Source: a virus
Direction: 5' to 3' (one strand)
Length of the DNA: 64,000 nucleotides
Virus record (IMG/VR): IMGVR_UViG_3300045391_000362
Positions within the stretch are counted from its first letter, which is position 1; each line of letters opens with the position of its first letter. The notes under the pieces were generated by a model, which saw only the letters and a list, made by a program, of their open reading frames with translations, was not told the origin of the DNA and did not search any database. The position numbers and the translations under genes were made by a program. This document shows, piece after piece, positions 1 through 64,000 of the stretch.

Positions 1-47
1 CGCAAGGAATCCGGGATCTGTATTGGCGACAGCGTTTCAGAGTAGAC

Positions 48-284
48 GTGATCACCTTTATTGATCCCGGTTTTGTTTCAGCAATCAGAGACAAACTGGA
101 CAGCAGAAGTTTGCTGTTCGGTGACGTACATTACTACGACACAGAGCTGTTGATGGCGGATGTTACCTTTGATCCCGCTATCATAGGCATACTTGACCCT
201 GACCCCAAGCGTCAGTTGACATGGGGAAGTAAGGGCCGCTACTGTACGCCTGAGCAGTTCAACTTGATTCAACTTCTGGCTTAG
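48..284 (+). CDS. hypothetical protein
   Basis: 78-aa ORF (GTG start) ending 12 nt before the helicase gene; no motif recognised. Confidence 0.45.
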   Translation: MITFIDPGFVSAIRDKLDSRSLLFGDVHYYDTELLMADVTFDPAIIGILDPDPKRQLTWGSKGRYCTPEQFNLIQLLA

Positions 285-295
285 GAGGATGTATT

Positions 296-1582
296 TTGGC
301 GACATTCAATGTCGAGAAGATGTTTGTTTCAAAGATCATTCAAGAAAATGACATGACTGAGGTCGCTGATGTTCCTCCGTATTTCTTGAATGACCCGGAT
401 TATCGTGGCGCTTATGAATTTATTCGCCAGTACTATTCTGAGATTGGTTCTGTACCAACTCAGCGCGTGTTTATGGCGGACTACAAAACCAAGGATCACA
501 CGCCACTCAAGCTCATTCAGGTGGACGAACCTTGGGAAGACATTAAGAAGCGTGTAGAGCGTCAGTACATCGCGGGTGTTCTCGCAGAGAACCTTGACAT
601 GTTCAATGACGCTTACGATGCTGGGGACATTGACGCTGCTGTCAACATCCTTGGTGTGACTGTCTCTAAGGCGCACACTGCCATCCCGAACCCAAGGGAT
701 GAGGATGTCTCTACAACGGGTACTGAGAGGCTTGAGCGGTACCTAGAGCGCAAGAACAACCCTGGGACGCTGGTTGGTGCCGCCACAGGCTTCCCAACGA
801 TCGACAAGGCCACACAGGGCCTTCAGCCTGGTCAGCTTGTGACCATCACAGGTTTGGCTAAGGCATCCAAGTCTTCCTTGGCGATGAAGATTGCTATGAA
901 TATCCAGGAAGACGGATACCGTGTAATGTATCTGACATACGAACAGACGGTAGATGAGCAGACACGTAGGCTTGACGCTTATCGTGCTGGTTTCAACGAT
1001 AACCTTCTGAATAGTGGTCAGGTGGATCATGCTCAGTGGCTTGCACTTCAGGAAGGTATTAAGAAGACTGAAGCGCTTCCGCCTATGCTGATCTCGGAAG
1101 ACTGCATGACCGTTACATCCATTGGTGCGAAGATTGATATCTTCAAGCCTGATGTCGTGATCGTTGATGGCGTATACATGATGGAGGATGAGCGGGGCGA
1201 GAACAAGGGAACTCCTCTTGCGCTTGCCAACATCGTATCGGGCTTGAAGTTCTTGGCGATGCGACGTAGTATCTGCATTGTCGCGGTAACGCAGTCCACT
1301 CCCGCGCGTACCAAGGGAGAGACGCTGAACAACGATTCGATCATGGGCTCTCGTGCATTCGTCCAGTACAGCAACACGGTTATTGGTATTGAACGCACAG
1401 AGGACACGAAGATGCGGAAGATGAAGATCCTTCTCTCCCGTTCTTGTGCACCATGTGAGATCGTGCTACTGTTTGACTACGACACAGGAGAGTTCACAGA
1501 GCTGGAAGGCTTTGATTTGGACGATGACATTGATCGGGAGCTAATGGATGAAGATGCCTCAGCGTTCGCAGGGGGTTTCTAA
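296..1582 (+). CDS. dnaB: DnaB-like replicative DNA helicase
   Basis: 428-aa ORF; P-loop-like TGLAKASKSS, Walker B VVIVDGVYMM, RecA-fold C-terminal half typical of the DnaB family. Confidence 0.8.
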   Translation: MATFNVEKMFVSKIIQENDMTEVADVPPYFLNDPDYRGAYEFIRQYYSEIGSVPTQRVFMADYKTKDHTPLKLIQVDEPWEDIKKRVERQYIAGVLAENLDMFNDAYDAGDIDAAVNILGVTVSKAHTAIPNPRDEDVSTTGTERLERYLERKNNPGTLVGAATGFPTIDKATQGLQPGQLVTITGLAKASKSSLAMKIAMNIQEDGYRVMYLTYEQTVDEQTRRLDAYRAGFNDNLLNSGQVDHAQWLALQEGIKKTEALPPMLISEDCMTVTSIGAKIDIFKPDVVIVDGVYMMEDERGENKGTPLALANIVSGLKFLAMRRSICIVAVTQSTPARTKGETLNNDSIMGSRAFVQYSNTVIGIERTEDTKMRKMKILLSRSCAPCEIVLLFDYDTGEFTELEGFDLDDDIDRELMDEDASAFAGGF

Positions 1583-2549
1583 CGGTTGGAATAACCGTGG
1601 GACACCTACCCCAGGTGATGTGCTAGCTTGTCTGGAAGAGCTTGGGATTGAAGTTGTCCGAATCATCCATGAAGAAGCTTGGGCTATATGCCCAGGACAC
1701 TTTGAAAGGGTGGGTAAACACAATACCCGCCCTAATAAGTGGTCAGTGAATATCGAAACAGGTCAACATTCCTGTTTCGCGTGTGGTTTCAGTGGTTCAT
1801 TCGTTTACCTAGTCCAGGAGGTTAAGGGATATGATCGATCTGACGCAGAACAATGGGTCCGTGGTCGTGGTGGAGTCGCCCGACTACGACGAATTTTGGC
1901 TGATCCCCAAGGGCGGGCTTCTGATCTCGAACGAGACGCGGGGGTACCAGCGTGGAATGAAGCACGACTGGCGCTCTTCAATGCTCCACCGCACTCGGCA
2001 CTGGACGGACGAAGAGTATCTTCGGGAGCGGTAAATCATTACGGAGTCCTCTGGGATTCCGAGAAGGAAAACTGGATTCTCCCCATACGTGATCCTGATT
2101 CAGGGTCACTGTGGGGATACCAGGAAAAGGGAGAAGGTTGGTTCTGTAATAAACCAGCACGAGTTCCCAAGGGTGACACGCTATTCGGAATTGAGGCTCT
2201 TGATGGCTCAACGGCAGTACTACTTGAAAGTCCTCTCGATTGTCTCCGTCTACACACTGCTGGTATTGGTGGTGGCGTCTCTTCTTTTGGTGTAGGAGTA
2301 ACTGAGCGACAGCTTGATCTTCTATTCGATAGAGCAGAGATTGTAATCTTCGCACTGGACAATGATGAAGTCGGTCTAGCGAAGATGTGGGAGTTGAGAC
2401 AGCGATATCTAAAGAGTGGTAAGCGAATTAAATTTGCTGACTACTCACATATTCCGTGGGCTAAGGATCTGGGTACTGAAGGAGTAACCGATAAGGATAT
2501 CCAGAAGGCTATACTTAGAGCGAAAAGCCTGCTAAACTATCGCCCATGA
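1548..2549 (+). CDS. dnaG: DNA primase (zinc finger + TOPRIM)
   Basis: CPGH...CFAC CHC2-type zinc finger near the N-terminus, TOPRIM-like IVIFALDNDEVG; follows the helicase. Exact start uncertain (35-nt overlap). Confidence 0.75.
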   Translation: MKMPQRSQGVSNGWNNRGTPTPGDVLACLEELGIEVVRIIHEEAWAICPGHFERVGKHNTRPNKWSVNIETGQHSCFACGFSGSFVYLVQEVKGYDRSDAEQWVRGRGGVARLRRILADPQGRASDLERDAGVPAWNEARLALFNAPPHSALDGRRVSSGAVNHYGVLWDSEKENWILPIRDPDSGSLWGYQEKGEGWFCNKPARVPKGDTLFGIEALDGSTAVLLESPLDCLRLHTAGIGGGVSSFGVGVTERQLDLLFDRAEIVIFALDNDEVGLAKMWELRQRYLKSGKRIKFADYSHIPWAKDLGTEGVTDKDIQKAILRAKSLLNYRP

Positions 2550-4105
2550 CTTTTAAGGGCGAATTACGCGAGTACCAAGAACAAGCCAAGGGCCTTATCC
2601 TAGAAAGGGGTAAGGCCCTATTGGCGTTGGACTTAGGTACAGGGAAGACCGTAGTATCTATAGCCGCAATTGAAGAACTAAGAGATAGAGGTGACGTTAA
2701 ATGCTCCCTTTTGATTATGAGCAGCAGTTTGACAGTGCAATGGAAGGAGAGAATAGAGCAGTTCACGGAGGAGCAGTCAATCCTAGTGGTGGATGGATCA
2801 TTGTCCCCTGCCAAGAGGAAGGCTGTCTATACTGCATGTCTCCAACAGAGACCAGCGTATCTGATAATGGGAATCCGCCAAGTAGTTAAGGACCTGGAGT
2901 TTGTAAAGAAGTTAAATCCGGAATTGGTTCTAGTAGACGAAGTAACGTCGATAAAGAATTTCGGAACTCAGCAGACAAAAGCAATTAAAAAGCTAAAGGC
3001 TAAGTATCGAATTGGTTTAACCGCTGAACCTGTAGAGAATGGGAAGGCAGAAGAACTATTCTCTATCATGCAATGGATTGATGATTCTGTTCTAGGTAAT
3101 TGGCAATACTTTGAAGAGAACTACATTATTCGTAATGCTTTCAATATCATCACAGGCTATAAGAATATGCCTGAATTAAACGCACGACTTATGACAGCTT
3201 GCATCTCAAAGAGGAGAGACGATCCTGACGTAGCGTCATTCATGCCAACTGTAGAAGAGTACAACGCTTATGTGGAAATGGACGATGAAACCAGAAGACT
3301 CTATAACCAAATTGCCAGAGAACTCCTACGAGAACTCTATGGTGCTGGTCCCTCAGTCAGTAAAGACCTTGCGCGATACTATGCAGGGGAAAAGTCCGAC
3401 GACAATTCCAGCATGGGAGCTATCACCGGAAGGCTTCTCGCGCTACATCTCCTCTTGGATGACCCGACACTACTAGAAGCCTCTGCACGGGCGTATGCGG
3501 ACCCGTCAGACCCTAGTGGGTCCAAGTACGCACACTCGCTCTTAGAGGCTGGGAGACTGCCATCTGAGGGCTCTCATGGGGCTAAGCTAGAGGCGTGCCT
3601 AGATCTGGCTACGGAGTATCTAGAAGAGAATCCCGCGCACAAGGTGATCGTCTTTGCTAGGTTCCGTGGAGTGCTCCCACTTCTGGCAGAGGGACTTGAC
3701 AAGTACAATCCTGTACTGTTCCATGGTGGTTTGAATGGCAACCAGAGAGCTGATGCTATTCGCAAGTTCTCGGAGGATGCTAGAGTCTTCCTGTCCTCGG
3801 ATGCCGGTGGATATGGCGTGGATCTTTACATGGCATCTCATCTTATTAACTACGATATGCCTATGAGTTCCGGCACATTTAAGCAGCGTAATGGAAGACA
3901 TGTAAGAGCCTCTTCTACATTCCGAAATGTATTTATCGACAATCTTATTGTCAAGGATTCTATTGAGGAATACCAGAAGTCTAGGTTGGATTACAAGGCT
4001 CGTGTAAGCCGGGGTGTGTTAACTGGAATGTCAGACCCGGATGGTAGAGTTACTAATGAAGCAAGAAATCTGACACAGTTCTTGAAGGACTACTTTGGAG
4101 AATAA
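2546..4105 (+). CDS. SNF2-family helicase
   Basis: Motif I DLGTGKT, motif II LVDEVTS, C-terminal helicase motifs GGYGVDL and QRNGRHVR; ATGA overlap with the primase stop. Confidence 0.8.
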   Translation: MTFKGELREYQEQAKGLILERGKALLALDLGTGKTVVSIAAIEELRDRGDVKCSLLIMSSSLTVQWKERIEQFTEEQSILVVDGSLSPAKRKAVYTACLQQRPAYLIMGIRQVVKDLEFVKKLNPELVLVDEVTSIKNFGTQQTKAIKKLKAKYRIGLTAEPVENGKAEELFSIMQWIDDSVLGNWQYFEENYIIRNAFNIITGYKNMPELNARLMTACISKRRDDPDVASFMPTVEEYNAYVEMDDETRRLYNQIARELLRELYGAGPSVSKDLARYYAGEKSDDNSSMGAITGRLLALHLLLDDPTLLEASARAYADPSDPSGSKYAHSLLEAGRLPSEGSHGAKLEACLDLATEYLEENPAHKVIVFARFRGVLPLLAEGLDKYNPVLFHGGLNGNQRADAIRKFSEDARVFLSSDAGGYGVDLYMASHLINYDMPMSSGTFKQRNGRHVRASSTFRNVFIDNLIVKDSIEEYQKSRLDYKARVSRGVLTGMSDPDGRVTNEARNLTQFLKDYFGE

Positions 4106-4107
4106 AT

Positions 4108-4671
4108 ATGTCTGTACTTAACGGTGTGCAGTACCGCACACTTAAGGCTCAACTTCCTTCGTGGAGAGTTGAGGAGAATTACAATGAGTGGGCTGATTGT
4201 GGAACCCTTACTGAGTTTCCTTCTGGAACTGAGTTCCGTGTGGCTCCAGTGATTAAGTACGTGGTCACTGATTCCTTTGATAAGAAGGTTCTGACATCAG
4301 GGGATAAGACTGAGGCAATGGCCAAGGTATCCTCCATGCTGGCAGAAGGAAACTTTGCAGCAATTCGTAGGGATGAGCTTACCTCTCCCGGAATTGCTAC
4401 TTATCTGTCTGATCAAAATGTTCAATTTAAGTTGGTTGGTTCTGAGCGCTGGTTGAATCCTCCGCATTTCGGTGGGAAGTCTGTTGGTTCCCCTATTCGT
4501 TTCCGCAAGCGCCCTGATACCTATTTCGATGTGAGTATGAAGACTGGAATTGCTCAGTCTAATCTCACTTTTGATGACGTTGATGAGCTGTCCAAGTATT
4601 TGGATCGTCAGCTTCGCACTTCCGACAATAACATTGTGATTACTAGGAGAGCATATGGCCTTAGCATCTGA
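4108..4671 (+). CDS. hypothetical protein
   Basis: 187-aa ORF starting 3 nt after the previous stop; no motif recognised. Confidence 0.6.
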   Translation: MSVLNGVQYRTLKAQLPSWRVEENYNEWADCGTLTEFPSGTEFRVAPVIKYVVTDSFDKKVLTSGDKTEAMAKVSSMLAEGNFAAIRRDELTSPGIATYLSDQNVQFKLVGSERWLNPPHFGGKSVGSPIRFRKRPDTYFDVSMKTGIAQSNLTFDDVDELSKYLDRQLRTSDNNIVITRRAYGLSI

Positions 4672-5122
4672 CACATCCATCAAAGCCAAGGTGGCAGCGT
4701 ACCTCTTGCTCAACCAGGAGATAGCTGATAGAAAGGCTCTGCAAGAGGGCATCAAGAAGGAGCTAGAACCGTATCTACGTGACGCTGAGACTAACACTCG
4801 TGGCTCTCATGTGATACCGTTCGCTGAGCCTTTGAAGGTCAACGGCAAGGAGTACGCTAGCTTGCAGAAGACCAAGAAAGTGAGTAAGGTTCTCAACGAA
4901 CAGCGCGTCATCGACTTCCTGATGGAGCGTGCGAACAGCGAGGATGAGCATTGGATGGGTTGGGATGATCTTGTCTCAAACTCTGGTGTCATTGTGACTG
5001 TACAACACGTCGATCAGGATGTACTCTGGGACCTGTTCGTGCAAGACATGATCAGCCAAGAGGAGCTTGACAGCTTCTTTGATGTGACTGTATCGTGGAG
5101 CTTCAATCCAACTAAGGTATAA
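4655..5122 (+). CDS. hypothetical protein
   Basis: 155-aa ORF with coiled-coil-like N-terminus, tightly packed in the operon. Confidence 0.6.
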   Translation: MALASDTSIKAKVAAYLLLNQEIADRKALQEGIKKELEPYLRDAETNTRGSHVIPFAEPLKVNGKEYASLQKTKKVSKVLNEQRVIDFLMERANSEDEHWMGWDDLVSNSGVIVTVQHVDQDVLWDLFVQDMISQEELDSFFDVTVSWSFNPTKV

Positions 5123-5140
5123 CTCACAAGGGAGAGAACG

Positions 5141-5503
5141 TTGAAGAAGTTTCTTGCCGCTGTCGGTACGGCTGCTGTCATCCTGACTGGTGCTACTGCG
5201 TGTGGTAACGGCGGATACAGTGACCAGGGTTATGAGCAGGTTTGGTACAACGGTAGTTACCAGTACGTTCCGTACAGCTACTACCACAGCCACATGAGCC
5301 TGTACAACAACCACCTGCACCCCGTGCACCACGTCAGCAGCAGCTACGTCACCTCGCACCACGTGACCGTTCAGCACCAGACGACTACCACTATGCACAG
5401 CAACGGTAGCCGTACTACCACCAAGCACACCACTACTACTCGACGTACCACTACTCGCAAGAGCAGCGGTTTCGGTTCTAGCCGTACCAGCCGTCGCCGC
5501 TAG
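5141..5503 (+). CDS. putative lipoprotein with His/Tyr/Thr-rich mature region
   Basis: TTG start; signal peptide MKKFLAAVGTAAVILTGATAC with a lipobox-like ATAC; low-complexity H/Y/S/T-rich body and Arg-rich tail. Confidence 0.55.
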   Translation: MKKFLAAVGTAAVILTGATACGNGGYSDQGYEQVWYNGSYQYVPYSYYHSHMSLYNNHLHPVHHVSSSYVTSHHVTVQHQTTTTMHSNGSRTTTKHTTTTRRTTTRKSSGFGSSRTSRRR

Positions 5504-5563
5504 TGTGCTTTAGTCGGGGCTAGGTTCGCCTAGCTCTGGCTATGGTCTACTAGAGGAGAGAAT

Positions 5564-6184
5564 ATGCATTATGTACTGCACGTTATTCATCCCGCTGATG
5601 TTGACGTGATGGCATATCTTGAAGAGAAGATGGCTCCATATTACGAGGAGCTGGAAGTTCCTGAGTACAAGGATTACTACAGCGAGAAGGAGATAGCTTC
5701 TGCTAATAGCTGGTATGCAGAGAAGGGTTATGGTGTAGATGATGACCCTAATGATGTGATTCCATTCTCTTGGAGTAATACTCAGTGCTTTACAGATGAG
5801 CACGGTACCTACAAGCTCAGCACCTGGAACCCTCAGGGTTACTGGGACTGGTGGGTTGTCGGTGGCCGATGGGACAATTATTGGGAGACCAGCGAAGAGA
5901 ACATGCCTGTTAAGGGCTCTGCAAATACTGTCTCTGTTGGGTATGCTCTGTCACTCAAGGGCAACGGTAAGTACGACTGGATGGATACTGGTCCGTATTC
6001 CTACATGACTCTTGATGGTCGCTTCATAAAGAAGGAGACGTACAACAAGGATGGTGTCGGTTACGAAGATGGTGATCCTAACTCTGTATTCCCGCCCAAT
6101 CCCGAATTCGATTACTGGAACTATCTCCGTGATGTAGAGCCCATTGCTAACGTTGCTATCACGGTTGTTGACTATCACTGCTAG
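5564..6184 (+). CDS. hypothetical protein
   Basis: 206-aa ORF with GGAGAG RBS-like run upstream; Trp-rich WDWWVVGGRWDNYW segment. Confidence 0.6.
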   Translation: MHYVLHVIHPADVDVMAYLEEKMAPYYEELEVPEYKDYYSEKEIASANSWYAEKGYGVDDDPNDVIPFSWSNTQCFTDEHGTYKLSTWNPQGYWDWWVVGGRWDNYWETSEENMPVKGSANTVSVGYALSLKGNGKYDWMDTGPYSYMTLDGRFIKKETYNKDGVGYEDGDPNSVFPPNPEFDYWNYLRDVEPIANVAITVVDYHC

Positions 6185-6241
6185 TAGCTTTAATCATTCC
6201 CACTATGTGGGAGTGGTTATGGATAACTAGAGAGGAATAGC

Positions 6242-6529
6242 ATGGCAACAATTACCAGGAATTTCACAGTAGAAGAGCTGGAAGAGGAGTATGACCTTCC
6301 ATGGGGCGCAATCTATGAGGAGACTGTAGATAAGCGCCGTTGGTATTCCGTACTAGAGCTGGTATTCCTGGCTGATGACGGAAAGCATTACATGGTTGAC
6401 TACATGGACCCTGCTACCGAGATGCAAGACGGACAGGATCGATGGGAAGACTCCCATGGATACGTAGAGGCCACTCAGGTTGAGCCTGTTGAGGTTACAA
6501 CTATTGCGTGGGAGGCTGTCAATGTATGA
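6242..6529 (+). CDS. hypothetical protein
   Basis: 95-aa acidic ORF with AGAGGA RBS upstream. Confidence 0.55.
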   Translation: MATITRNFTVEELEEEYDLPWGAIYEETVDKRRWYSVLELVFLADDGKHYMVDYMDPATEMQDGQDRWEDSHGYVEATQVEPVEVTTIAWEAVNV

Positions 6530-6761
6530 GGTTGGTCAATTCCTCAATAACGAATTTGAGGTAGGCCGAAATGCTGCAACCGTTGAGATCATGGCTATCT
6601 GGATTGACCCAGATGACCAGGAAGTGTACTATCTCATCAAGTGTCGCGGTGTGGCTGAGGATCATGGTCACCTAATGCGCAACTCTTGGTATTACGAAGA
6701 TGAAGTTGATCTCGTAAGTGAAGCCCATCTGGATAAGTACTTCGAAATCGTGGAGGCGTAA
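6522..6761 (+). CDS. hypothetical protein
   Basis: In-frame ATG at 6522 overlapping the previous stop (ATGTATGA); the ORF track start at 6480 is less likely. Confidence 0.5.
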   Translation: MYEVGQFLNNEFEVGRNAATVEIMAIWIDPDDQEVYYLIKCRGVAEDHGHLMRNSWYYEDEVDLVSEAHLDKYFEIVEA

Positions 6762-6964
6762 TGGAATTCAGTGTTGTAATCCCGCTTGACCCTGAGTACA
6801 TTGCTCGTGAGTTGTCTGATCAGCTTACGAATGATGAGCTGCTTGACTTCATTGTGACTCTTGATCTGTTTCGTGCGGATTGGGGATTCACTGAGGAGCT
6901 GTACAAGTGGGCTAAGGGAGAGCACAAGACGTACAAGGCTGAGGTTAGGGAGTACGGACGATGA
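6761..6964 (+). CDS. hypothetical protein
   Basis: 67-aa ORF, TAATG start/stop coupling. Confidence 0.5.
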   Translation: MEFSVVIPLDPEYIARELSDQLTNDELLDFIVTLDLFRADWGFTEELYKWAKGEHKTYKAEVREYGR

Positions 6965-7152
6965 GCGAGATGCTGAGGATTTCTTTTGAATCCTTTCCAT
7001 CCATGCGAGTTCCTGTAACTCCTGCTATTCAGGCAGCGATGCTTGAAGTAGAGGAGACCGACGATTGGCAGCCGCTAATCGATCTGCTTTACTTTGAGTT
7101 CGAGACGTTCTTCATGCAGGAGTTCTATATTGAGGACGTGAGAGAGTATTAA
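6961..7152 (+). CDS. hypothetical protein
   Basis: 63-aa acidic ORF, ATGA coupling to the previous gene. Confidence 0.5.
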   Translation: MSEMLRISFESFPSMRVPVTPAIQAAMLEVEETDDWQPLIDLLYFEFETFFMQEFYIEDVREY

Positions 7153-7168
7153 CAGTTGGTATCATGCG

Positions 7169-7543
7169 GTGTCCGCCTCACACAAGTGGGGCGGTACCCC
7201 AGAAGATTATCTCCCTATTGAAGAGTTCATCGATTCGTCTAAGAAGACATTCGGTGACTACCGCCATCGCGCTATGTACCATCACACACTCGGCGTTTAT
7301 CTGTGTGAGGATCTATTCGGCAAGACTATTTCTGTCCAGAAGAACACCAAGGTAATTCAAGTGCCTGTTCGTCTTATTGCAGAACGGCACATCGTAGAGG
7401 ATCTGGGATTCCTTCCTAGTCCTGAGCACTATCTGAAGCACATTCCTACTGACAATGACAAGACACGTTGGATGTCTGGCGCTGTTCGTAAGGAAGTTGG
7501 CAATTTCAATGATGTATTTACTACCGAGGAGACAAATGTCTGA
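7169..7543 (+). CDS. hypothetical protein
   Basis: 124-aa ORF (GTG start); more protein-like than the overlapping 7164 frame. Confidence 0.55.
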   Translation: MSASHKWGGTPEDYLPIEEFIDSSKKTFGDYRHRAMYHHTLGVYLCEDLFGKTISVQKNTKVIQVPVRLIAERHIVEDLGFLPSPEHYLKHIPTDNDKTRWMSGAVRKEVGNFNDVFTTEETNV

Positions 7544-8012
7544 TCGCGTTGAGTTCATGGGTATGATCGTTGAGGGTGATGGTCACTACGGCTGGTCACG
7601 TGCCCCTCAGGAGCCCATTGAGAACCTGTATGAGGAGATGAAGGCAGCGTTCGCACAAGGCGTACAGGGTGTCATGTGGGAGCAGTACACCCCTGGCTGG
7701 AACGACGGAGAGCCTTGCGAGTTCACCATCAGGGATGCTAAGGTAACCCTGAACAAGATCGTTGCTGAGGCGTGGCTTGATGGTACTGAGCCGGACATGG
7801 AACTTGCATATCCGGATGACGACTACAGCTATGACGAGTATGATTACGAGTCTTGGGGTTCTCACCCTGACGGACCGGCTGTAAAGGAAATCAACATTCC
7901 TGTTGATGCTGGAAAGTATGAGGACGCGCTGCGTTCTAAGTTCGGTAATGACGTGAAGATTATTGTGACTCCTAACCGAGTCGTAACAGAGGAATATGAT
8001 TGCGGGTACTAA
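7536..8012 (+). CDS. hypothetical protein
   Basis: ATG at 7536 preceded by GAGGAGA and overlapping the previous stop; acidic 158-aa product. Confidence 0.55.
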   Translation: MSDRVEFMGMIVEGDGHYGWSRAPQEPIENLYEEMKAAFAQGVQGVMWEQYTPGWNDGEPCEFTIRDAKVTLNKIVAEAWLDGTEPDMELAYPDDDYSYDEYDYESWGSHPDGPAVKEINIPVDAGKYEDALRSKFGNDVKIIVTPNRVVTEEYDCGY

Positions 8013-8444
8013 TTGGCATCCAACCAAATCGATAGATTTTTAAAGACCTTCCCTGGCTCTCAAGTTCCATTGCTATTTGAGCAGATGAACAGAGCACAGG
8101 AGAAGGAAACCGAGAAGTGGGATGCCAAACCCTTTACCTTTCTGGTCGGTGGAAAAGAGCAAGAGTTCTTTTCCATCGGCCAGTTGGGCAAGGCCCTAGG
8201 CAATAGGTCAGCAGTGACCTTGCGCAAGTGGGAGCAAGACGGTATCCTACCCAAGTCTCCATACACCAAGCCTTCCACAGACCCACGGGGTAGACGCAGA
8301 ATGTACACCCGTGCTATGGTTGAGGGGTTGGTCAAGATCGCAAAGGAAGAGGGAGTATGGCTGCCAGACAAAGGAAAGAGGCTGTCGGAGACGTTGTTTC
8401 AACAGAAAGCCCTGAAGTTGTTTCAGAGCCTGTTGCAGACGTGA
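8013..8444 (+). CDS. MerR-type helix-turn-helix DNA-binding protein
   Basis: FFSIGQLGKALGNRSAVTLRKWEQDGILP resembles the MerR/excisionase-type HTH. Confidence 0.55.
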   Translation: MASNQIDRFLKTFPGSQVPLLFEQMNRAQEKETEKWDAKPFTFLVGGKEQEFFSIGQLGKALGNRSAVTLRKWEQDGILPKSPYTKPSTDPRGRRRMYTRAMVEGLVKIAKEEGVWLPDKGKRLSETLFQQKALKLFQSLLQT

Positions 8445-8707
8445 TTCCGATCGACAAGATGACAGTGTCAGAGCAAGGTGATACGCTAGAGATCACCTAC
8501 TCAAGGAGCTGGGAACTCGCTGTCGTCCAGTATGAGAAGATGTCAATCTTCACCAGCATTAAGAAGACAGTTCCTAGTGATTCGGATCTCAGTGCAGTCG
8601 GAGAGGAAATCTCTGATATGCTCAATGAGATCCAGGGCGCAGACCTTACATGGGCTCGCTCAATGACGAGTAACAAGGGTTCTCTTGTTACTCGTGTAAT
8701 TCCGTAA
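8441..8707 (+). CDS. hypothetical protein
   Basis: GTG at 8441 in GTGA overlap with the previous stop; the track start at 8357 would overlap by 88 nt. Confidence 0.45.
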   Translation: MIPIDKMTVSEQGDTLEITYSRSWELAVVQYEKMSIFTSIKKTVPSDSDLSAVGEEISDMLNEIQGADLTWARSMTSNKGSLVTRVIP

Positions 8708-8755
8708 CAACCCTTTCTAATATGCCCAAGCGCATTCCAATAAGGAGAAACATAA

Positions 8756-9481
8756 ATGGCTAAGATCACCCGTTCCCGTGTCACCGACGCTGACACTTCC
8801 AACATGGACATGCCGCACGACGTTGAGCGCGAGGCTTACTCTGCTGAGACTGAGGACGCTCCCGCTCCGCGTGTGACTCGTTCCGCTGTCTCCTCTGGTT
8901 GGGGTGCCAAGCAGGAAGAGCGTGCCGAGACTGTTAAGGCACCTGTCCTGAAGCTGAAGGACGCGGGTACTCGCGTTATCAAGATCCTTGACGGTGCTCC
9001 GCCTGTCAAGTACAAGCGTCACTACGTCAACAGCAAGAACCGCTACTACACTTGCACTCAGAATGGTTGCCCGCTCTGCGCTGCTGGTGTGCGTGCCTCT
9101 TGGACGTTCGTTATGAACGTGGTTGACCTTATCGATGACCCGACTGAGGTTAAGACTTGGACGTTCGGCACTGAGGTTTCCTCTCAGCTTCAGACTATTG
9201 CTGAGGAGAAGGCAGCGCTTGACGACATCGGCTCTTACTTTGAGGTTCGTCACGTCAAGGTGGCTGGTCGCTCTGCTCCGGGTACGAACGTTGGCTTCCT
9301 TCGTTCTCGCTACCTGATTGAGGAGCACTCTCTTGAGCCTCTGAACGAAGAGGAGATCGCGGAGCTGAACGAGGATCGTTACGGTGCTGAGGTTGTCTAC
9401 ATCAACACTGCTGACTACCTTGAGGACGTAGCGTCTGAGGTTCTGCCTTCTGATCTTCCCCAGAAGCGCAACCGTAGCTAG
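8756..9481 (+). CDS. putative zinc-containing ssDNA-binding protein (gp32-like)
   Basis: Strong AGGAGA RBS; H-x10-C-x5-C-x2-C (HYVNSKNRYYTCTQNGCPLC) resembles the T4 gp32 zinc site as I recall it; acidic tail; own terminator. Confidence 0.45.
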   Translation: MAKITRSRVTDADTSNMDMPHDVEREAYSAETEDAPAPRVTRSAVSSGWGAKQEERAETVKAPVLKLKDAGTRVIKILDGAPPVKYKRHYVNSKNRYYTCTQNGCPLCAAGVRASWTFVMNVVDLIDDPTEVKTWTFGTEVSSQLQTIAEEKAALDDIGSYFEVRHVKVAGRSAPGTNVGFLRSRYLIEEHSLEPLNEEEIAELNEDRYGAEVVYINTADYLEDVASEVLPSDLPQKRNRS

Positions 9482-9491
9482 TGATTGACGA

Positions 9492-9540
9492 AGAGCCCCT
9501 TGGCTGGTAGATTACACCTACCAGCCAAGGGGCTCTTTTA
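9492..9540 (+). terminator. intrinsic terminator
   Basis: 19-bp perfect stem AGAGCCCCTTGGCTGGTAG/CTACCAGCCAAGGGGCTCT, 7-nt loop, followed by TTTT. Confidence 0.8.
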
Positions 9541-9553
9541 CTTAGGAGGAACA

Positions 9554-9817
9554 ATGGAACCTGATGGTATTTGGATGATCCGCCACTACACCTACGATGG
9601 TTGTGGTCGGCATGATCAGTATGATGTACAGTTTGCTTGGGAACACGAGACAGCTATGGGTAAGCTGCGAGAGTGGCAGAAGAAGGGTCACTTTGATGAC
9701 TATGAGTGGGAACATTGGGATTCCCTTGATGACCTGGTTCTCCTGAAGAAGGAGGGACAATACGGATACGACTATTACTTTGTTCAGTTCATGGCACCCG
9801 GAGAGGATATCGATTAA
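9554..9817 (+). CDS. hypothetical protein
   Basis: ATG at 9554 after AGGAGGA; the upstream part of the track ORF lies inside the terminator. Confidence 0.55.
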   Translation: MEPDGIWMIRHYTYDGCGRHDQYDVQFAWEHETAMGKLREWQKKGHFDDYEWEHWDSLDDLVLLKKEGQYGYDYYFVQFMAPGEDID

Positions 9818-19763: not shown

Positions 19764-20201
19764 ATGACAGTATTACGTGGACAGTATTATCAATGGAACA
19801 TACTGCCTAACCAGTTCTATTTTGTAAGTAGAATCTTCTCACCTACGAAAATTCTGTTGTTTGAAATTCCTGATGGTTTTCAGGTTTATCAGACGACTGC
19901 ACAGATAGAGGCGAATTACACGCTCCTGGATTCCTTGCCACAGAATAGGCTATGGGGTCCAGGGGCGGGTGATCGTTCTGGCGTTTCCCTAGCCTACGCC
20001 TTGACAGGTGATTTTCTGTCCGCTAGAGTAGACGCACAGCACCAAACATTGAAGGCCAAGGCTCTCGCACCAACGTATCTTAGAGAGCGCTCAGTACTCG
20101 CAACAATGACTATAAGTGCTAATTTGATCAATCCGCTGATACTAGGAGGCAACCTTGCCGCGCAAGGGAGAACAGTACAGGCACACGCAGATCAAGGGTG
20201 A
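19764..20201 (+). CDS. hypothetical protein
   Basis: 145-aa ORF with AGGTGAG RBS. Confidence 0.45.
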   Translation: MTVLRGQYYQWNILPNQFYFVSRIFSPTKILLFEIPDGFQVYQTTAQIEANYTLLDSLPQNRLWGPGAGDRSGVSLAYALTGDFLSARVDAQHQTLKAKALAPTYLRERSVLATMTISANLINPLILGGNLAAQGRTVQAHADQG

Positions 20202-20325
20202 GACCTATAAGGTTGACACCGTTGACAAGAGTAGCAACGTGGTATACCTTAAGAACACCAACAACCGCGAGGCACCTATTCGGGTGACGTTTGATCAGCT
20301 CGCAAACAGCTACGAGAAGATTTAA
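20155..20325 (+). CDS. hypothetical small protein
   Basis: 56-aa ORF below the cutoff, TTG start 5 nt after AGGAGG; fills an otherwise empty gap before thyX. Confidence 0.4.
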   Translation: MPRKGEQYRHTQIKGETYKVDTVDKSSNVVYLKNTNNREAPIRVTFDQLANSYEKI

Positions 20326-20333
20326 GGAAATAC

Positions 20334-21041
20334 GTGAAGTTAACAGTGTTAGCTTCCACCTATTTTGAGGAACTGCCGGGCTCTGTTAGAAATACGGAGT
20401 TCGGCAGTTTTCATGGTGGCAAGCCTCATCAGTCCGCAGACCGTCTAGCCCACTTTGCTGGACGTTCTTGTTATCAATCCTGGAAGATGCCTAATCCCGA
20501 TACCGCCACTGATGAAGGCTATTTGGCCAATATCATCAAGCAAGGGCATTTCTCAGTATTGGAGCACGCTAGCGTTACCTTCTATGTTGAGGGTGTTAGC
20601 CGAAATATGACTCACGAGTTGATTAGGCACCGACACCTTAGCTACAGTGAGCTTTCACAGCGATATATCAACATGGAAGATGCCGTAATCACCATTCCGC
20701 CTGCCATTGACGCTCTTGACAACTGGATGGAGCCTGTTGGTAAGCTAGGCCGCACGATGTCTGATGCTATCAGTCGATATGGAGATATCGTAGAAATTCT
20801 GGAGTCTGAAGGCGTCAAGGGCAAGAAGGCACGAGAGGCAGCAAGAGCCTTGCTTCCTGGCGGAACAGAGACTAAGATTGTAGTCACGGGAAACCACAGA
20901 GCATGGCGTGATATGTTGCACAAGCGCTACTCTGTACATGCTGATGCGGAGATCAGGGAGTTCGCAACACTAGTTCTTGCGGAACTACGTAAGATCGCCC
21001 CTGCCACCTATCAGGATTTCCCGGATGAGCCGTTCGCATAA
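20334..21041 (+). CDS. thyX: FAD-dependent thymidylate synthase
   Basis: ThyX signature RHRHLSYSELSQRY (RHRxxSxxxxSxR); 235 aa. Confidence 0.9.
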   Translation: MKLTVLASTYFEELPGSVRNTEFGSFHGGKPHQSADRLAHFAGRSCYQSWKMPNPDTATDEGYLANIIKQGHFSVLEHASVTFYVEGVSRNMTHELIRHRHLSYSELSQRYINMEDAVITIPPAIDALDNWMEPVGKLGRTMSDAISRYGDIVEILESEGVKGKKAREAARALLPGGTETKIVVTGNHRAWRDMLHKRYSVHADAEIREFATLVLAELRKIAPATYQDFPDEPFA

Positions 21042-21213
21042 TCACGAGAACTGCTACAAATGTACTGACGGAGTAGTGTTCGGATTCTGCGATTATGAGG
21101 ACTGTGGTAATGAGTTCTGCGTAGAATACGGACACTGTTCCTGTAACTGCCACTCTGATAAGACGTGTGCATGTGGTTATTACTGGCCGAGAATGGAGAA
21201 ACTGAATGTCTGA
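21025..21213 (+). CDS. Cys-rich small protein
   Basis: ATG at 21025; 12 Cys in 62 aa (CYKC, CDYEDC, CSCNC, CAC). Confidence 0.45.
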   Translation: MSRSHNHENCYKCTDGVVFGFCDYEDCGNEFCVEYGHCSCNCHSDKTCACGYYWPRMEKLNV

Positions 21214-21571
21214 ACCGAAGCTTCGTTACAAGGTTTCCTATGCAGTTGACTGTCACGATCTCGATAAGTTCGTGAATATGCATCTTGAGGGCTACGGCGT
21301 TTCCTGGCGCTCTCTTGACACAGGCTACGATGGCTACCACAATGGTAGCTACATGAGCGCAGAGGTTAAGGTCGGAGACGAGATTGAGGATGATGAAGAC
21401 CAGAGCTTTGATCGTTGGCTGATTGGTGAGGGTCCGTTCTACCTTGATCCTGAGGATGGTCCAGATTCCCCATATTCTTACGATTCCCCTGGAATCCAGC
21501 ACATTCTTCAGTGGCTGTGCAACCTGGCAGTCATTCCTGAGGGAAATTACGTGGTGGAACTCTGGTGGTAG
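21206..21571 (+). CDS. hypothetical protein
   Basis: 121-aa acidic ORF, overlapping start/stop. Confidence 0.55.
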   Translation: MSEPKLRYKVSYAVDCHDLDKFVNMHLEGYGVSWRSLDTGYDGYHNGSYMSAEVKVGDEIEDDEDQSFDRWLIGEGPFYLDPEDGPDSPYSYDSPGIQHILQWLCNLAVIPEGNYVVELWW

Positions 21572-21789
21572 ATTTCTGGACTGTAAGGGACTTCATTGAA
21601 GTCCTTAAGGAGTTTCCTCCTGATACTCCGGTAATTCTCTCGACTGACGCTGAGGGAAATGAGCTTCGTATGGTAAACGGTGTTGGCAAGCGCTATGTTG
21701 AACAGCTTGAACACCGCTTCATGGAAGCTATTGACGAAGACGAGATTGACGAGTACGATCATTGGGTACTCACAACGGAGGTTTGGTAA
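21565..21789 (+). CDS. hypothetical protein
   Basis: 74-aa ORF, GTG start overlapping the previous stop. Confidence 0.5.
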   Translation: MVDFWTVRDFIEVLKEFPPDTPVILSTDAEGNELRMVNGVGKRYVEQLEHRFMEAIDEDEIDEYDHWVLTTEVW

Positions 21790-21932
21790 TGAAGCTAGGA
21801 CGCACTAAGGCTGCAAAGGAAGAGAAGCCCAAGCCTACAGGCTTCACGGAAGAGCAGAAGCGCGGACAGCAAGCACTGAGCGATAAGCTCAAGACCAATC
21901 GATGGGTTAACGAGAATGGAGAGCTGAACTGA
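21789..21932 (+). CDS. hypothetical small basic protein
   Basis: 47-aa ORF below the cutoff, TAATG coupling at both ends. Confidence 0.4.
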   Translation: MKLGRTKAAKEEKPKPTGFTEEQKRGQQALSDKLKTNRWVNENGELN

Positions 21933-22138
21933 TGGAGACTCAGACTGAGGCTGGTCCGGTTACCTGGATCAAGAACAAGTACTCTTGCCCCAAGCAGCGT
22001 GGTCGTTACTCTGGTGGAACTCACAACGGTCCTCCGAAGAAGCGTCGTAAGACTGGTAGTAAGATCAAGCCTACTCAGCAGCGCGTGATGATCATACAGG
22101 CCAACGGCAGGGTTGCGTGGGGCTGGCAGGCAGTGTAA
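21932..22138 (+). CDS. hypothetical basic protein
   Basis: 68-aa ORF, TGATG coupling. Confidence 0.45.
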   Translation: METQTEAGPVTWIKNKYSCPKQRGRYSGGTHNGPPKKRRKTGSKIKPTQQRVMIIQANGRVAWGWQAV

Positions 22139-22179
22139 GGTAGTACCTACCAAACACCAACAACGAGGGGAACGTTGAA

Positions 22180-22386
22180 ATGGCAAAGCACGGTAAGAAG
22201 AGTGACGTGACTGCCACTCAGGGAAATCCGGTCATCCGAGCACTGAACAACGCAGGGACTGGTCCTAGTCCTGAGCGAATAGCTAAGGATGTTGAGATCA
22301 TCGACAACGGTTGGAATAACACCGAAGAGGGTAAGGCGGACATCGCCACCAACGGTGCATCTCGTTCGGGTAAGCACGCTAGGTAG
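22180..22386 (+). CDS. hypothetical protein
   Basis: 68-aa ORF with GAGGGGAA RBS, followed by a terminator. Confidence 0.5.
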   Translation: MAKHGKKSDVTATQGNPVIRALNNAGTGPSPERIAKDVEIIDNGWNNTEEGKADIATNGASRSGKHAR

Positions 22387-22395
22387 TAACTGATT

Positions 22396-22430
22396 GAAGG
22401 GCTCTCAGCAATGGGAGCCCTTCTTAGTTT
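22396..22430 (+). terminator. intrinsic terminator
   Basis: 9-bp stem GAAGGGCTC/GAGCCCTTC followed by a T-rich tract. Confidence 0.65.
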
Positions 22431-22442
22431 AAGGAGTTTAGT

Positions 22443-22544
22443 ATGACAGCACCTAATTGTGGAAAGTGTGGAAAGCGACTTAAGCGAGTAACAGTTAATC
22501 GTGAAGGTCGATGGTACTGCGATAACTGTAAGGAGATGAAGTAA
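22443..22544 (+). CDS. mini zinc-ribbon protein
   Basis: 33 aa, CGKCG...CDNC, AAGGAG RBS. Confidence 0.4.
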   Translation: MTAPNCGKCGKRLKRVTVNREGRWYCDNCKEMK

Positions 22545-22729
22545 TGCTTCACTCAGTAAATGTGGACCACGATAATGATGTATTCGTATTCTGGCTTGAC
22601 AGCAAGTCTGGAACTACAATGAAGATGACTCCGGAGGAAGCCATTATGATCGGCGAAATCGGAGAAATGGCAAGGCTTCGTAAGCTCGCTGTTAAGGAGA
22701 TGGAAGAGAATGAGCGATCCGAGACCTGA
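22544..22729 (+). CDS. hypothetical protein
   Basis: 61-aa ORF, TAATG coupling. Confidence 0.5.
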   Translation: MLHSVNVDHDNDVFVFWLDSKSGTTMKMTPEEAIMIGEIGEMARLRKLAVKEMEENERSET

Positions 22730-22847
22730 ATGTCCTAAGTGTAAAAAGAACGATCAGGTATTTGAGGACGATAAAAAGAAAGTAACTAAGCCAAGATTTT
22801 GGCGCTGTCTTCGTTGTGATATGCCTATTAGAAAGATGAGACTTTGA
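22710..22847 (+). CDS. mini zinc-ribbon protein
   Basis: 45 aa, CPKC...CLRC. Confidence 0.4.
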   Translation: MSDPRPECPKCKKNDQVFEDDKKKVTKPRFWRCLRCDMPIRKMRL

Positions 22848-23233
22848 CCGTTGTAGTGATCACTGGTTCCCGAGACTGGCCGATGGCTAAGGCTCATCTC
22901 ATCTGGGATGCCCTCAGGAAGCTAGAGAAGGCCCATGAGAACGACTGGCACTGGTCTCCGATGGAATTGCACCATGGAGAGTGTCCGTACGGCGGAGCGG
23001 ACCTTATAGGGGCTTCCTGGGCTACTGGAGCCGATTGGGAGGTTACTCCGCATCCGCCATTGAAGCAGCAGGGTTGGGCATATGCCAAGAGGAATCAGGA
23101 GATGATTGACCTAAACCCTGATTACGTGGTAGCGTGCTTCCTAGAGGGCGCGGGAAACCGTGGAACTCAGATGACATATGATATGGCTGTTCGTGCCGGA
23201 CTAAAGGATCGAATCATAGAAGTGAGGGGCTAA
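22844..23233 (+). CDS. hypothetical protein (possible SLOG/DUF2493-like Rossmann fold)
   Basis: N-terminal VVVITGSRDW strand-loop typical of Smf/DprA-LOG-like folds; the functional call is weak. Confidence 0.35.
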   Translation: MTVVVITGSRDWPMAKAHLIWDALRKLEKAHENDWHWSPMELHHGECPYGGADLIGASWATGADWEVTPHPPLKQQGWAYAKRNQEMIDLNPDYVVACFLEGAGNRGTQMTYDMAVRAGLKDRIIEVRG

Positions 23234-23490
23234 TGGACGTTTTTGACCGTATTGAGAAGATGCTTATCGCCTATCTGGCTGATGAGAGGAACATCATAGC
23301 TACTAAGGCTCACTTTGGTGACACAGAGGGTCCGTACAACGATGGCTGTGATACTTGCGGTTATGGTGGTACTGGAATGACCTTTGAGATTCGCTACGTT
23401 CTTGAGGGTGAGAAGAACTATCAGGGCCTTTACATTGAAGGTGATCCCCTGGGATTCCTTCCGACTCTACTGGAGTACGATGCTGTGTAA
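23233..23490 (+). CDS. hypothetical protein
   Basis: 85-aa ORF, TAATG coupling. Confidence 0.5.
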   Translation: MDVFDRIEKMLIAYLADERNIIATKAHFGDTEGPYNDGCDTCGYGGTGMTFEIRYVLEGEKNYQGLYIEGDPLGFLPTLLEYDAV

Positions 23491-23585
23491 GTGTGGAGCT
23501 GCTGAAGCTACTCCTAAGTGGTTTCCGTATTGCTCTAAGATATGCTGGGATTTCTGGAACAAGACCAAGTGATCAATAAACTACG

Positions 23586-23936
23586 ATGGTGGATTCGGAA
23601 GCGACGGGGACTGAAATACTGTCCCCATTGCTGGGATTACACCACATGTTGGAAGGAAGGCAAGTAATGCCAACAATGGTGGTACAGGAATGGGTAGAAT
23701 CTGAGGCAGGCTGGGGAACCAGTTTTGACGGATATTCCATTCATGAGACTTCTGCTGACAGAGACGAGTACATTAAGGAATATTGGGATTCGATGCCTGA
23801 TGGTCCCGCTCCCTCTGTGTACTCTCGTCCACTCGGTGAGCCTCGCGTGATGCACATCTGGGCTGAGATAGCGGATGAAGTCCATAAGACAAAGAATGGC
23901 TACAGAACATACGACAGGACAGTAATAGGTGAGTGA
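23586..23936 (+). CDS. hypothetical protein
   Basis: 116-aa ORF; start uncertain. Confidence 0.5.
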   Translation: MVDSEATGTEILSPLLGLHHMLEGRQVMPTMVVQEWVESEAGWGTSFDGYSIHETSADRDEYIKEYWDSMPDGPAPSVYSRPLGEPRVMHIWAEIADEVHKTKNGYRTYDRTVIGE

Positions 23937-24423
23937 TTTAGAACCGCGCAAGCCCGAATCCCTGTTTATAGGAATCGATCAGTCCTATACAGGGTTCGGG
24001 CTTGTTGTGTTAGATGAGAGTGGCCATTGCCACCAGAAAAGCTTATTGAAATACCCTTTGAATAAATTCAAGGACGAAGCAGACCGATTAGTTAATATCT
24101 ACGATGATTTACTGATGTACTTCGCTATTCATCAAGGATCGGGAGCTACAATCCATATAGGAATGGAGGGATATGCATATGGAGCCAAGCTCAATCGGGA
24201 AAAGCTTGGAGAACTCGGAGGAATTGTCAAGCTTGTCTCAAAGCTTGTCTTTGACCAGAATCCTCAGACAATCCAGCCAACAGCTCTCAAGCAGTTCATC
24301 GGAGGCTCTGGCAAGGCTACTAAGGAAGATATGGTTGCCGCAATCCAGCAATTCGATCCCGAAATAACCAACGACAACCTAGCAGATGCCTATGGCATCG
24401 CACTCATGATACAATCTAGTTAG
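23929..24423 (+). CDS. ruvC: RuvC-like Holliday junction resolvase
   Basis: Acidic catalytic residues in RuvC order: FIGIDQS, IGMEGYAYG, LADAYGIA. Confidence 0.7.
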   Translation: MSDLEPRKPESLFIGIDQSYTGFGLVVLDESGHCHQKSLLKYPLNKFKDEADRLVNIYDDLLMYFAIHQGSGATIHIGMEGYAYGAKLNREKLGELGGIVKLVSKLVFDQNPQTIQPTALKQFIGGSGKATKEDMVAAIQQFDPEITNDNLADAYGIALMIQSS

Positions 24424-24451
24424 CAACTCCTCCTTTGCTATCTCCCTTCTA

Positions 24452-24491
24452 AGAGACCTATACCTGTATATCGGGTATAGGTCTCTTTTTT
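24452..24491 (+). terminator. intrinsic terminator
   Basis: 13-bp stem AGAGACCTATACC/GGTATAGGTCTCT followed by TTTTTT. Confidence 0.85.
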
Positions 24492-24538
24492 ATCTGTATA
24501 ATCAGTAGGAGACATGTACTATAAACTTGGAGAAAAAT

Positions 24539-24823
24539 ATGGTAGATAACCTGAACCCCAATGAGGTTCTTCTGAAAGTGAAGTCCGCCTCTTCCGCATC
24601 ATCCCTCGCAGCAGCGATTGCTAACAATGTCTATGCCAATAAGGATATTACTCTTCGTGCTATCGGAGCAGCAGCAGTTAACCAGTCGATGAAGGCTGTC
24701 GCTATTGCTCAATCCTATGTTGGTCCTAGAGGGTATGTGTTGTCCTGCCGTCCCGGTTTTGCAACTGTGGTTATGGACGACGGAGAGATAAGCGCTCTCA
24801 TCTTTAAGCTAATCATTTCTTAA
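24539..24823 (+). CDS. spoVS: SpoVS-like protein
   Basis: LLKVKSASS...LRAIGAAAVNQSMKAVAIAQSYVGPRG...CRPGF aligns along its full length with Bacillus SpoVS as I recall it. Confidence 0.65.
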   Translation: MVDNLNPNEVLLKVKSASSASSLAAAIANNVYANKDITLRAIGAAAVNQSMKAVAIAQSYVGPRGYVLSCRPGFATVVMDDGEISALIFKLIIS

Positions 24824-24840
24824 ACAGGGGAGAGTCCCGA

Positions 24841-25065
24841 ATGCCAGCACAGCCAGTGGATAACAGTTTTCCACAATCACGTACCGCTGAATTCTCCTCT
24901 GGAGCCACTGGGCTTGTAGGACAGGGCACTACTCATACAGTCCAGCAAATGGCACCCCAGAGTTATTCACCTTCTTCGGTACTATCACCATTAGGTTCTA
25001 CAACTAATGGAATGAGTTCCACCACTTATCAGCAAAACCGCGCCCTGAGTTATTACCGTTCTTAA
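24841..25065 (+). CDS. hypothetical Ser/Thr/Gln-rich protein
   Basis: 74-aa ORF with GGGGAGAG RBS. Confidence 0.45.
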   Translation: MPAQPVDNSFPQSRTAEFSSGATGLVGQGTTHTVQQMAPQSYSPSSVLSPLGSTTNGMSSTTYQQNRALSYYRS

Positions 25066-25077
25066 TTAGGAGAAACA

Positions 25078-25398
25078 ATGGCCGAAGAAATTGGCACAGG
25101 AAGTCGCCCAACAATGGGGACTGAAGCAGCTATGCTTGCCCGCACCGGAAGACCAGAGCGTGGAAGATTACGCCCTAAGGGTGGAGCAGGCAAGGGCGGG
25201 AACGCCCTACAAGGGCCTACAGGGCACCGTAGAGCCTCTTTTGAGAAGATGGGTGCCTCCCTGCATCCGACAGCAACTCTGTACGCTCAGAACGCCGCTG
25301 AGGCTGGAGAGATGTGCAAGAGAGTTCTAATGATGCCTTCTCGTAGTTCCTGGACAGATTCATTCCGCGCAAAGGCTAAGTACGGTCGCGCTATGTAA
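25078..25398 (+). CDS. hypothetical basic protein
   Basis: 106-aa ORF with AGGAGAAAC RBS. Confidence 0.5.
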   Translation: MAEEIGTGSRPTMGTEAAMLARTGRPERGRLRPKGGAGKGGNALQGPTGHRRASFEKMGASLHPTATLYAQNAAEAGEMCKRVLMMPSRSSWTDSFRAKAKYGRAM

Positions 25399-25413
25399 GA
25401 AAGGCAATAGCCA

Positions 25414-25794
25414 ATGACACTAAATCAGCACCCCGCGAATATTGCTAGATTCGAGAAAGAATCCTGGGTAGATAAATTACCTGATGCTATGACTGATGCC
25501 ATTGGCAAGTTATCTTTCATTGCGTGGGCTACTATCGTAGTCCTAGGTTGGATATTGTGGAATACACTAGCTCCACATGGAATGCGTTATGATCCATTTC
25601 CATTTGTATTTTTGAACCTAGCGTTCAGTGCGTTCGCATTTTACAGTGCGCCATTGATTCTTATGAGTCAAAATAGACAGAGCGAGCACGACCGCGCGAG
25701 AGCAGAGGAGGACTTGAAGACCGATAAGCGCACGTTGGCCATTCAAGAACGAATCGCGGAACACTTGGCTGTAAATACAGCCGATATAGAATAG
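25414..25794 (+). CDS. DUF1003-type membrane protein
   Basis: Two TM spans then the PLILMSQNRQSEHDR motif characteristic of DUF1003. Confidence 0.6.
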   Translation: MTLNQHPANIARFEKESWVDKLPDAMTDAIGKLSFIAWATIVVLGWILWNTLAPHGMRYDPFPFVFLNLAFSAFAFYSAPLILMSQNRQSEHDRARAEEDLKTDKRTLAIQERIAEHLAVNTADIE

Positions 25795-25801
25795 AGGAAT
25801 T

Positions 25802-26365
25802 ATGCCTAGTTCAGTTGCAGGTATGAATAACGTCAGTTACAATCCACCTGTAGGACAGCAAGGCTCTGTCACACAGTATGGTGGTGGCGGAGGAATGCCT
25901 ATCTCTGGCTTCCGCTCTATCCTTGATGCTAGACTAGCCGCAGCTACAGGCAAGACTCCAGAGGCACAATATCCTGATGGTTATCTAGGCTCTGTCGTTG
26001 ATAGACGTCAGGATAAGCTTCTACAAACCGTACGAAATAATGCCCGTAGCTATACCAGAGGGGTACACAAAGGATCACGAATCTCACCAACAGATTACTT
26101 CTGGCCGGATGATTTGACTCCTTACTCTTCTCTGGAGAGACGCATGGCAGGAGATAAGCATAGATATGCTGCTCAAGGTAATCCAGCGGAAAGACTAGCT
26201 CATGGTGGTAAGTACATTACTAATGAGGAAGCAAAGCAATTCGCACAGGAACTGAATATTGCTTTCGATCCACAAATGAAGGTAGTGTCCCCTAACGTAA
26301 GAGCCTTCCACTCAAAGTACAATCTACCTGGTTGGAGTCAAACAGGAAGTGGGATGAGTCTCTAA
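25802..26365 (+). CDS. hypothetical protein
   Basis: 187-aa ORF with AGAGGAAT RBS. Confidence 0.55.
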   Translation: MPSSVAGMNNVSYNPPVGQQGSVTQYGGGGGMPISGFRSILDARLAAATGKTPEAQYPDGYLGSVVDRRQDKLLQTVRNNARSYTRGVHKGSRISPTDYFWPDDLTPYSSLERRMAGDKHRYAAQGNPAERLAHGGKYITNEEAKQFAQELNIAFDPQMKVVSPNVRAFHSKYNLPGWSQTGSGMSL

Positions 26366-26694
26366 TGGAAAAGCAGAATACCAATTACAATCCTGATAAG
26401 CGCGAACAGGGCAATAACTCAATATATAACTGGACTCGCCCTTTCCAGTCCATGCAGGAACAACTTGTCCAGCAACAGTTATTAGATAATGCTACCGCTG
26501 AGGCTGCAAATAGAAGACCGCCAATTCCTAATATCGGAAAGATTCCCAATCGATTTGGTTATAGAAGCTATCCACCAGGAATTGCCGATATTCTTGTTGT
26601 AGATGACTCCTTCTCTTCCAACTTTGGTGACTTCTCTGGAACAGAGTCTGGCTATGGTGGTACAAGTTATCCCCAGAATCCTTCTCTTCCTTAA
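26365..26694 (+). CDS. hypothetical protein
   Basis: ATG at 26365 in TAATG coupling; the track start at 26332 is less likely. Confidence 0.5.
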   Translation: MEKQNTNYNPDKREQGNNSIYNWTRPFQSMQEQLVQQQLLDNATAEAANRRPPIPNIGKIPNRFGYRSYPPGIADILVVDDSFSSNFGDFSGTESGYGGTSYPQNPSLP

Positions 26695-26705
26695 TAGGAG
26701 TACAA

Positions 26706-26894
26706 ATGGCAGAACCAATCAAGAAGGCAGCAGCAAAGAAAGTAGCTGCTCCGAGACGTGCCACAGACAAGAGAACTGTTGGCTCAGCGAAGAATCCGAA
26801 GAAAGTTACAGCCGCGTCTGCTGCAACCTATAAGGCTGTAAAGCCTGTAAAGGTAGCCAAGGGCAAGGCAGGCAGACCTAGAAAGGCTCAGTAA
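26706..26894 (+). CDS. Lys/Ala-rich basic protein with AT-hook-like GRPRK
   Basis: 62 aa, AKK/PKK repeats and C-terminal KGKAGRPRKAQ; AGGAG RBS. Confidence 0.5.
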   Translation: MAEPIKKAAAKKVAAPRRATDKRTVGSAKNPKKVTAASAATYKAVKPVKVAKGKAGRPRKAQ

Positions 26895-27179
26895 ATGGCT
26901 TATCCAAGACTAAGATCAATGAATGCATCCCTTAATGAGGGAGCAACTGACGGACTTTACAAGAAGATCCGCCCCAATGTAGAGTGCGCAGACACAGATG
27001 ACAAGATTCAGAACCTGACCTATGATGCACGTGAGCAACTGAGTCTTCCGTACTACGGTGTTGGTATGGCACGTGAAATGCGTGTACCAGCGCGTCTACA
27101 GACTGTCACAACCCCTGATTTCTACAAGAACAAGCTGGAAAGACTTGAAGATGATGGCGTTCTAGGACAGACTTGGTAG
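26895..27179 (+). CDS. hypothetical protein
   Basis: 94-aa ORF, TAAATG coupling. Confidence 0.5.
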   Translation: MAYPRLRSMNASLNEGATDGLYKKIRPNVECADTDDKIQNLTYDAREQLSLPYYGVGMAREMRVPARLQTVTTPDFYKNKLERLEDDGVLGQTW

Positions 27180-27200
27180 TACTTTCCTAACACTGCACCA

Positions 27201-27241
27201 CAGCCCCTGAGTTGACAGATGTCGGTCAGGGGCTGTAGTCT
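27201..27241 (+). promoter_or_regulatory. hairpin overlapping a sigma70-like promoter for the lysis genes
   Basis: 10-bp stem CAGCCCCTGA/TCAGGGGCTG; TTGACA (27212) - 18 nt - TAGTCT (27236). Confidence 0.45.
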
Positions 27242-27314
27242 TAGGTCAGTTGTTACAGAACAAAGACATTTGATTTGTAAGAACCGTCCTTATTGTCTAG
27301 AGATTGGACTATCC

Positions 27315-27803
27315 ATGTCCAGTAGTATAGGAAAGCGTGCAGTTGTTACCAGCACCATGATTGCTTCGCTGGTTGGCTCAGGTCTAGCACTTGCACCTGA
27401 TGCTTCCGCAGCAGTAAACTACGCACCAGCCGCTGTTAAGGTGGCTAAGTCCAAGATTGGTGATCCTTACTATTCTGGTGCTACAGGACCGAACAGTTTC
27501 GACTGTTCTGGTCTTACGCAGTATTCCTACAAGAAAGCGGGAAAGAAGATCTCCCGCACCGCTCAACAGCAGTACAACACTACAACGCATATCGCTTGGA
27601 AGAATCGTAAGCCTGGAGATCTAGTATTTTTCTCCTATAAGGGTACTCATCATGTTTACCATGTTGGTATCTACATCGGCGTTATCAATCACCATTCCAC
27701 AATGATAGCTGCCCCCTATTCCGGTGCTAAGGTCCGCAAGGAAGTTATTTACTCGAAGTACTGGGAATCTCACGCAAGCATCTCCTTTGGAAGGGTTAAG
27801 TAA
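27315..27803 (+). CDS. secreted NlpC/P60 peptidoglycan endopeptidase
   Basis: Signal peptide ...LALAPDASA; catalytic DCSGLTQYSYKKAG and HVGIYIG motifs; the ATG at 27219 sits inside the hairpin and was discarded. Confidence 0.8.
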   Translation: MSSSIGKRAVVTSTMIASLVGSGLALAPDASAAVNYAPAAVKVAKSKIGDPYYSGATGPNSFDCSGLTQYSYKKAGKKISRTAQQQYNTTTHIAWKNRKPGDLVFFSYKGTHHVYHVGIYIGVINHHSTMIAAPYSGAKVRKEVIYSKYWESHASISFGRVK

Positions 27804-28406
27804 ATGAACAAGACACAAAAGATTGTTGCCACTACCGCAATCGCGGCTGGTCTGGCGAGTATTGCTACTACAGCTAACGCAAGCTCTGCTGACTGGAACG
27901 CTATAGCTCAGTGTGAATCCAGTGGTGATTGGCATGATACGGCCGGAATGTTTGAAGGGGGACTACAGTTCCTCAATTCCACATGGCTCTCCTATGGCGG
28001 AGGTAAGTATGCTCAGCACGCTTACAACGCTACACCCTCTCAGCAGGTTGCAATTGCTGAGAAAGTCCTGAATTCGCAAGGCCCTGGAGCTTGGCCTAAC
28101 TGCTTCCGCAGTGGGAATAGCTCACCAAGCGACTCTACGGGGTCTAGAAGCGCCGAACGTCGCTCCTCCGTACAGAAGGCACCTGAGAAGACTTACAAGG
28201 CTCCTGAGACCACTCAGAGCGCCCCGAAGAATAACGTGCACACCACGTTCACCTACCGCATAAAGGAAGGCGACACACTGTCCTTCATTGGTTGGTACTT
28301 CAATGTAGACTGGCACAAGATCTACAAGACAAACAAGAAGGTCATTGGGAATAATCCCAACTTGATCTTTCCTGGTGAAGTTCTTACTATCACCGTGAAC
28401 TACTAA
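27804..28406 (+). CDS. secreted Rpf-like transglycosylase with C-terminal LysM
   Basis: Signal peptide; WNAIAQCESSGDW...GGLQF...GPGAWPNC Rpf domain; LysM YRIKEGDTLSFIG...PGEVLTI. Confidence 0.85.
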   Translation: MNKTQKIVATTAIAAGLASIATTANASSADWNAIAQCESSGDWHDTAGMFEGGLQFLNSTWLSYGGGKYAQHAYNATPSQQVAIAEKVLNSQGPGAWPNCFRSGNSSPSDSTGSRSAERRSSVQKAPEKTYKAPETTQSAPKNNVHTTFTYRIKEGDTLSFIGWYFNVDWHKIYKTNKKVIGNNPNLIFPGEVLTITVNY

Positions 28407-28411
28407 GAAGG

Positions 28412-28444
28412 AGGCTCCCTAGGATAGACTGGGGAGCCTTTTTC
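28412..28444 (+). terminator. intrinsic terminator
   Basis: 8-bp stem AGGCTCCC/GGGAGCCT followed by TTTTT. Confidence 0.65.
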
Positions 28445-28492
28445 TGTTAAGATGAGATGGTTGAACCAGACGAAATACAAAAGGACTACTAG

Positions 28493-29053
28493 ATGACAGA
28501 CACGTTTGATCCATATAAGGACAAGTCAGTACACAAGACTGGTTTGCTTATTTGTTGGCCATGTAAGAAGATCGAAGAAATTCCGGATTATGACCCGGAT
28601 AACGCAGACAATGATCCGCGTATTGGTCATATCATAGAAATTCACCTCCGTCGTCACCCATCATTTGAAGACCGCAACATTCTTGAGTGGATGTCTCTTG
28701 GCTTTGTTCCTACTCGTCATTTCAAGGACCCTCAGTATAAGAAGCAGATCATTGATCAGATTCTAGAGGGTAATGGAAAGACCGGTTTTGATGACGAGTT
28801 CTATGACACCACCAATACCTTTAAGGAAGATGCCCTGGCTTGCTACCAGAGACACAATCGTCCGGCATTCAAGTCAAACACATCTCCTAAGTGCAACGAC
28901 TATCTAAATCACAACATGGAAATCAAGCCTAATACCTCTCGTGAGCGTAAGATTGCTGGACTTCCTACGTACGATGAGACTAAGATCAAGAAGAGCTTTA
29001 TTTGCGAATACTGCCCGTATCACCAATCCGTTAAGCTGGAGCTACGAAAGTAA
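28493..29053 (+). CDS. hypothetical protein
   Basis: 186-aa ORF; CWPC...CEYC cysteine pairs. Confidence 0.55.
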   Translation: MTDTFDPYKDKSVHKTGLLICWPCKKIEEIPDYDPDNADNDPRIGHIIEIHLRRHPSFEDRNILEWMSLGFVPTRHFKDPQYKKQIIDQILEGNGKTGFDDEFYDTTNTFKEDALACYQRHNRPAFKSNTSPKCNDYLNHNMEIKPNTSRERKIAGLPTYDETKIKKSFICEYCPYHQSVKLELRK

Positions 29054-29229
29054 TGGCGTATGAGTTCACGGAAATTGATGATAAGGTTCTCGATTTCATG
29101 CGAGATAACTTTATTGCAATTGCTACTCAAGTCCTAGCTGATAAAGGTAAATCTACCTATTATTGGGCAGGGCTTAAACTGGAAATAACTGAAGGTAAAC
29201 CAAATTGGAGTACAACGGATGACAATTGA
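29053..29229 (+). CDS. hypothetical small protein
   Basis: 58-aa ORF below the cutoff, TAATG coupling. Confidence 0.4.
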   Translation: MAYEFTEIDDKVLDFMRDNFIAIATQVLADKGKSTYYWAGLKLEITEGKPNWSTTDDN

Positions 29230-29575
29230 CCTAGAAGAGCTACAGAAGAAGCAGGCCGCCGAATTACTTGCTGATAAGGATTCTGGAGCTGAAGAGGTTA
29301 CTACAGCTTTTCTTATTGTCCAGGACAGCAATGGTCAGTGGGCTGCTTATGCTGATTTCGCGGACAAGGATCTCTCTATGGAGAGAACAGCTACCATGGA
29401 TGACATTGTTGGTGGTTGCGCCAATGTTCAAATGGGATGTCAGGTTCAGCAGTCTGCTATGTCCACAATCATTATGATGGAGCAGCGAGCTGCACAGATG
29501 CAGTTCCAAATGCAGCAACAGCAAGAGGCTTCACGAGTAGCCTCCCTAATTGATCCAAGTAAGTTGAGAGTGTGA
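29219..29575 (+). CDS. hypothetical protein
   Basis: 118-aa ORF, Gln/Met-rich C-terminus. Confidence 0.5.
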   Translation: MTIDLEELQKKQAAELLADKDSGAEEVTTAFLIVQDSNGQWAAYADFADKDLSMERTATMDDIVGGCANVQMGCQVQQSAMSTIIMMEQRAAQMQFQMQQQQEASRVASLIDPSKLRV

Positions 29576-29579
29576 TTAT

Positions 29580-30512
29580 ATGACAATGTCCGGACCACAG
29601 AAGTACCCTGGTGCCGTATTAGACGAGTGGTACCACAATAATTATCCTGGAGACAAGCAGGAAGTAAACTGTATTGTTCTCCACACTACTGAGGGACCTA
29701 CCCTTACTGATTACAACAGTGGTGCTGTTGCTCCTAACTTTACTGCTGTCCCTGATTTCAAGAACGAAAAGCTAGTATGGCATCAGCACTATGACTTTGA
29801 CGAGTCTTCACGTGCGCTTGTTCATGCTTCTGGACAGCCAGCAACGAACACCAATAACGTATGTCAGATTGAGTTGGTAGGAACTTGTGATCCTGCTACT
29901 CACAACAAGTGGGGAACAAAGACTCCACACATTTACTGGCCTGAGGCTCCTGATTGGGCTTTGAAGGAACTTGCTAAGTTCCTTGCTTGGGCTAATGAGA
30001 ACCATAACGTTCCTCTTTCTGGAGTTCCTAATTGGGAAGCATATCCAGCTTCTTATGGAACTAACAACGGTGTCCGTATGACTCAGGCACAGTGGGCTGT
30101 ATTCCGTGGAATTTGTGGACATGAGCATGTACCTGAGAATTACCACGGTGATCCTGGAGCGCTACCATTTGCAAGACTGCTAGCATTTGCCAAGCTGATT
30201 GTGAATCCGCCTACTCCTACCCCACCCACACCACCTAAGCCAAAGCCTCCTGTGTACACTCCTCCAGCCTTCCCAGCAGGGTTGGCACCAGGGAAGAGCA
30301 ACCCTTCCGCACAGCCTCTACAGAAGGCCCTGAAGGCTACAGGATGGATGGCTAAGAACGTCACTCTGTCCAACAACTATGGACCTAAGACACAGTCCGC
30401 TGTGGCTGGATTCAACGAGAAGCACGGTCTTAATGACCCTGGTGTAAAGTCTGATCCTGCTATCGGTCCTAAGGGTTGGAAGCTGTTGTTCACACTGGCT
30501 TACGGCTCTTAA
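29580..30512 (+). CDS. N-acetylmuramoyl-L-alanine amidase (Amidase_2/PGRP type) with PG-binding domain
   Basis: NCIVLHTTEG and HEHVPENYHGDPG zinc-amidase motifs; Pro-rich linker; C-terminal LQKALKATGW...YGPKTQSAVAGF PG_binding_1-like repeat. Confidence 0.75.
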   Translation: MTMSGPQKYPGAVLDEWYHNNYPGDKQEVNCIVLHTTEGPTLTDYNSGAVAPNFTAVPDFKNEKLVWHQHYDFDESSRALVHASGQPATNTNNVCQIELVGTCDPATHNKWGTKTPHIYWPEAPDWALKELAKFLAWANENHNVPLSGVPNWEAYPASYGTNNGVRMTQAQWAVFRGICGHEHVPENYHGDPGALPFARLLAFAKLIVNPPTPTPPTPPKPKPPVYTPPAFPAGLAPGKSNPSAQPLQKALKATGWMAKNVTLSNNYGPKTQSAVAGFNEKHGLNDPGVKSDPAIGPKGWKLLFTLAYGS

Positions 30513-30524
30513 CTACAAGACTAA

Positions 30525-30564
30525 AGGGAATCTCTCCGATACACTTGGAGGGATTCCCTTTTTC
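30525..30564 (+). terminator. intrinsic terminator
   Basis: 13-bp stem AGGGAATCTCTCC/GGAGGGATTCCCT followed by TTTTT. Confidence 0.8.
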
Positions 30565-30588
30565 TTATTTCTACGGTAGGATTGACGC

Positions 30589-31431
30589 ATGAACGATATA
30601 CGCATTGAACTAGGGGCCAGTAGTTATTTCAGTCGCCCCTCCAACATACTTGATCCAAATCTATTCGAAGGTGAGCACCTAAGACCCGATGTCAGAGAAA
30701 CTATCCTCCGTATTTACATGGATTACATGGCTTCTCATTACAACAATCCTAGCCAGTGGTCTATGGTTTGGTTGGCAGGCAGTGGAATTAGTTTCCAGTG
30801 GGCGGCAAATCGTGGTAATGGTGATCTGGATGTACTGTTCGGGATTGACTACTCCCGATTCGTCTCAGACAATCCAGAATTCATGTACTCCGACCGACAC
30901 GAAATAGCGGAATACATTACTACAGACCTACGCCGGAACCTCTGGCCAATTACAGCGCATACTTACTTTGGCTTAGGAGAATACGAGCTGACATTCTTCC
31001 TTAATGACAATGTGGAAGGTACTGATAACTCTATTGTCAATATTCATCCGTATGCTGCCTACAATCTGACAAAGAATCAGTGGACCATTAAGCCACCAAG
31101 ACTATCTGAACAGCCTGGAGAGGCTTATCCAGCAGATTACTACACTCAGGCAGAGGCTAACAAGCAGTCTGCTGAGGCTCTAGTGGAGCGCTATAATGCC
31201 ATTCGCAGAGAAGGTGCAACTTTGAGACCTGGGAGTCCACAGGATGTTAATAATGCTAGACATAAAGCTTTGGTACGAACAGAGGCGCAAAATCTCTTTG
31301 ACTCGCTCCATTTGGGTAGAAAGATGGCTTTTTCGAACCAGGGAGAAGGATATGGAGATTTCTATAACTTCCAATGGCAGCACGCAAAGCAGCATGGAGT
31401 AGTAAACGCACTTAATGAGATAATTAACTAG
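30589..31431 (+). CDS. putative nucleotidyltransferase-fold protein
   Basis: LAGSGISFQWAANRGNGDLDVLFG fits the Pol-beta-like G[SG]-x9-13-DxD pattern; otherwise unrecognised. Confidence 0.4.
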   Translation: MNDIRIELGASSYFSRPSNILDPNLFEGEHLRPDVRETILRIYMDYMASHYNNPSQWSMVWLAGSGISFQWAANRGNGDLDVLFGIDYSRFVSDNPEFMYSDRHEIAEYITTDLRRNLWPITAHTYFGLGEYELTFFLNDNVEGTDNSIVNIHPYAAYNLTKNQWTIKPPRLSEQPGEAYPADYYTQAEANKQSAEALVERYNAIRREGATLRPGSPQDVNNARHKALVRTEAQNLFDSLHLGRKMAFSNQGEGYGDFYNFQWQHAKQHGVVNALNEIIN

Positions 31432-31440
31432 GAGAATTAA

Positions 31441-31938
31441 ATGGGTGAATCATGGGGAAATCACGTAGCTATAGTTGTTAATGGCATCCTAAGACAGCCA
31501 AACGACTCATCTGTCATCATTCCAGGACTACTGATTTACAAGTCTCTGGTCAAGGATCACAGGGTTTCTCTCATTATTGATAGTGCAGCTAAGGAAAAGG
31601 TTCAGTATTGGCTGCTTATGAATTCTCTTATTGATCACGTAAACGAGATCTATTGGGATGAGACTGATCCTGAAGATGTGAGCAAGAGACGACTACGTCA
31701 AATTGCTCGCTTGAGAAAGCAGGGACCACTAGGACTTGTTTACGAATCTGACACCGAGGCGGCAACAGCATTGCTGAGAGCACAAATTCCTACGATGCTT
31801 TTCCTACATCCTCAGTACACACACCCTGATTTCCGTCCTGGACATTCCACCGAACCAACCCCTTGGAATAATTTGCTGGAAGAGAAGATACGACAGCAAG
31901 AGGCCAGAGCGACAGATACACGACTTCTAGACTTCTAA
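31441..31938 (+). CDS. hypothetical protein
   Basis: 165-aa ORF with GGAGAA RBS. Confidence 0.55.
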   Translation: MGESWGNHVAIVVNGILRQPNDSSVIIPGLLIYKSLVKDHRVSLIIDSAAKEKVQYWLLMNSLIDHVNEIYWDETDPEDVSKRRLRQIARLRKQGPLGLVYESDTEAATALLRAQIPTMLFLHPQYTHPDFRPGHSTEPTPWNNLLEEKIRQQEARATDTRLLDF

Positions 31939-31947
31939 GGAAATACT

Positions 31948-32946
31948 ATGGCAGCAAATATTCCAGATTTAGGAGCTGTAGCCCATTTGGGTGGACAGTT
32001 CCATCACAATGTCTTTGCTCATGCTCAGAAGAGCTTGAATACTAAGAGCAAGCAATATGCTGCTGCGCATGAAACTCAGGTAAAGCAGACTGCTGCTAAC
32101 CGTCAGAGATTTGCTCAGAGCGCGGCTCAAGGAATCAAGCAAGGGCAGGCAGCATACGCTAAGAACGTGAAGACACAACAGACAGCCGCTAAGAAGGCTG
32201 CTGCGGCTCACGCACAGGGTGTGAAGTCTGGTAGAGTGGCCCCAGCACAGGGCGCACCACCACGTACCTTCGCTATGGGAACAACCTCAGCACAGAAGGC
32301 ACAGGCTAAGGCCACTGCGGCAAGTGCAAAGACTATGCAGCAACAGCGTAACTTTGCTCATGGTCAGGCTTTGAATTATCAGGCAGCACAATTCAGAGTT
32401 CAGCAGCAGCAAAGAAACAATGCACACGGACAGGCTATTCAGCATCAGAAGCAATTGGATAAGCAAGCAGCTAAGGGAGGTCCAGTGAATACCGCAGCAG
32501 CGCCTAAGGCTCCTTCTCTGACACCAGCATTCTCTAATCCGACTGCTACCCATACTCCTGTCAGAGCCCAGGGAATTGCAGCTACTACGTTCTCATCTCA
32601 GCTAGCACCACAGAGACCTACCGCAAGCCCTCAGGGGTCTGCTGTAGCCTCTTTCAGCCATGGGACCACTCCTAGTACGCCTGCTGCTCCCGCAGCGCGC
32701 TCAGGCAGCGTCACAGGGCCTCAGTTCCCTCAGCACGTCCATCCCGAAGGTTCCTCCACTGCTCCACTTCCCAACCTGACAGCACGTCAACCTAAGCCGA
32801 ATACATTCACTACCGGTTCACGTAATGCGCAGCCTGGTGGAATTGCTGCGAGAGGTTCACAACTAGAGGCTTGGGCTATTGGAAGACAACAGCAGATTCG
32901 TCAACAAAGAGGATCTAACAATACGCAATTGAGATTGGGAGACTAA
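31948..32946 (+). CDS. Gln/Ala-rich low-complexity protein
   Basis: 332-aa ORF dominated by Q, A, K repeats (AQKAQAKATAASAK, QQQRN x2) and an S/T/P-rich C-terminal half. Confidence 0.55.
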   Translation: MAANIPDLGAVAHLGGQFHHNVFAHAQKSLNTKSKQYAAAHETQVKQTAANRQRFAQSAAQGIKQGQAAYAKNVKTQQTAAKKAAAAHAQGVKSGRVAPAQGAPPRTFAMGTTSAQKAQAKATAASAKTMQQQRNFAHGQALNYQAAQFRVQQQQRNNAHGQAIQHQKQLDKQAAKGGPVNTAAAPKAPSLTPAFSNPTATHTPVRAQGIAATTFSSQLAPQRPTASPQGSAVASFSHGTTPSTPAAPAARSGSVTGPQFPQHVHPEGSSTAPLPNLTARQPKPNTFTTGSRNAQPGGIAARGSQLEAWAIGRQQQIRQQRGSNNTQLRLGD

Positions 32947-32963
32947 TCATTAAGCTATATTTT

Positions 32964-32997
32964 CATGAACCTAGGTATTTATTTGCCTAGGTTCATG
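32964..32997 (+). terminator. stem-loop (terminator-like)
   Basis: 12-bp perfect stem CATGAACCTAGG/CCTAGGTTCATG. Confidence 0.5.
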
Positions 32998-33010
32998 GTA
33001 TTATATAGAC

Positions 33011-33523
33011 ATGAAAACTAAAACCTGTGCGTCATGTAAGCATGACCAACCAATAGCTATGTTCGCGCGCAAGGAATACACAACCAAAAAGGGTTATGTC
33101 AATTCCTATGTGCTTCGTGTCTGCGATATGTGCCGAGATTCGGATCATTATGGGGAGAAATATTGCTCTAAGTGTGGAGGATTAAAGCCATTAGACCAGT
33201 ATTTCCAGCGTAAGGATGCCCCTAACCAGAAATATCAGGCAGCGTGTAAGAGCTGTGTCAGTGTCTACGGCAAAGAATACCGAGCTAAGAAACTATACGG
33301 CATCACTTATGACGAAATTCAGAGTATCAAGGCAGAGCAGGAAGACTCCTGTACCATCTGCGGAGAGATTACACAACTCGTGGTAGACCATAACCACACT
33401 ACTGGACAAGTTAGAGCTTTGCTGTGTGATCTATGTAATAGAGGTTTGGGGTATTTTAGAGACAATCCTGAACTCCTTATGAGAGCTAGTAACTATTTGC
33501 TAGAGAAAGGCTACGCAGGGTGA
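33011..33523 (+). CDS. Endonuclease VII-type (HNH-like) nuclease
   Basis: VVDHNHTTGQVRALLCDLCNRGLGYF matches the recombination endonuclease VII motif; Cys-rich N-terminus. Confidence 0.75.
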   Translation: MKTKTCASCKHDQPIAMFARKEYTTKKGYVNSYVLRVCDMCRDSDHYGEKYCSKCGGLKPLDQYFQRKDAPNQKYQAACKSCVSVYGKEYRAKKLYGITYDEIQSIKAEQEDSCTICGEITQLVVDHNHTTGQVRALLCDLCNRGLGYFRDNPELLMRASNYLLEKGYAG

Positions 33524-35016
33524 AACTCTACTTCCAAGGAGCACATCTGCCCACCTATCGGAACCTTATTAAGGAAACCGGGGTGGGCAGTAGCTCCCTG
33601 TCCTATTTAGGACTACGTAATCGTACTAACTTTGGTAAACCGTGGTTGGTGTCCAAGTATTTCCCAGAGGGACATTCCCTTTTTGTGGATTCAGGATGTC
33701 AGACCTTGAATAACGCCAAAGAGCAGAAGTACACAAATGAAGAATTAAAGGAAATAGCGCAGCATTACTATTCATGGATAGAACAGAACATCGATAACAT
33801 CGAGATCTATTCAGAGTTCGATGCTCTGCAATTGGGCAAGTCATTTATTGAAAGCCATCGTGAATCTGCACGAGAGCTGATGTTCGACAAGTTCCTGCCT
33901 ATTTGGAGAGAAGATGACGGACTAGATGAGCTTTACCGTTTAGGGGAGAAGTTCGGCCGTGTGGGAGTCTCACAGACCCATCTAAAGGGCAGAGATCTTA
34001 TCCCTACGCTCAACCGAATGGCTGATGCTGGAATAGAACTCCATGGTTTGGCTATGACAAAGCAAGATATAATGCAAGCGGTTAGATGGACATCGGTCTC
34101 ATCAACCTCTTGGGTTTCTCCTCAGAAATACGGAGCCACATTCGTCTGGTCCCACAACCAATTGAAGAGCTATTCCAAGGAACAGAAGGAACAGGCCAGA
34201 CGAAAGGAAAGATTCGTCATAGAGGCTGCCGGATTCGACGTAGAAAAGATACTAGGAGAAGATCCTAAGGAACTTCTACGTCTTTCATTGTGGTCCTGGT
34301 CACAATTTGTTGACTCAATTAATGATAAAAAAGCAAGAGGAGTAACTACATCCATGATTTCGCATGGTGACGACTTTACGGAAAACTATGATGACGCAGT
34401 TGGTGGTGTTATAGAGCCAGTGCGGAACAGAGTATCAACTCCGGTGCCGAGAGATCCGGACCGAAAAGTTGTAATACCGCTCATAAATCTAGAGGAGAAT
34501 CTAGAAAAGAGACGTAATGCCCGGACTGGTGAATTGGAGACTATTTCTTCACCTAAGCTGAAGAGTCGCAGCGATTCTATGCGTCTTTGTGATACTTGTT
34601 TTCTAGCTGCAAAATGCCCCATGTTTGAAGAAAACTCAACTTGCGCGTATGATATCCCCATCACTATCCGCACCAAGGAACAAGCGCAGGCACTTATGGA
34701 TACCATTGTGGAGATTCAGACGCAACGTGTTCTATTCATGAAAATGGCTGAGGATGCGGAAGGTGGCCACGCTGATCCTATTCTTTCCAACGAATTGGAT
34801 CGCCTGGTAAAGATGATGAAGACCAAGAGTGACATGGAACAGGAGGGCTTTAGCCTTACTGTTACTGCTAAGCAGAACGGTCAGCCTGGAATCGTTGAAT
34901 CTATCTTCGGACCCATGGGTGACATGAGTAGATTACGAGAACTTGAGGCTCCTCAAGATCCTCAAAATATTGCAAGCCAATTAGGCATAATTGATGCCGA
35001 AGTATACGAAAACTAG
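33520..35016 (+). CDS. hypothetical protein (weak TGT/DpdA-like features)
   Basis: 498 aa, GTG start; LFVDSGCQ, HGLAMT and SVSSTSW loosely recall transglycosylase TIM-barrel motifs; C-terminal CDTC-x5-C-x9-C; no Walker A, so not a terminase. Confidence 0.6.
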   Translation: MKLYFQGAHLPTYRNLIKETGVGSSSLSYLGLRNRTNFGKPWLVSKYFPEGHSLFVDSGCQTLNNAKEQKYTNEELKEIAQHYYSWIEQNIDNIEIYSEFDALQLGKSFIESHRESARELMFDKFLPIWREDDGLDELYRLGEKFGRVGVSQTHLKGRDLIPTLNRMADAGIELHGLAMTKQDIMQAVRWTSVSSTSWVSPQKYGATFVWSHNQLKSYSKEQKEQARRKERFVIEAAGFDVEKILGEDPKELLRLSLWSWSQFVDSINDKKARGVTTSMISHGDDFTENYDDAVGGVIEPVRNRVSTPVPRDPDRKVVIPLINLEENLEKRRNARTGELETISSPKLKSRSDSMRLCDTCFLAAKCPMFEENSTCAYDIPITIRTKEQAQALMDTIVEIQTQRVLFMKMAEDAEGGHADPILSNELDRLVKMMKTKSDMEQEGFSLTVTAKQNGQPGIVESIFGPMGDMSRLRELEAPQDPQNIASQLGIIDAEVYEN

Positions 35017-35037
35017 TAAAGGAACAATAGTAACTAC

Positions 35038-35211
35038 ATGACTCAGCAAATTGAGGAATATGACACGGACGAGTTCTTTGAGGACGAGTCAGAATTCCTG
35101 GAAGATTATGAGTTTGAGGACTTCAAGCCTTGTCCAGCTTGCTTTGGTACGGGATTGGACAGAGAACTAGATGCAGATTGCCTAGACTGTTGGGGAGATG
35201 GCGTTGTCTAA
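35038..35211 (+). CDS. mini DnaJ-type zinc-finger protein
   Basis: 57 aa: acidic N-terminus then two CxxCxGxG motifs (CPACFGTG, CLDCWGDG). Confidence 0.4.
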   Translation: MTQQIEEYDTDEFFEDESEFLEDYEFEDFKPCPACFGTGLDRELDADCLDCWGDGVV

Positions 35212-35467
35212 CGAACAAGTATTTGATGAGATGGTTGATAATCTATTAGCAGGAGAAGGACTGGTTGCTGAGTTTGATTCAGGGCTGACCCTTTCCGCCT
35301 ATGACATCGATCGTATAGGGATAACTCTTGATGAACCAGGTCACACTATTGATATCGTAATTACAGGGGAAGAGCTTGATTATCTCCACCTGTTCCTGGA
35401 AGCACTTCATGCAGCACGACAGAACGTAGAAAACGTTAATTGGGATGAACTTCTTACCGGAAATTAA
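35198..35467 (+). CDS. hypothetical acidic protein
   Basis: 89-aa ORF, last gene of the plus-strand block. Confidence 0.5.
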   Translation: MALSNEQVFDEMVDNLLAGEGLVAEFDSGLTLSAYDIDRIGITLDEPGHTIDIVITGEELDYLHLFLEALHAARQNVENVNWDELLTGN

Positions 35468-35483
35468 CCAATAATCAAAACAG

Positions 35484-35523
35484 AAAACCCCTTAGAAATC
35501 TAACCGGAAATCTAAGGGGTTTT
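35484..35523. terminator. bidirectional intrinsic terminator
   Basis: 13-bp stem AAAACCCCTTAGA/TCTAAGGGGTTTT with A-run and T-run flanks, between convergent genes. Confidence 0.8.
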
Positions 35524-35528
35524 CTTAT

Positions 35529-35768
35529 TTATTCGTCGTCTTTCCACACCCACATATATTCAGGATTGCGGGACCAAGCAGGCTCAGGCTCATACCAAGG
35601 CTTGGGCTTAACGACTTCTTTGATCTTATCGAGATCGCAGAGAATATCCCTAATCAAATCCTGCTGCAATGGGGCGAAGTAGCTCAGATAAGTCTCAAAG
35701 CTCATGTTCGGTCGCATCTCGTTCATCGTCACGATAACTGACGACACATACTCAATGTCATAGCCCAT
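35529..35768 (-). CDS. hypothetical protein
   Basis: 79-aa minus-strand ORF, convergent with the left block. Confidence 0.55.
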   Translation of the reverse strand: MGYDIEYVSSVIVTMNEMRPNMSFETYLSYFAPLQQDLIRDILCDLDKIKEVVKPKPWYEPEPAWSRNPEYMWVWKDDE

Positions 35769-35803
35769 GATGATATGTCTCCCTTTTCATGGTATTAGGC
35801 ATA

Positions 35804-35833
35804 AATCGGACATAGCGCCAAATATCCGACATT
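35804..35833 (+). repeat. two copies of the C(G/C)GACAT motif (AAATCGGACATA, ATATCCGACATT)
   Basis: Same 11-12-mers recur at 51706-51717 and 51416-51426 on the other side of the island. Confidence 0.6.
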
Positions 35834-36159
35834 TATTTTCGGGCACCCCTGGTACGAATCCATAGGCTGCCGAGTGGCCCGACAGGTGGCCCTTAGAGCG
35901 CAAGCGCTCCGTTCATGACTACATTCAATCACGCCTCACGGTGCCTGTCAAGCGCTCCCGCTCCCCTTTCTTGCGAGTCTCTGTGTGCCCGTGTGGCGCG
36001 TTGTTGGGAGAACCCTAGCACGTGTCCCCCATCCTCCCCTGTACGTGCGTGAGAGAGGCACACAGACACGCTCTGACGTGCGGAGTTGACATCCCCCGCC
36101 ATCGGAGTAATGTTCTCCCTGTCACCGCAACACAGCGGCAGACGAGAGGAGCGGCAGAA

Positions 36160-36561
36160 ATGCCCGGTTGGAATGAGTGCAGCATCTATGATGACAAGTG
36201 CCGGAACAAGACTTGTGATCACGTCACCAACAAGTCTCGCCCGGTTGTCACGATGGATGAGCGGATTATGGACATCGTGACGGATAGGGGAATCCCCTTC
36301 CGCGTAGTGTACGGTCACAGGAAGTACCGGAACGGTGAGCTTTCCAAGTCTCCCGTAGTCGCTTTCTATGACCGTAGGTACGACTTTGACACACACGGTC
36401 AATTCGTGGCAGATTACGGCCGTGAGACGCTGCTAGAGCGTCACGCCAAGGGTTGGGGACTTGACCTTGACGGGGGAGTTCCTAACTGGACGGTAGACGC
36501 TTCCGCCATGTACGTTGTGATGACGTGGCTTAACCACATGGCCTACGCCGAAACGCGCTAG
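36160..36561 (+). CDS. hypothetical protein
   Basis: ATG at 36160 after GAGAGGAG; GC3-rich 133-aa ORF. Confidence 0.5.
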   Translation: MPGWNECSIYDDKCRNKTCDHVTNKSRPVVTMDERIMDIVTDRGIPFRVVYGHRKYRNGELSKSPVVAFYDRRYDFDTHGQFVADYGRETLLERHAKGWGLDLDGGVPNWTVDASAMYVVMTWLNHMAYAETR

Positions 36562-36654
36562 CCTCCACTATCGTCTAGGGACTTGACAAGCCCTAGTCGG
36601 TAGGGTTCACTAGAGCCAACAACGACACGCACCACCCAACGAAGGGTTAAGAAA

Positions 36655-36894
36655 ATGGCTATCCTCACGATCACGGAGTCTTGCCCGGTTCACGTTGCGC
36701 ACGGCGGTAACATTCCGCTGAACTGCTTCGATGAGGCTACGGGCGCGGTTCTGTCCATCCTGACGGATGCTGCGCCGGTTGAGGACATCGTGAGCCTCAC
36801 CCGTACGTGGATTGACCAGGAGGGGAACGACACTGCCGCTCTGGAGTTCATGAGCTATGACGGATCGGAGATTTTCGTCACTTTCTCCGCGTAG
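36655..36894 (+). CDS. hypothetical protein
   Basis: 79-aa GC3-rich ORF. Confidence 0.5.
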   Translation: MAILTITESCPVHVAHGGNIPLNCFDEATGAVLSILTDAAPVEDIVSLTRTWIDQEGNDTAALEFMSYDGSEIFVTFSA

Positions 36895-36909
36895 TGGGAT
36901 TTAGGGCTC

Positions 36910-36927
36910 TTCCCCCGAAAGGGGGAA
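36910..36927 (+). promoter_or_regulatory. GAAA-tetraloop hairpin, copy 1 of a repeated leader element
   Basis: TTCCCCC-GAAA-GGGGGAA, followed about 50 nt later by AAAGG-N7-ATG. Confidence 0.5.
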
Positions 36928-36977
36928 AGGCTCTATGTCTTCCTAATCGGAATAGGAAGCTAGCGAAAGGCCATGAA

Positions 36978-37529
36978 ATGGCTATTGGTGAGTCGTTCAA
37001 CTACCTTGAGCTTTCTTTCTGTGCCACCGTTGGCACTGAGGGAATCGACCGGCGGGTTATCTTCCGTGATGTCGAGTTTGACGACACTCACGACGCTACG
37101 CAGGTTGACAACATCATCAAGGGAATGGAGCGTGCAGGGTGGGAGATTCACACTGCCCTGATCAACACGGACAATGACTCTCAGTACATCGACAATAAGG
37201 ACGCTGCTACGGTGTCCGCTGTCTTTGATGCGCTGTTCGAGTCTCCGGAGGATGCCGGTAAGATCATCGCTTACGGTGAGCTTTTCGGATGGATGGAAAG
37301 CAATTTCGAGCGCAACCGTTACGGCCGGAAGTATGAGGATGGCTTTTACGGTGTGTACGACAATGCGGAAGAGTTCGCGCAAGAGTTCGTAGAGAATGAC
37401 GAAGAGTTTTCGGGCATTCTGAATTCCCCGTATGTTTCGATTGACTGGGAACTCACTGCGGACAATCTGATGAACGATTTCGCAACGCATGAGTACGGTT
37501 ATGAGTTGTACGTGTTCGCCAACCACTAA
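36978..37529 (+). CDS. ArdA-like antirestriction protein (C-terminal domain only recognisable)
   Basis: Very acidic; YGVYDNAEEFAQEFVEN...YVSIDWELTADNLMNDF...YVF resembles the ArdA C-terminal YIDYExxARDL region. Confidence 0.4.
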   Translation: MAIGESFNYLELSFCATVGTEGIDRRVIFRDVEFDDTHDATQVDNIIKGMERAGWEIHTALINTDNDSQYIDNKDAATVSAVFDALFESPEDAGKIIAYGELFGWMESNFERNRYGRKYEDGFYGVYDNAEEFAQEFVENDEEFSGILNSPYVSIDWELTADNLMNDFATHEYGYELYVFANH

Positions 37530-37546
37530 TTACCCGCTTTAATCAT

Positions 37547-37566
37547 CTCTCCCCGAAAGGGGAGGG
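37547..37566 (+). promoter_or_regulatory. GAAA-tetraloop hairpin, copy 2 of the repeated leader element
   Basis: CTCTCCCC-GAAA-GGGGAGGG, then GGTGGTTATGGCT and AAAGGATAAACAAATG. Confidence 0.5.
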
Positions 37567-37616
37567 GTGGTTATGGCTGATAATTGGGTCAGTCAAAAAG
37601 AACAAAGGATAAACAA

Positions 37617-37832
37617 ATGCGCATTGCCGTTATCACGTGGCCTACGCTTGACAACGACTATGCAACGCATATCATTGCGGGAAACAACAAGACAGATCAG
37701 CAGCTTTCGCAACTCGCGTGCCGTTGGGCTGTCCTGGGATTGTCCGCAAAGGCGTACAAGGCTTGCACGATTGAGCTTTTCACCGTGGAACTCCTGAACA
37801 AGGATTATGACATGGTGAAGGAAGCGGAGTAA
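37617..37832 (+). CDS. hypothetical protein
   Basis: ATG at 37617; more protein-like than the overlapping 37567 frame. Confidence 0.45.
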   Translation: MRIAVITWPTLDNDYATHIIAGNNKTDQQLSQLACRWAVLGLSAKAYKACTIELFTVELLNKDYDMVKEAE

Positions 37833-38053
37833 TGTTCTCCAAAACGCTTACCCGTAGCGGTAACGATGATGACCCTAACCCTGTTGGTGTAGGCTTTTAC
37901 TACATTGACGATATGCGAGAGAGGCACGCGAAAATAGTAGTTGCCCGTTGTCTTACAAAGCATTTCGATACGGGCAAATACGATCGTCGTTGTGTCTTCT
38001 ATGGTAGGGACGGAAAGGCCATTAGTACAGGCTGGTTCCTGCGCACTGATTGA
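37832..38053 (+). CDS. hypothetical protein
   Basis: 73-aa ORF, TAATG coupling. Confidence 0.45.
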   Translation: MFSKTLTRSGNDDDPNPVGVGFYYIDDMRERHAKIVVARCLTKHFDTGKYDRRCVFYGRDGKAISTGWFLRTD

Positions 38054-38066
38054 CAGCTTTAGTCAT

Positions 38067-38084
38067 CTCTGGAATACTCCAGGG
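38067..38084 (+). promoter_or_regulatory. hairpin, copy 3 of the repeated leader element
   Basis: CTCTGG-AATACT-CCAGGG inside CTTTAGTCATCTCT...AGGGGTGGCTATGGCT, near-identical flanks to copy 2. Confidence 0.5.
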
Positions 38085-38137
38085 GTGGCTATGGCTAGCA
38101 ATCCGCTAGTCTCACGTACGAAAGGCAAAACAACACA

Positions 38138-38365
38138 ATGGTTACTTACGAGCGTCAGTCTCCCGCTGATATCCGTACGGGTGACAAGGTTACGGATGCG
38201 CTTGGACGTGAGTTCATCGCGTATTCCGATGCCGAGTTGTCTATGGGTGACTACTGCGTCAATGGTGCTCTGATGAATGGTGACGTGAAGTCGTTCATTC
38301 TCGACACTGACTCGCTTGTGACTATCTCTTATGACGAATCCGATTGGAATATGGATGAGTTCTAG
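38138..38365 (+). CDS. hypothetical protein
   Basis: 75-aa ORF after AAAGGCAAAACAACACA. Confidence 0.45.
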   Translation: MVTYERQSPADIRTGDKVTDALGREFIAYSDAELSMGDYCVNGALMNGDVKSFILDTDSLVTISYDESDWNMDEF

Positions 38366-38455
38366 GATCTTCTGGAAACTGTTTCGACGGTTCCACATTC
38401 CAAAGTACGACGAACACGGTTACTGTGTTCGCTGTGACTAACTGAATAGCATTAC

Positions 38456-38501
38456 AGCCGATAGCCTCATTCTTCGCTAGAATGGGGTTATCGGCTTTTT
38501 T
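38456..38501 (+). terminator. intrinsic terminator
   Basis: 11-bp stem AGCCGATAGCC/GGTTATCGGCT followed by TTTTTT. Confidence 0.7.
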
Positions 38502-38526
38502 GTGTTTCATCGCAATTGGAGAATCA

Positions 38527-38736
38527 ATGGATAACCAATCATCGTCTCATGGGTTATGGGACAGAAAGACATATACAAGTGCGGCTGTCTCTGCCTTATT
38601 GGCTGCTGCCGTAGCTTTCACTGTGTGCGCCGTTCGTGGGGACACCCTAGCTCTAGGGCAGGCAGCAAGTGTAAGCGTCTCAGACAGCCACACAGGAGCG
38701 TCTACGGGCGCACTGTGCCTAGCAGGAGGGAAGTAA
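38527..38736 (+). CDS. hypothetical membrane protein
   Basis: ATG at 38527; one hydrophobic span AAVSALLAAAVAFTVCAV. Confidence 0.4.
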   Translation: MDNQSSSHGLWDRKTYTSAAVSALLAAAVAFTVCAVRGDTLALGQAASVSVSDSHTGASTGALCLAGGK

Positions 38737-38739
38737 GCC

Positions 38740-38907
38740 ATGCCGTATGAAGTACGCAAGGTAAAGGGTGGATACGTCGCAGCGCACAAGGGAACTAGCA
38801 AGACCTTTAGCAAGCATCCACAGAGCAAGGAAACCGCCCGTAAGCAGATTCAGGCTATCGCCATCCATACACACGAGTTCAGCCACGGAGCCTCAAGCGG
38901 TCGCTAG
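38740..38907 (+). CDS. hypothetical small basic protein
   Basis: 55-aa ORF below the cutoff (MPYEVRKVKGGYVAAHKGTSKTFSKHP...). Confidence 0.4.
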   Translation: MPYEVRKVKGGYVAAHKGTSKTFSKHPQSKETARKQIQAIAIHTHEFSHGASSGR

Positions 38908-39055
38908 GCACCCTGTACGCCTCTCTGACAGCCTCACGTACCCCAGTTGGACAGAGAGACCGACCCACCTAAAGGATCTTGTTAGAGAGCCGTACAGAGC
39001 TTCTAGGGTTTGTGTCGGCACAGCGTGCTGTGTACCTGTCAAGTCCCTACACACG

Positions 39056-39105
39056 AAAAACCCCTTACGCCTAATTCCTCAAACTGAGGAGACGTAAGGG
39101 GTTTT
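39056..39105. terminator. bidirectional intrinsic terminator
   Basis: AAAAACCCCTTACG/CGTAAGGGGTTTT stem with an inner hairpin, between convergent blocks. Confidence 0.75.
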
Positions 39106-39111
39106 CGCTAT

Positions 39112-39300
39112 TTACTGGTGAAAGAGAATCTTGTCACCATTGACACACAGGTGATTACTCACCTTAGCGTGTGCCATTGTCTTACAGTCCTTATTGAATT
39201 GTCCATCTCTTGCAGCGGGAGCACCAGCAAGGACAAAGAGAATGATTGATGCGCCAATGCCTATCATCAGCCCATAGAACATACCTAGGGGGAATTCCAC
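39112..39300 (-). CDS. hypothetical small membrane protein
   Basis: GTG start 7 nt after AGGAG; hydrophobic MFYGLMIGIGASIILFVLAG. Confidence 0.4.
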   Translation of the reverse strand: MEFPLGMFYGLMIGIGASIILFVLAGAPAARDGQFNKDCKTMAHAKVSNHLCVNGDKILFHQ

Positions 39301-39310
39301 TCCATTACTC

Positions 39311-39520
39311 CTATCGGGTGAGGATGTCAGCGAGTTTTTCCAGGAATGCGGAAACCTTCGCGTCTTGATAGAAAGGGTCAAAGACTGTGCCTGTGAGTTC
39401 CCCCGCTTCCTTGTGGTGGAACTCAGCAGCCGTATTGAATACCGCTTGCCCCTTTCGTTGTCCCTCACGAACCTTAGAGGCAACGATTGCCCAGAACTCT
39501 GGAGAATACAGATCTTCCAT
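39311..39520 (-). CDS. hypothetical protein
   Basis: 69-aa ORF; preferred over the overlapping 39112-39483 frame. Confidence 0.5.
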   Translation of the reverse strand: MEDLYSPEFWAIVASKVREGQRKGQAVFNTAAEFHHKEAGELTGTVFDPFYQDAKVSAFLEKLADILTR

Positions 39521-39585
39521 TGTTCAGCCCTTTCTAGTTAGGCATAGAGAAAGCCACTCGTTAAAGTGGCTATCCCTAAACTCAA

Positions 39586-40182
39586 CTAGCGACCAACAGC
39601 AAACCGCATGAGGGACATTTCATCCCCCTGTGTGACGCTACCGAAGTATTCCAGAACCTCAAGGGTCCAAACGTCACCAGCCGCACCCTTGTTGCGAACA
39701 GCCTTAGCGATTGCGCAACTGTTGTGATTGCTGAGAAGGGAAGGCCAGATATCGGCCACCTGCTCAGAGCTACCGCCCGTAGCGTCATAAACCTTGAAAG
39801 AGATATTCCGTGCCTTCTGGAAAGAGCTACCACGCTTGAATGCGCTAGCCACAAAGACAATGGAAGTGACCGGAGCGGGAATCTTGTCAAAGTTCAGGGT
39901 AACGGTTTCGTCGTCACCCTCACCGTGTCCGGTCTGATTGTCGCCACTGTGCACCATAGAGCCGTTGCCCAGAGGATCGAGAGAATCCAGACCAGCAAGA
40001 CGCACAGGGTTTTCCCCGCTCATCGCAATTGCGATCAGGTCAAGGTCAGTGCCTGCCTTCTTCTTGATCTTGCCCAGGATGCCACCAGACGCACCAGCGG
40101 TAGTGTCCCAAGAAACGCCAATCTGAAGACTGGTAACGCCCGGAAGGTCAGCCGCGCCCATGTCCTTGGTAAGCGTAATCAT
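39586..40182 (-). CDS. terD: TerD-family stress/tellurite-resistance domain protein
   Basis: Full-length TerD fold signature incl. DLDL...SGDNQTGHGEGDDETVTLNF calcium-binding motif; 198 aa. Confidence 0.85.
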   Translation of the reverse strand: MITLTKDMGAADLPGVTSLQIGVSWDTTAGASGGILGKIKKKAGTDLDLIAIAMSGENPVRLAGLDSLDPLGNGSMVHSGDNQTGHGEGDDETVTLNFDKIPAPVTSIVFVASAFKRGSSFQKARNISFKVYDATGGSSEQVADIWPSLLSNHNSCAIAKAVRNKGAAGDVWTLEVLEYFGSVTQGDEMSLMRFAVGR

Positions 40183-40260
40183 TTCTGTTTTTCTCCATTC
40201 GGTTTAGTGGACCATAGAGAATATCGGGTTTCCCCGATACTCCCTAAAGCACGCTAACCC

Positions 40261-40446
40261 TTAGAACGACTTCCAGATATCCAAGAACTTACTGCCGAAC
40301 ATTCCGGCGAGAACCAGACCAGCAATCAGAATCAATCCGACCACCAGCGCGATACCAAGAAGGAACTTACCGATTGCCACCAGAACGATTCCCACAATCA
40401 CAGCGAGAACCAGACCAGCGATTACAGCAGCAATACCCTTGACCAT
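40261..40446 (-). CDS. hypothetical small membrane protein
   Basis: 61 aa, almost entirely hydrophobic (two TM spans). Confidence 0.5.
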   Translation of the reverse strand: MVKGIAAVIAGLVLAVIVGIVLVAIGKFLLGIALVVGLILIAGLVLAGMFGSKFLDIWKSF

Positions 40447-40511
40447 TTCCTTAGCCTCTCTAGTTGGGAGGGAAGAACTCCGATATTGCTACCGGAGTTC
40501 AACCCATCCGA

Positions 40512-41405
40512 CTAGAACGGAGCAGGCGCACCCTTGTTGATCTTGAACTCTTCTGCCTGCTGCTCAGCCTGTCGCGTCCACCAGTCACGCGCGCTCTGAG
40601 TGATCGCAGCGTGCGCCATGTGCCACGTGTTCGCGTTGACTCCCTCAGGAGTCGGGGGAATCTCGCTAGGCTCATCGAGAGCAAGTCCACTCTTGACAAT
40701 CCGAGACTCATAAACCATGTCTCCCGTTTCGTCATCAATGAACTGATCCAGTCCATCAATCACGGGGAGAGGCTTAGGCGCAAGCTCAGCGAGCTTATCC
40801 GCCAAGTCCTGTACAGCGTCCGCAGTCTTAGGCGCATCCTTTCGGATTTCGGCGATAATGTCACTCACCTTGTCCTCAGAAATTACCTGCTCACCCTTGC
40901 TTGCGTCAAGCTCTCGCCTACCCGCTTCCGGATTGTCAAAGTCAACCGGAATGGTGACAGTCTCGCCATTCTCCGCAATTACCGGAGTAACGGCCGGAAT
41001 CACTTCCGAGGAAACGAAACCCTGTGCGCGCTCATCTGCATAAGCGTTGTACGCCGTACGATCCTTGTAATCCTGCTCCTTTTGAGTGAGCTTGCGCGGT
41101 TCATCCTTGACCACCTGAACCATTCCGTCAAGCGCTTCCCGCGCGATGCTCTCGGCATTCTCGGCCGAGACATCCGGAACGTTGATCCACCACTCAGCGG
41201 AGAGGCCACGTCCTACCGCGTCCACAAGCTCAACATCTGCCAGGGAGTCAAGAGCGGCGAACGCTTCCGCAGGAGTGACCCCCATTTCAGCGGCGAAATC
41301 CTCGGTTGAAACCGGGTCATCCTCCGTCACGTCGAAAGACTGGAGAACCACGAAAGCCTTAACCAGGTCAAGCGCTCCGCTGTTGTTCTTCGGTCGAGAA
41401 GCCAT
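40512..41405 (-). CDS. hypothetical acidic protein
   Basis: 297-aa ORF; the antisense 281-aa ORF is Arg/Ser-rich and rejected. Confidence 0.6.
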   Translation of the reverse strand: MASRPKNNSGALDLVKAFVVLQSFDVTEDDPVSTEDFAAEMGVTPAEAFAALDSLADVELVDAVGRGLSAEWWINVPDVSAENAESIAREALDGMVQVVKDEPRKLTQKEQDYKDRTAYNAYADERAQGFVSSEVIPAVTPVIAENGETVTIPVDFDNPEAGRRELDASKGEQVISEDKVSDIIAEIRKDAPKTADAVQDLADKLAELAPKPLPVIDGLDQFIDDETGDMVYESRIVKSGLALDEPSEIPPTPEGVNANTWHMAHAAITQSARDWWTRQAEQQAEEFKINKGAPAPF

Positions 41406-41454
41406 TTTCTGTGTCCTTCCGTTAAGTTCCCTGGTTAGGAACTTGATAGGGAAG

Positions 41455-41484
41455 ACGTTAGCGAACCAACGTCTACCCTGTCAA
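41455..41484 (-). promoter_or_regulatory. sigma70-like promoter (minus strand)
   Basis: Reverse complement reads GCTTGACA - 18 nt - TAACGT, about 45 nt upstream of the 41405 start. Confidence 0.4.
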
Positions 41485-41503
41485 GCCACTAGCTCAAGAT
41501 CTT

Positions 41504-42046
41504 TTACAGCTCACACGGACCCTGGCAGTACTCGCATTCGTACTCTTCCGTGTCGTAGTCGTACCAAGCGTCTGCGTCATCCTGCCCGAAAACGCCACCG
41601 TACCAGTCTGAGACGCTGTAAGCGTCTTCCTGCTCCCTCAGCTCTTCCAGAGCCTCAGAGAGCCACTGTGCGCGCTCCACGCGCTTGATGTGCCGGTTGT
41701 GCGCCGCTCCCTTGTCTCCCTCATCCATGTAACGGTGAGGCAGCACACGAGAGTTTCCGATCACTCCCGACTTACCGGAGTTCTTACCGCTGTGCCAGCG
41801 ACGCGAACCGGTACGCGGAACGGGAATCCCCTTCACCTTCGCGTGAACGAGCTTGGGACGCTCGTAACGGTAGGTGTCCGGGATTTCCGCAATGAATGCG
41901 TCCCACTTCTTCATGTCCGAAACGTAGGCGTAATAAGCCTTGTACCATTCGGACATGTGGTCAAACGCCATGATGCGGGGGAATTCGGGCTTGATCATGC
42001 TTTCACCCGTGAGCCGGTTGTAAGCGCGTCCCCACACGTACGACAT
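41504..42046 (-). CDS. hypothetical protein
   Basis: 180-aa ORF, Tyr/Trp-rich, C-terminal CEYCQGPC. Confidence 0.55.
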   Translation of the reverse strand: MSYVWGRAYNRLTGESMIKPEFPRIMAFDHMSEWYKAYYAYVSDMKKWDAFIAEIPDTYRYERPKLVHAKVKGIPVPRTGSRRWHSGKNSGKSGVIGNSRVLPHRYMDEGDKGAAHNRHIKRVERAQWLSEALEELREQEDAYSVSDWYGGVFGQDDADAWYDYDTEEYECEYCQGPCEL

Positions 42047-42082
42047 TTTGTGTTCCTTCCTGCTGTCCTGCTGACAAGTCCA

Positions 42083-42112
42083 AATCTAGTGGACACTCCC
42101 GCACCCTGTCAA
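42083..42112 (-). promoter_or_regulatory. sigma70-like promoter (minus strand)
   Basis: Reverse complement reads GCTTGACA - 18 nt - TAGATT, about 30 nt upstream of the 42046 start. Confidence 0.45.
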
Positions 42113-42135
42113 GCGACAGGATGCGACAGAATCAA

Positions 42136-42645
42136 CTAGCGAAACAGGTCATTTTCCATGGTTTGCATTGCATAGTCGAAAATGTCCGGTTCGTACTCGG
42201 TACGGTCCGCGTATGCGTCACAGTTGTACGAGCCACAATTGCACGGCTCATCTTCCAACCATTCGTCATAATCGGTTTCGATATGCGACCAAGCATTACG
42301 CGCCATTTCTGGCGTGTCGTAAATGGTCGAGAACACAAACCCTTGCGAGTCGTATTCCACAATTGCGCAGAGATCTTCGAACAGTTCGTAATATCCGAAT
42401 GTCTCAGCCTCACCAAGCGATTCCGTATTGAAACCGAAATCACCCATGACCGAAAGAATCTCGGTCCGGATATCCTCTCCGTACTTGTGCGAGTGATAAC
42501 CGACAGTTGTAGCGGGGAAATGCTTGTGCAATTCCACTTCCGCACTTACCGCCGTGTCATCCTTTGTTGCCCACCAAATCCCCTTTCGATTCTCGATGAG
42601 GCTTTCACAAACTCCACAGAGCGAGAATCCACCAATTACATTCAC
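42136..42645 (-). CDS. hypothetical acidic protein
   Basis: 169-aa ORF; two overlapping alternative frames look non-protein-like. Confidence 0.55.
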   Translation of the reverse strand: MNVIGGFSLCGVCESLIENRKGIWWATKDDTAVSAEVELHKHFPATTVGYHSHKYGEDIRTEILSVMGDFGFNTESLGEAETFGYYELFEDLCAIVEYDSQGFVFSTIYDTPEMARNAWSHIETDYDEWLEDEPCNCGSYNCDAYADRTEYEPDIFDYAMQTMENDLFR

Positions 42646-42711
42646 TTGGATTGCCTTTCGACTAGGGAACCATAACCGATATCCCGTTTCCGGGATACCG
42701 ATTAAAGCACA

Positions 42712-42918
42712 CTAGATCAAACCGGCACGCTGCGCAGTCTTGCGCATGATCACGCGAAACTCACCCTTTACGTGAGTCTTGGCGAAACTGTTTGCAGCGC
42801 GCTTTGTGAGCGGGAGATTTGCGCCGAACACCACACGCTCACTCTTCCCGTTGTTGGAAACAACAACGTAGTTGGAAGGCTTAACGAGCATGAAAGGGGG
42901 ATTCATGAGCATCTGCAT
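42712..42918 (-). CDS. hypothetical protein
   Basis: 68-aa ORF. Confidence 0.45.
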   Translation of the reverse strand: MQMLMNPPFMLVKPSNYVVVSNNGKSERVVFGANLPLTKRAANSFAKTHVKGEFRVIMRKTAQRAGLI

Positions 42919-42933
42919 TTTGTTTTCTCTTTT

Positions 42934-43149
42934 CTAGTAAATGCGAGCGGTAAAGCTGAGGATCGGGACCTTAGCAAGGTCAATTACCATGATGTTGTCG
43001 TTTCGATCCTGCGATATATAAACTCCACCAGCCTTTTTCAGATCGATGATTTCCGAAACCTGCTCCCTTGACAGGTTGGAAATTCCGCTAGATTGTCCGT
43101 GATCTGTCGTGAATGACAGGTTATAGCGAGTCTCGGTCTGCTCTTCCAT
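42934..43149 (-). CDS. hypothetical protein
   Basis: 71-aa ORF. Confidence 0.45.
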   Translation of the reverse strand: MEEQTETRYNLSFTTDHGQSSGISNLSREQVSEIIDLKKAGGVYISQDRNDNIMVIDLAKVPILSFTARIY

Positions 43150-43164
43150 GATGCTACCTCCCTA

Positions 43165-43198
43165 ACGGGGAGCCTGTAAGGCTCTACAGGCTCCCCGT
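43165..43198 (-). terminator. stem-loop between minus-strand genes
   Basis: 14-bp stem ACGGGGAGCCTGTA/TACAGGCTCCCCGT. Confidence 0.5.
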
Positions 43199-43208
43199 AG
43201 CGTCTCAG

Positions 43209-43475
43209 TTAGACAGTGGCCAGGATGGACGCACGCACGTCCCTACGGACGATAGCGGCTCCACGCATGAGGCTTTCGAACCGCTGAAGGTCAAGCGGAG
43301 TCATGCGGGAGATACCAACAGGGTTCACGTCGGGACGCGCGTTCGCGTCGTAGTCCTGCGCGTAGTCCTCACCGTACGTCGCTACCATGCGAGCGTGCAT
43401 GATCTGAACAGCCTTGCGGTACGCCTGAACCTTGGGGTGGTTGGCAATCGCAATGCGAATCTGAAGCTCAGTCAT
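43209..43475 (-). CDS. hypothetical protein
   Basis: 88-aa ORF. Confidence 0.5.
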   Translation of the reverse strand: MTELQIRIAIANHPKVQAYRKAVQIMHARMVATYGEDYAQDYDANARPDVNPVGISRMTPLDLQRFESLMRGAAIVRRDVRASILATV

Positions 43476-43574
43476 GATCTTGCCTTTCGTCTGTGTTGCT
43501 GCTGTCTGGCTTGCTAGGACTAGCCTGCCATCCCCACCCCCACCGTGTCAAGCGGTAGAGATGAGAAAAACTGT

Positions 43575-43928
43575 CTACTCCTTAAACAGTGTCAGCGCGT
43601 GTCGCTCACCGTGAAGATACGTACCGCAACCGTCACACTGTGTGTAACTGTACGACACATCCTCACAATCACACCAGTAATCCCCCGGAACATCCGGCCA
43701 AACCATATCCGGATAATTCGCACGAAGATTGTTGACGATATACGTAAGGCATTCGTCGTTGTGGTCACCCCATGTCATACCCATTGCCACGGTAAAACCG
43801 TTCTCAATTGCGTTCAACGGTTCCTCATCGTGCCCATGGTCTGAGTGACAGTCTCCACACTCACCATTTGCGTGATGGTGCAGACAATTGCCGCACACCC
43901 AAATGGTTCCGTAATTCTCCAGTGCCAT
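43575..43928 (-). CDS. Cys/His-rich hypothetical protein
   Basis: CGNCLHHHANGECGDCHSDHGHD and CDCED...CDGCG metal-binding-like clusters. Confidence 0.5.
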   Translation of the reverse strand: MALENYGTIWVCGNCLHHHANGECGDCHSDHGHDEEPLNAIENGFTVAMGMTWGDHNDECLTYIVNNLRANYPDMVWPDVPGDYWCDCEDVSYSYTQCDGCGTYLHGERHALTLFKE

Positions 43929-44222
43929 TTAGAACCCTTCACCGTTGAGGCTGTCAAACAGCCTGTTAAGCGCGTACGCTTCCTCTGTGCTGTCCTGGTA
44001 CGACTCTACTACGGCGTACCCGCTGTGTCCATACTCCGGAGACTTACGGGACAACCTACGGTCAACGTCTGCCAGAGCCTTACGCACACGCGCTAGCGGC
44101 TCATCTCCGGTCGTGAGCTTTCCGGCCACGTGACACATGAGAAGATCTTTCAGAAATCCCGCTTCCTCAGCGTCCAGAAAGAGAATCTGATTTCCGTTGC
44201 CAATCGGGAGAATGCTAGCCAT
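43929..44222 (-). CDS. hypothetical protein
   Basis: 97-aa ORF directly abutting the next gene. Confidence 0.5.
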   Translation of the reverse strand: MASILPIGNGNQILFLDAEEAGFLKDLLMCHVAGKLTTGDEPLARVRKALADVDRRLSRKSPEYGHSGYAVVESYQDSTEEAYALNRLFDSLNGEGF

Positions 44223-44291
44223 GAGTTCGCGTCCTTTCGTCTAGGCGAACAACACCCATCTAAGCACATGTCTTAGAAGGATGCAAGACGT

Positions 44292-44393
44292 CTAGAAATC
44301 TCTGTCTCTGGTCACCCATGCAGCCCAGAGAACGAACACAGCAGCAAAACCGAATGATCCGAAAGTCGCAATCAGTGCTTGCCACCAATTCAT
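44292..44393 (-). CDS. mini membrane protein
   Basis: 33 aa (MNWWQALIATFGSFGFAAVFVLWAAW...), TAATG coupling. Confidence 0.35.
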   Translation of the reverse strand: MNWWQALIATFGSFGFAAVFVLWAAWVTRDRDF

Positions 44394-44581
44394 TAGAACA
44401 TCCCATCTTGGAAGAGAACCAACATAACCATTCCCACCAAGAGCATCAACGGCCAACCCAAAAGCAGGCCAAAGAATGCAAGGAGTGACTTACCCTGAGA
44501 ATGCTTGGCATTCCGCATTCCGAAATATCCGGAAGTACCGAACACAGCACCAATGACGAGATATCCGGTAAGGAATCCCAT
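44393..44581 (-). CDS. mini membrane protein
   Basis: 62 aa from the ATG at 44581 after GAAAGG; two hydrophobic spans. Confidence 0.4.
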   Translation of the reverse strand: MGFLTGYLVIGAVFGTSGYFGMRNAKHSQGKSLLAFFGLLLGWPLMLLVGMVMLVLFQDGMF

Positions 44582-44649
44582 TTGTTCACAACCTTTCTGA
44601 TTAGGTGAACAACACCACTCCCGAATTACTCGGGAATGATGCAATTCGT

Positions 44650-44844
44650 CTAGTCCCCAACAATTCCCCACCAAATGAGGAAGAGAACCAAACCAGCGAC
44701 AGCACCAGGCCAAATGACAGCCACGAATACCGCGTCACCGATCAGACGCAGCGGAGTTTCATCCTCCTGTGTTCCGCTGATTATGCATCCGAAAAACAAT
44801 GCGATTGCGCCGATAGCGTAAATCGTCATGAGCAGGGTAAACAT
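44650..44844 (-). CDS. mini membrane protein
   Basis: 64 aa, two hydrophobic spans. Confidence 0.45.
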   Translation of the reverse strand: MFTLLMTIYAIGAIALFFGCIISGTQEDETPLRLIGDAVFVAVIWPGAVAGLVLFLIWWGIVGD

Positions 44845-44911
44845 TTCTTACCTTCCTGTTTAGTCGGACAGTGCCTCACAGGGATTTGCAGCCCTGTAAG
44901 ACACAATCAGA

Positions 44912-45043
44912 CTAAACAAACAGCGCGTTGAACTCCTCAGCCTTGAACCATTCGAACGTGTCGTCACTCCACAACACGCAACGCTCACCGTTGGAGCGCA
45001 TACCGCAGGTGATACCGGCACGGTCGTTCAGCTTGACAGCCAT
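44912..45043 (-). CDS. hypothetical small protein
   Basis: 43 aa from the ATG at 45043 after GGAGG. Confidence 0.35.
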   Translation of the reverse strand: MAVKLNDRAGITCGMRSNGERCVLWSDDTFEWFKAEEFNALFV

Positions 45044-45121
45044 TGGATTACCTCCGAGTGAGCCACCCTGTCTAGGTGGACAGCACCATCTAAGCACAGT
45101 GGCTTAGGTGATGCAACCCCT

Positions 45122-45352
45122 CTAGCTAGGCTTACCAGGGAACGGGGGAGGGGTTGAACGCTGCATAAAGTCTTGCGCTCCCCGTAGTTCCACAAACGCT
45201 CGGCCATGGCTACCAACCATGACCAATTCAGACACACCCTTTGTGAACGTTGTACGTGTTCCCGTGTGCGTGTCGAAAACCACAAATTCCGTGTCTTTGA
45301 TGCCATCAGGCAAACGCTTGAGCATTTCCTCAAGATCACGAAGAGTTGCCAT
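45122..45352 (-). CDS. hypothetical protein
   Basis: 76-aa ORF. Confidence 0.45.
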   Translation of the reverse strand: MATLRDLEEMLKRLPDGIKDTEFVVFDTHTGTRTTFTKGVSELVMVGSHGRAFVELRGAQDFMQRSTPPPFPGKPS

Positions 45353-45431
45353 TATTTCCTCTCAATTGGTGGAGTAATCCGCACGGACTATAGGGACACA
45401 ATCCCTACGTATTTCCGCGCGGAAAGCACCA

Positions 45432-45662
45432 TCAATTGCAGCGATAAGCAGCCTGCATGAACCGCTCACGGTTGAAACTCGGATTGTCATCCGCGAACCA
45501 ATCCGCAAACTCATCTGCAAGGGAAGTGAGCTGCGCGTATTCCCCCGCCATTTCGGGGAGAATCAGACCAGGAATGTTGACGCCATCCACACTCACCAGA
45601 CACGTACGAATACGCGCATTGAGAATGTCGGCAGTCTTCTGAAAGTGCTTGCGAGTCATCAT
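45432..45662 (-). CDS. hypothetical protein
   Basis: 76-aa ORF. Confidence 0.45.
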   Translation of the reverse strand: MMTRKHFQKTADILNARIRTCLVSVDGVNIPGLILPEMAGEYAQLTSLADEFADWFADDNPSFNRERFMQAAYRCN

Positions 45663-45672
45663 GTGCTTTTCC

Positions 45673-45813
45673 TCAGTTTCCGATGTTGAGACGAATGGTG
45701 TAGGTCTCTCCGGTCATTACCCAAAAGAGGCCACCGTAAACCAGCATGAAAACTGCACACAGTGCGAGGAATCCCCACACAAGAGGCAGAATCAGCAGTC
45801 TGACAATCGGCAT
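45673..45813 (-). CDS. mini membrane protein
   Basis: 46 aa (MPIVRLLILPLVWGFLALCAVFMLVYGGLFWV...), TAATG coupling. Confidence 0.35.
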   Translation of the reverse strand: MPIVRLLILPLVWGFLALCAVFMLVYGGLFWVMTGETYTIRLNIGN

Positions 45814-46130
45814 TAGTTTTTACCCTTCTGCTTTGACTTGATGTACATATCCAGGGCTTTAAGCTCTTGCTGTTCCCTCTCGTCGGACATATCAAACTCA
45901 TGTTGCCCGGCGAAATGCGAGATTTCCATATCGCTCGTTACTGCTCCCATTGTGCTAAGAACAGTTGAAAGCGGGGAACCTGGGGAATGCCACCATGACG
46001 CGATTGTCTGTGCACAAGCATCCGAAATTGTGTGTCCGTAGGTTCGGAATTCCCAAACCTCGTAATCCACTTCACCGTGTGACAGGTGATATTCCGGATT
46101 CCTATACACGATATTCAAATCGGAATCCAT
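45813..46130 (-). CDS. hypothetical protein
   Basis: 105-aa ORF. Confidence 0.5.
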   Translation of the reverse strand: MDSDLNIVYRNPEYHLSHGEVDYEVWEFRTYGHTISDACAQTIASWWHSPGSPLSTVLSTMGAVTSDMEISHFAGQHEFDMSDEREQQELKALDMYIKSKQKGKN

Positions 46131-46188
46131 ATGGACTTTCCTTTCTCTAGACAGTCCTAGAACCGCTGGATTCTAGTAGTTGTGTTAC

Positions 46189-46518
46189 TTACGCCTTTGC
46201 GATGTTTTCACCAACTGCGAGGATTTCGAATTTGTCGAGATATCCCAAAACATCGTCGTACGCTTCCCAGTTGAAAAACTCTCGCGTGAACTCTCCCTCA
46301 GGAGTGAATACCGCGATTTCCAACAGCTTGCCGGAAGCGTAACGCATTCCGCGTCCGAATTTCGGATTGGCCACGATAGAAAGCTCACAGCCATTGCGGA
46401 ATGTGACTCGGAGGGCAGGACCATAGTGGTAATCCGACATGCTGTACATTCCCGTAACTCCGGGAAGCAGGCAAAGACGGTTGCCAATGGTGACGTGCTC
46501 GTTCATGGGTTTCCCCAT
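46189..46518 (-). CDS. hypothetical protein
   Basis: 109-aa ORF; the two overlapping frames are rejected. Confidence 0.5.
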   Translation of the reverse strand: MGKPMNEHVTIGNRLCLLPGVTGMYSMSDYHYGPALRVTFRNGCELSIVANPKFGRGMRYASGKLLEIAVFTPEGEFTREFFNWEAYDDVLGYLDKFEILAVGENIAKA

Positions 46519-46873
46519 TTCCGAATCCAGCGGTTTTAGCGCTGTCTAGAGCCACTATTCAGTTCTCAAAGAGCCGTTGTGCTGTCCTGCTGAGCTAGAG
46601 TCTTGCACTTGCTGTCTTGCTTGTCAACCTGCGTTGTGAGCGTCCGTTGCGTCGTTTTAGGCCCGTAGGGCTGTCCCGCTCTGGCGTTGCTCTGTGCTGC
46701 TGACAGGTAGAACACTGCCAGGGTGCGGAGCGCTTGTCAAGCCAGCACGCAAACGCTCTGTGTGCCTCTCTGAGAGCCTGACACCCTGCCCTAGGTCTCT
46801 GTGCCCACCAGACATGCCAAGAGCCCTAGAGACAGCCTCTCAGCCGTTTCTAGGGCTCTTCCCGCACCACACG

Positions 46874-46990
46874 CTAGGGAGTCTGAACCGTGGCTAGGTG
46901 TTGTCCGTCCCTCACCCCAGCATCCCAACCCATGAACACACCAGCGCTGTACGCAATGACAATCATTGTCAGTATGACTAGGTATTTCAT
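46874..46990 (-). CDS. possible mini membrane protein
   Basis: 38 aa (MKYLVILTMIVIAYSAGVFMGW...); weak RBS. Confidence 0.25.
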   Translation of the reverse strand: MKYLVILTMIVIAYSAGVFMGWDAGVRDGQHLATVQTP

Positions 46991-47081
46991 AATCCCTATT
47001 CCTATTAGAAGGAGAAATAGAAATAGATAGGGACAGAGAAATATATCTCTAATCCCTACCTATTTCTATATATAAATATAG

Positions 47082-47282
47082 TTAGAGGGTAGCGAACGGA
47101 TCGGGGTATGTCAACACCCCAAATTCGTTCAATTCTCCGATGGCAAAATCAATTGCCTCTAGTGCAGTGATGTAATCCGTTTGGTGGCGATTTCGCCAAT
47201 ACATAATGGCTTCCCACCTTTTCAGCTCACCTCCTTTGATCTGGTGAGCGTACAGGCTAGCCAATTGCTCAGCGTCCATCAT
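47082..47282 (-). CDS. hypothetical protein
   Basis: ATG at 47282 in ATGA overlap with the upstream stop; 66 aa. Confidence 0.45.
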   Translation of the reverse strand: MMDAEQLASLYAHQIKGGELKRWEAIMYWRNRHQTDYITALEAIDFAIGELNEFGVLTYPDPFATL

Positions 47283-47488
47283 TCGCCCCGTTCTGTCTTG
47301 GTAATCATCACGTCCAGAGCATCGCGCCACTTGCGCGCGTCGTCAAGAGTCAGGTAAATGGACACATCACGCGAAGGATCACGATCTAGGACAATCCGGA
47401 CATGAACCCTGATTCCCTCACCCTGCCTAAGCGCGCGTCCGATGCTCCGCACCCTTGCTAGCCATTCCGCTTTAGGTCTACCGGCCAT
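47279..47488 (-). CDS. hypothetical protein
   Basis: 69-aa basic ORF, GAGAGG RBS. Confidence 0.45.
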   Translation of the reverse strand: MAGRPKAEWLARVRSIGRALRQGEGIRVHVRIVLDRDPSRDVSIYLTLDDARKWRDALDVMITKTERGE

Positions 47489-47499
47489 AGCCTCTCAGT

Positions 47500-47523
47500 G
47501 CCTCTCTAACAAGATCGTTTAGG
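47500..47523 (-). repeat. 24-nt conserved intergenic motif, copy a
   Basis: GCCTCTCTAACAAGATCGTTTAGG (plus-strand reading), between a terminator hairpin and the next start. Confidence 0.6.
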
Positions 47524-47536
47524 GTCGTTGGGGAAA

Positions 47537-47574
47537 GGGTGCCTAGAACCCCTGTAAGGCTGTCCTAGGCACCC
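47537..47574 (-). terminator. stem-loop after the 591-aa gene
   Basis: 10-bp stem GGGTGCCTAG/CTAGGCACCC. Confidence 0.55.
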
Positions 47575-47595
47575 TGTAGCACGTTCTAGGGGGTG

Positions 47596-49371
47596 TTACT
47601 CACCCCAGGGAAGGCCACGGGTAGCGGCGCAAGTCTCGCCATAGCCAACCGTGAGGGAACGCTCATCCGTGAGCGGACGCACGCAGTAGACACAGTGAGC
47701 GTGAGTCTTACCGAACCGTGCGGCATCCTCCGCAGTAGCCATATCGGCCGGACGGATGACGTTTATCGAACGGTGCGAGTATTCCCAACCGTTAGACGTG
47801 AACTTAACGGCGTAGGCATTTCCCTTTGTCTGGCGAATCTTGAAAAACTCGCCATTCATCACGTACACACCGTCAAGGTCAATTCCCTTTGCGGTAAGTG
47901 CGCTCACCGTGATTTCGTCGCGCACCTTGATAGGCGCATCTTTGATCTTGCGTGATTCTGCCTGTACGTCGTCAATCACCTTGACGCGGGTAAGGGCAGT
48001 CTCTACGCCGTACTTATTGCTGTGTCCCTTAATGCTAGCGGACACGTGGAACACGTCGCCTACGTTGTCCCCATAGTCCGCACTACTGGCGAACCAAGAG
48101 AACACATTCCCGCTAGCATCCGTGAACTTGTGGAGGGTAGAGCAACCGTAAGCACTTTCGATGTACTTAACGGTTTCCAGCTTGAGGGACATTTCCCAGC
48201 GCTCCCCAATTTCGCCAACCCAATTGGATTCGGGCTTAGCTTCCTTAGCCTTAATGAAAGACTTTTCCAGGAATCGCGCCCAAGCCTGCGGAGCACTGAC
48301 CAGCAATCCGTAATTGCGGGAACTCACCATTTCCGCGCCCGCAATTGCTTTCATGTTCAGCACGTACTCAGAATTACCGCTGAATTCATCGGAGAGAATC
48401 CACGCGCGCAATTCCTTCGCACGGTCCGTCATGCTGTCCGCGTGAGCGGAAAGCCTTTCAAGTTCAGCCTTGAATTCCGGGGAAATCTTGCGCGGGGGGT
48501 CAATGACATTCCGCACCATATCCACGGTTGCGCCGATTTCACGGGAGCGCACATAGCCAAACTCAGTGACACATGCCCAAGCAACGGAGAGAACCGTAAG
48601 CGTGGAAACGTCACGCGCTCCCCCACCAAATTCCCCGGACATTTCCTCAACATCCTTGGACATTTTTTCTGCGGAATACGGGAGCGCTTCCCATCCCGTG
48701 AAATCCTTAATGCAGGATGAGCCGACCTGAATTTGTTCGCCGCTTTCCGTATTCCGCATCACGTAAGTGTTTTTGCGGTAACGGTCGGTCTGGCAGTGAT
48801 CGCACCATCCCTCCCGCAATTCGCTACGGTCAATGGAATTCACGCCCGGATACGTACGCACAATCAATCCCGCATTGTGGTCATAATCCAGAGTGGCAAT
48901 GAATTCCCAATCGGGGAGCTTAGGCGAAATACCCGTGATCTTGGTCATGTAGACCAGATATTCGATTTCCACCCCAACGGAATTCTTTTCCTTTTTGATT
49001 TCCTCCCGCCATTCGACATTCAAACCGCCCGGAATTCCACGCTTGGCACAACGGGCGTTAATCTTGGCAATCTTTTCCTTAGTCATTTCCAGCTCATAAG
49101 CGGTGAGCTGGAATTCCCAGGAAATGAATTTCTCCGCCATTTCGTTAGAGCGATTCATACGCAATTCCCTTTCTGCCTTACGCGCACGGTCATTGATCTT
49201 GCGCGCATCCGGATTGATACGGACGCACGTACGGCACATACGGTGTCCCTCACCCTTGCCCGGAATGACCAATCGGCCACACGCGCTCACGTCATGCGCC
49301 ATGCCCTTAGTGATCACGTGCATAACGGCACCGTGGAACCGTGCGCCCGTTGCTACTGCCGTTGCGTTCAT
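47596..49371 (-). CDS. large hypothetical protein with zinc-finger-like N-terminus and conserved Gly/Cys C-terminal tail
   Basis: 591 aa; CGR...CRTC, CDHC...C clusters; tail CVYCVRPLTDERSLTVGYGETCA resembles a small domain common in actinophage proteins (DUF6011-like, from memory); no P-loop. Confidence 0.65.
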   Translation of the reverse strand: MNATAVATGARFHGAVMHVITKGMAHDVSACGRLVIPGKGEGHRMCRTCVRINPDARKINDRARKAERELRMNRSNEMAEKFISWEFQLTAYELEMTKEKIAKINARCAKRGIPGGLNVEWREEIKKEKNSVGVEIEYLVYMTKITGISPKLPDWEFIATLDYDHNAGLIVRTYPGVNSIDRSELREGWCDHCQTDRYRKNTYVMRNTESGEQIQVGSSCIKDFTGWEALPYSAEKMSKDVEEMSGEFGGGARDVSTLTVLSVAWACVTEFGYVRSREIGATVDMVRNVIDPPRKISPEFKAELERLSAHADSMTDRAKELRAWILSDEFSGNSEYVLNMKAIAGAEMVSSRNYGLLVSAPQAWARFLEKSFIKAKEAKPESNWVGEIGERWEMSLKLETVKYIESAYGCSTLHKFTDASGNVFSWFASSADYGDNVGDVFHVSASIKGHSNKYGVETALTRVKVIDDVQAESRKIKDAPIKVRDEITVSALTAKGIDLDGVYVMNGEFFKIRQTKGNAYAVKFTSNGWEYSHRSINVIRPADMATAEDAARFGKTHAHCVYCVRPLTDERSLTVGYGETCAATRGLPWGE

Positions 49372-49397
49372 GATCGTTTCTCCCTAAAGCTCTGTGA

Positions 49398-49421
49398 GGC
49401 TGTCTAGCGTGATCGTTTAGC
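49398..49421 (-). repeat. 24-nt conserved intergenic motif, copy b
   Basis: GGCTGTCTAGCGTGATCGTTTAGC, 27 nt upstream of the 49371 start. Confidence 0.6.
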
Positions 49422-49432
49422 TTGGGTGGGAC

Positions 49433-49473
49433 AACGGGCCTAGGATGCTCCCCTAGGCTGTCCTAGGCCCGTT
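49433..49473 (-). terminator. stem-loop after the 461-aa gene
   Basis: 12-bp stem AACGGGCCTAGG/CCTAGGCCCGTT. Confidence 0.55.
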
Positions 49474-49494
49474 TACGTGCCGTACAGGATGTGA

Positions 49495-50880
49495 CTAGAT
49501 GTCTGCCACGTCGTGAACCGTGATGATGCTTGCCCAACCGTGGCGCGGCGTGCGCGTGTTCTGAGTACGCCCGTACTCCTCTGCCACGCGGTCCCAATCG
49601 TGAGACTGAGCGGCATTCATGGTGAGCGTGACCCAACCAAGGGAAACGCGCGTTCCGGTCACGTCGTCAACGATCACGGAAAGCTCATATTCCTTGGTAA
49701 CCAGGGTCTCAACGAAACCCGCGTCCGTGTCATCCTCCACCGTGGCCGGAATGACTCGCGCGTTTTCGAATGCGTCACAAGCGGCACACACGTTGTCTCC
49801 CGTGTGGTTTCCCTTGCACGCTTCATAAAGCTTGAATGCACACGTGATGCATTCCTTTTCGTCGCACGTGTTGAAATTGTGCGCGTCGATTTCCGCTTGT
49901 GCTTCCGCCACCTTTTCGGGGGAAGGCTGGTCAAATCCCGCGCGGAAGAAATTGCCTTGAGTGACAAGCGGGGAATCCCCAACACGACCGGCCGGAATGG
50001 AAAGGCACGGCATGATACGAACGTCAGAAGTGGAATTCTCCATAACGACGCTCCACCATTCCGGGGTGAATTCCTCCGCGTAGTCGCTCCCGCGTCCGCC
50101 ATCCTCAAACACGAGGATGTCAGCAACGGTCGCAAAGGTGGCGAACATAACGTCACTCTCAGACTGTCCCCACTTACGCATTTCCCGCTTGACGTCTGCA
50201 CACGCGGGAGAGTGATAGTGCGAGACTCCCGCCATTCCGGGCGTGTTCTGAATCACGCACGCGGTAGGCACTTCCCCACCCTGGATAGCGCGCACCATGG
50301 CAAGGGTGGGGGAAACCTCCTGTACGGGCGCGTAAGCGTCTGCCGGAATGTCATAGGTCTTTCCCTCCACCTGCACACGGTGAGCGGCGCACACTCCCTC
50401 TGTACGGCCTACGTAGTTCACAAAGACAGCAACGGGAGCAACGCCACAACCGAAGTAGCATTCCCGTGCACTGGACACGGTGAAATCGGGTTCCCACGTG
50501 TTCGGCTCATCCCCCGTGATGATCACTCCGGAAAGGGTTTCCGTGATCATGGTGGACAGCTCAGCCGCACTGTCCGAAATGATCATGTCCGATCCGTCAT
50601 CCTCCACACGCGGGGGAAGTACGAACATGACCAGGGATTCAGCGTCATCACTCAGACTCACCGTGTGACCCTTGGACGCGATCACGTCAACGTGACTGAC
50701 ACTGTGCATGACCGACACACCCTGAACCGTGAGGTACGTAGAACCCTCCACAACGATTCCCGCGCGGGTAAGCGCGTTGAGCGTCTGCGCCTTAGCGGTA
50801 GTCAGTTCGTACGTTCCCGCGTCCGTGAGCGTGGCCGAACGAAGCGCGATGATCTGTGCGGGAGTGATCTTGACTCGCAT
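49495..50880 (-). CDS. large hypothetical protein
   Basis: 461 aa from the ATG at 50880 after AAGGGG; the full-length antisense ORF is Arg-rich and rejected; no motif recognised. Confidence 0.6.
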   Translation of the reverse strand: MRVKITPAQIIALRSATLTDAGTYELTTAKAQTLNALTRAGIVVEGSTYLTVQGVSVMHSVSHVDVIASKGHTVSLSDDAESLVMFVLPPRVEDDGSDMIISDSAAELSTMITETLSGVIITGDEPNTWEPDFTVSSARECYFGCGVAPVAVFVNYVGRTEGVCAAHRVQVEGKTYDIPADAYAPVQEVSPTLAMVRAIQGGEVPTACVIQNTPGMAGVSHYHSPACADVKREMRKWGQSESDVMFATFATVADILVFEDGGRGSDYAEEFTPEWWSVVMENSTSDVRIMPCLSIPAGRVGDSPLVTQGNFFRAGFDQPSPEKVAEAQAEIDAHNFNTCDEKECITCAFKLYEACKGNHTGDNVCAACDAFENARVIPATVEDDTDAGFVETLVTKEYELSVIVDDVTGTRVSLGWVTLTMNAAQSHDWDRVAEEYGRTQNTRTPRHGWASIITVHDVADI

Positions 50881-51017
50881 GGTGTGACCCCTTGTCTGTG
50901 TCGCTCCCCTGTTGGGAACGTTCGGCCAGTACATACCCCATAGGGGGGAGCACGCAAACTCAGCCCATGATCATGACCAAAGCTTTACCAAGACAGCACG
51001 AAGCCATGGGGGAATAA

Positions 51018-51755
51018 CGGACATACCGGACATTGACGAGTCATCAGATGATCATGCGGGAACGGGCGGGGCGGCGAAAGCATAGTCTCTCTGGTCTGTC
51101 AACAGTACTGACAAGTACTCCATAGAAAGCCCTGTACGCCTCTCTAGCATGATCCTTTAGCCTCACCTATCCAGTCACCCCAACCCTTCCCCCGTAGGCC
51201 CGTACAGAGCGATTTCACAGAGCGTAGTAACTGACACATCATCACCTAACTCTGACGCTCTATCAGATATGCCCTCTGACCTGCAAGGCTTGACAAGAGC
51301 CTAACTGACACTCACTCAGACAGTCCCCTATGTCCCTTATGCCAGCACACCCTAAGTGACATCACCACGTAACACCACTAACTACCCATGCCCCCAATAC
51401 TATGGTTTATCAGGCATATCCGACATATCACCCATAAGCCCCCAAATACCCCGTATCCCCCATACCGCTCTATAAAGGGCAAATAGGACATCACAGACAT
51501 AGGGAATATAGCCCAAATATCACTCAGAGTGACATATTAGCCCTCAAACCCCTAGTAATATCATAACTCTGTGTAATATATGGCATAACCAGGCACACAG
51601 GACATATCAGGGCATCACTGTCATAGGGCATAGAATCCCCATACGTGCCATATCGGACATATTAGGGCGCTGCGCCTATACGTGCCTAATCCCTCATAGC
51701 TGGGCAAATCGGACATATGAGACCCCCCTACCCTTAACGGACAAATGCGGACAAA
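51018..51755 (+). repeat. cluster of C(G/C)GACA(T/A) motif copies in an ORF-free region
   Basis: CGGACAT at 51018, 51027, 51654, 51710; CCGACAT at 51420; GGACAT/GACATA variants at 51485, 51494, 51529, 51600; CGGACAAA at 51738 and 51748. Confidence 0.65.
51138..51161 (-). repeat. 24-nt conserved intergenic motif, copy c
   Basis: GCCTCTCTAGCATGATCCTTTAGC; 19-21 of 24 positions shared with copies a and b. Confidence 0.55.
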
Positions 51756-51870
51756 AGGGGCGGCCTAGTTAAAATTACGAATTTGGAATGCCTTTAGAAT
51801 GCAGTATCCGGTTAAGGGGTATGGCCTTTTAAAATTGAATTATGGGGTTGATGTAATAGTAAGTATCCGC

Positions 51871-51899
51871 TTGACGTAGAGCGTAGCTCGCTGTAGGGT
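51871..51899 (+). promoter_or_regulatory. sigma70-like promoter, probably giving a leaderless mRNA
   Basis: TTGACG - 17 nt - TAGGGT, with the -10 ending 6 nt before the ATG at 51906. Confidence 0.5.
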
Positions 51900-51905
51900 G
51901 TAGCT

Positions 51906-52097
51906 ATGGCCAGACAGAAGATATACACGGATCATGTTTTCTCTACTGAGGATGCTGCCTGGAAATACGTCACGGAGCATTATTCGGTTGAGAAGAATTA
52001 CATTATGAAGAATGCGAAGAAGGCGGGTAAAAAGGTTTCTGTTGGAGTTGAGAAGCGTAAGAAGAGCGTATACATCATCGTGATTTATATCGGCTAA
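51906..52097 (+). CDS. hypothetical protein
   Basis: 63-aa Lys-rich ORF with its own promoter and terminator. Confidence 0.5.
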   Translation: MARQKIYTDHVFSTEDAAWKYVTEHYSVEKNYIMKNAKKAGKKVSVGVEKRKKSVYIIVIYIG

Positions 52098-52100
52098 ATG

Positions 52101-52146
52101 AGAAGGACCCCTTTCCTGGTTAGAGGATTGGGGTCCTTCTTTTTTA
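52101..52146 (+). terminator. intrinsic terminator
   Basis: 10-bp stem GAAGGACCCC/GGGGTCCTTC followed by a T7 run. Confidence 0.8.
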
Positions 52147-52263
52147 CATGGCTTCCATTTGTCCTTTGCAGTTCTTATCGGGACAACGTGCTGGATTGGT
52201 ACTCTGAGCGTTGCACTTATTGCACTTGTACTCTCGGATGGTTCCTGCCATCGTTCGTCTCCT

Positions 52264-52818
52264 CTAGTCTCGCTCTAGAATCAATTCTTTGGCCCTCTGG
52301 AGCCCCTGTAGGTACTCATAGGTGTCCAGGTTCCAACAGGCGTCCATGAAGGCGTTGTGGAGCCCTGTAGCCTGTTCCGGAACCCTTGGGTTCCCCAGAC
52401 GCATGATCTCGCTCTTCAAGTCATTCGTATACATCGGAATACCATTGGGAAGGTCAATCATGCGCCCGAAAAGCTGACAAAGGGCTACATGGTCGTATGC
52501 TGAGTAGTAGGCCCATAGTTCTGGATTCGGTGTATCGGAAATGAAGCGCTTTACGTCATCCGCGATCTCAGCTCTTGACTTGATGTCCTTGTAATCGAGA
52601 TGTGCATGATCCATCGCTATGCCGTCTTCGGTCATGTCATAAGGCAGAGACGGAAATACGTTTCTCCGCAACCAGTCATGTGCCCAGACATCCTTCAGAA
52701 GACTGTAGTCATATACAACTCGATAGAGGCCCTTTCCATCTTCCCGGATCATTCCGATTGAGATGAGGCGGATTGTAGATCCGTTCTCAAGAAATTCACA
52801 ATCGTAGAAGATTTTCAC
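52264..52818 (-). CDS. DEDDh 3'-5' exoribonuclease (Rv2179c-like)
   Basis: GTG start; ExoI FYDCEF, ExoII YSAYDHV, ExoIII HNAFMDA; the N-terminus resembles mycobacterial Rv2179c as I recall it. Confidence 0.7.
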   Translation of the reverse strand: MKIFYDCEFLENGSTIRLISIGMIREDGKGLYRVVYDYSLLKDVWAHDWLRRNVFPSLPYDMTEDGIAMDHAHLDYKDIKSRAEIADDVKRFISDTPNPELWAYYSAYDHVALCQLFGRMIDLPNGIPMYTNDLKSEIMRLGNPRVPEQATGLHNAFMDACWNLDTYEYLQGLQRAKELILERD

Positions 52819-52931
52819 TCAGGGTTCTTCCAATTCTGTAGAGTTTCCTTATTACGGTTACTGGTAATCAGAATGCCACGCTTGTTATAGAGATACCAGC
52901 GCTTTGTCTTGGAGTTGAAGCGAATATACAT
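52815..52931 (-). CDS. hypothetical small protein
   Basis: 38-aa ORF, GTGA coupling to the exonuclease start. Confidence 0.35.
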   Translation of the reverse strand: MYIRFNSKTKRWYLYNKRGILITSNRNKETLQNWKNPE

Positions 52932-52968
52932 ACCTTTCTGGGTATCTTCTCGCTCACCCCACTCGTCA

Positions 52969-53253
52969 TTACTCACTTATCTCCCTCTCGATGATGTTCA
53001 AGTGCGGTACTGATGGTACCCATGAAACGTCTCCGTTGTCCATACGGTACCTGTAGGACACGAGTACGGGGGCGTAGCCTTCTTGTACGTCCCCGTAATC
53101 CCATGCACCTCTGTACGTATCGGCAAGACGCTGTATTGCGAGCTTTACAGCCTCGGTTTTATTGAGCTTTGTACCATTTGGCTGCACTGCACCGCACAAC
53201 ACTTCCAGGTCTTCCGCAAACTCATCTGTCATACGTACTGTCAGGTTAGTCAT
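52969..53253 (-). CDS. ribbon-helix-helix (CopG/Arc-like) protein
   Basis: N-terminus MTNLTVRMTDEFAEDLEVL fits the RHH beta-strand/helix pattern; TAATG coupling. Confidence 0.5.
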   Translation of the reverse strand: MTNLTVRMTDEFAEDLEVLCGAVQPNGTKLNKTEAVKLAIQRLADTYRGAWDYGDVQEGYAPVLVSYRYRMDNGDVSWVPSVPHLNIIEREISE

Positions 53254-53774
53254 TACAGTCCCAAATCCTGCTTCCACTCGGTAATTACGTCGTAGTCATC
53301 GGCTGCAATACCGATTCTTGGAGAAATTATCAGGATTCTGGACCCTGGAGCGGCATTTTCCTCAATAAAATCCCGGTCGGGCCGTCCGACTTCGTCGTCC
53401 AGCCATATAAATGGGATTCCTGGACGATTTTCGTTCATCCACTGGACCAATCTCTTGGTTTTCCAGTGCAAACGCTCTTCATTCCAAGGATCTCGGTCTA
53501 TCCAGTCGATAACTGGAAGTTCTGGAAGCCCAATATGGGGTCCAATCCAGTCATTGGCTTCAAACTCCCATGCTGTTGCCCAGATAAGCTCACCTCCAAG
53601 TGCAGTCAGCTCTGCCCCGTGAGAGGGCTTGAGCCATACTCTGAGGCCCTTTCCCATCTCAAAGCCCCTGGGCTTCATCCGATGGGTTTCGTAGCCCTCT
53701 GGACGCTGTGTAGCCTTTGCCGCGTACGGATTCAAGGGTCCATCAACGTCCAGAAGGATAGCGAATTCAGTCAT
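53253..53774 (-). CDS. HAD-superfamily phosphatase
   Basis: Motif I ILLDVDGPLN (DxDG) at the N-terminus, late WLDDE acidic motif. Confidence 0.55.
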   Translation of the reverse strand: MTEFAILLDVDGPLNPYAAKATQRPEGYETHRMKPRGFEMGKGLRVWLKPSHGAELTALGGELIWATAWEFEANDWIGPHIGLPELPVIDWIDRDPWNEERLHWKTKRLVQWMNENRPGIPFIWLDDEVGRPDRDFIEENAAPGSRILIISPRIGIAADDYDVITEWKQDLGL

Positions 53775-54184
53775 TAAAATTTGCCTCCATACTTTAGTCT
53801 GTCTTCGTTACACCAGGAATGCAGTGCCAAGAGCTTACCCTTATGGATAATCTTGGCAACATAGTCATTCTGCTTGTGGAACTTGGTAATTTCCGTGGAA
53901 CAGTAACGGCAGCGATAACCGTGAGGTATGACCATCTCCCGCTTAAGCTGTTCCTGCCAATTCGAAGGGTAGACTATATCTCCCTTCAGGTTATTGCATT
54001 GCTTATGTGTTAGTTGAATATTGTCCCGGCCATTACCCCCGCCCGCTGAGCGGGGGATAATATGGTCGCGGGACGCATCCTCCAGCTCTACATACTCATT
54101 GCACAACGCACAGATACCCTTGAAGTCCGCGTGTATCCGTGTGATGGGTTTAGAGTAGTAAGAACTTTGATTCTTACGTCCCAT
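53774..54184 (-). CDS. HNH endonuclease
   Basis: SRDHIIPRSAGGGNGRDNIQLTHKQCNNLKGD HNH motif flanked by CxxC pairs. Confidence 0.8.
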   Translation of the reverse strand: MGRKNQSSYYSKPITRIHADFKGICALCNEYVELEDASRDHIIPRSAGGGNGRDNIQLTHKQCNNLKGDIVYPSNWQEQLKREMVIPHGYRCRYCSTEITKFHKQNDYVAKIIHKGKLLALHSWCNEDRLKYGGKF

Positions 54185-54198
54185 CCTCTTTCTCTTCT

Positions 54199-54360
54199 CT
54201 ACTTATTCTTGACAGCTTCCAAGAATTGCTCGAATGTGTGATCAAATAGGTACCTACGCATGGTGGACCAGCACGGGTTAAGTTCCAGTACGTGTTCCTT
54301 GGGGTGACCTGGTACCATGCAAGGACCCTTCTTACCGATGTCCATATCTTTAAACTTCAT
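54199..54360 (-). CDS. hypothetical small protein
   Basis: 53-aa ORF below the cutoff, first gene of the leftward cassette. Confidence 0.4.
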   Translation of the reverse strand: MKFKDMDIGKKGPCMVPGHPKEHVLELNPCWSTMRRYLFDHTFEQFLEAVKNK

Positions 54361-54411
54361 ATCCCCGAACCTTTTTCATTAGTAGTACCCCCACCAGCCC
54401 CCTAAGTAGTA

Positions 54412-54431
54412 CTCTACCAGAGCTGGTAGAG
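54412..54431. promoter_or_regulatory. perfect 9+9 palindrome (operator-like) in a divergent promoter region
   Basis: CTCTACCAG-AG-CTGGTAGAG, 12 nt upstream of the -35 of the rightward promoter. Confidence 0.5.
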
Positions 54432-54443
54432 CAGCACAAGGAC

Positions 54444-54472
54444 TTGACAAGTACCACGGTGCTGTGTACAAT
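54444..54472 (+). promoter_or_regulatory. strong sigma70-like promoter
   Basis: TTGACA - 17 nt - TACAAT. Confidence 0.6.
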
Positions 54473-54568
54473 GTTCTTTATACTTATATAGCTAGGAAAT
54501 ACTATTAGTAGTACTTACTTCTTCTCTAACTAGGTTAGACTAAGAAGTATCTTTCGAATAGGAGAAAC

Positions 54569-54790
54569 ATGGAAAATACTAGTAACGCTATGGTTTCCAG
54601 AAGTCTACGTCTGAAGAAGGACACTCTAGTTGTTCTCCATAAGCAGGCTGAACTTCAAGGACTTGGGATTACCGTTTATATCCGCAAGGTACTGGAATCT
54701 CTGGTAGAGAATCTACAGAGCCAGGAGGCTTTGCAGGAATTGACTGAACTTACTGAGGAAATGGGTCTATATGAATCAAGAATTGTATGA
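54569..54790 (+). CDS. ribbon-helix-helix-like protein
   Basis: SLRLKKDTLVVLHKQAELQGLGITVYIRKVLE fits an Arc/CopG-type fold; GGAGAAAC RBS. Confidence 0.45.
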   Translation: MENTSNAMVSRSLRLKKDTLVVLHKQAELQGLGITVYIRKVLESLVENLQSQEALQELTELTEEMGLYESRIV

Positions 54791-54968
54791 TTCGATTTAT
54801 GGTTCCCTTGTATCTACCATCAGAGTAGAGACAGCAGAGGAAAACCTATTTCTTCATGAACTAACTCTCCAGGCAATGGCTGGTGCGCAGGCGCATATCA
54901 CCGATCTGGAGGAATCCATTGGTCATCTAAAAGAGACCATCAAGAGACTTACCAAGGAGTCCTCTTGA
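54771..54968 (+). CDS. hypothetical protein
   Basis: 65-aa ORF, coiled-coil-like. Confidence 0.45.
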   Translation: MNQELYDSIYGSLVSTIRVETAEENLFLHELTLQAMAGAQAHITDLEESIGHLKETIKRLTKESS

Positions 54969-55186
54969 CACAGTACGATGAACTTGCTAGATTCTTGGCA
55001 TTGGCAGTCCACAATCTTGGAGGCTCCTTGAAGGTCTCCAAGGAACTACTTGACAACATGCTACCGACTAGGCTAGTGTGGGACACGACATCAGATCCCG
55101 AGTTTGTCATCGTGGCAACGATTAGCAACGATGTAATCATGCTGACTGTCGAACCGTCAAGCGAAGTTGTGCAGGAGACAGATTAG
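54965..55186 (+). CDS. hypothetical protein
   Basis: 73-aa ORF, TTG start overlapping the previous stop. Confidence 0.45.
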   Translation: MTQYDELARFLALAVHNLGGSLKVSKELLDNMLPTRLVWDTTSDPEFVIVATISNDVIMLTVEPSSEVVQETD

Positions 55187-55265
55187 TGTTATACTGATCT
55201 AGCCTCCTTTCGAAAAGCTCCTAAAGGGCGCAAGTAGTGAACACACGAAACCCTTTAGGAGTCCT

Positions 55266-55340
55266 CGGGTACGAGGAAGATGGTAATCCGCCTGTTTTGG
55301 GAACAGGATAAACGGGGTTCGATTCCCCGGTACCCGACCA
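55266..55340 (+). tRNA. tRNA-Pro (TGG)
   Basis: Hand-folded cloverleaf: acceptor CGGGTAC/GTACCCG, anticodon loop TTTGGGA, T arm CGGGG-TTCGATT-CCCCG, encoded CCA. Confidence 0.8.
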
Positions 55341-55419
55341 TGAGTGAGATCACATATGAACACACCCTCAACAATTGATAAGAATGGTGCTCATCATATA
55401 GACTTGCTCATCGCTTAAT

Positions 55420-55491
55420 GGGACTGTAGCTTAGTTGGAAAAGCGACTGATTGAAGCTCAGTAGTCGGCGGTTCGATTCCGCACTGTCCCA
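55420..55491 (+). tRNA. tRNA-Phe (GAA), irregular
   Basis: Anticodon loop TTGAAGC, perfect D and anticodon stems, but U6-U67 and G49-A65 mismatches. Confidence 0.55.
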
Positions 55492-55577
55492 CCCTTGCCT
55501 ATTCGTAGGTTTTATGTCATCGTTGGGTGCATAGATTAAACAGAGCCTAATGTGAAGTTAGGTTAGCCCTTCCCAAT

Positions 55578-55649
55578 GGCTCAGTAGCTCAATGGCAGAG
55601 CGTCCGTCTCATACGCGGATTGTTGTAGGTTCGATTCCTACCTGAGCCA
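55578..55649 (+). tRNA. tRNA-Met-type (CAT)
   Basis: Acceptor GGCTCAG/CTGAGCC, anticodon loop CTCATAC, T arm GTAGG-TTCGATT-CCTAC. Confidence 0.8.
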
Positions 55650-55651
55650 CT

Positions 55652-55724
55652 GCACGGATAGAGAAACGGTGTCTCACAAGCCTCATAAGCTTGCAAGTAG
55701 TAGGTTCGACTCCTACCTGTGCCC
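55652..55724 (+). tRNA. tRNA-like, CAT anticodon (Met or Ile2 type), irregular acceptor
   Basis: Perfect D, anticodon (loop CTCATAA) and T arms, but only 6 acceptor pairs in register and a 6-nt variable loop; possibly degenerate. Confidence 0.4.
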
Positions 55725-55791
55725 CCACGTTACTTTACAAGCCCTATCTTATGTAGTACACTCCAGTTACTGAAATCGACTAGGAGGAACT

Positions 55792-56145
55792 GTGGGAGAT
55801 AGGGCAAACGTTTATATCCACGAGAATGGTCGTCCGGGCGTCTACCTGTACACGCACTGGGATGGCACGTATCTGCCACGTCTGATTAAGGATGCCTTAC
55901 AGACTGGACGTGCACAAAACCGCTTGACCGATACTGCATACTTGACAAGAATCCTGTTCGAAGAGACGATTAAGAACAGCTTGGGCGAGGAAACAGGATA
56001 CGGCGTCTCAGCGGAAGTACAGGATGGTGCGGACCGCATCGTTGATATAGATACATACAACTGCATAGTGACCCTCAAGGGTTTTCCGTATGATTGGGAT
56101 ACCGTTCCGGTTGACCCATACGCCTATGAGGATGAGATCTGGTAA
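55792..56145 (+). CDS. hypothetical protein
   Basis: 117-aa ORF (GTG start after AGGAGG) between tRNAs. Confidence 0.55.
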   Translation: MGDRANVYIHENGRPGVYLYTHWDGTYLPRLIKDALQTGRAQNRLTDTAYLTRILFEETIKNSLGEETGYGVSAEVQDGADRIVDIDTYNCIVTLKGFPYDWDTVPVDPYAYEDEIW

Positions 56146-56182
56146 TTAAGTCTCCTGAGTATGAGGTTAAACTGCTCACAAT

Positions 56183-56253
56183 GCCCTATTAGTTTATTGG
56201 TAAAACCTCTGCCTTCCAAGCAGGTGAGGCCGGTTCGATTCCGGCATAGGGCT
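56183..56253 (+). tRNA. tRNA-Gly (TCC)
   Basis: Acceptor GCCCTAT/ATAGGGC, anticodon loop CTTCCAA, T arm GCCGG-TTCGATT-CCGGC. Confidence 0.8.
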
Positions 56254-56315
56254 CGCATACGCTCTCGGCCAAAAGGAGAGAAGTCACACTAAAGTACACG
56301 GTGTGGCGTAGCTAT

Positions 56316-56386
56316 TCCCCATTCGTATAATGGCAATACATGCGCCTCTGGAGCGTAGAATCGAAGTTCGAATCTTTGATGGGGAG
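56316..56386 (+). tRNA. tRNA-Gln (CTG)
   Basis: Acceptor TCCCCAT/ATGGGGA, anticodon loop CTCTGGA, T arm CGAAG-TTCGAAT-CTTTG. Confidence 0.75.
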
Positions 56387-56523
56387 CTGGACGCCAAAGC
56401 TCGGTGCACAAGAGCACGGATAAGCCGGATGCTAGTTTATTGTTTTCTAGATAAGCAATAGATGAATACAAGGCCGAAACGTGGGTTTAAGCCACGCTAC
56501 GTCCAACCACTTGACAAAATCTA

Positions 56524-56594
56524 TCCCCCTTGGTGTAATGGCAGCACAGGAGCCTTTGGATCTCCTAGTTTTGGTTCGATTCCAGACGGGGGAG
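56524..56594 (+). tRNA. tRNA-Gln (TTG)
   Basis: Acceptor TCCCCCT/CGGGGGA (7-66 mismatch), anticodon loop CTTTGGA with a C31-U39 mismatch. Confidence 0.65.
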
Positions 56595-56627
56595 CGCGCG
56601 AGTCCTCCTAAGGGATAAAACACCCTA

Positions 56628-56657
56628 TTGACAGTACGCCCTAGGCCAGGGTAAGCT
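56628..56657 (+). promoter_or_regulatory. possible promoter inside the tRNA island
   Basis: TTGACA - 18 nt - TAAGCT upstream of tRNA-Asp. Confidence 0.3.
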
Positions 56658-56737
56658 GTACGGGAAAAGCCGATGGTACCGAGGCTGCTCGTCCTCCATC
56701 TAAAAAGGTTCGTGTCCTACCTTAAAGGACACTTCTT

Positions 56738-56810
56738 GCTCTCGTAGTGTATGGGCGTAGCATTGCACTCTGTCACAGTGTAGGGGCGGGTTCGAATCCC
56801 GTCGAGAGCG
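56738..56810 (+). tRNA. tRNA-Asp (GTC)
   Basis: Acceptor GCTCTCG/CGAGAGC, anticodon loop CTGTCAC, T arm GCGGG-TTCGAAT-CCCGT. Confidence 0.8.
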
Positions 56811-56952
56811 CTTTAACAACTTCAAACGATATAAACCTGCACGGGGACTATATCACCCACTTAGCCGGGCCGAGGGATAGAGCTAAGTCTGCTGAGGACA
56901 CAGAGAAAGTTCTCCAGATTCATTATTTCCTGCACGGTCATAATGAATCTTT

Positions 56953-57023
56953 GCTCCCATAGTGTAATGGCAACATACCAGACTCTCAATCTGGAGTTAG
57001 GGGTTCAATCCCCCTTGGGAGTA
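56953..57023 (+). tRNA. tRNA-Glu (CTC)
   Basis: Acceptor GCTCCCA/TGGGAGT (G1-U72), anticodon loop CTCTCAA, T arm AGGGG-TTCAATC-CCCCT. Confidence 0.7.
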
Positions 57024-57192
57024 CGTTCGGCACCTTCACAGGTTCCAAAGGTAGGACCATGCCCCTGTCGGGGGTTCGAGTGGATACCGTTAGCGGAAAT
57101 TGGAATACGCTGCCTGCGATAGATCAAAAAGTAAGTGGGGCTATTTGGTGCCTAGTTCCCGCATAAGCCTAAAGGTAGCTCCTTTAGGTTCT

Positions 57193-57264
57193 GTCCCCAT
57201 CGTATATCGGTTAGTACACAAGACTTTCAATCTTGAAGACGGAGTTCAACTCTCCGTGGGGGTA
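57193..57264 (+). tRNA. tRNA-Glu (TTC)
   Basis: Acceptor GTCCCCA/TGGGGGT, anticodon loop CTTTCAA, T arm CGGAG-TTCAACT-CTCCG. Confidence 0.7.
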
Positions 57265-57491
57265 CGTTTGGAACTAGTCATAGATAGCACCCCACGTATA
57301 CTCGAATAGACTGGATAGGGTATACCAGCATAGAAGAGGCGCAGACAAGGGAAGGGCCTCCAGGTGGGAGTACCGCTTAGCTCTGGCAGGCTAAGTAGGC
57401 ACGAGGGATGAGACCACCAGCCACTTTTTCTAGTACAATAGGAATTGCTATAGCGATCACTTAGTGATTTCTTTCTAGAAAGGTTTAACAA

Positions 57492-57806
57492 ATGGCTTTT
57501 ACATATGTACTGCCTAGCAGAGTAAACACTCTGAACGTAGGCGATCAAGTTGTATTTGCTGTTGCAGCAGATGGACACGCATACGTGTATCCAACTCCTA
57601 CAGCATCCGGTGCAAAGTACCCAACAGTTCGTGCTGTTTATCCTGCTACTGTTCCACCTGGAACTGACAGTGGTGGTAACCCTGTTACTTCTGCTTCTGT
57701 TCTATGGACAGTTCAGCTAAATGGTGCATCTCAGTTCAGTCAGCCTATTGATTTTACAATCAATGCTACAACCGACTGGGTTGCTACTGCGACTGGTACT
57801 GCGTAA
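57492..57806 (+). CDS. hypothetical protein
   Basis: 104-aa ORF with its own stem-loop downstream. Confidence 0.55.
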   Translation: MAFTYVLPSRVNTLNVGDQVVFAVAADGHAYVYPTPTASGAKYPTVRAVYPATVPPGTDSGGNPVTSASVLWTVQLNGASQFSQPIDFTINATTDWVATATGTA

Positions 57807-57814
57807 GTTTTACA

Positions 57815-57844
57815 GTGGGCTATGGATTTAGGTTCATAGCCCAC
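57815..57844 (+). terminator. stem-loop (terminator-like)
   Basis: 10-bp stem GTGGGCTATG/CATAGCCCAC. Confidence 0.5.
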
Positions 57845-57910
57845 TCACAGCTTCAGTTTTATTGCTATCATGAGTGGGATACTTAGCCCTACTCTTGCAA
57901 GGAACTGAAA

Positions 57911-58726
57911 TTGGCTATTTACACTCGACACATTCCTGAGGTTGCCTCCGAGACTATCGGTGGACGCCTAGGAAGACACGTTAATCATGATTCCCGCTCA
58001 TTGGACTATAAGTTCGATGGATCTGGATTCACTGCGACATCTATTCGTCACACTCGCTACATTCCTGTATTAGACCAGGGTGACCTAGGATCTTGTACTG
58101 GAAATGCGGCGACAGGAAATCTAGGAACTGGTGACTTCTTCGCTACCATTCCTACTGCGGTAACTCTTAACGAGGATGAGGCTGTAAAGCTCTACAGCTC
58201 TGCTACAGCCCTTGATGGCTATGCAGGCGAGTATCCTCCCACCGACACTGGTTCAGACGGTCTGAGCGTCGCCAAGGCAGCCCAGAAGGCTGGTTTTATC
58301 TCTGGTTACCAGCACATCACGTCTCTTGCGGACGCTGTTGCCGCTCTCCAGCTAGGACCAATCATTACGGGTGTCAACTGGTATTCATCATTTGACAATC
58401 CAAGCAAGACTGGTAAGGTATCTATTACCAAGAGCGCTTACGTCCGTGGAGGACATGAGTTCGTTCTTGATGAGGTAGACGTTACCAACAAGCTTATCGG
58501 AGCTACAAACTCCTGGGGAGATTCCTGGGGACTTAAGGGACGCTTCTACTTCTCCTTTGCTGACTATGAGCGCTTGCTTGCAGAGCAGGGAGATGCTACA
58601 GTGTTCGTGAAGTTGAGCACTCCGACTCCTCCAACACCGCCTGGTCCTACACCTAGTGTTGACACGGATGTACTTGCTGCGTATACTGCACTAAAGGCAT
58701 GGGCCATTAAGAACAACGTAGCCTAG
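57911..58726 (+). CDS. papain-like cysteine peptidase (C1 family)
   Basis: TTG start; DQGDLGSCTGNA (Q...C), GGHEFVL (H), NSWGDSWGLKGRFYF (N-S-W-G-x2-W-G) in papain order; Pro/Thr linker at the C-terminus. Confidence 0.7.
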   Translation: MAIYTRHIPEVASETIGGRLGRHVNHDSRSLDYKFDGSGFTATSIRHTRYIPVLDQGDLGSCTGNAATGNLGTGDFFATIPTAVTLNEDEAVKLYSSATALDGYAGEYPPTDTGSDGLSVAKAAQKAGFISGYQHITSLADAVAALQLGPIITGVNWYSSFDNPSKTGKVSITKSAYVRGGHEFVLDEVDVTNKLIGATNSWGDSWGLKGRFYFSFADYERLLAEQGDATVFVKLSTPTPPTPPGPTPSVDTDVLAAYTALKAWAIKNNVA

Positions 58727-58764
58727 ATTTGACGCCTGCTATGGGGCGTGATACCATAGCTAAT

Positions 58765-58837
58765 GCCCTTATAGCTCAGTGGCTAGAGCAGTCGCCTTGT
58801 AAGCGACAGGTCGTGGGTTCGAATCCTACTGGGGGCT
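58765..58837 (+). tRNA. tRNA-Thr (TGT)
   Basis: Acceptor GCCCTTA/TGGGGGC (two G-U), anticodon loop CTTGTAA, T arm GTGGG-TTCGAAT-CCTAC. Confidence 0.75.
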
Positions 58838-58849
58838 CTCTATTCCAAT

Positions 58850-58921
58850 GCCTCTGAATTTCATTGGTTGAATATCCCCTTGGTACGGGGAAGGTAGAGG
58901 GTTCAATTCCCTCCTGAGGCT
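58850..58921 (+). tRNA. tRNA-Thr (GGT)
   Basis: Anticodon arm TCCCC-TTGGTAC-GGGGA, T arm GAGGG-TTCAATT-CCCTC; U6-U67 acceptor mismatch and weak D stem. Confidence 0.6.
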
Positions 58922-58932
58922 CTTCACAACAT

Positions 58933-59007
58933 GCTCCTGTAGCCCAATTTGGTAGAGGCGTCGGATTCAAGTCCCGAAGGTTCTCGGTTCGAATCCGAGT
59001 AGGAGTA
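58933..59007 (+). tRNA. tRNA-Leu (CAA) with short variable loop
   Basis: 3-bp D stem with Leu-type loop CAATTTGGTAGA, anticodon loop TTCAAGT (A31-C39 mismatch), 5-nt variable loop, A73. Confidence 0.6.
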
Positions 59008-59013
59008 CATAAT

Positions 59014-59086
59014 GGTTCTATAGCCCAATGGTAGAGGCGGCAGATTTAAGTCCTGCAAAGTGTCGGTTCGAATCCGACTAGAACTA
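59014..59086 (+). tRNA. tRNA-Leu (TAA) with short variable loop
   Basis: D loop CAATGGTAGA, anticodon loop TTTAAGT (A31-C39 mismatch), 5-nt variable loop, A73. Confidence 0.6.
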
Positions 59087-59255
59087 CAATGGAGGGGTTG
59101 ATCACCTCTCCTGGATATGGCGGAATATCCTTCTTACGGGGGTAACGCACATCGCTGGTTTAGCAACCTGGGGTAGCACCCAATGTGATGGTATGAGACA
59201 ACGGAGTACGTAAGGATCTCATTGCTGGTAAACTTAAGTCCAGCTATCCACTTAT

Positions 59256-59328
59256 GCTGCTGTAGCCCAAGGGTAGAGGCACTAGTCTTAGGAACTAGCC
59301 AGTGTCAGTTCGAATCTGACCAGCAGTA
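59256..59328 (+). tRNA. tRNA-Leu (TAG) with short variable loop
   Basis: D loop CAAGGGTAGA, perfect anticodon stem CTAGT/ACTAG, loop CTTAGGA, 5-nt variable loop, A73. Confidence 0.65.
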
Positions 59329-59329
59329 C

Positions 59330-59358
59330 TTGACACACCATGTACACCGTAGTACGCT
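59330..59358 (+). promoter_or_regulatory. possible promoter
   Basis: TTGACA - 17 nt - TACGCT upstream of the small membrane gene. Confidence 0.4.
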
Positions 59359-59383
59359 GTTAACAACAGCCGAAAGGAGCAAC

Positions 59384-59599
59384 ATGGACATCGTGTTCGC
59401 AGTTCTGGGATTCCTCGGACCACTTGGTCTGGTGGGACTCTGGATCTTTATTATGATCAACAAGCAGGGTTGGAAGATTGTCCAGATTATAGCGGGTGGC
59501 ATTTTTGCACTCCTTCTGGTAAGCTCCTTCCCACAGCTTCCCCAAGCAGTACATGATGGTGTAGTCAGCGTGACTAAGGCACTGTCAAATAGTAAGTAA
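59384..59599 (+). CDS. small membrane protein
   Basis: ATG at 59384 after GAAAGGAG; two TM spans; the upstream part of the track ORF overlaps tRNA-Leu. Confidence 0.5.
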   Translation: MDIVFAVLGFLGPLGLVGLWIFIMINKQGWKIVQIIAGGIFALLLVSSFPQLPQAVHDGVVSVTKALSNSK

Positions 59600-59614
59600 G
59601 CCCTTCGGGGCCTT

Positions 59615-59685
59615 ATGGCGTTAGTGTAGTGGTAACACGTCGGTCTCCAAAACCGTTATCCAGGGTTCGAATCCTTGACGCCGTG
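59615..59685 (+). tRNA. tRNA-Trp (CCA)
   Basis: Acceptor ATGGCGT/ACGCCGT, D arm GTGT-AGTGGTA-ACAC, anticodon loop CTCCAAA, T arm CAGGG-TTCGAAT-CCTTG. Confidence 0.7.
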
Positions 59686-59731
59686 CGCTCTATATTGTAA
59701 GATACTCACAGTCCCTTCCGAGGGACCTTAT

Positions 59732-59803
59732 TCCCCGTTAGCTCAATGGCAGAGCAGTGAGCTGTTAACTCAAAGGTTGTTGGTTCGAATCCAGCACGGG
59801 GAG
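59732..59803 (+). tRNA. tRNA-Asn (GTT)
   Basis: Acceptor TCCCCGT/ACGGGGA, anticodon loop CTGTTAA, T arm GTTGG-TTCGAAT-CCAGC. Confidence 0.75.
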
Positions 59804-59806
59804 CTT

Positions 59807-59933
59807 GTGTCGATGCGAAGAACCGAGTTACTTCGGAAATAGATGGTTCGATCCCACCCGGCGCTGTGAAAGGCGCTGAACGGCTACCCCTGATCGGGTA
59901 GCTACATACACTTGGTTCGTTCTTTCTAGACAC
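59807..59933 (+). ncRNA. Y-RNA/YrlA-like structured RNA, unit A
   Basis: GTGTC-GAT-GCGA-AGA-ACCGAG...CTTGGT-TCGT-TCTTTCTA-GACAC closing stem; inside a T-arm-like GATGG-TTCGATC-CCACC and two hairpins. Confidence 0.6.
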
Positions 59934-59941
59934 ATTAGATT

Positions 59942-60093
59942 TGACAGCGATGCGTAGATAAGAGATACTTCATCGCAAAGGGAACCACGGGTCGGAGGTT
60001 CGAATCCTCCCCTATCGACTTCTTCGGTAGGTAGCTCAGCGGCGAGAGCAGTGGTCAAAAGAAAAAGACTTTTATCGATTTTTCTAGCTGTCA
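59942..60093 (+). ncRNA. Y-RNA/YrlA-like structured RNA, unit B (contains a circularly permuted tRNA cloverleaf)
   Basis: Outer helix TGACAGC/GCTGTCA, ATAAGAG/CTTTTAT, loop GAT vs TTTTTCTA; 59984-60055 folds as anticodon stem, variable loop, T arm, capped acceptor and D arm. Confidence 0.7.
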
Positions 60094-60106
60094 CGAGTTT
60101 TACAAC

Positions 60107-60215
60107 GTACCGATGCGAAGACCAGGGTTACTTCTAACCAACTAATATAGAGTAGGTCGGTTCGATTCCGCCTTCATGGACTGGTGTCCTTTCCTTGGTC
60201 GCTATTTCTAGGTAC
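60107..60215 (+). ncRNA. Y-RNA/YrlA-like structured RNA, unit C
   Basis: GTACC-GAT-GCGA-AGA-CCAGGG...CCTTGG-TCGC-TATTTCTA-GGTAC; internal GTCGG-TTCGATT-CCGCC arm and GGAC-TGGT-GTCC hairpin. Confidence 0.6.
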
Positions 60216-60233
60216 CTATAATTTCATAAGCTT

Positions 60234-60308
60234 TACCCGATGCGTAGGCCACAGTTACTTCTTCAATTATGGTGAATACAAAGCACTGTAGCCGTTTTTT
60301 CTAGGGTA
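60234..60308 (+). ncRNA. Y-RNA-like mini unit C' (no T arm)
   Basis: TACCC-GAT-GCGTA-GGCCACAGT...ACTGTAGCC-G-TTTTTCTA-GGGTA; keeps TTACTTC but has only about 30 nt inside. Confidence 0.45.
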
Positions 60309-60320
60309 TATATTTTTAGC

Positions 60321-60447
60321 AATACCGATGCGAAGGCAACGGGGTTACTTCTTTCTGATTAAAAGGACGAGTGGGTTCGAATCCCACGCCCGTACTTGCG
60401 GGTGCATGGCGCTAGTAAAACACCTCAAGCCACTATTTCTAGGTATT
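60321..60447 (+). ncRNA. Y-RNA/YrlA-like structured RNA, unit D
   Basis: AATACC-GAT-GCGAAGG...TATTTCTA-GGTATT outer helix; internal GTGGG-TTCGAAT-CCCAC arm and GCCCG/CGGGT hairpin; inner stem register unclear. Confidence 0.5.
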
Positions 60448-60458
60448 CAATTCTTATA

Positions 60459-60490
60459 CCCACCAGATCTACACCCCTGGTGGGTTTTTT
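60459..60490 (+). terminator. intrinsic terminator closing the ncRNA array
   Basis: 8-bp stem CCCACCAG/CTGGTGGG followed by TTTTTT. Confidence 0.75.
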
Positions 60491-60528
60491 CTTCACTAAT
60501 GACGTACCACACTAACAAGGAGGCAGTA

Positions 60529-64000: not shown

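What the first reader, a model, noticed from the sequence alone, without database searches (positions are those of the whole stretch)
59807..60490. Tandem array of five covariation-supported structured RNAs (Y-RNA/YrlA-like) directly upstream of a Ro60/Rsr gene, inside a phage tRNA cluster
Five back-to-back units lie between tRNA-Asn (ends 59803) and the Rsr start (60529): 59807-59933, 59942-60093, 60107-60215, 60234-60308 and 60321-60447. They are separated only by 8-18 nt AT-rich spacers and closed by one intrinsic terminator (60459-60490). All five share one skeleton. The outer helix differs in sequence but stays complementary (GTGTC/GACAC, TGACAGC/GCTGTCA, GTACC/GGTAC, TACCC/GGGTA, AATACC/GGTATT). 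Inside it is a conserved asymmetric internal loop (5' GAT opposite 3' TNTTTCTA), then GCGW opposite TCGN, an AGR bulge, and a second covarying helix (ACCGAG/CTTGGT, CCAGGG/CCTTGG, ATAAGAG/CTTTTAT), followed by (G/A)TTACTTC. Four of the five carry a GGTTCGAWYCC T-arm inside. Compensatory changes in two helices across copies argue for selection on RNA structure rather than protein. The six-frame ORFs here (59706-59933, 59828-60094, and the 5' extension of 60328-62115) are artefacts. A long closing stem plus a tRNA-like head next to a Ro60 orthologue is the layout described for bacterial YrlA-type Y RNAs. The GCGAAG...GTTACTTC block also reminds me of the CCGAAGG...GUUAUC segment of vertebrate Y RNAs, but that is from memory and needs checking. 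To my knowledge, a multi-copy array of graded variants, apparently co-transcribed with tRNAs in a phage, has not been described.
Basis: partly seen in the sequence, partly recalled or inferred. Interest (0 to 1): 0.88.

Follow-up and report, generated by a model that had tools for sequence, protein, structure and literature searches.

The report
Five phage Y RNAs beside Ro60
A Streptomyces-type phage carries five back-to-back small structured RNAs that all share one stem, sit directly in front of the phage's Ro60 gene and look like bacterial Y RNAs; this is a real but expanded example of a known RNA-protein partnership.

Summary
Window 59806-60447 (+) holds five tandem units with one shared skeleton. 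A closing helix differs in sequence between units but stays paired. It is followed by GAU, GCG(A/U)AG, a second covarying helix and (U/A)UACUUC, and on the 3' side by UNUUUCUA. A hairpin plus U-tract follows at 60458-60490, then a TROVE+vWA Ro60/Rsr gene at 60529.

The array is syntenic in about 15 BRock-like Streptomyces phage genomes, with 3-5 units each. Compensatory changes are abundant. In unit 2, 16 of 39 pairs show double changes (0/500 shuffles). In the shared stem, covariation is 0.61 against 0.22 for shuffles.

Unit 2 is a YrlA-type permuted tRNA-like Y RNA. It scores only 32 bits on Rfam YrlA (threshold 69). Units 1, 3 and 5 keep a T-arm, and unit 4 is a minimal hairpin.

RNA-only pattern searches of viral contigs returned 65 loci. 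All 61 testable ones have Ro60 just downstream on the same strand.

Y RNAs next to Ro60 are already described in mycobacteriophages and Thermus phage phiLo, and as polycistronic units with a tRNA in Deinococcus. So this is a new, unannotated and expanded member of a known kind. Five units is the top of the range seen. RNA expression and Ro binding are inferred, not shown.

The parts
59675..59703 (+). sigma-70-like promoter candidate (TTGACG-17-TAAGAT) between tRNA-Trp and tRNA-Asn; possible start of the tRNA-Asn + array transcript
   Evidence: Consensus scan, 9 of 12 matches. This is a consensus match only, not evidence of function.
59732..59804 (+). tRNA-Asn(GTT). It ends 2-3 nt before unit 1 and has no encoded CCA.
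   Evidence: ARAGORN. Rfam tRNA 64.8 bits. The same tRNA precedes the array in relatives.
59806..59934 (+). Unit 1: shared stem module plus an imperfect T-arm and two private hairpins
   Evidence: Model R1 scores 59.5 bits, E 2e-15. Folding z = -3.4. Orthologues are present in GiJojo, pSt2308, Alone3, LuckySocke and L028; 10 of 34 pairs show double changes.
59942..60093 (+). Unit 2: YrlA-type Y RNA (shared stem module plus a permuted tRNA-like head)
   Evidence: Rfam YrlA 32.4 bits, E 5e-5, below the gathering score of 69. Across 8 phages, 98.1% of cells are paired and 16 of 39 pairs show double changes, reached by 0 of 500 shuffles.
59984..60055 (+). tRNA-like head of unit 2. Elements: anticodon-like stem 59984-59988/60051-60055, variable loop GGGUC, T arm 59994-60010, closed acceptor-like stem 60011-60031 (8 bp), U8-A9, D arm 60034-60049.
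   Evidence: RNAalifold helices 4-7. U8, A14, G15:C48, G18-G19 and the TUCGAAU loop were read from the sequence.
60107..60215 (+). Unit 3: shared stem module plus an imperfect T-arm and a small hairpin. The T-arm is absent in the GiJojo, BRock and Alone3 orthologues.
   Evidence: R1 scores 61.2 bits. Alignment A4 has 7 of 18 pairs with double changes.
60234..60308 (+). Unit 4: minimal 75-nt stem-loop with no tRNA-like part (YrlB/Yrn2-like)
   Evidence: R1 scores 60.4 bits. Across 9 orthologues, 3 of 17 pairs show double changes; one is a G-C to C-G swap between the window and its 98%-identical twin L028.
60321..60447 (+). Unit 5: shared stem module plus a perfect T-arm, a hairpin and a degenerate D-arm remnant. 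Orthologues in BRock, GiJojo, Alone3 and L006 still have T, acceptor-like and D arms.
   Evidence: R1 scores 51.3 bits. Alignment A5 has 9 of 20 pairs with double changes. The BRock unit 5 scores 32.4 bits on Rfam YrlA.
60458..60490 (+). Intrinsic-terminator-like hairpin (9 bp, 10-nt loop) plus U run, closing the array
   Evidence: -15.6 kcal/mol, z = -4.6. Relatives have a hairpin at the same position with a different but complementary stem sequence, plus a U run.
60502..60510 (+). Conserved leader element ACGTACCAC between the hairpin and the RBS; function unknown
   Evidence: Present once, 19-27 nt upstream of the rsr ATG, in L001-L007 and L028.
60517..60523 (+). Ribosome-binding site AAGGAGG of rsr
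   Evidence: Read from the sequence. AGGAGG is conserved in relatives.
60529..62115 (+). Ro60/Rsr orthologue (528 aa, TROVE + vWA)
   Evidence: Pfam TROVE 3e-17 and VWA_2. PDB: phage phiLo Ro60 9KOP/9L5Y at 2e-24 and D. radiodurans Rsr 2NVO at 2e-4. It is 65-70% identical to 'Ro-like RNA binding protein' of Streptomyces phages.

Best explanation
The interval encodes an array of five paralogous Y-RNA-like small RNAs that partner the phage Ro60/Rsr protein encoded just downstream.

Each unit is modular. The base-paired 5' and 3' ends form a shared stem: closing helix, GAU//UNUUUCUA internal loop, GCG(A/U)AG, second helix, (U/A)UAC. This corresponds to the Ro60-binding module of known Y RNAs, with GCGAAG matching the published GNCGAAN0-1G motif and UUAC matching YUAY.

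The heads differ between units:
- Unit 2 has a full YrlA-type circularly permuted tRNA mimic.
- Units 1, 3 and 5 have a T-arm plus private hairpins.
- Unit 4 has no head.

Proposed working, all inferred:
1. The array is transcribed on the + strand together with tRNA-Asn, and perhaps with upstream tRNAs.
2. Transcription mostly stops at the hairpin at 60458-60490. Read-through feeds rsr.
3. The units are released by tRNA 3' processing and by cuts in the AU-rich spacers.
4. Rsr binds each unit's stem.
5. The different heads tether or gate Rsr towards different partners. The host PNPase, as in the RYPER complex, is the precedent.
6. The result is a change in structured-RNA decay and quality control during infection.

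Shown here: the sequence architecture, strand, conservation, covariation, and strict linkage to Ro60 genes. Inferred: transcription, processing, Rsr binding and the downstream function.
For: Shared motif: it occurs 5 times here with 0 expected.

Covariation in the shared stem, on a position-anchored alignment of 38 distinct units:
- The outer helix is 92.5% paired, and 5 of 6 pairs show double changes.
- The covariation score is 0.608 against 0.216 for shuffles (0/500) and 0.10-0.27 when partners are slid.
- Cognate outer helices average 5.9 bp against 1.7 bp for non-cognate combinations.

Unit 2: 98.1% paired, 16 of 39 pairs with double changes.

Strand: many G-U pairs in helix 2 fit only the + strand.

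Specificity of covariance model R1:
- Units 1, 3, 4 and 5 score 51-61 bits.
- It finds nothing in 1.35 Mb of unrelated DNA.
- It finds every unit in the related phages.

Rfam YrlA gives weak hits (30-44 bits) at the unit 2 slot of every relative and in distant loci.

Linkage to Ro60: RNA-only patterns retrieved 65 viral-contig loci. Of these, 61 have a Ro60 homologue about 200 nt downstream on the same strand, and the other 4 are cut off at the locus end.

The protein is a Ro60.

Precedents:
- Y RNAs are modular, with the Ro60 site in the terminal stem (bioRxiv 10.1101/312249).
- YrlA/YrlB lie upstream of rsr and come from one precursor; Deinococcus Yrn2, tRNAAsp and Yrn1 are polycistronic; YrlA occurs in 22 phages (PMC4201824).
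- Phage phiLo Ro60 binds two upstream Yrl RNAs and host PNPase in vitro (PMC12135203).
Against: - No Rfam family reaches its gathering score in the interval. The metazoan Y_RNA model gives nothing at E<=10.
- The published motif GNCGAAN0-1G is not met exactly. The first position is U, and units 2 and 4 have CGUA instead of CGAA.
- Folding energies of units 3-5 are no better than shuffles.
- There are no expression, processing or binding data.
- The hairpin with a U run lies between the array and rsr, and rsr has no obvious promoter of its own in the window, so the transcript structure is uncertain.
- I could not compare the stem with the experimentally validated M. smegmatis YrlA/YrlB sequences.
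Confidence: 0.8

Rival explanations
1. The units are cis-acting structures of a long rsr 5' leader, not discrete small RNAs. They would be repeated Rsr-binding sites through which the protein autoregulates its own mRNA, or which stabilise it.
For: The array is directly upstream of rsr on the same strand. No convincing rsr-specific promoter lies between the hairpin and the RBS in the window. A conserved leader element, ACGTACCAC, follows the array.
Against: A conserved hairpin with a U run separates the array from rsr in all relatives. L027 has an extra ORF between the array and rsr. In GiJojo-type phages a TTGACA-N17-TATTCT promoter-like site lies after the array. Each unit closes on itself with its own helix and AU-rich spacers, as expected for excised RNAs. 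In M. smegmatis the upstream Y RNAs are processed from the precursor and bound as small RNAs (PMC4201824).
Confidence: 0.08
2. The units are tRNA-derived relics or tRNA-mimic decoys that act without Ro60. They might titrate host tRNA-modifying or tRNA-cleaving enzymes, and lie next to rsr only because both sit in the tRNA cluster.
For: Four of the five units have T-arms. Unit 2 is a near-complete permuted tRNA. ARAGORN and annotators call part of unit 5 a tRNA in GiJojo, Alone3 and LuckySocke. Some related loci enclose a tRNA body in normal order.
Against: The most conserved part is the non-tRNA stem, and unit 4 has no tRNA-like part at all. The stem module was found only next to Ro60 genes, in 61 of 61 testable loci, including high-GC contigs without tRNA clusters. 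The heads are the least conserved part.
Confidence: 0.07
3. The units are repeated DNA-level or transcription-level elements with no function as RNAs in their own right. Candidates are palindromic repeats, a miniature mobile element, stacked terminators or promoter repeats.
For: Each unit is flanked by an inverted repeat. TTGACAGC plus GATACT in unit 2 scores 10 of 12 as a promoter.
Against: The inverted repeats differ between units and covary within each orthologous unit, which copies of one mobile element would not do. G-U pairs show strand-specific RNA pairing. The position is fixed and syntenic in about 15 genomes. No copies exist elsewhere in the window.
Confidence: 0.02
4. The interval is protein-coding: the minus-strand ORFs 59706-59933 and 59828-60094, or a longer Rsr that starts at 60328.
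For: ORFs of 75, 88 and 595 aa exist mechanically.
Against: The ORFs overlap tRNA-Asn and the T-arms. No relative annotates a CDS here. Rsr homologues align from residue 1 at MAKFNKPV, which has a strong RBS. Substitutions follow base-pairing, not codon positions.
Confidence: 0.01

Closest known systems
YrlA (Rfam RF02553), the bacterial tRNA-like Y RNA (Chen et al. 2013/2014; PMC4201824; structure PDB 6CU1, bioRxiv 10.1101/312249)
   Same: Unit 2 has the defining layout. A terminal stem formed by the 5' and 3' ends carries a CGAA-type motif. The YUAY element follows. The head is a circularly permuted tRNA mimic in the order variable loop, T arm, closed acceptor-like stem, D arm, set on an anticodon-like stem. 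The gene lies next to Ro60 on the same strand. The nucleotides for the tRNA tertiary contacts are present.
   Different: It scores 32 bits against a gathering score of 69. The stem has an extra closing helix and a conserved GAU//UNUUUCUA internal loop. The motif is UGCG(A/U)AG rather than GNCGAAN0-1G. The host is a low-GC Streptomyces-type phage. It is one of five paralogues.
YrlB / Yrn2-type second Y RNAs (S. Typhimurium YrlB, M. smegmatis YrlB, D. radiodurans Yrn2 and RNAs a, b, d; PMC4201824)
   Same: These are additional Ro60-bound RNAs encoded beside YrlA/Yrn1 and processed from a common precursor. Some have only a T-arm and some are long hairpins. Deinococcus Yrn2 is co-transcribed with a tRNA. 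Units 1, 3, 4 and 5 fit this description.
   Different: There are four such RNAs here instead of one or two. All share a strictly conserved stem module with the YrlA-type unit. No binding data exist.
Thermus phage phiLo Yrl1/Yrl2 with phage Ro60 (PMC12135203; PDB 9KOP, 9L5Y)
   Same: A phage-encoded Ro60, which is the best PDB match to this protein at E 2e-24, has several Y-RNA-like genes directly upstream. A CGAA motif sits in an internal loop flanked by a 5'-3' stem. In vitro, binding and a complex with host PNPase give the mechanistic precedent.
   Different: phiLo has two RNAs, not five. I saw no recognisable sequence similarity in the phiLo upstream region. No tRNA-like heads or tRNA cluster are described there.
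Metazoan Y RNAs (Rfam RF00019)
   Same: The overall logic is the same: terminal stem, bulge or internal loop, upper stem, then a loop. The 5' strand looks similar at motif level (hY1 CCGAAGG...GAGUUAUC against GCGAAG...GAGUUACUUC). The hY1 sequence is from my memory.
   Different: The covariance model gives no match at E<=10. Metazoan Y RNAs have no tRNA-like head.
Phage tRNA genes
   Same: The units lie in a tRNA cluster. They carry T-arms, and one carries a D-arm. Part of unit 5 is annotated as tRNA-Arg or tRNA-Ser in three relatives.
   Different: No unit in the window is called by ARAGORN or by Rfam tRNA. The arm order is permuted. There is no anticodon loop or free acceptor end.

Membership tests
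Bacterial/phage Y RNA (functional class: Ro60-bound ncRNA) | Encoded next to a Ro60/Rsr gene on the same strand | tested here: met
   The array ends 81 nt before the rsr ATG. The stem module is followed by Ro60 in 61 of 61 testable viral loci.
Bacterial/phage Y RNA (functional class: Ro60-bound ncRNA) | Long stem formed by pairing of the 5' and 3' ends, with a conserved 5'-strand motif for Ro60 | tested here: met
   The closing helix and helix 2 covary. CGAUGCGNAG is invariant on the 5' strand in 38 distinct units.
Bacterial/phage Y RNA (functional class: Ro60-bound ncRNA) | Physically bound by Ro60/Rsr and stabilised by it | not testable with these tools
   This needs RIP, EMSA or northern blots with and without rsr.
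Bacterial/phage Y RNA (functional class: Ro60-bound ncRNA) | Exists as a discrete small RNA | not testable with these tools
   No transcriptome data are available. It is inferred from the self-closing units, the AU-rich spacers and the terminator.
YrlA (Rfam RF02553) | Reaches the Rfam gathering score (69 bits) | tested here: not met
   Unit 2 scores 32.4 bits. Orthologues and distant loci score 30-44 bits. There are no gathering-level hits in the window or in 20 loci.
YrlA (Rfam RF02553) | tRNA-like head in the order T arm, closed acceptor-like stem, D arm, with conserved T- and D-loop nucleotides | tested here: met
   Met for unit 2 only. Helices 4-7 have 12 pairs with double changes. The alignment to the YrlA consensus covers the T, AS and D arms. 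Units 1, 3 and 5 have a T-arm only, and unit 4 has none.
YrlA (Rfam RF02553) | GNCGAAN0-1G motif near the 5' end (PMC4201824) | tested here: inconclusive
   The motif here is UGCGAAG in units 1, 3 and 5 and UGCGUAG in units 2 and 4. It is close to the published motif but not exact.
YrlA (Rfam RF02553) | Conserved YUAY after the stem | tested here: met
   UUAC is present in units 1, 3, 4 and 5. Unit 2 has AUAC, which departs at the first position.
Metazoan Y RNA (Rfam RF00019) | Match to the family covariance model | tested here: not met
   There is no RF00019 hit at E<=10 in 59690-60560.
tRNA | Cloverleaf with an anticodon arm and a free acceptor stem, detected by ARAGORN or Rfam tRNA | tested here: not met
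   No call falls inside 59805-60528 in the window. Relatives' unit 5 scores only 29.5-30.8 bits and the call covers part of the unit.

The most novel reading that the evidence does not exclude
The five RNAs are a deliberately diversified adaptor set. One phage Ro60 is loaded through an identical stem onto five different heads. Each head would recruit a different host enzyme, such as PNPase, RNase P/Z, tRNA-modifying or repair enzymes. Alternatively each head would act as a decoy for a different tRNA-targeting defence nuclease. This would tie the Ro60 system functionally to the surrounding phage tRNA cluster as a counter-defence and tRNA quality-control module. The T-arm-only heads would then be a new class of effector module, not decayed YrlA copies.
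Probability: 0.15. Interest if true: 0.78.

Novelty: new member of a known kind. Interest (0 to 1): 0.47.

Why it matters
Y RNAs and Ro60 are conserved from bacteria to humans, where Ro60 is a lupus and Sjogren autoantigen. What the variable "effector" half of a Y RNA does is still poorly understood.

These culturable Streptomyces phages (BRock, GiJojo, Alone3, LuckySocke, pSt2308) offer a natural experiment. They carry three to five paralogues with one invariant Ro-binding stem and very different heads, evolving quickly by loss, gain and decay of tRNA-like parts.

The finding also has practical value:
- The RNAs are unannotated in all five GenBank records.
- They are mis-annotated as tRNA-Arg or tRNA-Ser in three of those records.
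- The Rfam YrlA model misses them at its threshold.
- The stem module found here is a simple, highly specific marker. It retrieved 65 viral contigs, and Ro60 followed it in every testable case. It could seed a new or extended RNA family.

Tried and rejected
- Rfam at gathering thresholds on the window and on 20 loci gave no Y-RNA family hit. Only permissive scans showed YrlA, at 30-44 bits.
One example was a protein repeat in L064. Only L079 proved related.
- Model R1 missed unit 2 in the window, scoring it 13.6 bits as a partial match. The 152-nt unit probably exceeds the model's hit length.
- R1 gave one weak hit at 34566-34612. It lies inside a 498-aa ORF and I judged it chance.
- I tried to reach the mycobacteriophage Ro loci described by Chen et al. 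by tblastn with two Ro queries. No Mycobacterium phage appeared among the organisms and records shown.
- The reviews PMC10870794 and PMC6047535 and the supplements of PMC4201824 are not held. I therefore could not compare the stem with the M. smegmatis YrlA/YrlB sequences.
- The phiLo upstream region shows no recognisable similarity to the module.
- I considered whether TTGACAGC...GATACT in unit 2 is an internal promoter. I set this aside because the spacing is imposed by the RNA structure and L027 has GTTACT at that place.
Full report
**1. What is in the sequence**

Window 55.2-63.3 kb is a phage tRNA cluster with 21 tRNAs, all on the + strand. tRNA-Asn ends at 59804. An ORF starts at 60529 (MAKFNKPV...). 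Between them lie five units: 59806-59934, 59942-60093, 60107-60215, 60234-60308 and 60321-60447.

Each unit has the same plan:
- It begins with a short helix strand followed by CGAUGCG(A/U)AG.
- A 7-9 nt helix strand and (U/A)UACUUC come next.
- It ends with the complementary helix strand, usually CG(C/U), then NNUUUCUA and the complement of the first strand.

The composite 5' motif occurs five times in the 64 kb window, all here, with none expected by chance. T-arm consensus GGTTCGAWYCC lies in units 1, 2, 3 and 5. The spacers are 7-18 nt and AT-rich. A 9-bp hairpin with a U run follows at 60458-60490 (z = -4.6).

The downstream protein has TROVE and vWA domains. Its best solved relatives are the Ro60 of Thermus phage phiLo (E 2e-24) and D. 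radiodurans Rsr (E 2e-4).

Two corrections apply:
- The small GCG:CGY helix is not universal.
- Single-sequence folding energies are unremarkable for units 3-5.

**2. Origin and relatives**

The closest database relatives are Streptomyces phages of the BRock (Borockvirus) type: GiJojo, pSt2308, BRock, Alone3 and LuckySocke. Their Ro proteins are 65-70% identical to this one, and DNA similarity is patchy. All have the same gene order: tRNA-Trp, tRNA-Asn, an unannotated gap of about 600-700 nt, a Ro-like protein, then tRNA-Ala, Lys, Lys.

IMG/VR holds further relatives, including a 98%-identical twin (L008/L028). Reading the gaps shows the same array in every one of about 15 genomes:
- Five units: window, L028, GiJojo, pSt2308, Alone3, LuckySocke, L279.
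- Four units: BRock, L006, L007, L281, L283.
- Three units: L027, L277. L284 has three by the strict definition plus a divergent YrlA-like unit.

No record annotates these RNAs. In GiJojo, Alone3 and LuckySocke the 5' two-thirds of unit 5 is annotated as tRNA-Arg(cct) or tRNA-Ser(gct). ARAGORN reproduces that call in GiJojo. Rfam tRNA gives only 29.5-30.8 bits at the same place in Alone3 (L004) and in L006, and no hit there in GiJojo at E<=0.05.

**3. Evidence for RNA structure**

*Orthologous alignments*
- Unit 2 (8 phages): 39 consensus pairs, 98.1% of cells paired, 16 pairs with changes on both sides. None of 500 shuffles reaches this, and slid controls give 0-3 such pairs.
- Unit 5: 9 of 20 pairs.
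- Unit 3: 7 of 18 pairs.
- Unit 1: 10 of 34 pairs.
- Unit 4: 3 of 17 pairs. One is a G-C to C-G swap between the window and its 98% twin.

*Shared skeleton across unit types*
I joined the 5' part and the last 30 nt plus flanks of 38 distinct units, anchored only on the invariant GAU and CUA. The alignment is therefore not fitted to any structure.
- The closing helix is 92.5% paired, with 4-5 pair types at each of five positions.
- The covariation score is 0.608, against 0.216 for shuffles (0/500) and 0.10-0.27 for slid partners.
- Cognate 5'/3' flanks give 5.9 contiguous pairs. Flanks taken from different unit types give 1.7.
- Frequent G-U pairs in helix 2 fix the strand as +.

**4. Specificity and linkage to Ro60**

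A covariance model of the shared stem (R1) gave these results:
- It scores units 1, 3, 4 and 5 at 51-61 bits in the window. It gives only one weak hit elsewhere, inside an ORF.
- It finds every unit in the related phages.
- It finds nothing at E<0.01 in 1.35 Mb of unrelated DNA.
- It also finds weaker matches about 200 nt upstream of Ro in distant, high-GC viral contigs (Ro about 48% identical).

In those distant contigs the module reads G-G-U-GCGNAG ... YUACUUC ... UUGAUCUC, and two to four units precede Ro.

Two strict RNA-only patterns were then run on IMG/VR. They returned 9 low-GC contigs, all BRock-like, and 56 high-GC contigs. A local tblastn shows a Ro60 homologue on the same strand, typically about 200 nt downstream, in 61 of these 65 loci. 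The other four are cut off at the locus end. The stem module is thus an obligate neighbour of Ro60.

I counted units with the 5' motif in 41 loci: 2 loci had one unit, 27 had two, 9 had three, 2 had four and 1 had five. Five is therefore the upper end of the range and is confined to the BRock-like phages.

**5. What the units are**

*Unit 2* has the YrlA layout described by Chen et al. (PMC4201824) and solved by Wang et al. (bioRxiv 10.1101/312249). Its elements are:
- an anticodon-like stem (59984-59988/60051-60055)
- a variable loop GGGUC
- a T arm (59994-60010)
- an acceptor-like stem closed by a loop (60011-60031, 8 bp)
- U8-A9
- a D arm (60034-60049)

The nucleotides for the tRNA tertiary contacts are in place, as read from the sequence: U8:A14, G15:C48, G18-G19 with the T loop. 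Rfam YrlA aligns the T, AS and D arms but not the stem, and gives 32.4 bits against a gathering score of 69. The same sub-threshold hit recurs at this slot in every relative. It also recurs in BRock unit 5 and in the distant loci, at 30-44 bits.

*Units 1, 3 and 5* keep a T-arm plus private hairpins. The unit 5 orthologues in BRock, GiJojo, Alone3 and L006 still have acceptor-like and D arms, so the window's unit 5 is a decayed YrlA-type head.

*Unit 4* is a bare 75-nt stem-loop. It resembles the "long hairpin" second Y RNAs (YrlB, Yrn2) of PMC4201824.

The invariant part of all units is the stem, and the variable part is the head. This matches the published modular plan of Y RNAs: a Ro60-binding terminal stem whose 5' strand is conserved, and an effector-binding module.

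**6. Mechanism**

The best-supported reading is an operon-like unit. A promoter candidate lies at 59675-59703 or further upstream at 58659-58687. tRNA-Asn follows, then five Y-RNA-like genes, then a leaky intrinsic terminator, then rsr.

tRNA-Asn has no encoded CCA and ends 2-3 nt before unit 1. tRNA 3' processing would therefore create the 5' end of unit 1. The AU-rich spacers are plausible endonuclease sites. All of this is inference.

By analogy with three published systems, Rsr would bind the stems and the heads would tether or gate it:
- D. radiodurans and S. Typhimurium RYPER
- M. smegmatis YrlA/YrlB (PMC4201824)
- phage phiLo Ro60-Yrl-PNPase (PMC12135203)

None of the steps from transcription onward is shown here.

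**7. Rival explanations**

- A purely cis-acting rsr leader remains possible. It is disfavoured by the conserved hairpin with a U run, by the self-closing units, and by an inserted ORF in L027.
- Ro-independent tRNA relics or decoys are disfavoured. The non-tRNA stem is the conserved part, and it tracks Ro60 genes even outside tRNA clusters.
- DNA repeats and coding ORFs are excluded by covariation, G-U pairs and synteny.

**8. Comparison with what is known, and novelty**

The following are all published:
- Y RNAs beside Ro60
- several per locus
- processing from one precursor
- co-transcription with a tRNA
- presence in phages: 22 in PMC4201824, two RNAs in phiLo in PMC12135203, and a suspected trio in Listeria phage CKA15 in PMC12282133

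Full-text searches found nothing on such arrays in Streptomyces phages.

I therefore class this as a new member of a known kind, with three distinctive points:
- It is the largest array seen here, at five units.
- It has a stem module that Rfam's YrlA model does not capture.
- Its heads turn over quickly.

Interest is moderate. It is not surprising to a Ro60/Y RNA specialist. It is a useful, tractable system and a clear annotation gap.

Noticed in passing
window 60502-60510; L001-L007 and L028 at about -20 to -27 from the rsr ATG: The sequence ACGTACCAC is conserved between the post-array hairpin and the rsr RBS in all BRock-like relatives. Its function is unknown; it could be a leader or regulatory site. 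In GiJojo, pSt2308 and Alone3 the hairpin region also forms a TTGACA-N17-TATTCT promoter-like site.
   Followed up: partly
window 59091-59254 (+): A manA RNA motif (Rfam RF01745) scores 57.1 bits, above its gathering score of 55.2. It lies between tRNA-Leu(taa) and tRNA-Leu(tag). Sub-threshold copies lie between the two tRNA-Lys genes of BRock and Alone3.
   Followed up: no
L001 2269-2343 (GiJojo gene 29); L004/L005 2274-2347 (Alone3/LuckySocke gene 36): The annotated tRNA-Arg(cct) and tRNA-Ser(gct) cover the 5' stem strand through the T-arm of unit 5. They are probably mis-annotated parts of a Y-RNA-like gene. ARAGORN reproduces the call in GiJojo, and Rfam tRNA scores only about 30 bits at the equivalent place in Alone3 and L006.
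   Followed up: yes
L079 1999-2061; L025 1240-1305: In two distant Ro loci a Y-type stem encloses a tRNA body in the normal order D arm, anticodon arm, T arm (Rfam tRNA 47 and 40 bits, model positions 5-66 and 4-67). This is not the permuted YrlA order and is a different way of building a tRNA-like Y RNA head.
   Followed up: no
L007 848-940; L027 790-850; L006 876-898: The slot of unit 1 is occupied by other elements in some relatives. L007 has a tRNA-like sequence (38 bits) with an extended stem GGTAAGTCG/CGACTTACC. L027 has a hairpin that contains CGAA. L006 has a short GC hairpin. The array gains and loses members.
   Followed up: no
window 59941-59969: TTGACAGC in the closing helix of unit 2 and GATACT 17 nt later score 10 of 12 as a sigma-70-type promoter. 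The closing helix of unit 2 is nearly invariant across phages, while those of the other units vary. This is probably imposed by the RNA, but an internal promoter is not excluded.
   Followed up: partly
window 34566-34612 (+): Model R1 gives a weak match (18.7 bits) with the closing helix and the CGAU...UUUUCUAG loop only. It lies inside a 498-aa ORF (33520-35016) and is judged chance.
   Followed up: yes
window 59222-59599: The mechanical 125-aa ORF overlaps tRNA-Leu(tag). The real gene is probably the 3' portion of about 70 aa, which encodes a small membrane protein. It matches the 'membrane protein' annotated at the same place in GiJojo and pSt2308.
   Followed up: no

What the first reader, a model, noticed from the sequence alone, without database searches (positions are those of the whole stretch)
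59942..60093. Unit B contains a canonical tRNA cloverleaf circularly permuted at the anticodon loop
Positions 59984-60055 read as follows: ACCAC (anticodon-stem 3' strand), GGGTC (5-nt variable loop), GGAGG-TTCGAAT-CCTCC (T arm), CCTATCG (acceptor 3' strand), ACTTCTT (7-nt cap joining the ends), CGGTAGG (acceptor 5' strand, one G-U), TA, GCTC-AGCGGCGA-GAGC (D arm), A, GTGGT (anticodon-stem 5' strand). Every arm has standard length and pairing, but the order is permuted. The anticodon loop is replaced by the long conserved stem (59942-59983 pairing with 60056-60093). Standard tRNA finders would miss it. This is the tRNA-mimic geometry reported for YrlA. The other units (A, C, D) keep only parts of it (T arm plus one or two hairpins), and unit C' keeps none, so the array looks like a graded series of tRNA mimics. 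Possible roles, all inference, are scaffolds that tether Rsr to nucleases, or decoys for host tRNA-targeting defences or modification enzymes.
Basis: seen in the sequence. Interest (0 to 1): 0.85.

Follow-up and report, generated by a model that had tools for sequence, protein, structure and literature searches.

The report
Phage Y RNA with permuted tRNA fold

Summary
Positions 59984-60055 form a complete tRNA cloverleaf in the order anticodon-stem 3' strand, V loop, T arm, closed acceptor stem, D arm, anticodon-stem 5' strand. It sits on a two-helix stalk (59943-59964 pairing with 60069-60092).

- **Not chance.** Re-joined in normal tRNA order, it scores 122.8 in ARAGORN, above all 21 real tRNAs of the window. 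None of 2000 shuffles gave a call. Among 127,858 re-permuted 72-mers, only this site and three tandem-tRNA junctions scored.
- **Conserved structure.** In eight related Streptomyces-phage-like genomes, 98.6% of pair cells hold. 16 of 35 pairs show compensatory changes, including all seven acceptor pairs.
- **Identity.** It lies 436 nt upstream of, and on the same strand as, a Ro60/Rsr gene. It matches Rfam YrlA below threshold (32.4 bits; the published phage ET08 YrlA scores 37.4).

[quoted passage not shown] So this is an unannotated new member of a known class.

The likely function, by analogy, is to bind phage Ro60 through the stalk and present a tRNA-shaped module to a partner protein. [quoted passage not shown]

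The parts
59943..59948 (+). P1 5' strand (GACAGC) of the terminal stalk; pairs with 60087-60092
   Evidence: 97.9% of cells paired in 8 orthologues. Pair 5/148 changes GC to AU/GU. All six pairs covary in the 40-member family.
59949..59956 (+). Conserved 5' internal-loop motif GAUGCGUA, the presumed Ro60-binding determinant (CGAA-type motif, reads CGUA here)
   Evidence: Invariant in the unit B orthologues apart from U/A at the seventh base, 59955 (GCG[U/A]A). Shared by all five units of the window and, as G(G/A)UGCGNAG, by 40 family members. The Ro-binding role is inferred from PMC4201824 and PMC12135203.
59957..59964 (+). P2 5' strand (GATAAGAG); pairs with 60069-60076
   Evidence: 100% of cells paired, 3 of 8 pairs with compensatory changes.
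59965..59983 (+). 5' linker with the conserved (A/U)UACUUC motif (59965-59971)
   Evidence: UACUUC is present in all five window units and in nearly all 40 family members. Its role is unknown.
59984..59988 (+). Anticodon-stem equivalent, 3' strand (tRNA positions 39-43); pairs with 60051-60055
   Evidence: 95% of cells paired, 3 of 5 pairs compensatory.
59989..59993 (+). 5-nt variable loop GGGUC (44-48), with C48 as the Levitt partner of G15
   Evidence: G15-C48 is replaced by A15-U48 in L005 (read from the alignment).
59994..60010 (+). T arm GGAGG-UUCGAAU-CCUCC
   Evidence: The loop is invariant except in one orthologue. G53-C61 is invariant and 2 stem pairs are compensatory.
60011..60017 (+). 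Acceptor stem 3' strand (66-72), CCUAUCG
   Evidence: All 7 acceptor pairs show compensatory changes among 8 orthologues.
60018..60024 (+). 7-nt cap closing the acceptor stem (A73 equivalent followed by CUUCUU). The predicted RNase P site lies between 60024 and 60025.
   Evidence: The cap is 6-7 nt in the orthologues, with A/G at position 73 and U at -1 in 6 of 8. Cleavage is inferred from M. smegmatis YrlA (PMC4201824).
60025..60033 (+). Acceptor stem 5' strand (1-7, CGGUAGG, with G3.U70) plus U8 A9
   Evidence: UA is invariant. G3.U70 is seen only in the window/L027 and GiJojo.
60034..60050 (+). D arm GCUC-AGCGGCGA-GAGC plus A26
   Evidence: The stem is invariant, as in the Rfam YrlA consensus. 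A14, G18-G19 and A21 are present in all orthologues.
60051..60055 (+). Anticodon-stem equivalent, 5' strand (27-31), GUGGU
60056..60068 (+). A-rich 3' linker
   Evidence: The sequence varies and there is no conserved U33-like position.
60069..60076 (+). P2 3' strand (CUUUUAUC)
60077..60086 (+). 3' internal-loop motif ending UUUCUA
   Evidence: Conserved in all five units. Reads (A/U)UCU(C/A)G in the wider family.
60087..60092 (+). P1 3' strand (GCUGUC)
59806..59934 (+). Unit A: paralogous Y-RNA-like unit (same stalk motifs, T-arm-like hairpin with one mismatch, two further hairpins). It starts 2-4 nt after tRNA-Asn.
   Evidence: R1 43.4 bits; fold; motifs.
60106..60216 (+). Unit C: paralogous unit with a T-arm-like hairpin
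   Evidence: R1 35.5 bits.
60233..60309 (+). Unit C': short paralogous unit, stalk only, no T loop
   Evidence: R1 41.0 bits.
60321..60447 (+). Unit D: paralogous unit with a T arm and a 6-bp acceptor-like hairpin but no D arm. Its counterpart in GiJojo, pSt2308, BRock, Alone3 and L005 is a second full tRNA-like unit.
   Evidence: R1 40.8 bits here, against 64.6-71.2 in those relatives; sequences.
60458..60496 (+). Intrinsic-terminator-like hairpin (9-bp stem) followed by a U run, closing the tRNA/Y-RNA array
   Evidence: z = -3.9. A hairpin plus T run stands at the same place in the relatives, with a different sequence.
60529..62115 (+). Ro60/Rsr orthologue (TROVE + vWA), the presumed protein partner
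   Evidence: Pfam TROVE E 3e-17. 65-70% identical to proteins annotated 'Ro-like RNA binding protein' or 'RNA-binding protein' in Streptomyces phages. Related to PDB 9L5Y/9KOP phage Ro60 (E 2e-24) and 2NVO Rsr.

Best explanation
Unit B (59943-60092, + strand) is a gene for a YrlA-class Y RNA of a Streptomyces-phage-like virus.

Shown here:
- The RNA folds into a stalk (P1, conserved internal loop, P2) that carries a four-way junction.
- The junction is a complete tRNA cloverleaf opened at the anticodon loop and closed at the acceptor end by a 7-nt cap.
- The nucleotides that make the tRNA L-shape are all present: U8-A14, G15-C48, G18G19 with the UUCGAAU T loop, G53-C61, A9, A26/G44 and G46.

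Inferred from the YrlA, Ro60 and phage phiLo literature:
- The stalk's internal loop (GAUGCGUA opposite UUUCUA) binds the phage Ro60 ring encoded 436 nt downstream.
- The tRNA-shaped module is recognised by tRNA-binding proteins. These would include elbow-modifying enzymes such as TruB and Dus, and an effector such as a host 3'-5' exoribonuclease.
- The RNA would then tether or gate Ro60 during infection.

Inferred more weakly:
- The unit is probably made from the same transcript as the tRNA array and trimmed by tRNA-processing enzymes.
- Its acceptor stem has the canonical 7 bp with U at -1 and A at 73, like M. smegmatis YrlA. RNase P may therefore cut the cap (60024/60025) and the CCA-adding enzyme may extend the new 3' end, giving a two-piece RNA. 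I put that sub-step at about 0.35.
For: - **Structure.** MFE equals the permuted cloverleaf. RNAalifold recovers all six helices unprompted. In 8 orthologues 98.6% of cells pair and 16 of 35 pairs are compensatory, against about 40% paired in slid controls and 0 of 500 shuffles. In 40 family members 95.9% pair and 31 of 35 pairs are compensatory.
- **tRNA-likeness.** ARAGORN scores the re-permuted sequence at 122.8, above all 21 real tRNAs. 0 of 2000 shuffles are called, and it is the only site in the window outside the tandem-tRNA junctions. 35 of 40 family members are also called as tRNA after re-permutation. The Levitt pair covaries in L005.
- **Family.** Rfam YrlA hits 59972-60082 with E 4.4e-5, arm for arm. 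The published ET08 YrlA scores about the same with Rfam (37.4 bits) and is found at full length by the unit B model (42.2 bits, E 6e-9).
- **Context.** The Ro60 gene follows on the same strand. Synteny tRNA-Trp, tRNA-Asn, array, Ro is kept in GiJojo, pSt2308, BRock and Alone3, and the array upstream of Ro is also present in IMG/VR contigs. Model hits lie directly upstream of Ro in the IMG/VR loci that retain upstream sequence and gave hits; L023 and L025 have theirs further upstream.
- **Literature.** YrlA is defined as Ro-binding stem plus V, T, AS and D modules, and occurs in 22 phages. M. smegmatis YrlA has a 7-bp acceptor stem, is cut by RNase P and receives CCA (PMC4201824). The crystal structure is an L-shape, described as 'circularly permuted tRNAs' (10.1101/312249). 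Phage phiLo Ro60 binds phage Y-like RNAs and host PNPase (PMC12135203).
Against: - The Rfam score is well below the family's gathering threshold (32.4 against 69). No relative reaches it either.
- The published 5'-strand motif GNCGAAN0-1G / CGAA is only approximated. Unit B reads GAUGCGUAG (CGUA).
- There are no expression, Ro-binding or modification data for this phage.
- A sigma-70-like match (TTGACA-17-GATACT, 59941-59969) lies inside the 5' strand. If it were used, the transcript would lack P1 and P2.
- A possible A73-U(-1) pair could make the stem 8 bp and change or block RNase P cleavage.
- The effector of YrlA tRNA-like modules is unknown even in the model organisms.
Confidence: 0.85

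Rival explanations
1. A true permuted tRNA gene, as in the red alga Cyanidioschyzon merolae. The transcript would be circularised or ligated at its ends and re-opened at the acceptor cap to give a decoding tRNA.
For: The 3' half lies upstream of the 5' half, joined by a 7-nt linker. All arms have canonical lengths and ARAGORN scores the re-permuted form at 122.8.
Against: - There is no anticodon loop. The anticodon-stem strands continue into 19- and 13-nt linkers and then the P2/P1 stalk, which carries Y-RNA motifs shared with four non-tRNA-like units.
- The base after the 5' strand of the anticodon stem is C, then A, in most orthologues, so there is no conserved U33.
- Bacteria are not known to have the bulge-helix-bulge splicing route (established knowledge).
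- The unit is linked to Ro60.
Confidence: 0.02
2. A tRNA decoy or sponge that works without Ro60. It would soak up host tRNA-targeting toxins, defence nucleases or modification enzymes to protect the phage's own large tRNA set.
For: - The module is embedded in a 21-tRNA array.
- The tRNA elbow is perfectly conserved.
- The acceptor end may become free if RNase P cuts the cap (inference from PMC4201824).
Against: - It lacks the anticodon loop, which is the target of most known anti-phage tRNA nucleases (established knowledge).
- The stalk motifs co-occur strictly with a Ro60 gene across 25 or more loci.
- Nothing here tests binding.
Confidence: 0.07
3. A decayed remnant of two tandem tRNA genes (T arm and 3' acceptor strand of one, 5' acceptor strand and D arm of the next) with no function of its own.
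For: - Tandem tRNA junctions are the known false positives for YrlA models (PMC4201824).
- They do score in my slide test and with R1 (62468-62545, 35.6 bits).
- This is a plausible evolutionary origin.
Against: - No tRNA halves flank unit B.
- The two acceptor strands pair with each other and covary at all 7 positions, and the anticodon-stem strands covary too.
- The score of 122.8 is far above the junction scores of 107.7 or less.
- The unit is conserved across genomes whose Ro proteins are only 65-81% identical.
Confidence: 0.03
4. A DNA-level or coding feature: a promoter (TTGACA-17-GATACT) or the 88-codon minus-strand ORF 59828-60094.
For: A promoter-like match with 10 of 12 consensus bases, conserved in the unit B orthologues. 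The ORF is listed.
Against: - The region holds 2 promoter-like sites, against 1.2 +/- 1.1 expected by chance.
- The -35 hexamer overlaps P1, and P2 lies in the spacer between the hexamers; both helices covary as RNA helices.
- No open frame across unit B is conserved in strand, frame or length among 8 genomes.
Confidence: 0.03

Closest known systems
Mycobacterium smegmatis YrlA (Chen et al. 2014, PMC4201824)
   Same: - Ro60-linked Y RNA from an actinobacterial setting.
- Stalk plus a tRNA-like module ordered V, T arm, acceptor stem-loop, D arm.
[quoted passage not shown]
- A published primer for it contains ACUUCUAA, which resembles the UACUUC motif here.
   Different: - It is a host RNA, not a phage RNA.
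- I could not fetch its sequence to compare directly.
- It comes with one partner RNA (YrlB), whereas here there are five tandem units inside a tRNA array.
Mycobacteriophage ET08 YrlA (Fig. 1D of PMC4201824; here L035:23160-23301)
   Same: - Phage-encoded, about 160 nt upstream of the Ro-like gene gp220 on the same strand.
- Found at full length by the unit B model (42.2 bits).
- Also below threshold in Rfam YrlA (37.4 bits).
- Same D-stem sequence (GCUC/GAGC) and the same UUCGAAU T loop; the T-stem sequence differs.
   Different: - The ET08 acceptor stem-loop has a much longer cap (18 unaligned nt).
- Its anticodon-like stem is shorter and its stalk motifs diverge.
- It is a single copy, not an array, and is not embedded in the tRNA cluster.
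Salmonella Typhimurium YrlA (Rfam RF02553; crystal structure PDB 6CU1, bioRxiv 10.1101/312249)
   Same: The same permuted topology and the same tertiary contacts. The authors themselves describe it as a circularly permuted tRNA with a closed acceptor loop.
   Different: - It has a 6-bp acceptor stem and is not cut by RNase P.
- It has a kinked anticodon-like stem with a conserved UA.
- It belongs to the RtcR-controlled RNA repair operon.
- Unit B has fully canonical arm lengths (7/4/5/5 bp, 5-nt V loop).
Thermus phage phiLo Yrl1/Yrl2 with phage Ro60 (PMC12135203; PDB 9L5Y)
   Same: - A phage Ro60 homologous to the window's protein (E 2e-24).
- Several Y-like RNAs encoded upstream.
- A stem, bulge, stem stalk with a CGAA-type motif.
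- Shown to assemble with host PNPase.
   Different: That paper's main text never uses the term 'tRNA-like' (0 occurrences). It describes two RNAs, not five.
Permuted tRNA genes of Cyanidioschyzon merolae and two-piece (permuted) tmRNA
   Same: The gene order has the 3' half before the 5' half. In tmRNA, a tRNA-like domain with G3.U70 is charged by AlaRS (from my own knowledge).
   Different: - Those RNAs are matured to a free CCA acceptor end with a decoding or tagging function.
- Unit B has no anticodon loop and no tag reading frame.
- ARAGORN finds no tmRNA.
- G3.U70 is not conserved among the orthologues.

Membership tests
YrlA-class Y RNA (Rfam RF02553; Chen et al. 2014) | Encoded within about 4 kb of a Ro60/Rsr (TROVE) gene, on the same strand | tested here: met
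   Unit B ends at 60092. The Ro60 CDS is 60529-62115 on the + strand (Pfam TROVE E 3e-17).
YrlA-class Y RNA (Rfam RF02553; Chen et al. 2014) | 5' and 3' ends pair into a stalk with an internal loop that carries the Ro-binding motif GNCGAAN0-1G (CGAA) on the 5' strand | tested here: inconclusive
   The stalk and loop are present and covary. The motif is a near-match only. Unit B reads GAUGCGUAG (CGUA). Units A, C, D and the unit B orthologues in L006 and L026 read GAUGCGAAG (CGAA).
YrlA-class Y RNA (Rfam RF02553; Chen et al. 2014) | Effector module ordered V region, T arm, closed acceptor stem-loop, D arm, flanked by an anticodon-like stem | tested here: met
YrlA-class Y RNA (Rfam RF02553; Chen et al. 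2014) | tRNA tertiary-contact nucleotides conserved, with compensatory change of the Levitt pair | tested here: met
   U8, A14, G18G19, A21, UUCGAAU, G53-C61 and A26 are conserved (the T loop reads UUCAAAU in L005 only). G15-C48 becomes A15-U48 in L005.
YrlA-class Y RNA (Rfam RF02553; Chen et al. 2014) | Score at or above the Rfam gathering threshold (69 bits) | tested here: not met
   32.4 bits, E 4.4e-5 over 761 nt. The published ET08 YrlA also fails, at 37.4 bits. The threshold therefore excludes accepted phage members.
YrlA-class Y RNA (Rfam RF02553; Chen et al. 2014) | Bound by Rsr/Ro60 in vivo and modified by TruB/DusA | not testable with these tools
   Needs RIP/EMSA and modification mapping.
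Canonical tRNA gene | Contiguous order acceptor, D, anticodon arm with a 7-nt loop, V, T, acceptor | tested here: not met
   ARAGORN and Rfam tRNA give no call at 59942-60093. The arms are permuted and no anticodon loop exists.
Permuted tRNA gene (C. merolae type) | Transcript ends can be joined to restore a 7-nt anticodon loop with U33 and a purine at 37 | tested here: not met
   The anticodon-stem strands run into 19- and 13-nt linkers and the Y-RNA stalk. Position 33 is mostly A and is not conserved.
Tandem-tRNA junction (known YrlA false positive) | Flanked by the missing halves of two complete tRNA genes | tested here: not met
   No tRNA overlaps or abuts the module. The real junctions score 107.7 or less, against 122.8.
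tmRNA (one- or two-piece) | Alanine-identity acceptor stem conserved, together with a tag reading frame | tested here: not met
   ARAGORN's tmRNA search found none. G3.U70 occurs only in the window/L027 and GiJojo; elsewhere it is A-U or G-C.

The most novel reading that the evidence does not exclude
Unit B might not stay a closed Y RNA. RNase P would cut the cap, the 3' side would be trimmed to A73, and CCA would be added. The result would be a two-piece RNA with a free acceptor end still anchored to Ro60 by the stalk.

In this phage the acceptor stem carries G2-C71, G3.U70 and A73, which is the alanine identity set. The RNA could then be charged by AlaRS, as tmRNA is. Alternatively it could serve as bait for toxins that modify tRNA 3' ends, linking Ro60 to the translation or tRNA-surveillance machinery during infection.
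Probability: 0.06. Interest if true: 0.75.

Novelty: new member of a known kind. Interest (0 to 1): 0.3.

Why it matters
It adds an unannotated and unusually tRNA-perfect YrlA to the phage Y RNA catalogue. None of the four annotated GenBank relatives examined (GiJojo, pSt2308, BRock, Alone3) marks these RNAs, and two of them appear to mis-call part of a sister unit as a tRNA.

It also shows that the Rfam YrlA threshold misses a whole actinophage branch: 40 members were found here, often several per genome.

The canonical 7-bp acceptor stem makes this a convenient second test case for the RNase P / CCA processing seen so far only in M. smegmatis. The five-unit array next to a phage Ro60 offers a natural series for asking what the tRNA-like module is for. 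It does not change what is known about the class.

Tried and rejected
- **Rfam at gathering thresholds.** No YrlA call in the window or in 20 related loci. Only the E-value mode shows the match.
- **Close DNA match in known phages.** Megablast of 59700-60600 found only short tRNA-Asn matches. The link to known phages had to go through the Ro60 protein.
- **Fetching M. smegmatis YrlA for direct comparison.** The first primer-derived pattern gave nothing. The second gave one chance hit in a Bartonella coding region with no model match. The published phage ET08 YrlA was used instead.
- **Recent origin from one of the phage's own tRNAs.** The best match is 46 of 66 bases (Thr), which is just the universal tRNA positions. 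Rejected.
- **Alanine identity as a conserved feature.** G3.U70 is not conserved. It looks like a neutral intermediate between G-C and A-U.
- **Minus-strand ORF.** Not conserved.
- **Internal promoter.** Judged coincidental.
- **ACGTACCAC before the Ro RBS as a repeated phage signal.** Only 2 exact copies in the window. Not pursued.
- **Two reviews** (PMC10870794, PMC6047535) are not held.

Full report
**1. What is in the sequence**

The window's right end carries a + strand array of 21 tRNA genes (55266-63330; ARAGORN, Rfam). A 725-nt gap between tRNA-Asn (ends 59804) and an ORF at 60529-62115 interrupts the array. That ORF is a Ro60/Rsr orthologue:
- Pfam TROVE E 3e-17, plus a weak vWA match.
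- 65-70% identical to proteins annotated 'Ro-like RNA binding protein' or 'RNA-binding protein' in Streptomyces phages GiJojo, pSt2308, BRock, Alone3 and LuckySocke.
- Related to the solved Thermus phage phiLo Ro60 (9L5Y/9KOP, E 2e-24) and to D. radiodurans Rsr (2NVO).

The gap holds five units. Each begins with CGAUGCG(A/U)AG...(U/A)UACUUC and ends with UUUCUAG. A 9-bp hairpin plus a U run follows at 60458-60496. The finding concerns the second unit.

**2.

RNAfold of 59984-60055 gives precisely the permuted cloverleaf as both MFE and centroid. The whole unit adds an outer stalk.

Joining 60025-60055, an artificial 7-nt loop and 59984-60017 gives a sequence that ARAGORN calls a tRNA with score 122.8. 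That is higher than any of the window's 21 real tRNAs (106.7-122.4). None of 2000 dinucleotide shuffles is called.

As a positional control I applied the same cut-and-join to every 72-mer on both strands (127,858 sequences). Calls arise only at 59980-59988, peaking exactly at 59984, and at three tandem-tRNA junctions (Leu/Leu, Lys/Lys, Met/Met), which score 107.7 or less.

**3. Comparative evidence**

The order tRNA-Trp, tRNA-Asn, array, Ro is kept in four GenBank Streptomyces phages. The array upstream of Ro is also present in IMG/VR contigs. One of these contigs (L027/L007) is about 98% identical to the window in Ro and identical in unit B.

Eight distinct unit B orthologues align over 152 columns (A1). 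On my hand-written structure:
- 98.6% of the 280 pair cells are standard pairs.
- 16 of 35 pairs have changes on both sides, including all seven acceptor-stem pairs.
- 0 of 500 shuffles reach any measure.
- Slid controls pair at only 39-56%.

RNAalifold, given no structure, returns the same six helices plus one extra A73-U(-1) pair.

The tertiary-contact positions are conserved: U8 A9, A14, G18 G19, A21, A26, UUCGAAU and G53-C61. The Levitt pair switches from G15-C48 to A15-U48 in L005. This is the same covariation Chen et al. used as evidence for YrlA.

The stalk is not one long helix. It consists of:
- P1, 59943-59948 with 60087-60092.
- A conserved internal loop, GAUGCGUA opposite G..UUUCUA.
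- P2, 59957-59964 with 60069-60076, with 3 compensatory pairs.
- A large internal loop below the junction.

**4. What it is**

Rfam's YrlA model (RF02553) aligns to 59972-60082 arm for arm: anticodon-like stem, T arm, acceptor stem-loop, UA, D arm. The score is 32.4 bits and E is 4.4e-5, below the 69-bit threshold.

A covariance model built from A1 (R1) gives the following:
- The unit B orthologues at 146-167 bits.
- Full-length hits of 50-92 bits in the more distant Ro-linked IMG/VR loci searched, in most of them directly upstream of Ro and often several per locus.
- A second full tRNA-like unit (64.6-71.2 bits) at the end of the array in GiJojo, pSt2308, BRock, Alone3 and L005.
- The window's other units at 35-43 bits.

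In the 40-member alignment, 95.9% of cells pair and 31 of 35 pairs covary. 35 of the 40 are called tRNAs by ARAGORN after re-permutation.

As a link to validated members I fetched mycobacteriophage ET08, whose YrlA is shown in Fig. 1D of Chen et al. R1 finds it at full length about 160 nt upstream of Ro-like gp220 (42.2 bits, E 6e-9). Rfam YrlA scores it at only 37.4 bits. The Rfam threshold therefore fails for accepted phage members too.

**5. Comparison with what is known**

- Chen et al. 2014 (PMC4201824) defined YrlA RNAs as a Ro60-binding stem plus a tRNA-like domain ordered V, T, acceptor stem-loop, D. They reported them near Ro60 in 254 bacteria and 22 phages.
- They showed that M. smegmatis YrlA, which has a 7-bp acceptor stem, is cut by RNase P and receives CCA in vivo. 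They noted that YrlB keeps only a T arm and warned that dimeric tRNAs are false positives.
- Phage phiLo Ro60 binds two phage Y-like RNAs and host PNPase (PMC12135203).

Unit B is a new, unannotated member. None of the four annotated GenBank relatives marks these RNAs.

**6. Mechanism**

Shown: the fold, its conservation, and its linkage to Ro60.

Inferred by homology: Ro60 binds the P1/loop/P2 stalk. The L-shaped module is read by tRNA-elbow enzymes and by an effector, possibly an exoribonuclease as in the RYPER complex.

Inferred from layout:
- Unit A starts 2-4 nt after tRNA-Asn.
- In BRock, tRNA-Asn is followed by CUU and then unit B.
- A terminator-like hairpin closes the array.

Together these suggest co-transcription with the tRNAs and release by tRNA-processing enzymes.

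Inferred from the M. smegmatis precedent: the 7-bp stem, U(-1) in 6 of 8 orthologues and A/G73 make RNase P cleavage at 60024/60025 and CCA addition plausible, at about 0.35. The possible A73-U(-1) pair is a caveat.

The window's G2-C71, G3.U70 and A73 mimic alanine identity. Position 3:70 is A-U or G-C in the other orthologues, so I treat it as a neutral intermediate.

**7. Rivals**

- A decoding permuted tRNA is rejected. There is no anticodon loop and no conserved U33, and the stalk motifs are shared with non-tRNA-like units.
- A tandem-tRNA relic is rejected by the covariation between the two 'halves' and by the missing flanking halves. It remains a plausible evolutionary origin.
- No specific phage tRNA is the parent.
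- The minus-strand ORF is not conserved.
- The promoter-like match overlaps covarying helices.
- A Ro-independent decoy role cannot be excluded, but it lacks support and cannot involve anticodon nucleases.

**8. Verdict**

The novelty is that of a new member of a known kind. The modest points of interest are:
- The fully canonical arm geometry.
- The five-unit array inside a tRNA cluster.
- The size of the actinophage branch that Rfam's threshold misses.
- The testable RNase P / CCA prediction.

Noticed in passing
window 59806-60447: Unit B is one of five tandem Y-RNA-like paralogues (A, B, C, C', D) that share the stalk motifs CGAUGCG(A/U)AG...UACUUC and UUUCUAG but differ in their inner modules. 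Relatives keep 3-5 units (L026 has three, BRock and L006 four). GiJojo, pSt2308, BRock, Alone3 and L005 have a second complete tRNA-like unit where the window's unit D has lost its D arm.
   Followed up: partly
L001:2269-2343 (GiJojo) and L004:2274-2347 (Alone3): GenBank annotates tRNA-Arg(cct) and tRNA-Ser(gct) here. Both overlap the 5' half of the last Y-RNA unit (R1 hits L001:2264-2410 and L004:2269-2414). The isotype differs between orthologous sites. The Rfam tRNA model gives no threshold hit at either site and only 30.8 bits in L005. These are probably mis-calls, made possible because GAUGCG can pair with the CGCGUC that follows the T arm.
   Followed up: partly
window 59091-59254 (+): Rfam manA RNA motif (RF01745) just above threshold (57.1 bits, GA 55.2), lying between tRNA-Leu(taa) and tRNA-Leu(tag) inside the tRNA array.
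   Followed up: no
window 59804-59809; L003 about 1915-1925: Only CUU(G) separates the 3' end of tRNA-Asn from P1 of unit A. In BRock, unit A is absent and the same CUU precedes unit B. This suggests the Y RNA 5' ends are made by tRNA 3'-end processing.
   Followed up: no
window 33520-35016 (+): A 498-aa ORF matching PHROG 887 'queuine tRNA-ribosyltransferase' (E 1e-95). It may be a DpdA-type enzyme for 7-deazaguanine DNA modification rather than a tRNA enzyme.
   Followed up: no
window 59941-59969 (+): A sigma-70-like match, TTGACA-17-GATACT (10 of 12 bases), inside the 5' strand of unit B's stalk and conserved in the orthologues. It is probably a by-product of the RNA motifs (UU + GACAGC, and AUACUUC).
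   Followed up: partly
window 60502-60510 and the same position in L001-L006, L026: ACGTACCAC (ACGTACTAC in L026) is conserved between the array's terminator and the Ro60 ribosome-binding site. There is only one other exact copy in the window (5443). It may be a leader or promoter element for Ro60.
   Followed up: partly
window 62468-62545, 58970-59050, about 55616-55692: Tandem tRNA junctions (Lys/Lys, Leu/Leu, Met/Met) behave as weak permuted tRNAs in both the R1 search and the re-permutation test. This illustrates how a YrlA-type module could arise from a tandem tRNA duplication.
   Followed up: partly
L006:6363-6443: An Rfam tmRNA hit (54.2 bits, GA 47) that spans only 81 nt in a related viral contig. 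It is probably a tRNA-like element with an alanine-type acceptor stem.
   Followed up: no
L011, L020, L022, L024, L025, L030: More distant Ro60-encoding viral contigs also carry 2-4 full-length YrlA-like hits each, some more than 1 kb upstream of Ro60 and interleaved with tRNAs. Multi-copy Y RNA sets appear common in these phages.
   Followed up: no
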